A stretch of 64,000 nucleotides of DNA, taken from Octopus vulgaris (Eukaryota). The stretch lies in NCBI GenBank assembly GCA_951406725.2, contig OX597834.1, forward strand, positions 25,854,001 to 25,918,000, in the 5' to 3' direction. The notes beneath the pieces are model-generated. The model was not told the DNA's origin. It did no database searches and was given only the letters and a program-made list of their open reading frames with translations. This document shows, piece after piece, positions 1 through 64,000 of the stretch. A program made the translations under genes and the position numbers. The first letter of the stretch is position 1; every line of letters begins with the position of its first letter.

Positions 1-489
1 CGAGGTCAACCCTAATCAGAAGTAATCCAGTTATGGCCATTCCTCCCCTTTGAATTATCTAGTACCGGGCATGGCTGTGTGGTTAGAGAGCTTGCTTCCT
101 AGCTACATGGTTTCGGGTTCAGTCCCACTGCATGGCACTTTGGGTATGAGTCTTCCGCTATAGCCCCGAGCCAACCAAAGCTTTGTGATTGAATTCGGCA
201 GGCGGAAGTTACTGCCGTGTGTGTATTTGTGCGTGTAGGTGCTTGTGCCTCTCCGAAAGAGAGAGAGGGAACACTATCCAATGTATCATTTCTATTTTTA
301 AGACAATGGTATGTGATTTGAAGGTGAAACAGCTGCTAGTTTTAGCAGGTTGAATGACTATATTGAAGCATCCCCTCATTGGCTCAGATAAGCATGTTTA
401 AGTTGAGGTGGTTGAAAGGTACAAAGGCCATTATATCCACACAGCTAGACTAACTACAAAAGCATCTGAGGGGCACCCCAATGACTGGT

Positions 490-790
490 TGCATCAGATC
501 TTGAAGATAAGGAATGTTACTCAAAAGGGTTCATAGCTCAGAGATCAAGAAATATCTCCACATCAAGCCACTACTTCTCTGCATTAAGATGTCACAGCTC
601 CAGTACTATGAACATATGATTAGAATGTTGCAGAAAAGAATTACAAGATAAATTCTTCAAACTGAGTCAACGGGCAGAGGTAGGAATAGGCCATTAACGA
701 GACGGGGTTGGCTAATATCCATGTTCTCACTTGGGAATCCAGCTGGAAAGTGGAATGACATTTGCTTCTGATAAAACTGTTCCCTCACAA
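490..790 (+). mobile_element. Degraded RTE LINE fragment
   Basis: From 541: EIKKYLHIKPLLLCIKMSQLQYYEHMIRMLQKRITR*ILQTESTGRGRNRPLTR, which resembles the RTE consensus EPLLLRIERSQLRW.GH..RM...GRRPRGRP.TRW. It has an in-frame stop; the ends are approximate. Confidence 0.65.
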
Positions 791-2295
791 CCCTTTTAAA
801 CATAGTGGGTGGAGAAGATGAATGTTAATATTGGTGTAATTGTAAATACATTTGGTAAATAGCATGACTATTGTTCATAAAGCACTAATAGCAATTGAAG
901 ATGTCTTTGAAAAACCTTTCATGTGTCTATCTACTTCTTTTGGCCCATTTTCTTCTATTCTTTTAGATAACCTGAGACTGTCTTTGTTTTTATGGTACTT
1001 CCTGTTTATGGACTTCCTGTTTTAAAACTTCCTTTTAAAATTTCATTTTAATTTGTTTCAAACATCAACTTCATAATGATTTTATTTTGTGATATTCTTC
1101 ATTATTTTTGAAATTATTTGAGAGAAAAAGTGTGTTTCAAAAGAAATATAGTAACAAATGGGTAAATATGTTTATATTTGTTTTGACTTTTGGTCCATTT
1201 TCTGGTGATCTTTTGGAAATGTTTTGCATATGTATTTTCTTGTTTCGGTGTATTTTCTTGTATTCTTTAAGAAACCTTTCATGCACATACCTGCTCTGTT
1301 CTATTCTTTTTTCTTGTAAAAATCTGCCTATTAAAGAACACTTTTTGAAAACGTGATATTTCTATGAAATAAGATATTAGTTATTGTTCAGGGTTGCCAC
1401 AGTTTGGTCAGATGGTAAAGTTTACATATCAACAAGGTCCTAGGTTCACTCCCTCTGCAAGGCATTTTGGACAAATGTCATTTTCTACACCTTCAGATTG
1501 ACCCATAACTTGTGAGAGATATTGAGTAGTGGAAGCCTGTCAAATTGATTGTATCTTCTTCATAATTGTCATCATCGTCATCAATTATTTAACATCCATT
1601 TTCCATGTTGACATGGGTTGGCTGGTTCAACAGGGGCCAACTATCCCAAGAGCTGTGTTGATCTTCAATGTCAACTTTCTACATCTGGATGTCCTTCCTA
1701 GAGCCAACCACTTTACAGAGTATGTAGGGTACATTTTTTGTGACACCAGCAGTGGTGAGGTCACCGAGTAACTCAAAAGACAAGACTCCTGCAGTGTTGA
1801 GAGAGATGGCTTTGTGCTTGGAGTCAAGAAGTTAGAGTATAATAGAGTGACAGGAACATTTGTCTTGCTATAGAGGAGACAGTGTGCCATGCTGGTTCTA
1901 CCTGAGGATTACATTCACCCTTTAGCCTTCAGATTACTCTGTCAAATGCATGGTTTTGAATTAACCATGCAAAAACTTGTTGCTTCAAGATTTCAATGAT
2001 TTGATGGTTTGTTTTTAGAATGACAATGCAGGTTAAGTGTGAGATGTTGGATTTGGTGAGCCTAAACATAAAACAAGTAGAATATTTGGGCTGGATACTA
2101 AAGGGTTAAGGATACACATGTCTGTGGAATACTCGGCCACCTAAACTATACCAGATGAACTGTTCTTGTTATTCAAAAGCTCGGCCTTGCCTCACTTTAA
2201 AGTTAAAAGACAAATGGATGTCACATGGATTTCACCTGGGTTTATATTAATGGTGCATTTGTGGAATACTCGGTTTGTGGAATACTCGGCTACTT

Positions 2296-2683
2296 GTGGA
2301 AGCACTCCGTCGGTTACGACGATGAGGGTTCCGGTTGATCCGAATCAACGGAACAGCCTGCTCATGAAATTAACGTGTAAGTGGCTGAGCACTCCACAGA
2401 CACGTGTACCCTTAACGTAGTTCTCGGGGATATTCAGCGTGACACAGAGAGTGACAAGGCCGGCCCTTTGAAATACAGGTACAACAGAAACAGGAAGTAA
2501 GAGTGAGAGAAAGTTGTGGTGAAAGAGTACAGCAGGGATCACCACCATCCCCTGCCGGAGCCTCGTGGAGCTTTTTAGGTGTTTTCGCTCAATAAACACT
2601 CACAACGCCTGGTCTGGGAATCGAAACCGCGATCCTATGACCACGAGTCCGCTGCCCTAACCACTGGGCCATTGCACCTCCAC
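2296..2683 (-). mobile_element. tRNA-derived SINE family C (GGAGGCGCAATGGCCCAGTGGTTAGGGCAGCGGACTC...)
   Basis: tRNA-like head (TGGCCCAGTGG ... GGTTTCGATTCC); 12-bp TSD ACTCGGCTACTT at 2284-2295 / 2684-2695. Confidence 0.85.
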
Positions 2684-3345
2684 ACTCGGCTACTTACATG
2701 CTAATTCAATCAACAGGAAATTCACTTGATTGAACAAACACTTTTCCATTTTGTCTGCTGGGACCATGAGATGATCTGAATTACAGGAAATCAAGAGAAT
2801 GTAAGAATCTCCTAGCTTACTTCCCATAATTGGTCAGCATATCAACGATAGACAAATTGTCATTATTAACTCTTGACAACTGAAACTGATAGAAAAATCC
2901 TCCTCCCATCCATTGTCCCATTTTTCAGGAAATAAATGCACCACTTTTCAAAAACCTAAGCTGGTTATTTTGAATTATTTTTCTAGTTTTACTATCACTG
3001 CTCTTTTTGTAATTTTGTTGACCAAAAATTGCTATATAAAGCAAATTTGTTTAATAGAATTTTACAATATTAAAAATATAAGATTTTATATTATTAGATG
3101 AAATTTATTAGTTTTTTGGTATCAGTATCATAAATAGAATACCTAACACTCATGTGTTTCAGAAATATTTTTAGTTGGTGCTTTGGTATACTAACTGCCA
3201 AAGACTAATTCATATACCTATCTATATACCTGCTTGTCTCTACTTCAGCCTCTATGTTGGCTGTTAACTTGTGTAATGTTTATCTTCTGTCTGTTTGCTA
3301 CCTTTCTATTCACATATCTATTTCCCTTCATTCGCCCTCTCTTTT

Positions 3346-3377
<32 letters not shown>

Positions 3378-3408
3378 ATATGTGTGTGTGTATGTATATA
3401 TATATGTA

Positions 3409-3451
<43 letters not shown>

Positions 3452-3546
3452 CCTGTGGTATGTATGCTATGAATTTCAGACTTTCTCCTTGTGTCTCCTT
3501 GAAATTCGTTGTGTGATGAATTACATAACTAGTATACTAGAGGAAG

Positions 3547-3598
<52 letters not shown>

Positions 3599-4189
3599 AC
3601 TACTACTACCACTTATATATATATATATTGAAAGTGTAGATTCTGTCAGTTCATTGACCCTTATCTCTTCCCTCCATTTCTAACCCAACTGTATCTGATC
3701 TCCTTCATATCAATACAACTAAGATGTCCCAATGTCCCATTGTAACATTATCACCATCAATGTTGATCAATTGAAATTTCTCTTTGAAATATTAAATATA
3801 AAAAACAAAAAACCTTCATGTTTGAAGGTAGCCATCATTTTGGGAATAGCCTTTAAACACACACACACACACACACACACATACACTCTTCCCCCTCTCT
3901 CTCTTGCTCGCTCGCTCGCTCTCTACCCCTCCATCCCTACATCACTTCCCTCTTCTTCAGTCTCCCTTCCTCCTCCCCCCCCTCCTCCACCTCTCTCACA
4001 TATCATTGAACTCCTGTAACTTCAAAACCAAAGATGGCATTGAGAAGCGTTGCAGTTCGGAAGACATTCCATCTGAACATGTAATTAATAAAGTATGGGG
4101 GTAGTTCCTTATTTTCTTTCTGTATCAAAGAATTTCCTGTGGAAGGATTCCTTCTACTCTTCTATTGAGTGTGTATGTGTGATCTATGT

Positions 4190-4373
4190 GTGTGTGTGTT
4201 CATATTTATTTATATATATCTATGTGTATGTATATATGAATAGATATATGTATGTATGTGTATATATATATAGATATGTGTGTGTATATATATATGTATA
4301 AAAATGTATATGTATATATATATATGTGTATATATATATATGTATATATATATGTATGTATATATATATATGT

Positions 4374-4404
<31 letters not shown>

Positions 4405-4413
4405 TGTATATAC

Positions 4414-4474
<61 letters not shown>

Positions 4475-4489
4475 GGTATATATATATAT

Positions 4490-4523
<34 letters not shown>

Positions 4524-4542
4524 ATGTACACATATATATATA

Positions 4543-4577
<35 letters not shown>

Positions 4578-4670
4578 GTACACATCTATATATATATGTG
4601 TGTGTGTATATATATGTGTGTATATATGTGTGTATATATATATATATATGTGTGTGTATATGTGTGTGTG

Positions 4671-4702
<32 letters not shown>

Positions 4703-4728
4703 AATAGAGAGAGAGAGAGAGAGAGAGT
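4190..4728. repeat. Compound (TA)n/(TG)n/(GA)n microsatellite
   Basis: Directly visible; it generates the spurious YIYI ORFs. Confidence 0.97.
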
Positions 4729-4899
4729 TAGAAAACAGAGAAATCTAATGGATATAAATTAATTTGTTAATTAATTAACATATTCACCTACAATTGTTTC
4801 ATTTCACAAACAAAATTAAAATTACAAAACATGTAGTATAAATATATAATTTTACATTTTAAATACCTTGTATGGAAAATCATCAGGGTGTATGCTACA

Positions 4900-5024
4900 C
4901 ACCTTCCTTCCAAGAACTGCTTTAAACAGGGTTCAAGGTCAGTCTTTATGAAGCAGCTTCACTCTGCATGCTTTAGCTTCGTTACTATGGTAACAGTCTG
5001 GATACTTATTGATCAGACCTCGTA
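4900..5024 (-). mobile_element. Tc1/mariner terminal fragment
   Basis: Reverse complement begins TA|CGAGGTCTGATCAATAAGTATCCAGACTG, a mariner-type terminus. A related fragment lies at 29224-29276. Confidence 0.55.
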
Positions 5025-5207
5025 TTTCTTGATGAAATGAACACATGAACTATGAGCCACCTGATATCCATGAATGCTGCAGACTGTCCTGTGATCATCC
5101 CAGGAGTATGGACTATGACCATAAGAAACGTGTGATTTTGTGGAAACGTGTGTAGTGATGCATTATTATTATTACGTGTAATATATATACATATATATAT
5201 TTAAAAT

Positions 5208-5249
<42 letters not shown>

Positions 5250-5267
5250 TATATACATATATAAATA

Positions 5268-5323
<56 letters not shown>

Positions 5324-7619
5324 CACACACATGCATAAAAGCATTCATATGCATTAATAAATGAATGAGGAAAGAGCAGGTGTTGTATAATTACTTGCTG
5401 TAGCTTAACGCTGTTTCTGCTGCACAGATTTGGGTGCCAATGCTTGCCATTTATTCATTCATTTATTAATTGGTGTTTCTTCTGTTTGATATAATGAATC
5501 TGGAATAAGGACTGTAGACTTTACTGCTGGATCTTAGAAATACTGGGAGCTATAGGTACACTGAGTTCTAACATCAGGTTATTGGTACTGCTGTGGCAAA
5601 GCAGAATCATCATCAACATCATATATCATCATCATCATCATCGTTTAACGTCCGCTTTCCACGCTAGCATGGGTTGGACGGTTCAACTGGGTCTGGGAAG
5701 CCAGACGGCTGCACCAGGCCCAGTCTGATCTGGCAGTGTTTCTACATCTGGATGCCCTTCCTAACGCCAACCACTCCGTGAGTGTAGCGGGTGCTTTTTA
5801 CGTGCCACCGGCATAGGTGTTTGACGAGGCTGGCAACGGCCACGATCGGATGGTGCTTTTTACATGCTACCGGCACGGAGGCCAGTCAGGGCGGCGCTGG
5901 CTACGGCCACGTTCGGATGGTTCTCTTATGTGCCACTGGCACTGGTATCACAGCTACAAATTCCATTGATATTGATCGATTACAATTTTGATTTCAATTT
6001 TGATTTTCACTTGCCTCAACAGGTCTTCACAAGTAGAGTTTTGTGTAAGAGTCCTGTGTCTGTGCCTCTATTTATACTCTAACTTCTTATTGGCTGGCAT
6101 AAGGGCACCTCTCCCATTCAGTTGAGGGGACTTGTCTTGCAGCTTACCTGTTGACCTCACTGCTACTGGTACCACATAAAAAGTGCCCAATACACTCTCT
6201 GAAGTGATTGGCATTAGGAAGGGCATCCAGCTGTAGAAACCCTGCCAAGGCAGACAGAAGAGCTTGGCGCAGTCTTCTGACTTGCCAGCTCTTGTCAAAC
6301 CATCCAACAGATGCCAGCATGGAAACCAGATGTTAAATGATGATAGTGATAATGATATACCTGCATATATGCAAAAGGTAGCCTCAAAATCTTCTTACTC
6401 AAATCCATTTGTGTTTTTAAAAACAAATGGAAGCATATCAGATAGAGAATGTCCTAGATACATAAGAGTGATCTTAGTTGAATTGACTTTGGTCACAGGT
6501 CTGCTCAGTGATGGTTGACCTGGGTTAAACAACAACATTGACGGCTTCAGTCTTTAAAAATAAAAGTCACGACTGATTGATCTGCAGCATTGGTTCCGAT
6601 ATGCAAAAATAAACAGCTTTTGTATTACTGATGTAGTATATTTCAGTGATGAAGAATATAGTGTTATTCTGCAAGAAAAGCAGAAAAATGGAATGTGGAA
6701 GCCCTGATACCGTCTTCGAAATGCATGAGTATGGAAAAGAAATACAGGATGGAGAATGTGACAGTTGTAGAATTGGTTAATTACTTAGTTTGGAAAGAGT
6801 TGATAAAGTTAAAAGACAAATGTACCAAACAGGTCAAAGGAAAATTTGGGGGTTGACTAACAAATTAATCAAACCTTTTAAACCATTAATAAGGAATTAA
6901 CAAATACTTTGTTGCCAGGAATCTTTTTCATCTTCTTAGGGTGTCTGGCTGCACCTTTGTTACTATGTTTTAATTTTTTTTTTACTTCCTATTTAGTTAT
7001 TTTGTGATTCTAGATATGTGTTATAGGCATATAGACCTAAGATGTCACCCTGTTTAATACCACCAACGCTCTAAACATTTATGTGTTTGCTCAATTGTAT
7101 CCAAGTTTACTTAAACCACACCCTATCTTTTTCAAGAAAAGTATGCATTGGATAATGTGGTTCTCAGTTCTCAGCATACAGGAAAAAGTTGGAGTGATCG
7201 TGGGTGGAATGCTTTTGATCTTAGGTCTGCGCAATCAAGGCTGACCTTGAGCTAAAACTCAATGACAATCATACTCTTGGGTTAACTCAGGTCTTGTACA
7301 TAAAACTGGGTTGATAAAAACTATGCAGAAACACACTGGGTGGATTGTACCTGTTATGGTTAGGATACACATGTCTGTGGAATACTCAGCCGCTTATATG
7401 CTAATCTAATGAGCAGGTAGTTTGGTTGATTGAACAATTGAGCCTCCATAATCAACATTGACAGAGGTGCATTTACTTACTTGCATCTGGATGTATCTGC
7501 ACACATAAGTGCACATATACAGATTTGCATGTTTATCTGCATGTGTGTGTGTGTGTACACATGCATATGTATATTCCCTTATTATTGAAATGTTTTACAT
7601 ATTTTCACAGTACCTTTAA

Positions 7620-7839
7620 CCCTTTCATTACTGTATTTATTTTGAGATGGTTTGTGTTTCTTTCAATCACTTTAAATATAACAAAGAATTTAGTAAAATA
7701 TCTTAGTTATCATTAAGCTAATGTTAGGAACATAAATTGTGACTAAGTTTTGGTGGAAGATTTTAATTCAGAATGTATGAAAACAAGACATTTATACTCA
7801 GAGTCAGAGCCGGTTTCAGCCGGGTTGGTAACGAAAGGG
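7620..7839. mobile_element. piggyBac-type MITE, family 1
   Basis: TTAA|CCCTTTCATTAC ... GTAACGAAAGGG|TTAA: CCC/GGG termini with a TTAA TSD. Confidence 0.85.
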
Positions 7840-8789
7840 TTAATGGTTTATAACTGGAATATCATAGCTGTGTCCTTTATGATAATGTGAAGACCTGCTT
7901 CTCAAAACTGGTGCTGACACATTGAGTTACATATGCAAATCCCTCAGGAGTATAGATATATGTGTGTTTGTATGGGTTTGTATGTATTTCTGTGTGTCTA
8001 TGTATGTGTATGTACATATTGTGTTTGAGATTGAAGTTCACAGAATTCAAGCCAGTCACTAACAAAGTGATAAGCATGAATTCCTTTTTCTTTTTTTTTT
8101 TTTGTTGGCCTCTATATTTGTTAATGAGCTATTATTTAACCTTAGGTCAACCTTGATCGATGATCAAAAGCAATGATCAAAACTTTTCCAGATACGACTG
8201 TCCTTTTGTGTATATGTAATAAGAGGCCTCTTACTTGAAAAACGAGTATGGGCCAATGACAAAAAGGGTATCTGGCTATAAAACTATGCCTCTCTCAATG
8301 ATCTATTCATGTGGCCTATGCTAGCATGAGAAAATGGGTGTAAAAATGAATGAATTTCTGTTGTTATTGTAAATTTTATGACAATCTGTTATTTGTTGAG
8401 TTCCCTTGTGTTAGGTGTTACCTTATGTGCAAACCTGCCGTAATGTATTTATACTCTCTAAGTATTTATCTTTTTAGACATGTATACCTGTATGAGTATG
8501 CATGTGTGTGTGTTTGCATGTATGTGTGCATATTTAAACATTGGTGTATATGTGAGTGTGTATGTATATAAATATTGAGAACACATCACTTACACACACA
8601 CACACACACACAATCAGTCATAGTCGGGGTTTTATGTCATTAAGTAAATAATTAGTGTTTTATTAGTTTTCATAATATAAAATATCAGGACACATCAGAT
8701 ATGTACCCTTTTAGTCAGGATCCACAGGCTTGTCATTTCCCTTCTTTTAGGGGATCAACAAAACTGGGAATGTTAAATGATATACTCAT

Positions 8790-9145
8790 TTCTTTTATTT
8801 GTTTCAGTCATTTGACTGTGGCCATGCTGAAGCACCACCTTTATAATCAAGCAAACCGATCCCAGAGCTTATTCTTTGTAGGTCTCTTTTGCCAAACTGC
8901 TAAGTTACGGGAATGTAAACACACCAGCATCGTGATGCTGGGGGGACAAACAGACACACATACATACATACATACATATATATGACGGGCTTCTTTCAGT
9001 TTCCGTCTACCAAATCCACTCACAAGGCTTTGGTCAGCCCGAGGCTATAGTAGAAGACACTTGCCCAAGGTGCCACGCAGTGGGACTGAACCCGGAACTA
9101 TGTGGCTGGTAAGCAAGCTACTTACCACACAGCCACTCTTGTGCC
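8790..9145 (-). mobile_element. SINE family B
   Basis: Reverse-complement match to family B. Confidence 0.8.
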
Positions 9146-9519
9146 TATGGGCAAGTTTTTTTTTTTTTGTTCCGTCCAGGTAGGTAGCTGTCCATTCATG
9201 CTAGTCTTTGCTCTTATGTCACTGATATTCTTTAAGGACAAATCTGATACATCTTGATATCATTGGTGTCGTGAGAATTGTTGTTGGAATGCAAAGTGGA
9301 ACAGACCCTGCAAGGCATCCTATCTGGTGCTATTACAATTCCATCAATCCACTGTTCGGGATTTTTGTTCTGAAACTCTTTCTTTATTGACTTTGACCCT
9401 GAAAGGATAAGTTGACCTTGGTGAGATTTGAACTCAGAGTATGCATAGAATTAGAACAAATACTACAAACCAATCTCTCTAATACTCTGGCAACTCACTG
9501 TGTATGTGCGTATATATAT

Positions 9520-9816
9520 CACCGTGATTGACCAGGCTATCAGATGTTGCTACACATCGCTGGTCACAATGCGCTTCGCATTGTTTTAGCCTTCAAATGA
9601 CGCCACCCCCTGGCTAAGCGAGCAGGCCAACAGAAGAAAGAGTGAGAGAAAGTTGTAGCGAAAGAGTACAGCAGGGATCGCCACCATCCCCTGCCGGAGC
9701 CTCGTGGAGCTTTAGGTGTTTTCGCTCAATAAACACTCACAACGCCTGGTCTGGGAATCGAAACCGTGATCCTACGACCGCGAGTCCGCTGCCCTAAACA
9801 CTTGGCCATTGCGCCT

Positions 9817-9818
<2 letters not shown>
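9520..9818 (-). mobile_element. SINE family C head with an alternative tail
   Basis: Same head and body as family C up to ...CTCTCACTCTT, then a different tail that also occurs at ~40754-40870 and ~61310-61420. Confidence 0.75.
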
Positions 9819-9858
<40 letters not shown>

Positions 9859-9859
<1 letters not shown>

Positions 9860-9985
9860 AGGGGTGCTGAAAAGTTCCTGGCTTCTGAGTTCTTTTACAA
9901 GGCTTAGAAAAACTGAAAGACTGCTACAACAAGTGTGTGAATCTGAGAGAGGAATATGTTGGATAAAATCATATTTAACTGATGT
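9859..9985 (+). mobile_element. Internally deleted mariner remnant
   Basis: TIR-like GAGGGGTGCTGAAAAGTTCCTGGCTT after (TA)n. 9901-9966 encodes GLEKLKDCYNKCVNLREEYVG*, a mariner transposase C-terminus. Confidence 0.7.
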
Positions 9986-10879
9986 TTTGTAGGCAGGAGA
10001 AATGAGAGCAACATGACAACTTATTTGTGTATTAAGGCTACCAATGGTAGCTTTAATACACAAATAAAGAATTTTTATCAACCAACTCATTCTCACTTTT
10101 AGATATATATATATATGTATATCGTAAAAAGCACCATCCGAACATGGGCGATGCCAGCGCCGCCTGACTGGCTTCCGTACCGGTGTCATGTAAAAAGCAC
10201 CAACCGATTGTGGCCGCTGCCAGCTTCTCCTGGCACTTGTGCCTGGGGGCATGTAAAAAGCACCCACTACACTCATGGAGTGGTTGGCATTAGGAAGGGC
10301 ATCCAGATGTAGAAACACTACCAGATCAGACTGGAGACTGGTGCAGCCTCCTGGCTTCCCAGACCCCAGTCGAACTGCCCAACCCATGCTAGCATGGAAA
10401 ACGGACGTTAAACGATGATAATGATATGGGTCTAAATGATGGCATGATAGTAAACAATATGCTATACAATCTCATACAAGTACTATCAGAGCATGAAACT
10501 TATAGTAGCTTAAATTTCAATCCTGCCTTTACTAAATAATATATCTATATATTTGTAAGTAGTTTCATGAACAAAAAAGGGAGTACTCAATACATTATAT
10601 AGAGTAAATGTACAGGAATTGCCATGTGATTTTCAAAATACATTCCACAACCATTATACTCTACATTTGATCCCACTGTGTGTTACTTTGGACAACAGAC
10701 TTCTGTTATGGCTTCAGCTTGACCAACATTTTATGAGTGAAATTGGGTGGATAGAAACTGTGCAGAAGTCAGTGTATGTGTCTGTATGGGGGGTCATGTG
10801 CAATGACAGTGTATGGTCATGTGTGTGTAGATGTTATGTAATGTATGATTGTATGTACTTAATGCATGCTCCAGGTGTC

Positions 10880-11437
<558 letters not shown>

Positions 11438-11934
11438 TGTGCTTACAACACTGAGTGGTTGATAGAAAATCACTTTCTCTGTTATTTTTGCCGGGTGTGA
11501 TTCTTCTATTTATTTTTCCAATGGATGTTGGTGGCGGCAGCGGCGGCAGCAGTGAACGTATATTTGTGTTTTTATTTGTTTATTCTCACTCTGTTTTTTT
11601 TTTGTTTTTTTTTTGTTTTTTTTTGTTTATGTCTTGTTTTCTCCATCCAATGTGGTAAATTTAGACACTGCCCTTATATGGAGCTGTTTTTGCCCACCAT
11701 TATATACCACTACTAAATAACATCATCGTATTTCCTTCCAGTTGTTGTTTTTTTTCTTCTTTTTTTTACTTTTTTTTTCTTTCTCTTTTGCTTGTTTCCT
11801 TTTGCAACTTGGCAACCTGTCTTCCATATTGTGAACTCAACTTGGGTTGGTCCTATGATAGCAAGAAGCTACCTCAACACATCTCTTTAATTTCTTGCTC
11901 ATTCTCCTCCCTCCGTCTGTCTCTCCCTCGCCTC

Positions 11935-12410
<476 letters not shown>

Positions 12411-13166
12411 TTTGTATGTATCTGCTACCAATTTCCTCTTCCTCCTTATGATTGGATAATAAATATCTCCTCTCCAATATTATCCATCTTTCTTTCTTTC
12501 TTTCTTCTACTTTCCTCCTCTGTCTTCTTTCGTCTTCCTTCTCTCTCCTTTTATCTTGAAACTTCCTCCAGTTACTCAAACTCCAGCCAATACACATGCC
12601 CACCACCACCACCACCACTGCTGCCGCCACCACCTCTTTAAATCTCTCGTCATTACACTTTTTCCTCGTTTAATTCTTCTTTATTTCTTACTTTCAAACT
12701 TCACTTATCTGCTTTCTTAATAGTCTTAAATTTCCTTTTTTTATTATTTTTCTTTATCTGAGAGGAATGTGTGTGTAGGGGAGTTGCTTTTTTTTTTTTT
12801 TATAATATTTAATATAATTTTATTTTTTTTTTTTTTTTTGTCTTTCACAAATAAACTGACTTTCAGAAATACATTGAGATTTGAATATTTTACCATTCTT
12901 GCCAAAATAATTTTAAATACTTCAAATGTTGTATTTTTAATTAGAAAAAGGAAAGAAAAGGTTAAGACATGCTTTATTAGTTTTGGAATTATGTAGAGTA
13001 ATATAAACAATAATGAGTGTAGATATGGATACAGAAGAGTTTTTCTGAAGATACAATACATGATCAACAATCTTCAGGACACTTATGTGTATCCTTGGAT
13101 TTTTAAATTGAGAAACTGATTCTTCATGGTTTTGTCAGTGAGATATGTTTGTCCAATAACAAGGAA

Positions 13167-13462
13167 CAGTGGTGGACTGGCCAGGTTGCCAGCTTGCCCG
13201 ATGGCAAGTGGGCCCCTGCGCCATTAGAATCCATATATGGGGGGGGGGTCCATATTAGCATCTAAGGGGCCCGTCCCTTCAAGTTTGAGAATTTTTTATT
13301 CACTCCTATAAGAATGCATTAATTAATTCAGCCTGGATATGTTTGTAGACAGTTGAAAAGAATACTTTAAACAAAAAAATAAATTAAATGATAACATTGT
13401 AGTTGCGGGTGGGCCCCCCTTAGTCTCCTGGCAACCAATATTTTTAGACCAGTCCACTACTG
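13167..13462. mobile_element. hAT-type MITE
   Basis: Terminal inverted repeats CAGTGGTGGACTGG / CCAGTCCACTACTG, subterminal GGGCCC motifs and ggttgccag/ctggcaacc inverted repeats. The flanks ACAAGGAA / GCAAAGAG may be a decayed 8-bp TSD. Confidence 0.7.
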
Positions 13463-14122
13463 GCAAAGAGTCCAATATGACTTAGAATTGACAAACTGCT
13501 GTAGCCATCACCTGCTGTCATGCAACCATCAAAGGTATTTGATCCACTTTCTGTTCCTCTGAAGTTTGGACATCATTGTAACCCTAGAGAAGTCAAGAGT
13601 GGTTGCATGTGCTGCTGCCTCATGTCTCCAGAAGAAGAGCATGACTTGCTGTCCCACCCCAAATACGCAATTTTTTTCCTAAGCCATTTGATGTGAGGCC
13701 CTTGAATGTGTGAAGTGTGCAGAAGGTTTTGTCAACTTATAACACATTTATATCCACCTCTGGTTCTGATACATAAGCCATCTGTTTTAAAGAGTTCATA
13801 TTTAAATTAGAAATTTTTATTTCTAAAGGTTTATCATATAAGGATCAGTACTGAAATTAGAGTTGCTGTTTTAACCCCTTTGATACCAACCCACCCACCA
13901 AACACAAGGCTACCCCTATACAAACTTCCTGCTTCATACAAACTTCCTGTTATATACAAACTTCCTGTTTTGAAGTAATCTAAACTAAAAGCTTCCATCA
14001 GAATTTTATGTTCACCTGTGTTTCAAACACCAGCTTAACAATGATAAAAGTATTTTACTATTTTCAAAAGGAATTGAAACAAACCAGTGTATTTCAGCAG
14101 AAATCATCATCATCGTTTAACA

Positions 14123-14298
14123 TCTGCTTTCCATGCTAGCATGGGTTGGACGATTTTGACTGAGGGCTGGCGAACCAGATGGCTGCACCAGGCTCCAATC
14201 TTGATCTGGCAGAGTTTCTACCAGATCAAGATTGGAGCCATCTGGTTTGCCAGCACCTCAGTCAAAATCATCCAACCCATGCTAGCATGGAAAGCGGA
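14123..14298. repeat. Fold-back (inverted duplication) of a family D 3' end
   Basis: 14123-14209 pairs with 14221-14298; 11-nt loop and one ~10-nt bulge. Confidence 0.92.
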
Positions 14299-14732
14299 CA
14301 ATATGGTAACAAAACAGTTAAATGAAGCATTGTGAGACAGAGGGATTAAAATTATTTTAGAAGTTTATCAACTTTCTCCATTTTCTGTTCATGAAGAGGT
14401 TTTAACCCTGAAATATTTAAATCTAAGATAAATATATGTAAACTGTTGTTTAGTTTTTCTTTACATCTGCTTTTGCTCTTATATTTTCAACTTGCATGGT
14501 AACCATTTTTTCGAAAACTGATTTTAAATGGAGCTGGGTACTTCAACCTTGTAGCAGTGAATCAGCCACATCCAGTCAAAATATTTGACCCGTTTTATGT
14601 TGAAACTGACCAGATCCATCCTCTCACCTCTACTCTAGAATGTCATTCTAAAACTAAACAATTACATCACTGAAGTCTCTATACTACAAGATAATATATG
14701 ATTAATTCAAAACAATATAAATAAGCATTATA

Positions 14733-15122
14733 TATTTCTTTACTATCCACAAGGGGCTAAACACAGAGGAGACAGTGCGAAACTGGTACTTTATTTATAG
14801 ACCCCGAGAGGATGAAAGGCAAAGTCAACCTCAGCAGAATTTGAACTCAGAACGTAGCGGCAGACGAAATACTGCTAAGCATTTTGCCCGGCGTGCTAAC
14901 GATTCTGCCAGCTTGCCGCCTTATATATATACATATATACACACACATACATAACATACATTGTACGCGCGCGCGCACACATCGCGAAACGGGGAGTAAT
15001 ATCAGTCAACAACCGAAGAGGGGTTAGACCTCGGCAGAATTTGAACTCAGAACGTAGCGGCAGACGAAATACTGCTAAGCATTTTGCCCGGTGTGCTAAT
15101 GTTTCTGCCAGCTTGCCACCAT
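14733..15122 (-). mobile_element. Two family A SINE pieces on the minus strand
   Basis: Reverse-complement matches at ~14733-14921 and ~15027-15122. Older diverged copies also occur at ~47918-48135 and ~49230-49670. Confidence 0.75.
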
Positions 15123-15384
15123 AAATAAACATTATATTTAACAGAGTAATCTGAATATTAAAGGGTTCAAAACATTCAGATTTTCTAAATATCCCTGTGT
15201 TTCATGACTCATCTTAAAAACTTTTGAAATGCTTGTGGACCACATCTGGTACAAAGGTATACCATGGCACAGGAGTTTAAAATGTTTATTTTGTTTCAAT
15301 AAATTAAACGAAGAAAGTTTTACTGCCTTCATAATTCAGAGTGGTGACGGAGACAAATAAAAGATGAAAAAAAATATTTCTCAG

Positions 15385-15540
15385 GTGGCTGTGTGGTAAG
15401 TAGCTTGTTTACCAACCAAATGGTTCTGGGTTCAGTCCCACTGCATGGCACCTTGGGTAAGTGTCTTCTACTATAGCCTCGGGCTGACCAAAGCCTTGTG
15501 AGTGGATTTGGTAGACGGAAACTGAAAGAAGCCCGTCATA

Positions 15541-15580
<40 letters not shown>

Positions 15581-15793
15581 CATGTGTGTGTCTGTGTTTG
15601 TCCACCTAGCATTGCTTGACAACCGATCCTGGTGTGTTTATGTCCCCGTTACTTAGCGGTTCGGCAAAAGAGACCGATAGAATAAGTACTGGGCTTACAA
15701 AAGAATAAGTCCCGGGGTCGATTTGCTCGATTAAAGGCGGTGCTCCAGCATGGCTGCAGTCAAATGACTGAAACAGGTAAAAGAGTAAAAGAG
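15385..15793 (+). mobile_element. SINE family B
   Basis: Full-length match to 44100-44497. Confidence 0.85.
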
Positions 15794-17598
15794 TATGTTG
15801 TTCTCACCATGATGCAATTTTGTAAGTGAACCCTTCACGGTAAACTAATCTCAGTGAAACATTATACCATCGCGCCACGGCGATATTATCACACAAAATT
15901 CGCACAGGTAACTAGCGAATAATAATTTCCGATGACTGTATAAATCCACCCCACCCCAATCCCACCCTCGCCCCTGGTTTCTTTCACGGATGAATGCAAC
16001 AACATATCTTATTACAAATCTATCTCAATTACACACAGCCATGAACAATTAACTTCATATCTTCATCATATTTAGATTCTTGGGATATTTACTCATTACA
16101 AAGAACACAAGAAAACGTTTGAAGATAATGGGAACCCATTTGTACCATTATCTACAAATGTTCTTCATATTTGTTTCTTGCCTTTTGTTTTTTAATAATC
16201 CTTCTTGTTTAGCCCTAGGTCATCTTTGATAGAGTAGATCTTTGATCACAATGTTGTTCCAGTTGTAACTATTCCACCAATCCTCTCTTTTATATATCAA
16301 GATCTGTTTTGTCCAGTATAAAACTTCTATATCTAAGGCAGTAAGGTATAATCTGAGGGAGATTTGGCTGCTATTTCTAGCAAGCTGAGCAACTACAAAA
16401 AGCCTCTTTCATTAATGTTTTATTTTTCGTAACTATCATATATATATATATATGATAAACTCTAAAAATTGCGAAACTTCTTATCTGTAGCAGTTAACAA
16501 ACTGCAAGAGGAGATATAACTGATGCTAAATAGATTAGAACTAGACAGAACATTTCCCAGATTCCTGATCTTAAAGTGTAGCGTTTATATCATGAATATT
16601 CCATTTAATAACGGTAGGCAGGGGGTACTTTTCCTCCATCTCGCTTCACTGTTTTGAAGAAACTCAGCTGGGATAGTTGCACAAAGTGTTATCTGTTTCA
16701 TATATTTTATGATGGCTGATCTCTTGATAAACTCACATTTATTAGAGTAATGGGTATGGAACAGAAATCTGATCCACCCCTGCCACCCTGCTGCTCTGTC
16801 CCCCTCACTTTCTCTCTTGTATCATTATGTTTAGTTCATGAATGAACTTTTACTAAGGTCTATGAAGAATTCTTTGACTCAAACCCATCATTATCTCATG
16901 TCTGCTTTGGTTTGAATGACAAAATTATCACTGCAGCTATTTCTTCTCTCTCTCTCCCTTCCATTCCTTTAAACTTTGCTTAATGTCTAGTAGGGTGCAA
17001 TTTTCCTCAAATTGCACCCAACTAACACAACCCAATTATAAAAAAACTGATTCAGTTTAAGATGCTCATATCTAAAATAAAACTTTCCATCATAATTTTA
17101 CATCAGAAAATACCAGTTTAATGATGACAAAAGTCTAAGTGATATAAATGTTAGTAAAAAAAAAGACATTGAGCAATGCTGGTGGTAAGTTAGACAAATA
17201 TATAAGGTGTTGTCAATAAATAAAAACAAAGAGGAGATATTTTATTAGCTTACATAAGTTGTTTAATGGTCTGATTATATTTCGGGAAAGATATCCCCTT
17301 TTCAAATAAAAGAAAGGAAATAAAGAGTTGTAGAGAAATGTGCTGTTACTGGCAGGCCATGCCACTGTGTTGTGATGAATGGCATTGATGGTAGAGAGCA
17401 TTTGGGGAAATTGATTTAGAAGCTGAGCTTAGCGTGTTTCTCTGAAATATTGAATAAATTTTTTTAAGGTCACGAATTTAGTGTGGTCAAAGTGTATGGG
17501 ATAAAACTGTTCTATAATTTACTTGAAGCACTGCCATATGTGTATATGTCATAAATGTCTTTAAAAAAAATGTTGTGCCATGCAGGTGAGAAGTTAAG

Positions 17599-17636
<38 letters not shown>

Positions 17637-18745
17637 AAAGGTGACATCAGTAACTGAAAACAACAAGGAAAGATATTGTATTATCTTACATAAGAACGCC
17701 TCATTCAAATTGGCCTACAATCAGTATAGAGAAACCAACACCACCATTAGCTGAATGGGAACATTTATATAAATGTATTACACACACACGTGTGTTTCAT
17801 AAATAGAAACTGAAAAAAGCCCATCATATATATGTGTGTTTGTATGTGTATTACTGTTTTCTTGCCTTGACATTGCATGATAGTTGTAAACAAGCATCAA
17901 TGTTATACAAGTGGTGTCCTTCATTTCTAATTGTCCATGAAAACATGTTTGGTCATGGAGAATATTATCTTACTTGGAAACAGGTGAGGCTTGGTGACAA
18001 GAAGAGCATCCAGCTGTAGGAAATTTGCTCCAATAAATTCCATCTGACCCATGGAAGCATGGGAAAGCGGATGTTAAAACAATGATATATGTATGCACAT
18101 ATATGCAAATTTCTGTTGCTATAGCTCTGGACCAATGAAAATATTGTAAGTGAATTTGGTTGACAGAAACCAAAAGAAGCAGATATATGTGTGTGTTATG
18201 GATCGTTACCAACGTCACTTCACTGGCACCTGTGCCGGTGGCACATGTAAAAAGATTCGAGCGAGGTCATTGCCAGTACTGCCTGACTGGCCCCTGTGCA
18301 GGTGGCACGTAAAAAGCACCCACTACACTCTCGGAGTGGTTGGCGTTAGGAAGGGTATCCAGCTGTAGAAACTCTGCCAGATCAAGACTGGAGCCCGGTG
18401 CAGCCATCTGGTTGCCAGCCCTCAGTCAAAATCGTCCAACCCATGCTAGCATGGAAAACGGACGTTAAATGATGATGATGATGTGTATGTATGTGTCTTT
18501 GTTTTTGTTGACATTCGTGCTCTATGAAAGTTGCAAATTATCAGTGGTGTTGTTGTAGTCATTTCATTTGTCGACATAATTTGCTGGCTTTGTGCCTTCA
18601 AAGATGTTTGAAATAAGGGATCCCTTTCTTGAAAAATGCATGAAGAGTGGTGACATGAAAAGCATCAGGCTCTAAAGTCTAACCTCAATAATACATTCAT
18701 GTAACCCATATCAGCACAAAAAAGTAGCTGTAAAATGAACGCCCA

Positions 18746-18796
<51 letters not shown>

Positions 18797-18951
18797 TAGT
18801 CTGGAGTAACCAAATCTTAGTCAATCAGTTGATGGACTCCACTACCTCAAATGTTCTTAAAATTTAAATCCACATCTTTGTCTATATACCTACCTTCTCT
18901 ATAATGTTGCCACTTGATATGAAAATTTTTGTATTAATGGAAAACCTCTAT

Positions 18952-19039
18952 AATTGGCTGATGAGTGCTCAGCATTTTAAAGCTGTTGTAATACTTACAA
19001 CATTTAATAAAATGATGTACGAGACGATCGTACCAAATT
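18952..19039 (+). ncRNA. Candidate minimal type I hammerhead ribozyme (one core substitution, GAAA>GAGA), probably from a Penelope-like element
   Basis: Stem I TTGG(18954-57)/CCAA(19033-36); core CTGATGA 18958-18964; stem II GTGC/GTAC with a long paired extension; GAGA 19021-24; palindromic stem III ACGATCGT; cleavage triplet GUA ending at 19032. Confidence 0.55.
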
Positions 19040-19070
19040 ACCGTTGCTTACTTTGAGTTGCTTATTTTGA

Positions 19071-19104
<34 letters not shown>

Positions 19105-20714
19105 TATGGTAAATATTTAGGTCAGGTTAAGTTTTTAGTGAGAGAACCTTAAAGCAAAACTGTGGATGTAAACAAGTTCTTGTAACTATTTGCAATCAAA
19201 TTCTTGTAAGTTCTCTTAATTGAGCAAGATCCAATATCTAACACACCTGTTTCTCGCCTTTAGGAGAGCATCAATCCCAAGAATTCTATATAGACTTTGT
19301 ACCAACCAGCAGTCTCTTTGAATACTTATTTAAGCAGTACTCTGTGTGTGTGTGTCTCTTAGTATTCTGCTTTACTCTGGTCATGCTGAGACAGCGACAT
19401 GTTATAAATATATGTTTGATATATATTCAAAGTGTTTAACGTATAACCAAATTATGATATTTAATGTTAAAAAGGAGGATGGGAGGAACGGCTTGTTTAT
19501 ATAAAGCCAGCAGCCACTGGAATGAGTGAGGCTGGGACTTGAGTAGAACTAACAGAGACAACATTCTGAGAATATCGTGACAAGTGTGTGTGTGTGTGTG
19601 TATAATTTATGTGTATGTATATATGTGTATGTGTACATATATGTATGTAAGAGTGTTGCAAATGAAGTAATGAGACATTTCTTTCAGTAGAGAGGTAGGG
19701 GGAGACGGTGGAGGTAGGTGCGGGGTGGGGCACACTTAAGTAATCTAGATAATTGGCATTGCTATTGATAATATCTGATTTCTTTGACTAAGTGTTGTGG
19801 AACCACCCTGTCCTCCTCCCCCATCACCTCCCGCCATGTCAAGGATGATTATAAATAAAATGAACTTTTCAAATGTGGTCACCGATTTCTTGATTTCTTT
19901 TGCTATTTCGAGGCTTTTTAAGGAAAAATAAATTTATTTTTGGACACATTTTGCTTTTTTAAACTGTTTGAGGGTTTTGGGGTTTTTTTTTTTGGGGAGG
20001 GTGAATGTAGTCCCATCCTTAAAATATTAGCTGGAGTAGTTTATTATTATTATCATTATTATTATTATTATTATAGTATTGAACTGGCAGAATCATTAAC
20101 ACATCAGACAAAATGTTCTGCAGCATTTCTTCCAGCGCTTTACATTGTGAGTTCAAATCCCACCAAAGTCAAGGTTTCATTAAATTACAATTACACATGT
20201 AAGGAGAGAAAAAAAATTTGTTAGCTTCAGGATTCATTCTGGTCCAGATCATCAGATGAAAATGTCATACAATGTTTTACATCCACTTTTCCATGGGTTG
20301 GACAATTTTTTTTTATGAAGCAGTGTTTTATGGCCAGACACCCTTCCTATCACCAACCTTTTTACAACATGCAGGAATGTAGTGTGCCTACATCTAAAAC
20401 TAGGATGCAGGCAGTAAAAGAAAAGGGTCAGCCCCAACATTTAAATAAAAATTTTTATTTTTAAGTTGTATGCAGTGCATGGGGTGGGAGTTTGATCTAA
20501 GCCCCTCTGGCTGCCAACTCTTACCTGTTTCCATACAAGGTAATATTTCCCCATTGCCAGTAGATCAGAAACAGAAACAAACTATGCTCATTTACAACCA
20601 TCACATGAAAGCAAGATAAAGAGCTCCATCCCTTACAAACACACACACACACATATGCACGCACATTTCATCTGACCCCTGTGAGCATGAAAAGTAATTA
20701 ATACTAAAATGGTG

Positions 20715-20949
20715 AAAAGGCAGCGAGCTGGCAGAAACGTTAACATGCCGGGCGAAATGCGTAGCTGTATTTCGTCTGTCGTTACGTTCCGAGTTCAAAT
20801 TCCGCCGAGGTCGACTTTGCCTTTCATCCTTTCGGGGTCGATAAATTAAGTACCAGTTGCGTACTGGGGTCGATGTAATCAACTTAATCCCTTTGTCTGT
20901 CCTCGTTTGTCCCCTCTGTGTTTAGCCCCTTGTGGGTAATAAAGAAATC
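20715..20949 (+). mobile_element. tRNA-derived SINE family A (GGCGGCGAGCTGGCAGAA... with a Deu/Nin-like GCCTTTCATCCTTTCGGGGTCGATAAA core)
   Basis: A-box/B-box-like head (GAGTTCAAATTCC) and a 15-bp TSD AATACTAAAATGGTG at 20700-20714 / 20950-20964. Confidence 0.85.
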
Positions 20950-21653
20950 AATACTAAAATGGTGTGTGTGTTGATTTTGCTTACCTTGTGGTGAAAAAAA
21001 AAATCCTAAAAGTACTCAATAGAGCCTTATGTTAAAAGTGTGTTGAGTCTGTATATTTGATATTATTAGTCTCATACTATGTAACACTGCAACCACCACA
21101 CACACACACTCTGATATAGTTTAATTAGGCTGATTCTGGACACTGTTAATCTGGAGTTTCTTTGATGTGTTCCTGGTTCCACAGACAGGATGTGGCTGGA
21201 TAATGGATTAAAATACAACACTGTGACAGCAGAGATATACGATTGGCTGGATTTAGAAGCTGGTTTTGAATTAGATCGGTTGAGCAAAAGCATAGAATAA
21301 GTGGAGAAAGAAAGGATATCCAGAGCATGTGTCCACACACACATATGCACCAATTTTATACATAAATATAAACACTGAGTGTTTACTGTTGGTATGACTC
21401 TATACTGAGAGTTGAGTCAACTTGATCTTATACTGCATGTGCGTGTGAGTCTGTATGTGTATAAATATATATATATTATATAGAGGCCATTACTACATGT
21501 AAATGCCACACGCTAGGAGGGACTTTATGTGTAGTAATGCCCTCTGTATAATATAAATAGATATATATAAGTGAAAAAATTGGTGGATCTTATGAGGTTT
21601 TTCATGCTGACTACTTGATAAGTTCTTATAAAGATTTTATCCTATTTTTAAAT

Positions 21654-21703
<50 letters not shown>

Positions 21704-21704
<1 letters not shown>

Positions 21705-21830
21705 TAGCATAAAAGCCACCTGATAGGGTGGATTTTAAGCTACTCTTGTGGAGGGCTCTTCATTGGATCTTGGGCCCAACAATGACACTTTATGCATTGA
21801 GTACATATTAAATTTTATTAACCTTTACAA
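21704..21830 (-). mobile_element. Possible second Helitron family, 3' end only
   Basis: CTAG at 21704-21707 next to a CCACC-tgatag-GGTGG hairpin at 21716-21731, abutting (TA)n. The 5' end was not identified. Confidence 0.45.
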
Positions 21831-22948
21831 ATATATCTGTATATCTATATATACATGTGTATCAATAATAATAAAGGGTAAAATTAATAATTAATAATTT
21901 TACCAAGTAGTTCGGTATGTTAAAAGAACCATTATCGGTAAACTTATACAAAAATTCTATAATTATGAGCATAATTATAATTAGGGTTCAGCAGAATTTG
22001 CTTCACCACATACCACACACACATATATTTATATATGTGTGTGTGTGTATCTTTTAGTTTTGTTTACTTATAACATTGGCAAATGAGCCAATTGAACAAC
22101 TCTGTGTGGTTGTTCAATTTGCTAGCCATAACAGCCAAATCTCTTTCATACTCTGCTCTTGTTAGTATTAAAGGAAAGGGAAAAATAGAATTAATATTTT
22201 TGATTTTGTTCAGGCCTATGAGTTTAGCTTTTCTTTAAATGCTTTCATCCATTACATGAGACAAGAAAAAAGGAAATTGGAAAAATCCTGACCAAAACAT
22301 GAAACTGTGACTTAACAAAAGATATAGAAAGAGAAAGAAAAGGTTGTATTTGAAAGCCAAAAGATGTTTTTTAACTGAGGTGTAATTCTATAATTAAAAC
22401 AAATTCAAAATTTAAATTTCGGAACATAAGACTTAACATGTTATCTGGTGCATGGCCAAATTCAAATGGATAGAAGACCTAAAACAAATGTGTGTGTGTG
22501 TGTGTGTGTGTGGTTGGGCCTTTAGTAGCGAGGGGTCAATTTCAGTTCAATCTTAAAAAAGAATTCAAATATTTATCAGTTACTCCCTCTCACTCTCTCT
22601 CCCTTTTGCTCGCACTTCCTTTCTTCCTGACTCAACACAGACATCACATTTAAGTATCAAAATTTTCTCATTAACTTCGTTGCTGCTTAGGTGGCCCCAG
22701 TAGGCATGGGTATTGAACAGTAGTAATTCAACACATAGGTGGTGGTTTCAAATCTCTTCCAGAAATTACAAGATTTCTAGTTAAAAATTTTTCTTTAAGC
22801 AACAAGATTTCTTAAGCATGACACACCTGTCAGGTATGTACAAAAAACAAATTGGCATATTAATTACGTGTATATATATATATATATATACAAACATACA
22901 TACATACAAATATATATGGGTGTGTATATATATATATGTGTGTGTGCG

Positions 22949-23018
<70 letters not shown>

Positions 23019-23047
23019 AATATATATGCATACAAATATATATATTT

Positions 23048-23265
23048 AAGGGTAATCCCAAAAGTAAGGTTTCCAAAAATATTTAGAAATCACAAAAACT
23101 TTTATTGTCAATGATGTTTACATTGATTTAAAGTTTGAACATTTATCTACTTTTCTACACAATCACCATTTTGGTTGATGCATTTTTGTAGGCATTGGGG
23201 CAGATTTTGTATGCCCAGGTCATACCTGCTCACCATCATGCCGTTGAGGATGTATTGAACCTCAT
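23048..23265 (-). mobile_element. Mariner remnant (3' end, second family)
   Basis: Minus strand encodes GIQNLPQCLQKCINQNGDCVEK*. TIR-like AGGGTAATCCCAAAAGTAAGGTTTCC at 23049. Confidence 0.7.
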
Positions 23266-23444
23266 GGGAGGAAGTATATGTGAGGGGAAGAGAGGCGAGT
23301 GGAGGAGGCTAGAGGAAGAGGGGAGAGGAGTTGAGCCCATGTGGTGCAAAGGAACGAAGAGAGAAGATTAATCCCCATTCACGGTGGAAACGGGAGTCCG
23401 GATGGCCCCTGTGCAAGGATAATGCATATATGTATATGTGTGTG

Positions 23445-23495
<51 letters not shown>

Positions 23496-24010
23496 GTTGC
23501 CAGCTTTCGTTCAATCAATAAGACACATTCGACTTCTTCGGCAGATTTTATATGGTGACTGAAGGAGGCTAATACAAAATACTACATTACTTGGTCCATA
23601 GATAGACATGCAAAACCATACAGTACAATTTCCAGGAGATACCGTCTCAGCTCCAAGAAATCCCTGTCTATTCTGTGAACTAATGAGAAGATCATTAATA
23701 CAATTTCTGAAAGACTATCAAGATGCCTACACGCATATAAATGTACTTTGGCACAATGCAGTGAGAAAGAATTTTGAGCAACCGTTAACTTAGTGTAATT
23801 TTATTTTATTTTACTTTAAGGTATGGATGACTTAAATTTACTTTAAACCTCCCCGTTCTTCTAAACACCTACTAAATATCTAACTCGCTTTGTAATCAGG
23901 AGTGCACCTAACCTCGCGTGTGCGTATGCTCACATTTTTGCTAATGCTTGTATGAGCATATGTACTCGTGCCGTGCTGCTTGCCCAGGGGCATTTATACA
24001 TCGATATCAA

Positions 24011-24243
24011 GCCGGCGAGCTGGCAGAAACGTTAGCACGCCGGGCAAAATGCGTAGGCGTATTTCATCTGCCGTTACGTTCTGAGTTCAAATTCCGCCGA
24101 GGTCGACTTTGCCTTTCATCCTTTCGGAGTTGATTAAATAAGTACCAGTTACACACTGGGGTCGATATAATCGACTTAATCCGTTTGTCTATCTTTGTTT
24201 GTCCTCTCTCTGTGTTTAGCCCCTTGTGGCTAATAAAGAAATA
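24011..24243 (+). mobile_element. SINE family A
   Basis: Full-length match to 20715-20949; TSD GATATCAA. Confidence 0.85.
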
Positions 24244-25894
24244 GATATCAATTAACGGTTATTTTCAATACTTTTTCCCACTGGATTAAGTGTTCGTTTC
24301 TCTTTTTGTCTTCTGCAATTTTATCTTTGGATCTTCTATATATATATGAAGAATTTTCCTCCATGTGGCTGATTTTCTCCCTACAAAACGGAACAGTCAT
24401 TTTAACGAGATTTTTTATTTATTTATCACCCGACAAGATACGTCTGCACCACCGGATACTCCTGAACCAGTTTTTGTGTTTCCCACAAGAGGAGTTGACG
24501 CTAGATGTGTAGAAACAATTGTTGTGATTAATAATATAATAATATATTCTCGTATATTCCATCTTCTGTCTTTCATTTGTTATATATATATACATATACA
24601 AATATAGTGATTTCAAACAAACAAGAACAAACAACAATGCGAGGGCGCGGTACAAGAACTTTATTATCACATGCTCAAGGAGGGAAAGAAAGAGGATTTT
24701 ATGTTTCGAGCAAAGCTCTTCTTCAGAAATAGAGGAAAGTCCAAAAGAAGGGAAGATGGAGGAAGCTTTTGGTGCAAATGGTTTTTTTTTTTTATGTCAC
24801 CCTTTTTACGTATAAAAAAAAAAAGCAAACACGAACTATTATATTATATTACAATGTGCCTAAGTGGGAATCTGTAAGCATGTGGTTGAGAAATAAACTT
24901 CTTACCAGACAGCCATACCTACACTCACCATCTTAAAAGAAAAATGACATTGAATAATATTCTCCTACACATTAACAGGTAGAAAAAGATAGGACCGGAC
25001 AGTTATGGCTTAGAAGATCTTGATCATAGGCTCCATTAAGTAAGGGCTACTAGGGACAAAATTTAAAAAATTTTTTAAATACAGTAACCGTTTCAGTAGC
25101 CATTTCACCTACTTGAAATATTAATATTGGTGTCAAATTTTGGCACAAGTCCAACAATTTTAAGAGAGGAGGGCTAGCCGATTCCATTCCAAAAGGATGA
25201 AAGGCTAAGTCGATATCAAATATTAATATTACAATGAGGAAGTGTCGGTCGCTCTTTGCATTTTCAAAGTCTATTACATCCTGGATATTATGAGGTCTGG
25301 GATGAAGGGGAATTTTCTTGTCCATTTGAAGACCAGACATTCTCTGTAGTGCTATAATAAAATGAACTCAATATGAATTTGACTCTTTCGTTACCAACCC
25401 GGCTCTGGTTCTGTAGTACAAATGTCTTGTTTTTCATAAGTCTTGTATTAAAATCTTCCACCAAACCTTAATCACAATATATGTTCCTAACACTAGCTTA
25501 ATGATAACTAAGTTATTGATGTTAGAAAGGGCATCAGCCATAGAAAGCAAATCAAAACTAGAAACATACACAACAGCCATTTCACTTGTGACTATCTCTT
25601 GTTTTTAAAGGTACGTTTGTACAATTTTATTTTTTGTGTTTTCTTTATTTGATATGGTAGGGTGTAATTTGAGGGAGATTCAGCTACTATTTCTAAAAGG
25701 TCAATGTTAGTGTTCATTTTTACTCAGCATTTTTTAATGAACAACTATAGAAATTTGTCATTGTCCTGTGCCAAAATTCCAAATCAATATTCCAATCAGA
25801 TCTTCCAACTTATTTTAATACCTGAGTTAATCCTAATTTTAGATTATCCTGCTAGTTACCAGCATGTATTAGAAATAAATTCTACAAATCATCA

Positions 25895-25925
<31 letters not shown>

Positions 25926-28032
25926 GTTACTTTTGATATTCTATATTTTATTGTCAATGACCCCTAGTTCTTATTTTAGCTGGTTTCTCATTCACTCCAT
26001 GTATTTTAGCCAGCTGGTCCTTCATCATGCTATATTTAGTAACAAAGTCATTTGTGCTGTTTCCGATTTATATATTTGGTTTTTCTACTAATAAATTCTC
26101 TTTTTATCAAGCCGATTTATTTTTATTGTTTTCTTTCTTCATATACTTGTTTTTGCATTGTTTGATATCCCTGTCGCTAGCAATTTACATAATCTCTGTC
26201 TGTCCATGTGAGGCTGTGTATACACATTTGTATGTGTACATGTCTCTATGTACATCTGTCTGTCTATGTACATGTGCAGTGCATGTACATCTGTGCATGA
26301 GTGTATATGTTATACATATGCCTGTGTGTATGTGTGTCTGTCTGTGTGTCTAATACACAACCACCTAATAATGTATTTTCAGAGCTAGAATACATTTTCC
26401 TTGCTTCACTAAACCCACATCAAATAATCCCACCAACATATTTCTATCTTTACCATTATATTTCCAAACACTGTAATTACATAATTAACATCTAAAGTTA
26501 GTTAATTGATGTCATTGATTGATTGACTGATTGATTTTAGTCATTTTAATTATCTTACAGTAGTTTGTATTAGTCTGTGACTAATAAAGATAAACAAGAA
26601 GAAATAATATAATTACAGGAATGTTAATTAAACTAAAATGGTTTACATACTTGTCAGGAGATTGACAATTTTATTGGCAGTTGTGGTTGTTGTGATTGTT
26701 GTTTAGCCTCGAGTCAGCTTATGATCAAAGGTGCATAAGCTGAGATGATCCCATCTTTTCTTCAGATATGTTGTTCCTAAGACTATATTATATGATAGGG
26801 TACCCTATCGTGGGTATCCTACAAAGTAACCAAGGGAAATTGAAAAGTTGGTCATTGGCCTATTGGAAACATGTCAACATTGGTATTTCCTTGTTATCAA
26901 AGATATTTTCCAAAGGGTCCGCAACCCTGGAACCATTCTCTAAGGAGTTTGATTAATGTGGAAAAAAGAGTTGCAGGTTCAATCCCTGTCGTGTTTGCCC
27001 TTCAAAATCCTCCTGTATTTATTGCACAGCTGTATTGAGGACAATGGGAAAGCTGTTACTGCATTAGCTTGTCATGGCCTCCAGCAGTGTGTAGGAGACA
27101 ATACATGTTTAGTGGTGGGATTCTGTTCTGGGAACCAGAGCAGAACACCACAAGGCACTTTGTCTGAGGCTTTAACATTTCCACCAAATCAGTCCCTGGA
27201 GGATAAAAAGTAAGGTTGATCTCATTGAGAATACAAAAGGCCAGATGAGAACAGAACACCAAAAGGCACTTCATCTCTGCTGACCCAGTTCCTCAGACTT
27301 GTTCACTATTTGTTAACCCTGGAGGATGAAAAGCCAGGTTGACCTTAGTGGGATTTGAACTCAGAATAAAGAAAGTCACAACAAGCCAGTGTTCTGGCTC
27401 TGTCAACTTGCTGTCTGTTGGAAGCCTGTAACTAATAACTCTATTGTTCAAAGTTGCAATATAAAATAAATAAATACGATACTAACTCAGGGTGGATAGT
27501 AAAATAAATAACTCAGTTAAAAGAGAAAGCATTTCTTTTTATATAAAAGTGGGTGGCTAGGTTTGTCTTTGAGAAGCCAGTATCACAGATGGAGTTGTAG
27601 TTATTCTGGTAGTGATGTAGGTGGCTAGATTGGCACGGATCATTTAAGATACAAAGAGCGTTTATTAGCATCTTATATCTTACCTATGTTATCTTCATTC
27701 CATGGTGTGTGGTGCGTCTGGAAATAATTTTCTATATTATCATCTCAGACTAAGCTAGGTAGTGAAGTCTTGACTTGTTGTCTGCAACAAGTCTGGAATT
27801 TGCTGATAGAATTTTTTTTCTTGTTTCGAAATTATAGGCTTTTGTTCTAAACAAAAGAATTATTTAAAGATTTTTGTTCCTAACAAGTATCTTTTTAAAA
27901 GAGTTTTGTTCCAAACAAATGGCTTATTTAACCTTTGCGATACCAACATGCCTTAGAATGCCCATGGTTCTATGATTCAAATTCCCTGTTTTAAAATGGT
28001 CTTAATTAAAACCTTCCATGAAAATCTGTTAA

Positions 28033-28251
28033 CCCTTTAGTGTTCAGATTATTCTATCAAACATAATGCCCATTGATTCCCATTGATTTGAATTAATCAT
28101 GCATTATCTCATATCTTCAAGATCTTCATGGTGTAATTACTTAATGTAGAATAACATTGTAGGGTAGGTGTGAGAGCCTGGATCTGGTCAGTTTGAACAT
28201 AAAACGGATTAGCTATTTTGGCCGGATATGGCCAGTTTAAATACTAAAGGG
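28033..28251. mobile_element. piggyBac-type MITE, family 2
   Basis: TTAA|CCCTTTAGTGTT ... AATACTAAAGGG|TTAA, nested in an older TTAA element starting at ~27928. Related copies at ~1918-2105, ~14580-15170 (split by SINEs), ~37030-37725 (split by a SINE), ~39404-39610 and ~48260-48480. Confidence 0.85.
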
Positions 28252-29139
28252 TTAATATATGTTCCAAATAAAGCAGCATGCTGCCAGATTTGTTAGCTTT
28301 GCGTCCCTTCTTCCATCATTATGTTCTGTGTTAAAATTCCGCTGAGTTTTCTTTGCCTTCCATCCTTACAAGTGTGATAATATTAGTACCAGTTGAACAC
28401 TGAGGTTGATGTAATAGACTTATCCCCTCCCCACAAAATTACTGGCCTTGTATCAAAATTTGAAACCAATATATATTCCAAATGCCAAATTGATAATGGT
28501 TATTTTACTAAATTCTTCATTACTTTCAAATTAATTGAAACAAAGGCAAAATATTTCAACCAAAATATGATATTAAAAGGCTTTTGTTTCTAATGAATGT
28601 CTAAATTAAAGGCTTTTGGGTCTAATAGATGTCTAAATTGCTGGCTTTGCTTTGTGCCTAAATCAGAAACCATTGTATTCTGGTTTCAAATCCTACCAAG
28701 ATCGACTTTACCTTCTACCTGTCCCAGGTCAATAAAATAAAGGGCCATTGCTGTGCTCAGTGTTATTGACTAACCCCTCCTTGTCAAATTTCAAGCCTTG
28801 TGCTTATTTAGAAATTATTATTATTGTGTTCCTTCTGGCTCCTTACATTCTAAGTTCAAATTCTATGGCGACCAACTTCACTTTTTCAACCTTTCAGGGT
28901 GGATACAATACATACAAGTTCAGCACTGGAGTCGATATAATCAACTAGCCCCCTTCCCCCAAAATGTCAGGCCTTGTGTCTCTAGTAGAAAGGATCATTA
29001 TCATCATCATCATTTTATCTAATATTGACAAAATATTTTCTGAAGAGATAAGCAATCTCCTTGGATTAAGGACCTAAGAATATTTTAATATTTTCTGATT
29101 GAGGTTGAATGTTTTAACATGTCTTTTATATTTTCTTAT

Positions 29140-29337
29140 AGAGTATTTACCCAATTTTCTAAGCTGTCTTCACAGCCACCCTGCATTCAAGAATTCCTTT
29201 ATTTTTTGTACATTATGTATATAGAGGTCTGATCAATAAGTATCAGGATTGTTGCCATAGCAACAAAGCTAAACCACTAAGAATTCTTGAATGCAGAGTG
29301 GCTGTGAAGACAGCTTAGAAAATTGGGTAAATACTCT
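29140..29337. repeat. 57-bp near-perfect inverted repeat with an 84-nt spacer
   Basis: 29140-29196 versus 29281-29337, one mismatch. Confidence 0.95.
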
Positions 29338-31689
29338 TTAGAAGATAGGAAGCCTCTCTACCGGGAATCAAACCCTGTACCTCTCAAACTCTGGCTAAGC
29401 ATTCTGTACCATTAAGCTAAGAGACCCCTGACAGCAGATACTGCTTTTATAATGCTAAGTCTTAGCTTTTGGAATGTGAGAACATTTTGTAAACAAACTT
29501 ATATATATATTTATTTATAGCCCATGATATGTACCAGTCAAGCTACAACTGTTTTTACTACATAACAGACTATAAATCTGCACATTTACTTCTTACAGTT
29601 GAGTTATGTTACAAAATAAGAAAACAAACAGAGTGAAATTGTTTTTTTTTAGTTTTTTTTAAGTATCTTGACTACATCATAACTGTAGGAGCAGTGTTGC
29701 TGACTGGTTAAGAAGTTCACTTAGTAACCATGAGATTTTAGGTTTGATCACATCGTGTAGCATCTTGGGCATATGTCAATTCCTATGGCCCCAGTTCAAC
29801 TCATACCTTGTGAATGAAATTGGGAAAGCAGAAACTGTACAGAAGCCTGTTTGGGGTATTGTACTTCCAATTCAAAAGGTACAGCCTTGTCACACTGCTG
29901 ATTTTTACCTGAGCATTACATTAGGGGTACATGTTTCTATACACTTCTAGGGGTATATGTTTCTTGCCACTTATACACAAATTCAAGAGCAGGTAATCCA
30001 GATAATCAAGTACTTGAATCTTCAATGTTTCAACACCCTCTTGTAGAACCAGGGGCAGGCTCAGGTGGGTTGATATTAAAAGGATTGATGTTTTATCTGA
30101 GAATGATTATGTTATATTCCAAAAACCCATTTCATAATAACAAAGGTTATCCATCTAAATTCTTAATTATTTTTCAAAATTAAATTCAAAACATGGGCAA
30201 CATACTTCAGTAGAAACATGGTTACATATTTTGTTGTATCACAGACAGGTTCTATACCATTGTGAAGGTGTGTGGCTCAGTGGTTAGGGCATTTGGCTCG
30301 AGATTGTAAGGTCATGAGTTCAATACACGGTGGAGCATTGTGTCCTTGAGCAAGACACTTTATTTCACATTGTTCCAGTCCACTCAGCTGGTAAAAATTA
30401 GTTGTTCATGTTTTTCAAAGGGCCAGCCTTGCTACATCTTGTATCACACTCAATCTCCCTGAGAACCATATCAAGGGTATGTGTGTCTGTGGAGTACTCA
30501 GCCACTTTCACATTAATTTCAAGAACAGGCTGTTCCATTTACTGGATCAACTGGAACATTCAATGAAATGCCAGTTTTTCTTTATGCCAATAACACTGGT
30601 TCTGTTTCATTTCTTTTGTTATTAATTGTTTAATCAAATTGATTGGTTAAATGGTTACTTATTCAGTTAATCAGCTTCAAGACCTGAAGCTGACTGGGCA
30701 TATTATTGACGAGATCGTGAATGATGATTGATTGATTAATTGACTGAATAATTAATGAAACAATTGATTAGTTAAATGGTTAAATAGTTGGCATAAAAAA
30801 ACAACAAAAGAAGTGAAATACAACCAGTGTGTGTTTTTATTATTGACATAATGACCCTCCCAAGATACAACAAAAACTGGTCAGATGAAAGTTAAGAAAA
30901 CAGAAATCAACATAATTTATCATGTTTTCATTGGAAATATATTAAATTCTTTGTATATTTTCCAATAAAAGTTCTTTCATTTAACACAATAGTATTAATT
31001 ATTATTCAACCCTACTCTGCAAGTTCTTGCAAGCATTGAAACGCCTGAGCGTATAATTTCTCAGCCAGAATAAAAGACTAATTACATTGCAATATGTTCT
31101 GCTTATTAGATAACATCCCTACCAAAGCTATTTCCTTTTATTGGAAAGAATATATTGTTAAGTTGTTGCCTTTTCTCCAAACTACGCATCTATCCTTTCC
31201 ATTCCCACCCCATACCCACCCTTCCGTTAGTTAGAAAAACAGCAATTAACACAATGATAATAACGATGCTATTGGCGTTAAGGGCGGCATTGGTAGGTGT
31301 GTGCCGATAGTGCTGGTGATGATGAAAATGATCTATATACATTACGAATGTGATAGGGGCCAATTCCACTGTGCAACCACGAAATAATTGTAAGTAGCCT
31401 TACACGAAAATACCAGACATTGTAACTTGAGACTAATTGCCTTCCTCGATGAGGTATTTCAGCTGAGAGGCTTAGAAAGAATCTGTGTTTTCGTAATGCT
31501 TCTTACGCCATGCCTTAGTAAATGATATCACTGTAGAAACTCTCTAAACCCTTTATCGCACAAAATAAATAGAAGTAGGCATTGCATAACATTTCCGGGA
31601 ATTCATCATCATCATCACTATTGTTATCATCATCATCATCATCAGTGAGAGAGAAAGAAAGAGCCTGGTACTTGAAAGACGGGTAACAG

Positions 31690-32025
31690 GGATATGAACA
31701 CAGCTCAAAATCTCTCGTGGAAGCGTCATCCAACCAAAGTACAAATATATGGGAAACTACCACCTGTATCATCTCTTGTGAAAGGTAGGAGAGTCCAGTT
31801 TGCTGGACATTGTTGTAGAGCTGAAAACGAGGCAATTTCTACTCTTCTCCCCTGGAAGCGATCTGCTCGCGATACCAGAGGGTGCACACTCTCCTACCCT
31901 GATGTAATCTCCAGGGATACAGGCGTCCAGCAACAGGACCTCCGTAATGCTATGTTGGACCGTGAAGTCTGGCGTAGCATAGTAAATTCCATTGTCTCGA
32001 CCACGGTCGAACAATGATGATGGTG
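31690..32025 (+). mobile_element. RTE-type LINE 3' end
   Basis: AQNLSWKRHPT...RRVQFAGHCCR...DLRNAMLDREVWR motifs, followed by a (TGA)n tail right at the stop codon. Confidence 0.8.
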
Positions 32026-32223
32026 ACTACTTAGGAAGGACATCCATCCACAAAAACCATGCCAAAAAAGACAATTGGAATCTGAACAGTTCTCTGATTG
32101 GATGGCTCTTGTCAAACCCATGCCAGCATGGAAAACAGATGGTAAATTTTGATGATATATGTATGTATGTATACACACATGCACACAATCAATTCCACTA
32201 GTAAAATATTGTGATGCTATATA

Positions 32224-32880
32224 TATGTCACGCTGGTGAGACCCATATTGGAGTACGGGATTCAAGCCTCTTCTCCTTATCTCCTCAAAGACATACAGCA
32301 TCTCGAAAGAATTCAGAAGCTGGCTACCCGCATAGTTCTTGGTCTCAAGCATTTGTCTTACGAAGAAAGGCTGAAGATGCTCGACCTTTATTCTCTAGAA
32401 AAACGACGACGCCGTGGTGATCTCATTCTTGCTCACAACATCATAAGCGGAAAGTGTAACCTCTCGAAAGAGCTGTTCTTCACACCTGCTCCAGAGCATT
32501 GGCTGCAGGGTCACTCCGAAAAGCTCTATCTGTGACGGTCTTCAGAGATGAACTTGGTGCCACCAAAGCCTGAAAAAAGACAAAAAGAAAAAGCTTATTA
32601 AAAATAATGTTATTGTTATGAAGTCAGAGTTCTTGACTAAGCTCTACCTACGACGATTTCATCTCAATCGAAGGAGAGGGGCTTTCTCTGTCCGGGTTGC
32701 AGATCCGTGGAATAAGCTGCCGGACGAGATAGTGAAGATGCCGACGACCGCTCAGTTCAAAGTCTCCCTTGACCACAAATGGCCTGAACTCTTTGCATGA
32801 ACACCACCCTGTACATAACTCCATGTCCCCCTACATGGCCTTGCTTTTTGCTTTTTGAGCCAAAAAATTAACTTAACTTA
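32224..32880 (+). mobile_element. CR1-clade LINE, 5'-truncated 3' end (RT C-terminal region + 3'UTR), interrupted at 32538-32638
   Basis: YVTLVRPILEYGIQASSPYLLKDIQHLERIQKLATR...LSYEERLKMLDLYSLEKRRRRGDLI...GHSEKL and FSVRVADPWNKLP are typical CR1 motifs. It ends in a short TTAAC-type repeat tail. Confidence 0.9.
32532..32638 (-). pseudogene. Inverted fragment of a Limpet/FHL final intron-exon boundary (polypyrimidine tract + AG + (G)FGGTKFISEDRH) inserted into a CR1 element
   Basis: Reverse complement reads ...gctttttctttttgtcttttttcAG|gc ttt ggt ggc acc aag ttc atc tct gaa gac cgt cac. The phase-1 start fits the exon D donor (ATG G|). Compare Limpet GIGGTRFISFEDRH and FHL2 GLGGTKYISFEERQ. 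Confidence 0.8.
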
Positions 32881-33343
32881 TTACAGTTCTCTCATACTTT
32901 AACCCCGACTTCCAAGCATAAAGCCACCTGTCTTGTTAGCTGCATGATGGCCCCACTAGTGTTGGTGCCATGATAAAAAAAAAAAAGCACCCAGTACACC
33001 TTCTAAAGTGATTGACTTTAGACAGGGCATCCAGTTGTAGAATCCATGCTAAAGCAGATACACACACATACACACCTACATACAGAATGCAGTCTTTACA
33101 CTAATTGGTGTCAAACTGTTCCAACCCTGGCAGCATGAGACATTGACACTAAATGGTGATGATTATTCAGTTGTCTTTATTTTAATTATTAAATAAAATG
33201 AAAATTGACATATTTATGTGATATACATCACTTTTGTTTCCCTCCCCCACGCCCACCCCATTTTTAATACCCTCTTGTATAATATACAAAACTACCTTCT
33301 TCGTAATCTATAAACTAATGATTGCTTTTCTTTTTAATTTCAG

Positions 33344-33544
33344 CTAATATTTTCTTCTGAATACACAAAAGCTATGGAACAGAATTTCCACAAAGATCAC
33401 TTGGCCTGCAAACACTGCGACAAAAAACTGATAGCTTGTAGATATATCTTAAAAGATGAGAATCCCTACTGTATACCTTGTTATCAAGAATTGTTTGCCC
33501 ACAACTGTTATGTTTGTAGAAAACCAGTAGGACCTGACTATAAG
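33344..33544 (+). CDS. FHL2: Limpet/FHL2-like LIM-domain gene, coding exon A (201 nt, phase 0-0): LIFSSEYTKAMEQNFHKDHLACKHCDKKLIACRYILKDENPYCIPCYQELFAHNCYVCRKPVGPDYK
   Basis: Pyrimidine-rich tract + CAG at 33341-33343; donor GTAAGG at 33545. LIM zinc ligands Hx2Hx2Cx2C...Cx2C are present. The sequence closely parallels Drosophila Limpet LIFSGEYTKAM...HPYCIKCYE..FAN.C and FHL2 as I recall them. Confidence 0.93.
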
Positions 33545-33675
33545 GTAAGGGGAAAATTTAACGCAAAGTTTAAGCTTTTGATAAACAAAAATGAATTCTG
33601 TTGTAGTGTTTGCGTGTGGTGGGGGGCATATGTGGAAGTACCTGTGTGCAGGCAAGGTAGAATGCTTGTGTTTGT

Positions 33676-34065
33676 TTACTCTTTTATTCTTTTACTTGTT
33701 TCGGTCATTTGACTGTGACCATGCTGGAGCATTGCCTTTAGTCGAGCAAATCGACCCCAGGACCTATTCTTTGTAAGCCCGGTACTTATTCTATCAGCCT
33801 CTTTTGCTGAACTGCTAAGTTACAGGAATGTAAACACACCAGCATTGGTTGTCAAGCGATGTTGGGGGGACAAACACTGACACACAAACACACACACACA
33901 CATATATATACAACAGGCTTCTTTCAGTTTCTGTCTAGAAATCCACTCACAAGGCTTTGGTCGGCCCGAGGTTATAGTAGAAGACACTTGCCCAAGGTGC
34001 CACACAGTGGGACTGAACCCGGAACCATGTGGTTGGTAAGCAAGCTACTTACCACACAGCCACTC
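33676..34065 (-). mobile_element. SINE family B
   Basis: Reverse-complement match, starting ~130 nt downstream of exon A. Confidence 0.85.
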
Positions 34066-34346
34066 AAGTTCCAGTTTCCCTGCATGGTTATGGCAGAAAT
34101 GTCTTTGATCATACATGAGAGTTGATCTATGATTTACTTGATGAGGACTGATCTGGGACTTAATCATGGGCCTTGCTGAATTAGGTTTGCTAACCTGAGA
34201 TTTGAACACTGATGTACTGGATCAGGGCTGACTTGACTGACTACAAATCACAACAAACTGTACTTCAAGAGGTTTGACATTATGGATGTTGGTGGATGTC
34301 CTACAGTGAATTAAGCTATATTTAGATGTGTATATGAAACCTTATT

Positions 34347-34730
34347 GGAGGCGCAATGGCCCAGTGGTTAGGGCAGCGGACTCACAGTCGTAGGATCGCG
34401 GTTTCGATTCCCAGACCGGGTGTTGTGAGTGTTTATTGAGCGAAAACACCTAGAGCTCCACGAGGCTCCGGCAGGGGGTGGTAGTGATCCCTGCTGTACT
34501 CTTTCACCACAACTTTCTCTCACTCTTACTTCCTGTTTCTGTTGTACCTGTATTTCAAAGGGCCGGCCTTGTCACATTCTGTGTGTCACGCTGAATATCC
34601 CTGAGAACTACATTAAGGGTACACGTGTCTGTGGAGTGCTCAGCTACTTACATGTTAATTTCACGAGCAGGCTGTTCCGTTGATTGGATCAACCGGAACC
34701 CTCGTCGTCGTAACCGACGGAGTGCTTCCA
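34347..34730 (+). mobile_element. SINE family C
   Basis: Full-length match to 2296-2683; TSD ATATGAAAC(C/T)TTAT. Confidence 0.85.
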
Positions 34731-34978
34731 TCCATATGAAACTTTATACAATATAATACGTTTGATAAGTATAATTAGTTTTGCTGTGAAAATATACTGT
34801 GAACAGGTCACAGAAGTCATGTTTATCCAACAGATATAAACATCATATAAAGTGATATAAGAAAAAAATAATTACATGTGGTGCTCTACCAAATATATTT
34901 CATATTTTTATTTCAAATTAATGACTTAGCAGATATTTCTAGAAAATTACTTGTAAGGAAAAAGATAATTATAATAAA

Positions 34979-35442
34979 CTAGCAGTATCGCCCGGCGTTG
35001 CTCGGGTTTGTAAGGGAAATAACTATACAGCATTTTTAGAGAGTTATAGCAAAAAAATGCATTAAAAATGAAAAAAAATATGATGGTAAATTTTTTTTTA
35101 AATCGTTGACTCATCGTAGACATTTTTAGCGAGTTACTTCCCTTTAAAAAAATATGCATGAAAATGGAAAAAAATTATGGTAAATTATTTTAAAAATCGT
35201 ATACTCATCGTAGACACGCGCTAATACCCAGAAGGGCTCGATATGAATGACGACTATAAGATACCCGGTTTTGGTTAAACTGCACCGCAAAATGTGGGAG
35301 TAGTTAGGAATCTAAATCGAAGGGGACGGACACTCACACAACCACAGTTTTATATATATATATTTCTTTACTACCCACAAGGGGCTAAACACAGAGGGGA
35401 CAAACAAGGACTGTCCCCTCTGTACAGTTTTATATATATAGA
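34979..35442 (-). mobile_element. Non-autonomous Helitron (same family as 42696-43094, inverted), with a truncated SINE inserted in its 5' (TA)n
   Basis: CTAG at 34979-34982 followed by cagtatcgcccggcgttgctcggg (hairpin). The 5' TC corresponds to GA at 35441-35442. Confidence 0.85.
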
Positions 35443-35713
35443 TTAGTCATGATAGCCATCTAAGTAAACACACATATACAAATATATTGATTTTTGTTTT
35501 ATTTTTTGTTGTAATATTGTATGTTATTTAGTGCCAAAGTTCTTTTGTCATACCTCATAATCCAAGTCATAGAATTATGATGAAATATTACTTCATGATA
35601 TATTTTATTACTTTATGCAAACATGGCATATAAAAAGCACCCACTTACAGTACCCACCTGGATAATCTATTCTTATATAGTCATTGTATATATATATATA
35701 TATATATGTGTAC

Positions 35714-35744
<31 letters not shown>

Positions 35745-36559
35745 AACATTAAAACAAAAACCAAATGGAAATTGTAGTTGTGATACCTGTGCCAGTAGCT
35801 CATAAAAAGCACCATCCGAATGTGGCTGATGCCAGCGCCGCCTTGACTGGCTTCTGTGCCGCTTGGCACATAAAAAGCACCAATCCGATTGTGGCCGTTT
35901 GCCAGCCTCACCTGGCACGTAAAAAGCACCTAATACATTCACGGAGTGGTTGGTGTTAGGAAGGGCATCCAGCTGTAGAAGCACTGCCAAATCAGACTGG
36001 AGCCTGGCGCAGCCTCCTGGCTTCCCAGACCCCAGTCAAACAGTCCAACCCATGCTAGCATGGAAAACGGACGTTAAACGATGATGATGATGATGACTAA
36101 TGCCTGCATCTCTGTTATATAATACTATGATATATAAGAATATATAATACAGGTGGGCACAAAACTTGTTTCATGACCTGATAGTTTGGGGTTCCATCTC
36201 AGTGAGGAAACTTTGAGCTAGTGTCTTCTACTGAAACCTCAGACTGACCAACACCTTTGAGTGGAATTGGTAGGCAGAAACTGTATGGGAAACCATTGTG
36301 TGAGTGTGTTTGTGTGTGTGCGTGTACATAACTATTTAAATTCTGTGTGTCTGCTCTTGATGCCATGCTTAGGTCTCCTATGAGCAGTACATTCCATAGC
36401 TCTGTGTGAAAACGTGTGGAATAGAGATAAAGTACCTTACCTGAACAATTAGGTATGCATTGGCTGCAGAGAATGCAGCTGGGCATCCATAAAGCTACTG
36501 CCTCAGTACGTCTCTGTCCAAAGTCTTGCCACTTTCAGAAAAGGGGATGGAAAAATGAA

Positions 36560-36960
36560 ACTCTCTTACTCTTTTACTTGTTTCAGTCATTTGACTGCGG
36601 CCATGCTGGAGCACCGCCTTTAGTCGAACAAATCGATCCCGGGACTTATTCTTTGTAAGCCTAGTACTTATTCTATCGGTCTCTTTTGCCGAACCGCTAA
36701 GTGACGGGGACATAAACACACCAGCATCGGTTGTCAAGCAATGCTAGGGAGACAAACACATATATATATACACACACATATATATATACATATATACGAC
36801 AGGCTTCTTTCAGTTTCTGTCTACCAAATCCACTCACAAGGCATTGGTTGGCCCGGGGCTATAGCAGAAGACACTTGCCCAAGGTGCCACGCAGTGGGAC
36901 TGAACCCGGAACCATGTGGTTGGTTAGCAAGCTACTTACCACACAGCCACTCCTGCGCCT
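36560..36960 (-). mobile_element. SINE family B
   Basis: Reverse-complement match ending in CCACTCCTGCGCC. Confidence 0.85.
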
Positions 36961-37124
36961 ACGAAAACTATTATGAAATAAATCAAAAGCTGAAGAAGCA
37001 ATGTGTGTGTTTGTGTGTATGTCTGTTTAACCCTTTAGCATTTAAACCAGCTATATCTGGCCTGAGTATTCTATTTGTTTTATGTTAAAACTGCCTACAT
37101 CAGGCCTCAACAAATATTATAAGT

Positions 37125-37620
37125 TCATGGCTGTTTCCTACACCAGTTTCACATAGCCCCAGCACATCCAAAGTACCTTGGATTGCAGAACGACCTGCTG
37201 TGCTTACCTTGGATCGTAGGGTGACCTGCTGTGCTTGAGGAGACCTATTGAGTCAAGCACATCAACATCAAAATAAATATCAAATGGAAATTGTAGTTGT
37301 GATACCTGTGCTGGTGGCACGTAAAAAGCACCATCCGAATGTGGCCGATGCCAGCACCACCTTGACTGGCTTCTGTGCCAGTGGCACGTAAAAAGCACCA
37401 ACTGATCGTGGCTGCTGCCAGCCTCCCCTGGCACCTGTGCTGGTGGCACATAAAAAGCACCCACTACACTCACGGAGTGGTTGGCATTAGGAAGGGCATC
37501 AGCTGTAGAAACACTGCCAGATCAGACTGGAGCCTGGTGCAGCCTCCTGGCTTCTCAGACCCTGGTCGAACCGTCCAACCCATGCTAGCATGGGAAACGG
37601 ACGTTAGACGATGATGATGA
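37125..37620 (+). mobile_element. Retroposon family D (TTGGCGTTAGGAAGGGCATCCAGCTGTAGAAA core, internal ~60-bp repeats, (GAT)n tail)
   Basis: Many copies ending ...GGACGTTAAACGATGATGAT: ~5625-6045(-), 6060-6350(+), 10124-10425(+), 18205-18483(+), 35760-36095(+), 51175-51360(-), 51477-51875(-), 54448-54690(-), 57355-57530(+), 58990-59250(-). Confidence 0.8.
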
Positions 37621-37773
37621 TGTCACTGAAATCTTGAGGCTACAGGATAATGTATGATTAAGTCAAAATGCTGTGAATATATAAGCATTACATTTGACAA
37701 AGTAATCTGAAATCTAAAAGATTAAAAGGATCTCAGGTTTCTGCTATGTTGGAATAGTTATAGTATTTACAGT

Positions 37774-38415
37774 TTTACTCTTTTACTTGTTTCAGTCATT
37801 TGACTGTGGCCATCCAGGAGCACTGCCTTTAGTCGAGCAAATCGACCCAGAACTTATTTTTTGCAAGCCTAGTACTTATTCTATCGGCCTCTTTTGCCAT
37901 ACCGCTAAGTTACAGGGATGTAAACACACCAGCATCGGTTGTCAAGTGATGTTGAGGAGACAAACACAGACACACAAACATATGCACACACATACACATA
38001 TATATACACATATATACGACGGGCTTCTTTCAGTTTCTGTCTACCAAATCCACTCACAAGGCTTTGGTCAGCCTGAAGCTATAGTAGAAGACACTTGCCC
38101 AAGGTGCCACGCAATGGGACTGAACCTGCATGGTTATGGCAGAAATGTCTTTGATCATAGGGTTATTGGATTAGGGTTTACATGAGAGTTGATCTATGAT
38201 TTACTTGATGAGGACTGATCTGGGATTTAATCAGGGGCCTGTTGAATTGGGTTTGCTAACCTGAGATTTGAAAACTGATGTACAGGATCAGGGCTGACTT
38301 TGGTTGACCCAAGGCTATAGTAGAAGACACTTGCCCAAGGTTCCATGCAGTGGGACTGAACCCAGAGCTATGTGGTAGGTAAGCAAGCTACTTACCGCAC
38401 AGCCACTCCTATGCC
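37774..38415 (-). mobile_element. SINE family B interrupted by a locally copied segment
   Basis: Family B match with an insertion at 38125-38300. Confidence 0.8.
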
Positions 38416-39868
38416 TGTGTATAATTTCACATAAAATTCTTTGTAAAGAAGAGTCTGAAATACCAATATTTGCATTTTCTCTCACTGTCACTTACGCACT
38501 TAGTCTTATATAGCTGCCATCTGTTATTGTAAACAATAACTTATAGAATAACGATTCTATATTTGTTGATTAAAAAACAAAACAAAAGAAAATGCCACAA
38601 ATATTATCTCATTTTCATTAAAATGAATTAGATTACTATTTTAATGAGTGGAGTATAATAGCATAAACAATATAAAAACAGAATAATTTGTTAGCTATCT
38701 CAGTATTTCAATTAATCTCTCTCTCTCACACACACACACACTTCCTTGACTCCAAATGGCATATTAATGAATTATATAAGAAGGAAAGCTCTGTTGGCAT
38801 CCTATTAGAAAATATATAAACAAAAAACCTCTTTAGATATTAATTACTACTTGCTGTGGTATACAAACATACACACCTCATTGCCCTATCTTTAGTGCAT
38901 AATATTAATGCAGGGTGCACAGCTGCAGAATGCCTGGCTTATAATAATAATTATATAAATAGTAAATTGTAAACTGAATGACAATTATTTATATGCAGAC
39001 ACACACACACACCCAGTGCATACTGTAAAGTGGGTAGGGAAGAAATAGACAGTATAAGGCTGAGTAAATTTTCTTGTTTTGCCAAAGTCAAGACACCCTC
39101 TCTAATGCTGGTGCCATGATAAAAAGTACCCTGTGCACACAGTGAGAAGGGAGTTGGTGTTAGGCAAAGAAATCCAGCCAAAGAAACCATACCAAAAATG
39201 GAATGTACAAGAAAGAGATGGTCTCCTGACTCGTCTAGGAAGGCAATAATAACTCACAATAGGAAATAACTTGGGCTGTGATAGCTCAAATAAACCCATG
39301 TCAGCAGGGAAAGACATTTCACCAATGACCATCTCATCAGTCTCATCAGATATAGTATCTAGGATAACATTATCCACGGTCTTTTAAAAAAAAATTTTTA
39401 TAACCCTTTAGCATTTAAACTGGCCATATTGAACATGCTTTATGTTGAAACCAGCTAGATCTGGCCTCTTACACCAATCCTATTACGTCATTGTAAAAAT
39501 AAATAATCCCACTGTTGAAGTCTTGAAGCTCTAAGATAATGCATGATTAATTCAAAACAATGTGAATAAATAAGCATTACATTTGGCAGTGAAATCTGAA
39601 TGCTAGAGGGTTATGATAGTAAGGTGTTATTTGAAGGAGATCTGGCTGGTATTTCTCACATGTCAGGTAACTGATTACTAGTAGGAAAACTCTTTCATAA
39701 CCAGTATAAAGATAATCATAAAATGCCTTTCATTTTTGGTGGGTGGACTTTTGTATTACTCCAGATAGCAAATGCTTCAAATGTCCTGTTTTTTCATTGG
39801 TTCTTTCCACACAACCATATAAAGACTGCCATTTTTTTCACTGGTCCTTTTGCCATGAATCTATGTAA

Positions 39869-40092
39869 GGCTGGCAGAACCGTTAGCACGCCGGGCGAAA
39901 TGCGTAGCCGTATTTCGTCTGCCGTTACGTTCCGAGTTCAAATTCCGCCGAGGTCGACTTTGCCTTTCATCCTTCCGGGGTTGATAAATTAAGTACCAGT
40001 TACGCACTGGGGTCGATGTAATCAACTTAATCCGTTTGTCTGTCCTTGTTTGTCTCCTCTGTGTTTAGCCCCTTGTGGGTAGTAAAGAAATA
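39869..40092 (+). mobile_element. SINE family A
   Basis: Sequence match to the other family A copies. Confidence 0.85.
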
Positions 40093-42695
40093 TATATAAG
40101 GCTATTTACGTAAACACCACATGTTTATCTTTCATAAACTAAATGAATGAAAACAATTATCTAATAATGTCTTTTAAACTTTCTATTTACATTTTCTATT
40201 TAATGTCAGGGTTTAAGATATTTTAAAATTTTATTTTTAAACAAGGATTTAAAGTCTAACTTTCAAAATATTTTAATATTTAATATTTTAATTGAAGGAT
40301 AATGTCAAAGCTTAATTTTCGTTATGGGTTTCAAATTTTCTTTGCTTCTCTTTTTTATGCATATGCCAGTGTTCTGAGCTCAAAAATCCTGCTACGGTCA
40401 ACTTTGCTTTTCATCACTTCGTGGGTTGATAAAATGTGTACAAATCTAGGATGGCAGACTGATGGAACTGTAAGAATGTTAGGCTAGATACCTTACAGGA
40501 TATGTCCATGCCTCTTAGTTCTGAGTTCAAATCCCACCTGAATCTCCTTCAGTTGAAGAGTTATTCCATTATTTGGTTTAATACTACAAGCTGGCAACTT
40601 GAGTATCTTTAATAAAGTCTCCATAATTCCTCCTTCCCACCAATTTTGTAGGCCTTGCAGCAGGTCATGAGCATAATCCTCCTGATTATATGATAAAGGG
40701 TAAAAAAAAGTCAAAGACTGACATTTTTTAATTTAGTTTATTTCATCATGTGAGTGATCACATGCCCAACCAGACTATCAGATGTTACACATTGCTGGTC
40801 ACAATGTGCTTTGCATCATTTTAGCCTTCGAATGATGCCATCCCACTGGTTAGGTGGACAGGCCAACAATCCCCACCAATCGAAAACAGGACTGGAGCAA
40901 TGTGAAATGAAGTGTTTTGCTCAGGAACACAATGTGCCACCCGGCCTGGGAATTGAATCCACGATCTAGAGATTGTAAGTGCGACAACCTACCACTAAGC
41001 CATGTGCCTACATATAGTTTATTTCATATTATTTCCAAAACTATTCTTGTGTGAAAAAGTCTTTTAATTTAGACATTTTTGTATTCAGATGTGTGTGTGT
41101 TACATATTTATTTTATGCACCAAAGACAAATACCTGGTATTTTTAATTTTTGTATTCACATGTATAATTCTATATTTAATAATCATATGAAAAGACAGTA
41201 ATCTATTTATGGTTGTATGAAAAGAACCAATGAAAATTTAAACATTCGAAAACATACTGAAAAAACACAATTTTAAAAATCTTTTGAAGATATGTCTGTT
41301 AAAATCTGAGATTACTTTCTACGTAGAATCTACACCATTCCATAGATTTAAAGATTTAAATAATCTTTTTAAAAATATATATGCAAACCATTTTTCCCTT
41401 CTTTTCTTATTGCCAAGCTCCTTTTTTTAAAAATTTTCTTTTAATATTTTCAAAATAAATTTTCCAATATCGTCTTTGCCCCTTCTCATCTCTCTCTGTG
41501 TATTTCATTTGATTATGTCAAAACTATTTCTTATATACACTATACTGGTGCAATTCTGTTCAATCTGTTTTCTAAGATTTTACTCAAACACCAATATTCA
41601 TTTTTTTCTTCCTCTCCTATCTGTCCCCAATCTCTCTCTCTCCCACCCTTTTGTTGCTTCCTTCCTTACATATTCCCATTCTTTCAGTCCCCCTTTTTCC
41701 CACAAACCCTCTGCCTTGTCTCTCCTTCCTCTCTATCACACACACACACACATCAGTCAGTTGGGTCAAAGTCTTTTCATCAAAAATAATCAGCGTGTGA
41801 GTTTTATTGGCAGAATGACCCTCCCAAGGTACAACATCTGCTTTAATGCACAATTTCACAAGAATCTTGCAAAACAAATACAAAAACAAATGATGAACTG
41901 CAATAATACTTTGCTAAAATGTGTTACTAATTCTATTTCTAAATTTACGCAATGATTCTTATCATACATGCATATACATATTCACGCCCAATTTCTCTCT
42001 CAGCCCCCCCACAACTTCCAGCTCCATCATTGTTCGCTCAACTATGAGAGAGATAGTTACTGCTTTGTCACCTGGTACCTGTTACAAAAGTTCTCACTTT
42101 TTTTGCATTTTGCTTGTCAGAGTTGTTCATGCTAGTCAGGTAGTTTTTGTTGTTGCTGTTGGTGTTTTTTCACAAAGCGAAATGAAAACAAGGAGAAAAT
42201 ATTGAGCTAAATAGATGCTGTGTCAGAAGCTTTCTATCTGTTCTCTATTTTTGGGGAAAATATGACGAAAAGAAACTAGATCTAATGACTTGTTCTCATC
42301 ATAACTATTATGCTATTATTATTACTCAGTATGTGGTGAAAGCCACTGTATTGTTGGTTAAATATTATAGTATTTGTTGCTTATTGCGTAGTGAAACTAC
42401 ATAGTTTGTTAATCACTCTGTTTTTCTCCCTCTCTGTTGAGAAGGAGGATCTTTGAGATGCAATACGTAAATCTAGGAACTGATTTTGGGACAATGAGAA
42501 AGAGAGAGCAAGTGAAAGGGGCAAGGGGAAGAAATAGAAAAGAAACCATTACTTCATTGCTATTTTATTTATCAATGCAAGAAGGATGAAAGCAAAGATG
42601 GCCATATCAGGATTTAAACTCACAATATATATAGTCATAACAATTGCCACAAGGCATTGTCTGAAGCTCTGATTTGCTATTTTTATCTAAATATA

Positions 42696-43094
42696 TCTTT
42701 ATATATAAAAGAAAGGTTGTGTGTCTGTCTCCTACGATTTAGATTCCTAACTACTCCCACATTTTGCGGTGCAGTGTAACCAAAACCGGGTATCTTATAG
42801 TCGTCATTCATATCGAGCCCTTCTGGGTATTAGTGCGTGTCTACGATGAGTCTACAATTTAAAAAATAATTTACCATCATTTTTTTCCACTTTAATGCAT
42901 TTTTTCGCTATTATATAAGGGAAGTAACTCTCTAAAAATGTCTACAATGAGTCAACGATTTTAAAAAAATTTACCATCATTTTTTTCCCATTTTTAATGC
43001 ATTTTATTTGCTATTTTTTGGCTATTAACTCTCTAAAAATGCTTATATAGTTATTTCCCTTACAAACCCGAGCAACACCGGGCGATACTGCTAG
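42696..43094 (+). mobile_element. Non-autonomous Helitron
   Basis: 5' TC, 3' GC-rich hairpin cccgagcaacaccggg then CTAG, sitting between host A and T. It has an internal ~90-nt tandem duplication; a second copy lies at 34979-35442. Confidence 0.85.
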
Positions 43095-43391
43095 TTCTAT
43101 ATAAAGTACTTTTAATACTCACTTTCCTGTAAGTTGAAGATATATCCAGATACCTCTTCATCACCATCTCTCTTTTTCCAACTGGAATAATCATGCATCT
43201 CTTTCACTACAAGACACCTGTTCCTGTCTCTTTATCATACTTTAACCTCTCAACACCTGGTATAAAGGCCACCTCCCTCAAACTGCATCCCATTCTCTCA
43301 ATAGGTCTTGTTTCGTGAGTTGCTTGGTGACCTCACTAGCACCAGTGCAACGAAAAAAAGCATCCAGTACACCCTGTAAAGTGGTATGACA

Positions 43392-43808
43392 AAGGTGGCA
43401 AGCTGGCAGAAACGTTAGCACACCGGGCGAAATGCGTAGCCGTATTTCGTCTGCCGTTACGTTCTGAGTTCAAATTCCGCCGAGGTCGACTTTGCCTTTC
43501 ATCCTTTCGGGGTCAATTAATTAAGTACCAGTTACGCACTGGGGTCGATGTAATCGACTTAATCCGTTTGTCTGTCCTTGTTTGTCCCCTCTGTGTTTAG
43601 CCCCTTGTGGGCAATAAAGAAATAGGTATTTCGTCTGCCACTACGTTCTGAGTTCAAATTCTGCTGAGGTCGACTTTGCCTTTCATCCTTTCGGGGTCGA
43701 TAAATTAAGTACTAGTTACGCACTGGGGTCGATGCAATCGACTTAATCCGTTTGTCTGTTCTTGTTTGTCCCCTCCGTGTTTAGCCCCTTGTGGGTAGTA
43801 GAGAAATA
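43392..43808 (+). mobile_element. SINE family A head-to-tail dimer (full + 5'-truncated unit) inserted in a family D element
   Basis: Two tandem units flanked by a single TSD, GGTATGACA. Confidence 0.85.
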
Positions 43809-44099
43809 GGTATGACATAAGGAAGAGCATCAACCTTAGAAACGATGCCAAAGCAAATACTGGAGCTTGGCACAGTCCTCTGGCTTGTCAGCTCCTTGTC
43901 AAACCATCCAACCCATGCCAGCATGAAATATAGATGTTAAATAAATTTGATGATGACGATGACAAGGACGACAATGCATTTCCGCAAAGCAATGTTGAAC
44001 CAAAGTGTGGCATCTATGATGAAATCAAAAATCTACCAAACGATCAATAATCTAGTCAATCTCAATTTATTATCTACTTTATTGTATATGTTGTACAGT

Positions 44100-44497
44100 A
44101 GGTGCAGGAGTGGCTGTGTGGTAAGTAGCTTGCTTACCAACCACATGGTTCCGGGTTCAGTCCCACCTCGTGGCATCTTGGGCAAGTGTCTTTTGCTATA
44201 GCCTCGAGCCAACCAATGCCTCGTGAGTGGATTTAGTAGATGGAAACTGAAAGAAGCCTGTCGTATATATGTATATATATATGTGTCTGTATGTTTGTGT
44301 GTCTGTGTTTGTCCCCCTAGCATTGCTTGGCAACCTATGCTGGTGTGTTTACGTCCCCGTCACTTAGCGGTTTGGCAAAAGAGACCGATAGAATAAGTAC
44401 TGGGCTTACAAAGAATAAGTCCCGGGGTCGAGTTGCTCGACTAAAGGCGGTGCTCCAGCATGGCCGCAGTCAAATGACTGAAACAAGTAAAAGAGTA
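44100..44497 (+). mobile_element. tRNA-derived SINE family B (GGAGTGGCTGTGTGGTAAG...; CORE-like TTGGGCAAGTG; internal TA/TG tract; GTAAAAGA tail)
   Basis: Pol III-like head with GGTTCAGTCCC; many copies across the window. Confidence 0.85.
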
Positions 44498-45507
44498 AAT
44501 TATATAAAACAGACTAAATGTAGTATTAATATTTATGATTCCATTACCTTTCTTCTAAGCGATAATGGTATCTTCATAGCTGAGATCCATCTTAAGTAGC
44601 AGCACAGGTGTTTACACTTTGTCCGACCACCTTCTTGTAATTTTTGTTATGTTAATAACTGTCAAACATTCCTCCTTGTACAAATACAAGGTGTTTTTAG
44701 TGTTTATTCGTATCGTTCTATCTTCTATCTAATCCTGCCATAGAAACTTCTGTACATCTTCATTTCAAACTTCTGTTTATAGCCACTCAGTCAACTCACA
44801 AACATTGTTTATCGTTTTCTCTCTCCAAACTTCGGTTCTCTTTCTCTTTCCTGCCTAAGGTTGGTGCTTATAAATGTCTCAATATCATTTTACATAGAAA
44901 ATCTTTAGTAAGTTAATTCATGCTTTACTACAAATAGACATAATATAATATTGTTGTGTCAGCTTTTGGATGTTGGTCAGAAATGGTAATCTGGCTAAGA
45001 TATAATATATCACTTCTCCACAACAGATGCTGGGTTCATCCTGACCCAACAGAACATCACCAGCATGAAAGAATTTCTCTAGAAATTGATTCAGCTATGA
45101 ATTTGCCATTATTACTTAAAAGAAGAGTGATGGAATCAGAAATGCTTAGGCTATATTTATTCAATCTCATACAATATAGAACATAGACAGTAAGGCAGAT
45201 AATAAACAGTGGCAACTACTGAGTATGTTATTGGTTGTTTTTAAATCTATGGTTCCACCAAAATTGTTACACTGTCATCTAGTATGCCTACTTCATAAAA
45301 GTGAACCACGTATTTTATATAAAATATTTTTAGACAAAAGCAGGGAACTGGAAGAGTCATTAGAGAATCAGACACATGTCTTGTAGTAAGTAATTGCTCT
45401 GGTTCTTTACATTCTGAGTTCAAATCCAACTGAGACCAGTATTGCCTAAATTTCATTTTCAGAGTCAATAGATAAAATAATAGTAATGAAGTAGTGGCTT
45501 TCATTCA

Positions 45508-45538
<31 letters not shown>

Positions 45539-46305
45539 ACTGACTACATAGTGCTTTGAAGAAGGGTCATCAAAGAACACAAGACTGCAAGCTGCATCCC
45601 TTTGTCCATAAATGGAGAAGGATTAAGCAAGTGGCTCACAAACTCTTCAAAAACACAAAAAATGTGAAATATTCTCATGAGATAATTTTTCTGTGTGACT
45701 GGAGCAATGGAATAATGTTTAATTCCCCTAAGGTATCTTTCCCCACCATCCTTTTGTTCAAAACGTTCTGGGCATGACCACCTCTCCTAATTGCCAGACA
45801 ATTTAGAAATCAGAACATAAATACTCCAAAACATTTTGTCCAAGATTCCAACAATTCCACCAATATATTGTCTTGTATTGGAATTGTATTTTATTGGCTC
45901 CCTAGAAAAATCAAATTCAAAATTAGCTTTAGCAAGATTTGAACTCAGAAGGCAAAAGAGACAGGATCAATACTTGCAGGGGTTTTGTCTAATACTTTAA
46001 TGATTCTGGTAATTCTGTCTTCAAAAATTCTTGTCTTTAAAAGAAAAACAAATGGAAGAATATGAGGGTTAATGCAATTCACTGTTTATAAGCAAAAGCC
46101 CAGATAATGTCAGATGGAACAATTTGGTTTTTGGGTCCACCAAAGTGGTAGTGGAGGGGCATCAACATTATCAGCAACCATATCTATTGCAAACTATCAT
46201 ATTTTCAGGTGTACAAGTAAATTTATTTTATAGTGTAAGCATTCAAACATTGTCACTATCTTTTTAAATCCTGCTTCATTTCATTAGGAGCTTTATATTC
46301 CCTCT

Positions 46306-46618
46306 GCAATGGTTCAGTGGTTAGGGCAGCAGACTCACGGTCGGGGGATCGCGGTTTCGATTCCCAGACCGGGCATTGTGTGTGTTTATTGAGCAAAAAT
46401 ACCTAAAGCTCCATGAGGCTCCGAAAGGGGGTGGTGGCAACCCCTGTTGTACTCTTTCGCCCCAACTTTTTCTCACTCTCTCTCTTCTTGTTTCTTGAGT
46501 AACGCTGCAATGGACTGGCGTCCCATCCAACAGGGGGGAACACATATGCCACAGAAACCGGGAAACCAGGCCCATGAACCTGGCTAGACTTGAAAAGGGC
46601 GCATAAATAAAAAAAAAT
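46306..46618 (+). mobile_element. SINE family C head with a third tail type (poly-A end)
   Basis: Family C head, then GGACTGGCGTCCCATCCA...GAAACCGGGAAAC...AATAAAAAAAAAA. Confidence 0.75.
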
Positions 46619-48259
46619 TTATATCCCCCAAAGTTGTCTTCATGTATAAGTTAACCTATCATTTTTGGCTGTAAATTTTTGGTCTGAAAAATTCAACTTG
46701 TTATATATTGGAAAATATGGTAATTGGTGATGAGCCAACAAGCAAATGACTCTTATTGTGATCATTGGAACTGGTAGAAATAGCAACCAAATCTCCCTCA
46801 AATTACATCTCTTAAATATTGTTTAAATATGGTAGCTGTTCTCTTGCTAGCAATAATGACTTGGAAGCATGCACCATGGTTTTTCTAATTGTATTAGGTA
46901 TCTGTGAAGTTATGAGCAGATATATACATCTTGTCAGCCCTCATACACCCTTGACCGAATGGGGTATCAAGGATGCAACAGCTGGAGGGAAGGAGAGCTG
47001 CACTAGACTGCTGCTCATTTTCAGTTGAGTAAACTGGACCAATGTGAAATGAAGTACCTTGCTCAAGGACATAACATACTGTCTGGCCCAGGAATTGAAC
47101 TTATGATTTTATGGTCATGAACCCCAAACTGTAACCATTAGGTTACATAATTAAGACATCCTTACTGTCTTTAAAAACCTAAAGGCATGGTAGAGAAAAA
47201 TGTGTTGGTAAATACAGTTGTTTGTAGACTATAACCAAAAGACAATAAAAGACAGGATGGCCATGACTGGGATACTGTTTGACCACAGGTCTACTTGACT
47301 GGGTCTGGTCTAGGGTTGTATAACAACCACAACAAACTTGTGTAGCAACACAGCATAGGGTGGGGTGGGGTGGGGGGGAAAGTTAGACAGAAAGAGAGAG
47401 AGGGGGAGGGTAGGAAGTTGAGCAAACGTAATTTGCGAATATTAAGAGTACAATTGGAAACTTGCCAAACCTCAACATATGATTGTTTGTTTTTGTTTTT
47501 TTTTTGTTCCCCCCCCCCCCTCTGTACATATGCACACAGAAGCAAACACACAGACGTACTCACAATTGTTGCATATCATTCTTGTTGCATTCCTGACACA
47601 GAACAAGGTATTTCCAGTAACACAGGTTGTTAACATTTAACAGTAAGTGTGGTGGTTTTTTTTTTTTTTTTTTTTTTTTAGTTTCAAGTTCCAGAACCTT
47701 CCAATTTCATAGAATGAAATGTGGCAGCAACCTAGCAAGAGTTTGCTAAAAATATATAAACAAAACAAAAAAAGAAAATTAAAGTTTGCTTTGTTGATGG
47801 CGGGAAGAGAAGGTTTTGCAAGTGGATGCTTTCTAGAAACTAAACTGAGCAGTACCAACAGATTAGTATCAGCTTGTTATTTGCATTGAAACAGATATTA
47901 TTATTATTATTATTATTAAGGCAGCAAGCTGGTGAAATTGTTACTGCACTGGAGAAAATGCTTAGTGGCTTTTTTCCAACTTTACATTCTGAGGTCAAAT
48001 TCCACCAGGGTCATCTTTGCTTTTCGTCCTTTTGGTGTTGATAAAATTAGTACCAGTTGAGCACTGGCGGTCAATGTAATCGACCTACACCCCACCCTTG
48101 AAATTGCTGGCCTTGTGCCAAAATTTGAAATCATTGTTGTTGGTATCATCATTATTATTATTATTATTATTGTTGTTGTTGTCGTTGTTGTTATTGGAAT
48201 GGTAAGGTGGCAGAATCTTTAAAGCATTAGACAAAATGCTTAGTGGGTGTTCTGCTTAA

Positions 48260-48480
48260 CCCTTTAGCATTTAAACCGGCCATATCCGGCCAAAAGTATT
48301 CTGCCTGTTTTATGTTCAAACTGGCCAGATCTGGTCTCTCACACCAACCCTACAATATCGTTTTAAAAATTAACAGCTACCTCATCAAAACCTCAAAGCT
48401 ACAAGATAATGCCTGATTAGTTCAAGGCAATGTGGATGAAAAAGCATTAATTTTGGTAGAATAATGCGAACACTAAAGGG
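48260..48480. mobile_element. piggyBac-type MITE, family 2 (reverse copy)
   Basis: TTAA|CCCTTTAGCATT ... CACTAAAGGG|CTAA. Confidence 0.8.
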
Positions 48481-50324
48481 CTAAACTGGTGCTGGTCAAG
48501 GATTTTGAGAAAGACAAGTACTGGGAGGGAAATCCCGAGGGTCGATATTCTTGGAAGAAAGAACTAGAAATAGTGATTAGTGCAAGATCTAAGTCAGTTG
48601 GGAGTGCCTAAATGGAGATGACATGAGACCAACAAACCTTGGGGAACAAAGGCCATTATAGTAGCAGTAAAAAATGACAGAGAGAGGACACAGGTCGTTT
48701 GTAGCCTAGTGTGTGACTTCATGTTGATTATTAGTTGAGTAAGCTTTCTCGGGATGCAGTCTAGGAGGTCTGTGGGTGTGTGTGTTAGGAAGAGCATCAA
48801 GCCATAGAAACCATGCCAAAACAGACAACTGGAGCCTGGGCAACTCTCTGGCTGGCCAGCTCCTGTCAAACCATCCAACCCATGCCAGTATAGAGAATGA
48901 ATGTTAAATGATGATGATGATGATTGAACGAAGAGAGAGAAGCCAGGTAAAACAGCAAAGTAAGGTGGTAAGGTAACTGTGAAAAACTGAAGAGTAAGGT
49001 GCTGGAGAAAGAGATACGGTTTCTGGGTGGTTTTGATTCTGCTGGGCCCCACCTGCAAGGTCATGTGCTGTTTATCTTGATATGTCATGCACATATGATT
49101 GTGTTGCATGTGCCTGGTGTACCCTAATCAGACGGGTAGTCATGATGGGTATACTGGGCTTTGTATATTTGTACTCCAGTGCCAATTTGATGGCATGCAC
49201 TGCTCTCTCACTCAATAATAATAATAATAATGGCTTCAAATTTTGGCACTAGGCCAGCAATCTTGGTGGAAGGGATAAATCAATTACATTGACTTCAGTG
49301 TTCAACTGGTACTTATTTTATTGACCCTGGGAGGATGAAAGTTGACCTCAGCAGAATTAGAACTCAGACAGACGAAATGCTGCTAAACATTTTGCCAGGC
49401 TGATGATTTTGCCAGTTCACTGCCTTAATAATAATATGATAGTAATAATAATAATAATTTTTACTAATTTTGGCACAAGGCCAGCGATTTGGGGAAGGGG
49501 TAGTTGATTACATCAACTCTAGTATTCAACTGGAGCCTATTTTATTAACCTTGAAAGGATGAAAGGCAAAGCTGACCTTGGTGGAATTAGAACTCAGAAC
49601 ATAAAGATGGACAAAATGCCATTAAACAGTTTGCCAGGTGTGCTAATGATTCTGCCAGCTAACCACCTTAATAATACTAAGTAATAATCTTAAAAGAGAA
49701 CATAGAATATTGAGTAATATTTGTTTTCCATAAGCTTATGCTGAACTTTGAAGTAGAATAAAAACACTAAAAGCTACTGCAAGACAATACCTACCCCCAC
49801 CAATAGTACCCCCATCAACTACAGATACAGGAAAGAAGCAACTCAATAGGTTAAAAGTCTCTAAAGTCACTGATATTTACTAACAACATGGGATTCTCTC
49901 ATTGCATTTGAAATTCTTAACCTTTTTAAAACATATTATACCAAAAGATAAGATACATATCTGTATACATTATCAAGTTTAGTTAGGAAAGTTTAGTAAT
50001 TGAGATAACCAAGTAAAACGAAGAACCCCCCCTTCATTATGGTCTTTTGGAATAATGTATCTGTCTGTATTTGGTTAATTAGCGTTGCTGTAAATAGATA
50101 TTTTTGTAGATATATATTCTTTAGGTATCATACATTTTGGGGGACAGCAGTGATATTGGTTGTTAGTTTCTAATGGGCTAATCATTCACTCATGAAATTT
50201 CTGATGCTGAGACTAATAAAGGAGCACCTGCTGTGCAACTCAGGTGGAATAAATACCATGAGCTATTTCTGTTTGATGCACCAGTTTATTGGCAATTATC
50301 TTGCCAATGTGTATATGTGTGGCA

Positions 50325-50368
<44 letters not shown>

Positions 50369-50527
50369 TATTGCTTAGGCATAGCGATATTAATAACCTA
50401 GTGTTAGAACTCAATACACATATACTTCAGAAAAATAAGCATTAGTCAAGTACAGAGCATAATAAGAGATAAATGACAAGGGAACAAGAAACTATGTAAT
50501 GAACTTCACTGCATAGTAGCTTATTCC

Positions 50528-51018
50528 GGCGAGCTGGCAGAAACGTTAGCACGCCGGGCGAAATTCGTAGCCGTATTTCGTCTGTCGTTGCGTTCGGAGT
50601 TCAAATTCCGCCGAGGTCGACTTTGCCTTTCATCCTTTCGGGGTCGATAAATTAAGTACCAGTTACGCACTGGGGTCGATATAATCGACTTAATCCCTTT
50701 GTCTGTCCTTGTTTGTCCCCTCTGTGTTTAGCTCCTTGTGGGTAGTAAAAAAAATAAAAAAGCTTATTCCTTCATCATTTTTGTCTTATATATGAGCTGG
50801 CAGAAACGTTAGCACGCCGGGCGAAATTCGTAGCCGTATTTCGTCTGTCGTTGCGTTCCGAGTTCAAATTCCGCCGAGGTCGACTTTGCCTTTCATCCTT
50901 TCGGGGTCGATAAATTAAGTACCAGTTACGCACTGGGGTCGATATAATCGACTTAATCCCTTTGTCTGTCCTTGTTTGTCCCCTCTGTGTTTAGCCCCTT
51001 GTGGGTAGTAAAGAAATA
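50528..51018 (+). mobile_element. Two near-identical tandem SINE family A copies (50528-50760; 50794-51018)
   Basis: The first copy is flanked by TSD AGCTTATTCC (50518-50527 / 50761-50770). Confidence 0.85.
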
Positions 51019-51919
51019 TATATATATATACATATATTAATCAAAGTGTACAGTATTATACTTCAATTATGACCGATCTTGCCAATTAGTTTTGCCCTGG
51101 GGAGTTCAACAGAGTGCTAGATAACAGTCCAATTATGTAACCCAGCACTCATCAGAAGTAGATATCTTTATATATCATCATCATCATCATACGTCTGTTT
51201 TCCGTGCTGGCATGGGTTGGACGGTTCAACCGGGGTCTGGTAAGCCATGGAGGCTGCACCAGGCTCCAGTCTGATTTGGCAGTGTTTCTACAGCTGGATG
51301 CCCTTCCTAACGCCAACCACTTCCTCAGTGTAGTGGGTGTTTTTTATGTGTCACCGGCACAGGAGAGGAATGCTGGAAAAATTTCATGATTCTGGGTAAA
51401 AGAAAATACCCAAGGATCATTATTTACATTCAACGGATATTTGTCCTCATCTTGTTTGTTGTTAACAAATGTAAATCATCATCATCATCATCGTTTAACG
51501 TCCATTCTCCATGCTAGCATGGGTTGGACGGTTCGACCGGGGATCTGGGAAGCCAGAAGGCTGCACCAGGCTCCGGTCTTATCTGGCAATGTTTCTACAG
51601 CTGGATGCCCTTCCTAACGCCAATCACTCCGTGAGTGTAGTGGGTGCTTTTTGCGTGCCACCGGCATAGGTGCCAGGTGAGGCTGGCATCGGCCACGGTC
51701 GGATTGGTGCATTTTACGTGCCACCTGCACGGAAGCCAGTCGAGGTGGCACTGGCTTCAGCCATGATTCGGATAGTGCATTTTACGTGCCACCTGCACAG
51801 AAGCCAGTCGAGGCGGCACTGGCTTCGGCCACGATTCGGATGGTGCTTTTTACGTGCCACCGACACGGAAGCCAGTACGTAATTCCTCATCTCTTAAATA
51901 TAGAACTGTACCCAAGGAT

Positions 51920-52073
51920 CAGTTATGATTTTATTCAACATATTCCCCTCTCAGATTCACACACTTATAGCAGTGGTCCTTCAGTTTTTCTAAGCTCTGT
52001 AAAAGAACTTGGAAGGTTGGGCTCCAACCAGACTTTTGCGACACCCTTAAAGCCAGGAACATTTCAGTACCCT
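51920..52073 (-). mobile_element. Mariner remnant, same family as 9859-9985
   Basis: Reverse-complement match to 9859-9985, covering the TIR-like end and the KCVNLRGEYVE* segment. Confidence 0.7.
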
Positions 52074-52280
52074 TTCCACCTTGTTCCAGTATAAATATTA
52101 AAACTGTAACCGTTTTGATACCAACTTCTGCCTGAAACCTCTCCTGGTCTGATGATGCAAAACTTCTAATTTAATGTGATTTAAAATTAAGACCATCAAA
52201 ATTTCATTTTAAGTTATGTTCCAAACACTAGTTTTAAGAATGGCAGTTATTTTACTAAATTCATTATTTCTAAAATCATT

Positions 52281-52683
52281 TAGTTAGTTAGTTAGTTAAT
52301 TTGGCTCAAAAGCAAATAGCAAGGCCATGTAGGGGGACATGGAGTTATGTACAGGGTGGTGTTCATGTAAAGAGTTCAGGCCACTTGAGGTCAAGGGAGG
52401 CTTTGAACAAAGCGGTCGTCGGCATCTTCACCATCTCGTCTGGCAGCTTGTTCCACGGATCCGCAACCCGGACGGAGAAAGCTCCTCTCCTTCGATTGAG
52501 ATGAAATCATCGCAGGTAGAGCTTTTCGGAATGACCCCGCAACCGACGCTCTGGAGCAGGAGTGAAGAACAGCTCTTTCAAGAGGTTACACTTTCCGCTT
52601 ATGATGCTGTGGGCGAGAATGAGATCACCACGGCGGCGGCGTTTTTCTAGAGAATAAAGGTCGAGCGTCTTCAGCCTTTCTTC
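52281..52683 (-). mobile_element. CR1-clade LINE 3' end, same family as 32224-32880, opposite orientation, inserted in an old TTAA-type MITE
   Basis: Minus strand encodes EERLKTLDLYSLEKRRRRGDLILAHSIISGKCNL...GHSEKLYLR, with the same 3'UTR and a (TAAC)n tail. Confidence 0.9.
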
Positions 52684-54746
52684 ATTTGAAACAAAGGTGG
52701 TGTATTTCAATAGAAATATGGCAGCAAAAGAGTTGAATTATATTTTTAAAAATCTGCTATGCACTGAGACACCCCTTGTAGTACACCAATGCATTGGGGT
52801 ACATCTTTTGAGAACTAGTAAAAAACAGATAGAGTAGCAAAGAAAATATTTATGGTCTAGGGTCTGTGACAAAGGCCAACATTAACTGCCGAGCATCAAA
52901 GACATCTTGTGGCTGATATAACTGGAACCTGCTGGCAGAGCTAGAAATTAATAGGGAATAAAAGACAACATGTGTTGAAGTTGTTGACTCCTTATATTCA
53001 CAGGAATAAATATGGTTTAAAGTGTTTAGGAAAGGAACAGGGGATGCAAGAAAAGCCATACATGAATGTATCTAGCATTTTACAATGTAGAAATCTGGAA
53101 ACAGGATATCAAGAAGATATCCTGTTTCCAGTTACACACTGGGGTCAACTTAATCCATTTGTCTGTCCTTGTTTGTCCTATCTGTGTTTAGCCCCTTGTG
53201 GGTAGTAAAGAAATAGGTAATGACTCAGAGGTTGATGTTGCCTTCGGAGTCCTTTCAGTTTTGCCATAAAATAAACTGGGAGTAAGAACTGATGCCTAGA
53301 TTGAAACAACTCACAGATACAGATACAGACGCCCCCCTCTCCCCGCCATCAGTAAGGCTCATCTTAATCAATCCCAAATGATATCTTAATTTTGTTTTCT
53401 TCTATCTGGGTACACATCTGGATGCACAATTACGTACACACACACACACGCATGCACACACACACATATAGGTGTTGCGCAGTGTGTGTGTGTGTTTTTC
53501 TGTGTACTACTATTTTATTTTATTTTGTTATTATTATTATTTCCATACGTTCTGTAGTTTTTATTTCCACAATTCATTTCCTATTTCTTTCACAGGCAGC
53601 GGTGTTTTCTTTCTTTAGATTTTCAACCACCATAATTGGTCATGAACAAGCTTTTAGTACAGTAGTTGGCTGGTACTAGTGTGGGTGTCTTGAGGAATTA
53701 AGAAAGAGTGGGTTGGGCTGTCACTGTTGGCGGTGGTGGTGGTGATGGTGATGATCTCAGCTGAAAGAAAATTTGGCTCATTTGCAAAAGCAAAGCACAG
53801 ATGTGTGTCTAGCAGCTTTTGCTCAATTATTTCAAACTAGCAACAAATTATCATTGATGTTACCTGTCTTACAACACACTTGTTGGGTAGAATAATAATA
53901 ATAATACTACCACTACTACTAGTAACAATAATAAATAGTAATAATAATGTGTAGATGGTGTAATCTTGCTTGTCTATATTTATCATCTTATCTCATGACT
54001 GTGCCAGTTTATTCAACAATTCTCTACTCAAAGAGTATTGAAAGGTATTTTAATTTTGGAAAAAGCAAAATAGGTTTTTAAAAACCAAAATAAACCAGAA
54101 AATTGTTAGAAAGAAAATAATAGAATTACAAAAAAAAAATCCAAAAAACACCTAGCAAAGATACTACAATCAAGAAAATAATCCTGAAATACCTAGAATA
54201 TAAGTGTTTATATATCTATACTCTTTTACTTGTTTCAGTCATTTGACTGCGGCCATGCTGGAGCACCACCTTTAATCGAGCAACTCGACCCCGGGACTTA
54301 TTCTTTTGTAAGCCCAGTACTTATTCTATCGGTCTCTTTTGCCGAACTGCTAAGTAACGGGGACATAAACACACCAGCATAAACACACAAGGAAGTGCAT
54401 TGTGACCAGTGGTGTATAACATCCGGTAGTCTGGTTGATACAGTGATATCATCATCATCATTTAATATCTGTTTTCAATGCTGGCATGAGTTGGGTGGTT
54501 TGACCAGAGCTTGCAAGCTGGAGAGCTGTACAGTATTCCAGTCTGACTTGGCATGGTTTCTATGGCTGGATGCCCTTCCTAATGCCAACCACTCTACAGA
54601 GCATACTGTGTCCCTTATACATGTCACTAGCGCAGGTGCCTTTCACGTGTCACTGGCTTCAGGCCATGACCACGATTTTACTTCACTAAGTTTGATGTGT
54701 GTGTTTGTATGTATTATATTTGTATGTATTATATATATATATATAT

Positions 54747-54956
54747 ATATTGTTTAATAAACACAGTATATATTTTTGTGAGCTGCTAATAGTTTCCTGC
54801 AATAAAAATGACTCAGACATCATTTTATAATACATCTGGTACCTGAGGATTGTGTGAACGCACCAGATGTGTCATAAAATGATGTCTAGGTTGTTTTCAG
54901 TGCATGAAACTGTTAGCAGCTCATAAAAATATATAACTGTGTTTATTAAACAATAT
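54747..54956. repeat. ~94-bp imperfect inverted repeat with a 21-nt spacer
   Basis: 54747-54840 is the reverse complement of 54862-54956, with ~11 substitutions and a 1-nt indel. Confidence 0.95.
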
Positions 54957-55007
54957 TTATCTCTCACCAGATGGCGTACTTTTTTTGTTGATGTTACCTT
55001 CATGGAA

Positions 55008-55338
55008 GGCGCATGGCTCAGTGGTTAGAGCGTCGAGCTTACAATCGTGAGGTTGTGAGCTCGAATCCCGGACCGGGCTACGTGTTGTGTTCTTGAGCAA
55101 AGCACTTTATTTCACGTTGCTCCAGTTCACTCAGCTGTAGAAATGAGTTGCTACGTCACTGGTACCAAGCTGTATCGACCTTTGTGTTTCCCTTGGATAA
55201 CACTGGTGGCGTGGAGAGGGGAGGCTTGTATGCATGGGCGACTGCTGGTCTTCCATAAACAACCTTGCCCGGACTTGTGTCTAGGAGGGTAACTTTCTAG
55301 GTGCAATCCCATGGTCATTCATGACCGAAGGGGGTCTT
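55008..55338 (+). mobile_element. tRNA-derived SINE family E
   Basis: Head GGCGCATGGCTCAGTGGTTAGAGC...CTCGAATCCC; CORE/V-like TTGAGCAAAGCACTT; 14-bp TSD TTACCTTCATGGAA (54994-55007 / 55339-55352). Older relatives at ~30263-30570, ~40890-41010 and ~60975-61090. Confidence 0.85.
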
Positions 55339-56429
55339 TTACCTTCATGGAAACAGTATACTATATATATATATATTTATATATCTTTAAAAATTATAGT
55401 TTTAAAAAGTAGCAATTGACTAAAATATTAGAAAAAAAGAAATAGAATTATGTGGTTCTTGACATTCATGTGATTCACTACTTTTAACCCAATCTGCTGA
55501 GCCTGGATTTCTACTTTCAGCAACATTTGAACTTAGAAATTCTATTCTTTTAAAACTAATCAAATCATAAATTCTTAAATAACAGGAATTGGTTCAAGTC
55601 TGAATAGTTATTTATGCTTTTCCCCTCCAACACATGACCACCACCAGGGACAAAACATTACTAACAGTCATTTACTCTCCAATAGTTTTCATTCCCCTCA
55701 GCAGTCATTCACCCACATTTTCATTCACTCTCACCAATCATTACTCATTTCCAGCAATCATCATTCACTCTAGCTATCGTTCACTCTCAAGCAGCCATCA
55801 CTCATTTCAACAGTCATCACTCAACTCCCACCAACCTACCAGTTTTCGTTCACCCCCTCCCTTCAGCTTCATTCACCCCTTGTCTTCATTTACCTTCAGT
55901 TTCCAAACCACTTTTCTTCTTTAACCTTCTTACACACCCTCCACCCTTCCAGTACCACCACCCTATTCTAACATTTCACACAAATTATTAACTGTCATCT
56001 GTTCATAAAACAATCTTGTTAACCTCACATAAACAGAACAGGTTCCCTTGAAAGCTAAATAAAACAGCTCTTAATATCATGTTTAATATCAGTGTAAACT
56101 ATAAAGCTAAACTACAAACTTGTCTCACCAATAATAATAATAATAAGAGGTCAACATTATTAATCTGACAAAATGTCATGTTAGAATGCTTAAAATATAA
56201 TAACATAATAACAACAATATGGCCAGAAGCTATGTAGAACTTTTTGAAGTTTGTTGATTCTAGGCAGGGAATTGGTGGAATAGAACAGAACCATTAGAAC
56301 AGATTGCTGGTGCAAAATACCGCTTTATTTCTTGAGTTCAAACTTTTTGCCTCTCATTTTCCATGGTTGATAAGATCAAATCATAAAGATACAAGTTAAA
56401 TACTAGGGCTGATTTAATATTTCTATGTA

Positions 56430-56768
56430 TTTACTCTTTTACTTGTTTCAGTCATTTGACTGCAGCCGTGCTGGAGCACCGCCTTTAGTCGAACAAATCG
56501 ACCCCGGGACTTATTCTTTGTAAGCCCAGTACTTATTCTATCGGTCTCTTTTGCCGAACCGCTAAGTGACAGGGACGTAAACACGCCAGCATCGGTTGTC
56601 AAGCAATGCTAGGGGGACAAACATAGACACACAAACACATACACACTTATATATATTTACATATATACAACAGGCTTCTTTCAGTTTCCGTCTACCAAAT
56701 CCACCCACAAGGCATTGGTCGGCCCGGGGCTATAGCAGAAGACACTTGCCCAAGGTGCCACGCAGTGG
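56430..56768 (-). mobile_element. SINE family B
   Basis: Reverse-complement match. Partial copies also at ~66-240, ~54218-54380, ~60090-60445 and ~63330-63800. Confidence 0.8.
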
Positions 56769-57019
56769 ATTTAATGTAAAAAAATTGTTTTTTACAGTAA
56801 TAATAATGTAAAAAAAATAAAGCTTTATTACTTTGTAATTTTCTGCCTTAATAAAATGGGTTTGGAAAAATTGTTTATTTATATCCCTTATTTTATCTTG
56901 ATTTTGATGAGTCCCCAAAAACCCTTCATATTATGCATGTAGTTTAACATTACACATTTTAATTTTGATTCTATTTTTACTTTTGTCTTTATACGTTATT
57001 TCCTTTTCTTTCTTTGTAG

Positions 57020-57194
57020 GATTTATCATACAAAGATAAGCATTGGCATGAATTCTGCTTCAAATGCGGTGAATGTCAAAAGAGCCTTGTCAACCAGCCT
57101 TTTGCTTACAAGGATGATGCAATTTTCTGTTCAGATTGCCATGATGAACTGTTTGCAGCTAGATGTGATGGATGTAAAAAACCTTTTAAAGGAG
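57020..57194 (+). CDS. FHL2: Limpet/FHL2-like gene, coding exon B (175 nt, phase 0-1): DLSYKDKHWHEFCFKCGECQKSLVNQPFAYKDDAIFCSDCHDELFAARCDGCKKPFKG(G)
   Basis: Not in the ORF track; translated by hand. Acceptor ttctttctttgtAG ends at 57019; donor GTAGGG at 57195. DLSYKD.HWH is the FHL/Limpet signature and is in frame with exon A. Confidence 0.95.
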
Positions 57195-57743
57195 GTAGGG
57201 CAGTGAAGTTTTATCTTTTTTTGTCTTTTTTTTTTATGCATATTTTGTTTTGATTGCTTTTATACTAGGTCCAGTTACTGAACTGTGGCCATGCTGGAAC
57301 ATTGCCTTTGTTGGATTAGGCAAATAAATCGACCCCAGTACTTATCTTAAATTTAGTGTTTAGGAAGGGCATCCAGCTGTAGAAACACTGCCAGATCAGA
57401 CTGGAGCCTGATGCAGAAACACTGCCAGATCAGACTGGAGCCTGGTGCAGCCTTCTGGCTTCCCAGATCCCCGGTCGAACCATCCAACCCATGCTAGCAT
57501 GGAGAACGGACGTTAAACGATGATGATGATGATTCCATTAGTCACTTTGGCCAAATATATGTGTGTGTGTGTGTGTGTTCGTCCCCCACTACTGCTTGAG
57601 AACTGGTTTTGGTGTGTTTACATCCCCATAACTTAGCAGGGTCAATAGAACAAGTATTAGGTTTAAGAAAAAAATCAGTACTGAGGTCAATTCATTTGAC
57701 TAAAAATTCTTCAAGGTGGTGCTGCATCCTGGCCACAGTTTAA

Positions 57744-57911
57744 CCCTTTTGTTACCAACCCGGCTGAAACCGCCTCTGGCTCTATAGTACAAATGTCTTG
57801 TTTTCATAAGTTTTGAATTAAAATCTTCCACCAAACCTTAGTCACAATTTATGTTCCTAATTTAATGATAACTAATTTATTTTACTAAAAATAAATACAG
57901 TAACGAAAGGG
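57744..57911. mobile_element. piggyBac-type MITE, family 1 (opposite orientation), nested in a family B SINE tail
   Basis: TTAA|CCCTTTTGTTAC ... GTAACGAAAGGG|TTAA. A partial copy lies at ~25380-25520. Confidence 0.85.
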
Positions 57912-58521
57912 TTAATGACTGAAGCAAGTAAAAGATAAAAGATACATACAAACAGAAATAGTAAAACTAATATTATTATTCACAACCATGAATGACTTAG
58001 TAGCACTTACCATGGTTTCTATTATCAAAGATACCAAGATAAATCCTTTGTCTCAACCATTTGTTTTTTTACCTATGGATCTCTTTCATTACTATTCTAT
58101 TCTAGTGGACCACCATAGCCATCCAGTGTCTAAAAACTAGCTTTATAGATGCTTCTTTCAAATTCCAATTTTGTTCTTCATCCATTAACATAGAGAAAGA
58201 AACCTGTTTCTGGCAATAAATACAGCAAAATCAAAATTTTTCATGGACCCTTAAAATATTATTGTGGATTCCTAATTTACTATTTTGCTAGCGTGGACAC
58301 CCAAAATCTTAAATGGACCCTAGTCTAGAAGTAGAAAAAATGTCACTCTGAAAATGGCACCCTTAATTCTTAGCCAACAACTAAAATTAAAATAATGGTG
58401 AAATGGAATTTGTTTTTAAGGTTGTAAAGGAGTTTTGATTTCTTTTCTAGAAGCTCCTGTTTTTTTTTTTTCTCTATTTTCTTTCTGTTAATTGATATAT
58501 TTATTCATTTAAATTTTGTAG

Positions 58522-58691
58522 GAATGAAGAAATTTGAATACAAAAATACTCAATGGCATGAAGAATGTTTCTTGTGCAATGTCTGCAAAGAGGCCATTAA
58601 AAACAAGAGCTTCATTCCTCGTGGTGATGAAGTTGTCTGTATCCCCTGTTTCGAAAATAAGTATGCTCAGAAATGTGCTAAATGCAATGGT
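58522..58691 (+). CDS. FHL2: Limpet/FHL2-like gene, coding exon C (170 nt, phase 1-0): (G)MKKFEYKNTQWHEECFLCNVCKEAIKNKSFIPRGDEVVCIPCFENKYAQKCAKCNG
   Basis: Acceptor tttgtAG ends at 58521; G|GA completes a Gly across the junction; donor GTAAGT at 58692. LIM ligands and the KSFIP motif are present. Confidence 0.95.
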
Positions 58692-60447
58692 GTAAGTATT
58701 GATCTAACACTTCCATTATTGGTCACACAGTTCTGTCATTGGTCCAAGAGTTCTGCTATTGATTCAACAGATTCATTATTGATCCAACAATGACAGGCTA
58801 AAAATATTTGGGTTTTTTTTTGTTTTTTTAAAAAAAAATATATAAGTTATTTTAGAGTTTCTTCAGACCTATCTTAGATACGATAAAAATTTATATATAT
58901 ATGTATACTTAACATATACACACATATATATGCACATATGTACACACAAATATGCATATTTATATATACAGGCATATATATATATATATCAACATTTAAC
59001 GTCCGTTTTCCATGCTAGCATGGGTTGGATGGTTCGACCTGGGTCTGGTAAGCCATAGAGGCTGCACCAGGCTCTAGTCTGATTTGGCAGTGTTTCTACA
59101 GCTGGATGCCCTTCCTAACGCCAACCACTCTGTGAGTGTAGTGGGTGTTTTTTACATGCCACCGGCACAGGAGCCAGAGCAGGCTGGCAAACGGTTGGTG
59201 CTTTTACATGTCACCGACACGGACACCAATCAGGCGACACTAGTATCTGCTATATATATATATATACATACATACATACATACATGTATATATGAATATA
59301 CACATAATATATACACCATTGGTTACAATGAGAAGGGTTCCAGCAATGTGAAATGAAGTGTTTTGCTCAAGAACACAATTGAAACCACAATCTTACAATT
59401 GTGAATGCAACACACACACACACACACATTTATACATATATGCCTGTATGTATGTATAATTCTGTACATTTGTTATACAGAGGACAGTTATTCTTTCAAG
59501 ATACATGTAATCTGGTTTTATCTTTTTAAACAAGGTTTTTTAATTATTTTTCACATTTTCACTCAAGTTCCATTGCAATTTTTTAAAACTGAAACTTCTT
59601 ATGCCATGATCAGGATTTTTTTTACATATGTCCACACATACACACGTCTGCAAATATATACATGCAAACACGCAAACATACATATGCAGGAATATAATAT
59701 TTTTTAAGATGTCTGAGAGGGAACCAATTTATTTGAAGATTTAGTTTTAACAAGTAAAAAGAAAAAAAAACATGAAAAAGAACGAAAAGTTGAGAATTAA
59801 TTAAGCTATTAGTTCCATTGAGTAATCAGCCTAGTTTTTTTTATTAATACAAGAGGTGGTTCAAAGACATGTAAGACTAACTCCTCAACAGCTAAACAGC
59901 GTCATTAGGGTAGTGCTTTAGTTTTAGTTCTGTATATAGGGTCAGAACTAAGTCAATAGTGGTGGTGGTGTTGGTGGTCTCAAGTAGAAACAGCAGTGAG
60001 TAAGACTTCAAGTAGATTGACAGGGAAATAAACACTTTAAATGTATGAGACGAGGTGAACTTGTGTAGTCGGACAGACAAGCATGAGTAACCAGGCAGTA
60101 TGGCTTTGTGTTTAAGAAGCTTGCTTTGGAACAATGTGGTTTCAGGTTCAGTCCCACTGCACAGCACATTGGGCAAGTGCCTTCTTTTATAGCCCCAGGT
60201 CAACCTATTCCTTGTATGTGTGTATAACATATATATCCCTCTCTCTCTTTCGGAGAGGCACTGAGCAGCTATACGCACACATACACACACGGCAGTAACT
60301 TCCACCTACCGAATTCAATCACAAAGCTCCAGTCGGCTCGGGGCTATAGCGGAAGACACCTACCCAAAGTGCCACGCAGTGGGACTGAACCCGAAACCAT
60401 GTAGCTAGGAAGCAAGCTCCCTAACCACACAGCCATGCCCGCGCCTA

Positions 60448-60478
<31 letters not shown>

Positions 60479-61594
60479 ATGAAGGTCATCTAGCCATAAA
60501 AACCATGCTAAAACAAACCTTACCAGTGCTGGTGTCATGTAAAGAGCACTCAGTCCACTCTGTGGGGTGGTTGGTGTTAGGAAGGGTATCCAGCTGTAAA
60601 AACCCAGCCAGAAGTGACAGTGAAACTTGGTGTAGTCTTCTGCCTAGCCAGGTCCTGTCAAACCGTCCAACCCATGCCAGCATGAAAAACTATACTGCTA
60701 AGCATTTCGTTTCTGCCAGCTTGCCGCCTTTGTCAGTAATATTCTGACCAGTTATATGTCATAACCAGGGATATGCTGGTCAACAATATATATGATGAAC
60801 TCTCCTGTCAAAGACGATGTATGAGTGTTCAACCCTTGCCAAACGACTTGCACAAATGATTTGTTTGTGGTGATCAAATCTATGTGCTGTACATTAGCTC
60901 ATTCCCTGCATCAAATCGACATTGCCTGAACAAATGCATGGTGTACTACATGTCAGGTGTCGAAATGATCACAAAGCAATGTGAGATTAAGTATTTTGCT
61001 CAAGAACTCAACACACCACCCAGTCTAGGAATTGAAGCCACGATCTTGTGACTGTGAGTGCAACACCCTAACCACTAAACCATGCACCCTCACACACACA
61101 CACACACATACATACATACACACATATATACTTGGTACAGCCCTCCAGCTTACCAGTTCCAGTCAAACTGTCCAACCCATGCCAGCATAGAAAACGGATG
61201 CTAAATGACGATGATGATACACACACACACACACCCCTCTATTTCTGTTTTAGAGTGTGCTTTTTTTCTGACTTATGGACTACTAACTGAATATATGTGT
61301 GTATCACTATATCACGCAGACTATCAGATATAGCTATACACCACTGGTCACAATGCACTTTCCCGCATTGTTGTAGCTTTCAAATGACGCCACCCCACTG
61401 GCTAGGTGAGCAGGCCAACATTCCCCTTGAGTGGAATGTCACTTAGTCACAGGATCACCTATCTACAACTGAATGAACTGGAGCAATGTGAAACAATGTT
61501 TTGCCCAAGAACACAATGCTCCACCAGTCTGAGAATCAAAACCACAATCTTGCAATCAAGAGTGCCACATCCTAATCTCTGGACCATGTCCCTT

Positions 61595-62110
61595 CATCAT
61601 CGTTTAACGTCCACTTTCCATGCTAGCATGAGTTGAACGATTTTGACTGAGGGCTGGTGAACCAGGCTCCAATCTTGATCTGGCAGAGTTTCTACAGCTG
61701 GATGCCCTTCCTAACGCCAACCACTCCAAGAGTGTAGTGGGTGCTTTTTACGAGCCACCAGCACGGGGGCCAGTCAGGCGGTACTGGCAACAACCTCGCT
61801 AGAATCTTTTTACACATGCCACCGGCACAGGTTCCAGTAAGGTGACACTGGTAATGATCACGCTCGAATGGTGCCTTTTACGTGCCACTGGCACAGAAGC
61901 CACTTAGCCGCTCTGGCAACAATCATGCTTGGATGGTGCTCTTGGCACCCTACTAGCACAAGCACAAGTGCCAGTAAGGCGACGCTGGTAACAATCACAC
62001 TCGAATAGTGCCTTTTATATGCCACTGGTATGAAAGCAGGTTAGTCGCTCTGTCAATGATCACACTCATATGGTGCACTTTGCACCCTGCTAACACAGAT
62101 GCCAGTCATC
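61595..62110 (-). mobile_element. Retroposon family D with an expanded internal minisatellite
   Basis: (CAT)n tail, then about six diverged ~60-70-bp units beginning GTGC(T/C)TTTTACGTGCCAC. It ends ~100 nt before exon D. Confidence 0.8.
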
Positions 62111-62209
62111 AAATGTGATTTTGATCTATATAAAAAATGAATTAACGCATAAAGGAAATGTATTTAAGATAAATATCTGCTGTTCTTTTTATTTTCCCCA
62201 TCCATGCAG

Positions 62210-62396
62210 GTGCTAACCAAAGGTGGTGTTGCATACAAGGACATCCCATGGCATCGCGAATGCTTCACTTGCTCGAAATGCAACAAAAATCTAGCCGGAG
62301 AGAAATTCACATCACGTGAGGAAAAGCCGTATTGTGCTGATTGCTATGGTGACTTGTTTGCTAAGAAGTGCTGCATTTGCTCAAAGGCTATTATGG
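62210..62396 (+). CDS. FHL2: Limpet/FHL2-like gene, coding exon D (187 nt, phase 0-1): VLTKGGVAYKDIPWHRECFTCSKCNKNLAGEKFTSREEKPYCADCYGDLFAKKCCICSKAIM(G); the final exon presumably lies beyond the window
   Basis: Acceptor CAG at 62207-62209; donor GTGAGT at 62397. GGV.Y...PWH.ECF.C and FTSR...PYC..C.G.LFAK match FHL2/Limpet. Confidence 0.95.
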
Positions 62397-62562
62397 GTGA
62401 GTTTCCAAAATATTTCCTTATAATTTATATTTTTTTAGAATTTATAAAGCTGTATTGCTTGGTCTATGTCTCAGTTAATTATGAGGGCAGAAATTAATAG
62501 AGTTGCACTTAATACTTGGGAGGAACAACCAAGGAAGATTAAATGTTACATTTATGTATTTG

Positions 62563-62758
62563 AAAGGCGGCGAGCTGGCAGAAACGTTAGCCGGCCGGGC
62601 GAAATGCTTAGCGGTATTTCGTCTGTCGTACGTTCTGAGTTCAAATTCCGTCAAGGTCGATAAATAAAGTACCAGTTTCGCACTGGGGACGATATAATCG
62701 ACTCAATCCCTTCGTCTGTCCCCTCTATGTTTAGCCCCTTCTGGGCAGTAAAGAAATA
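62563..62758 (+). mobile_element. SINE family A (internally deleted)
   Basis: 16-bp TSD TACATTTATGTATTTG (62547-62562 / 62759-62774). Confidence 0.85.
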
Positions 62759-63799
62759 TACATTTATGTATTTGTTTTGTAAGATTCTTGATGTGAAATC
62801 ATGAGTTGAAACAGATATTGTTATATTTCAAGATTGTCATTTTTTTTTTTTTTCTTTTTTGCCAAATAAACACATGCATTACATACCCATTCTTCACTGC
62901 AGAATTATTATTGTTCTTATTTTACTGTCCTTTGTCTTAAATCTTTTGTTGTACACCCCTGTGACCTCTTCAGTGGCTCTCCATTCCATGTAGCTCCCCC
63001 TGTTCAGTCTTATTACACAGGCAAATAGAAAATAAAAAAAACAGAAAAATCACAGAAGTCAAAAGGACATACACAGTAAATGTATTAGACTGACACTCAG
63101 AAAAAGTTTAAGATAGTAAAAAGAGGGCATGTGATATTTCAAGCATGGCTCTTTGTCAGAAAGAAGAAAATGTCCAGAGAGAAGGAAAATAACTGCCCAA
63201 AAAAAGCACATGGCTGAAAAATAACCGACTGGAAGTGGAAAGAGATAGAGAAAGTAGTTTTTGAAAGTAGGAGAATGCAAAAACAGCCAGTATATTGTGT
63301 TTATGTGGTTGATACAAATACATATATATAGGTAAGAAGCTTGCTTCCCAACCGTGTGGCTTTGGGTTCAGTCCCACTGCACTGTACCTTGAGTAAGTGT
63401 CTCCTACTATAACCCTGGGCTGACCAAAGCCTTGTGGGTAGATTTGGTAGACAGAAACTTAAAGAACGTTGGCATGTATGTTCCATGTTAAAAGCACCCA
63501 GTAGACTCTATGGAATGGTTGGCATTAGGAAGGACATCCAGCCATAGAAACCATGCCAGAACAGACAATGGAGCTTGGTGTGGCCCATGACCTTACTGGC
63601 TTTGGTCAAACCATCCAACCCATGCCATCAGGGTAAATGGACATTAAATGATGATATATAAATGTATATAATATATAAATGTATATAATGTGTGTGTGTG
63701 TGTCATTGTGTTTGTCCTCTATGACCACTTGACAATAGGTGTTTGTTTGTTTACATCCCTGTAACTTAGCAGTTTGGCAAAAGAGACCAATAGAATAAG

Positions 63800-64000
63800 T
63801 ACTTACTTACTTGTACTTGTGGCGACGTTCACCCTGGGTGGGTTGAGTCGGCTTCTTCTACCACCCTCGAGGCATCTCGAACTATGGAAGACCACGCACA
63901 GCAGTCCTGCGCCAGTTCACTGGAGATAGCGAACCAGTCGTGGTTCCATCGGCGCCGGCCGACCACCTGCGGACCCGTGAGCACGGAGAGGTCCTCCTTC
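63800..64000 (-). mobile_element. GC-rich RTE LINE 3' end (continues beyond the window), inserted in a family B SINE
   Basis: Minus strand reads KEDLSVLTGPQVVGRRRWNHDWFAISSELAQDCCAWSSIVRDASRVVEEADSTHPG* (stop at 63829-63831), then a CAAGTA/TAAG repeat tail. LAQD...W is the RTE C-terminal motif. Confidence 0.8.

Follow-up and report, generated by a model that had tools for sequence, protein, structure and literature searches.

A 77-kb intron of an Octopus vulgaris gene encoding a PET- and LIM-domain protein contains a LINE fragment, termed here W, into which 107 nt copied from the boundary between the gene's own last intron and last exon have been inserted in inverted orientation. The copy probably arose in one DNA-repair event, primed by homology and ended by microhomology, between W and a second, inverted LINE, termed D, that lies beside the donor site. 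On this reading the locus would preserve, in unusually legible form, a natural case of repair between retrotransposon copies that was primed by homology and ended by microhomology, in which the donor, the truncation point, the subfamily switch and the junction can all be read from the sequence. It would also mean that pairs of dead LINEs can spread splice sites and pieces of exon around a gene without retrotransposition. Throughout, the window is the whole 64,000-nt stretch of DNA that was analysed, and positions above 64000 are window-equivalent coordinates, to which 25854000 is added to obtain positions on G000:C21.

Structure of the interrupted LINE

W is a 5'-truncated, CR1-like LINE fragment on the plus strand at 32224-32880. 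Its 5' arm (32224..32537, plus strand), at whose first base the matches to the family begin, encodes a C-terminal piece of ORF2, and the last 6 nt of the arm are common to the insert. The ORF2 frame breaks after ...HSEKLYL at 32537 and restarts as KLYLRRFHLN... at 32639; the insert itself occupies 32532-32638, in agreement with the first-pass annotation of this DNA, which had described a LINE ORF interrupted by some 100 nt. When read on the minus strand the insert runs from intron through a pyrimidine tract and CAG into FGGTKFIS-EDRH, as had also been reported, and this reading was reproduced from the sequence. The exon part (32532..32569, minus strand) comes from the start of the last coding exon, whose first 41 nt (donor at 66043-66083; G000:C21:25920043-25920083) are reduced to 38 nt in the insert by a 3-nt deletion that removes one Phe codon. 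The intron part (32570..32638, minus strand) represents the end of the last intron, with its pyrimidine tract and acceptor CAG (donor at 65974-66042), and differs from the donor at a single position, 32585; its intronic origin had been recognized correctly, and its length, put earlier at about 68 nt, is 69 nt by alignment to the donor.

The 17-mers on the two sides of the insert (32521-32537 and 32639-32655) had been described as a 17-nt duplication. Both are present, but they are alike at 14 of 17 positions and the right one starts at the 5' end of D, for which reason a target-site duplication was rejected. The insert has neither poly(A) nor a true target-site duplication, which separates it from class 1 TSIPs (LINE ORF2-mediated). 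It was found in none of 101 other copies of the family, and the two arms are contiguous in 91 of these (8/101 lack a usable arm match and 2/101 have other internal rearrangements), so that a family-wide composite element can be discarded. Simple donor and acceptor patterns revealed no new plus-strand splice sites in the insert. A role as an intronic poly(A) signal was likewise rejected, as the one ATTAAA in the insert compares with 31 ATTAAA and 51 AATAAA motifs in the 43 kb of intron examined.

The LINE family

The family to which W and D belong has the features of non-LTR retrotransposons, namely an RT-bearing ORF2, 5' truncation, a short tandem-repeat tail and dispersed copies, of which about 2400 candidates were counted at first look. 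The family is provisionally labelled CR1. Whilst Pfam gave no match for the two ORF pieces of W, a longer copy (L056) carries an RVT_1 domain (E 1.4e-32), and the piece in W is 94% identical to it over 97 aa. Within this longer copy, L056:184-1956 forms an open ORF2 piece of 591 residues. Its best named homologs are RT proteins of birds and turtles, none of them labelled CR1, and such homologs would fit the CR1 label; many of the RT homologs carry the further Pfam domains PF14529 and PF03372, both presumably endonuclease domains. The family looks young, its best copies being 96-98% alike. Two copies, L031 (G000:C24:31267183-31267711) and L070, contain an internal tandem duplication or rearrangement, with arm offsets of -287 and -537.

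The host gene and the position of the insert

Pfam recognized a PET domain and six LIM matches in the product of the host gene, and the exon adjoining W gave a 100% match to a protein named Octopus vulgaris planar-cell-polarity-3-like. The intron that holds W belongs to the same transcription unit as the last exon, and the PET exons of that unit lie at window -44 kb and further upstream; the earlier supposition that the insert region is part of the primary transcript is therefore upheld, since both copies fall within one transcription unit. Four host exons lie in the window. The first follows W by 465 nt (33345..33545, plus strand; LIM-coding, placed by tblastn with P0001 residues 266-333), and the other three, also LIM-coding, are at 57020-57195, 58522-58691 and 62210-62396 (plus strand; tblastn and exon boundaries). 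The last coding exon had been called missing; it is present 2 kb beyond the end of the window, at 66043-66191 on the plus strand. The last exon but one ends at 62396; its phase, 1, fits the copied acceptor as had been stated, and the donor lies 33 kb downstream of the insert, consistent with the claim that the copy sits more than 30 kb upstream of the true exon position. A paralogous PET/LIM-type gene, 34-46% identical to P0001, is found on another contig (G000:C1:105895967-105910167).

The donor site and its own LINE

A search of the genome with 32500-32680 returned, besides the window itself, one unique match, at G000:C21:25919932-25920083 (minus strand, 96%, E 4.5e-63). This corresponds to 65932-66083 and runs across the real acceptor of the last exon, whose AG is at 66041-66042, exactly where a single high-identity match past 64000 had been predicted. 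A distant paralog was rejected as the donor, given that the only unique match is at the host gene's own last exon.

D is a 5'-truncated LINE of 242 nt at 65732-65973 (G000:C21:25919732-25919973, minus strand), situated 69 nt upstream of the last exon. It is inverted relative to W, 33 kb away and 96% identical to it. The match to the donor extends past the insert and through the 242-nt 3' arm of W because the donor site has a LINE copy of its own: 32532-32880 aligns with 66083-65732 as one inverted block of 353 nt at 95.2%, composed of 110 nt of unique donor DNA and the whole of D. Moreover, the 5' truncation point of D is the exact family base at which the right 17-mer (32639) begins, so that the right junction is one of long homology and not of microhomology. 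Seven of the 101 family copies (L012, L039, L043, L088, L090, L097 and L113) are 5'-truncated within about 10 nt of the position at which D is truncated, which may reflect a mild truncation preference or an effect of where the query starts.

Subfamily markers and the origin of the 3' arm

Copies of the family were projected on both arms of W, 74 at first and then 101, leaving out W, D, the four stretches of flank, four loci that had been retrieved in duplicate and L110, which was mistaken for a repeat; the copies had been fetched as best matches to W or D, which biases the frequencies given here. Six distal markers (32767-32845) were picked where W and D differ, and the D-type base is found at 6/6 of them in D and at 0/6 in the distal arm of W, a score for W that is partly built in by this choice. 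Across the 101 copies the D-type scores are bimodal, with 52 copies at 0-1, 12 at 2-3 and 37 at 4-6, a split that is partly circular in that D served as the query for retrieving the D-type copies; the choice of markers nevertheless does not build in the bimodality seen among independent copies. The tail units also differ, being TTAAC in W and TTAAA in D, and the 3' arm of W has 5-8 differences in 229 nt from several unlinked copies as against 10 from D. The distal 3' arm with its TTAAC-type tail (32767..32880, plus strand) is thus of W's own subfamily. Since it lacks all the D markers and resembles other copies more than D, neither a retrocopy nor a transduction of D accounts for the structure. 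A retrocopy of D was rejected on the markers and the tail unit, and the LINE-mediated capture that had been offered as one origin of the insert is contradicted by the same two features.

The proximal 3' arm (32639..32766, plus strand) appears to differ in history, and may well hold a conversion tract copied from D. One family position is doubled in W: its left copy has G, as do 25/25 informative copies fetched with W's 5' arm, and its right copy has A (A32650), which is found in D and in 0/25 of that set. A second base, A32701, is common to W and D and occurs in 2/25 of the same set. These two shared minority alleles suggest that a short tract near the junction was copied from D; it would likely reach at least 32650, perhaps 32701, and end before 32767. 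The evidence for the tract consists of two sites, one of which (32701) is a mutable CpG, and at 32646-32647 W has AC where D has TT, which the tract model has to explain by two later point changes, one in each copy. D bears no reciprocal change and keeps its own markers throughout, and W has private variants, for example A32484 and T32313.

The junctions and a model of repair

At the left junction (32532..32537, plus strand) the antisense of the exon reads GTGACG and most family copies read GCGACG; the base at 32533 is C in 65 of 69 family copies, T in two and G in two. The G(T/C)GACG microhomology that had been proposed for the boundary between CR1 and exon is accordingly borne out at this junction, where 4 nt are certain and 6 nt apply if the CpG of W had already decayed. 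Among 380 possible run-off lengths, 16 give 4 nt or more of identity with the 17-nt overlap, and just one, the length observed, gives 6 nt, although the 6-nt figure is taken from the present sequence of W and is partly circular.

These features are best accommodated by repair of a break from genomic DNA, one of the origins suggested at first reading and the class of explanation to which the donor match, the homology to D and the microhomology all point. In the model that is probably correct, W would already have been in place when a broken or stalled end within its 3' arm paired with D. The paired end would then have been extended beyond the truncated 5' end of D, copying 69 nt of the intron and next 41 nt of the exon, before it rejoined the 5' arm of W via the microhomology of 4-6 nt. 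The short overlap between the arms would follow from the tail leaving homology at the 5' end of D and finding local microhomology 12-17 nt inside. Since the strand extended from the homologous end has the sense of the pre-mRNA, its template would be DNA. An earlier proposal of a templated insertion from the same locus, copied from genomic DNA or from unspliced pre-mRNA, therefore stands as regards the donor, which is the last intron/exon boundary of the same gene, and falls as regards a pre-mRNA template if the homologous end did the priming. The structure has three properties of one-sided invasion: one junction lies within extended homology, the 242 nt of LINE being contiguous with the insert; copying went beyond that homology and took in 110 nt of unique sequence, intronic and exonic; and the second junction has microhomology. 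The product is probably a neutral intronic scar.

Alternative explanations

Of the rival accounts, the one that survives best couples the switch to the integration of W itself: the cDNA of W would have paired with nearby D, copied the 5' end of D and its flank, switched back at the microhomology to the RNA of the LINE, and continued for about 310 nt. The same mosaic and polarity would be expected, W and D are each a few per cent from their subfamily majority and hence of similar age, and no insert-free W was identified among contigs that leave the interior of W without resolution. Such a course would, however, require that D was in place before W and that the template was switched twice in a single reaction, and single-copy captures in DNA transposons are reported to be mostly post-insertion (PMC8277862). 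It is regarded as unlikely.

A microhomology-primed templated insertion, of the MMBIR or polymerase-theta type, would reverse the order of events, with the left end of W priming on the exon, copying exon, intron and D from DNA or pre-mRNA, and closing on the right arm of W. It would account for the microhomology at the left junction and for the retained intron, and the polarity from the left end would permit a pre-mRNA template; insertions from nearby templates have been described (PMC8421209; PMC5110952). Yet a primer of 4-6 nt would have had to anneal at a site 33 kb distant that happened to lie 110 nt from a homologous LINE truncated at the very position of the break, a coincidence that the homology-first order does not need. 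The end product alone cannot separate the two orders, and it is this coincidence that makes a microhomology-first course improbable.

The structure might also be an assembly chimera of two inverted LINE copies. The W-specific left junction is spanned by contigs in 0/4 runs (X2, X6, X8 and X10, from organisms A, B, C and D respectively), all four of which show the donor form; contigs drop variants and leave the interior of W unresolved, and an uncovered junction is hence no proof of absence. In raw-read run X22, 16 reads were placed from about 3% of the run, none of them on the insert, and are uninformative. Against a chimera, four differences separate the first 120 nt of the insert region from the donor in this assembly (the 3-nt deletion, 32585, 32646 and 32647), and the insert is joined to an arm of a different subfamily. 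At 32585 the insert has A, and so do the contigs that carry the donor in organisms B, C and D, whilst this assembly's donor and X2 have C, an allele pattern that would be hard to obtain from a read chimera. The donor contig of X2 ends at 32645, immediately ahead of the point at which W and D begin to differ, whereas that of X8 reaches 32676; this is an indirect hint of two continuations in X2, which a heterozygous donor or a break in coverage could also produce. The allele, the differences from the donor and the end of the X2 contig favour a real event, and an artefact is considered very improbable. An X10 contig joins the tail of W to unique flank, and the host element W is therefore common to organism D. 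W and D differ from each other about as much as the window differs from organisms B-D across unique flanks (about 2-4%), from which it follows that the event is not very recent.

LINE-mediated 5' transduction would involve retrotransposition of an antisense transcript that crossed the last exon and entered D, together with its fusion to the RNA of another LINE. It would explain why the insert is exactly the 5' flank of D in D's orientation, but it is largely refuted and scarcely credible, since the 3' arm and tail should then be those of D (the markers and the TTAAC unit say otherwise) and a fusion point 17 nt from the truncation of D would be due to chance.

Comparison with known systems

Among the closest known systems is non-canonically terminated homologous recombination, or one-sided invasion, for which a title by Belmaaza and Chartrand (1994) is cited in PMC4888836. 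In a 2016 study of non-canonical recombination termination, synthesis runs out of the homologous region and its end is joined through microhomology (PMC5104497). The octopus insert is like that class in starting in homology, running beyond it and closing its second end by microhomology. That system, as described there, concerns an induced break in a sister-chromatid reporter in mammalian cells, with kilobase tracts (PMC5104497); the insert, in contrast, is inherited, involves inverted intronic LINEs 33 kb apart and a 110-nt run-off, and its steps are reconstructed from the end product.

Similarities to three further groups are partial. Single-copy Pack-TIRs, attributed to transposition-independent gap filling (Tan et al. 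2021, PMC8277862), also hold same-chromosome host DNA captured singly in a transposon remnant, with microhomology at breakpoints and little element sequence lost; unlike them, the octopus host is a LINE and not a TIR element, and one of its junctions shows, in place of microhomology, long homology with a second LINE copy located at the donor. Rearrangements mediated by transposable elements share two same-family elements at the junction, a drive by homology and, here, opposite orientation, but the published cases are deletions, duplications or inversions in which each of the two breakpoints falls within an element (PMC9675761), whereas in octopus nothing between the copies is inverted or lost and one junction only is homologous. 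MMB-TI (PMC8421209) and class 2 TSIPs (PMC5110952) are, like the insert, short templated patches without poly(A) or a true target-site duplication; they are defined by microhomology priming or by distant patches, in contrast to the roughly 240 nt of repeat homology at one end of the insert. Literature searches directed at this locus, or at one-sided invasion arising naturally between copies of retrotransposons, found nothing specific, most subscription papers being outside their scope.

Potential for an antisense duplex

Octopus is an animal noted for extensive RNA recoding. The insert and the 3' arm of W together form an antisense arm of about 350 nt that could pair with the acceptor region over 33 kb and drive A-to-I editing of the acceptor or of codons, or delay splicing of the last exon, much as the first-pass annotation had envisaged for the insert; it would then be a cis element born in one step. 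Were this true, comparing species or alleles that have the insert with others that lack it would offer a direct test of how an editing-complementary sequence originates. Such a role is judged improbable. As W and the last exon are in the same transcription unit, a stable duplex in one transcript can be computed, with 334 pairs and -621 kcal/mol for the arms of W and D, and 106 pairs and -177 for the insert alone. Of 27 inverted pairs (at least 200 nt and at least 85% identity, in 77 kb examined), W/D is the only one that touches an exon. The spacer between W and D is 32.9 kb and contains four exons, and a third LINE copy of an older subfamily (52290..52683, minus strand), also inverted to W, is a nearer, competing partner, for which the computed pairing with W is more extensive (378 pairs, -689). 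None of the differences between W and D are compensatory. In addition, W is so placed, 465 nt from the acceptor of its own intron, that it may be spliced out before its partner is made. Given the 33-kb spacing and the nearer partner, a function of the W/D duplex in splicing or editing is predicted to be unlikely.

Inverted Alu pairs edited by ADAR resemble this arrangement in having two near-complementary arms per pre-mRNA, and in human their editing is reported to peak at a spacing of 300-400 nt and to fall with distance to a plateau of about 1% (PMC526178). The octopus pair differs from these in its 33-kb spacer with four exons.

W and the copy at 52290-52683 bracket the exon at 33345, and W and D bracket four exons; bracketing by inverted LINEs could favour back-splicing, independently of the insert.

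Other repeats around the gene

Several further repeats were observed in and around the gene. In L022, a tandem array of about 2.7 kb with a unit of about 93 nt lies at 78262-80969, 12 kb past the last coding exon, and 3-4 tandem copies of a unit of about 220 nt, about 97% identical, lie at 74374-75275. Two-copy units resembling the latter occur at 50531-51016 in the window and at window-equivalent -5745 to -5307 (L024). Palindromic, MITE-like self-complementary elements of 490-620 nt are present at 11935-12421 in the window and at window-equivalent 85598-86216 (L023).
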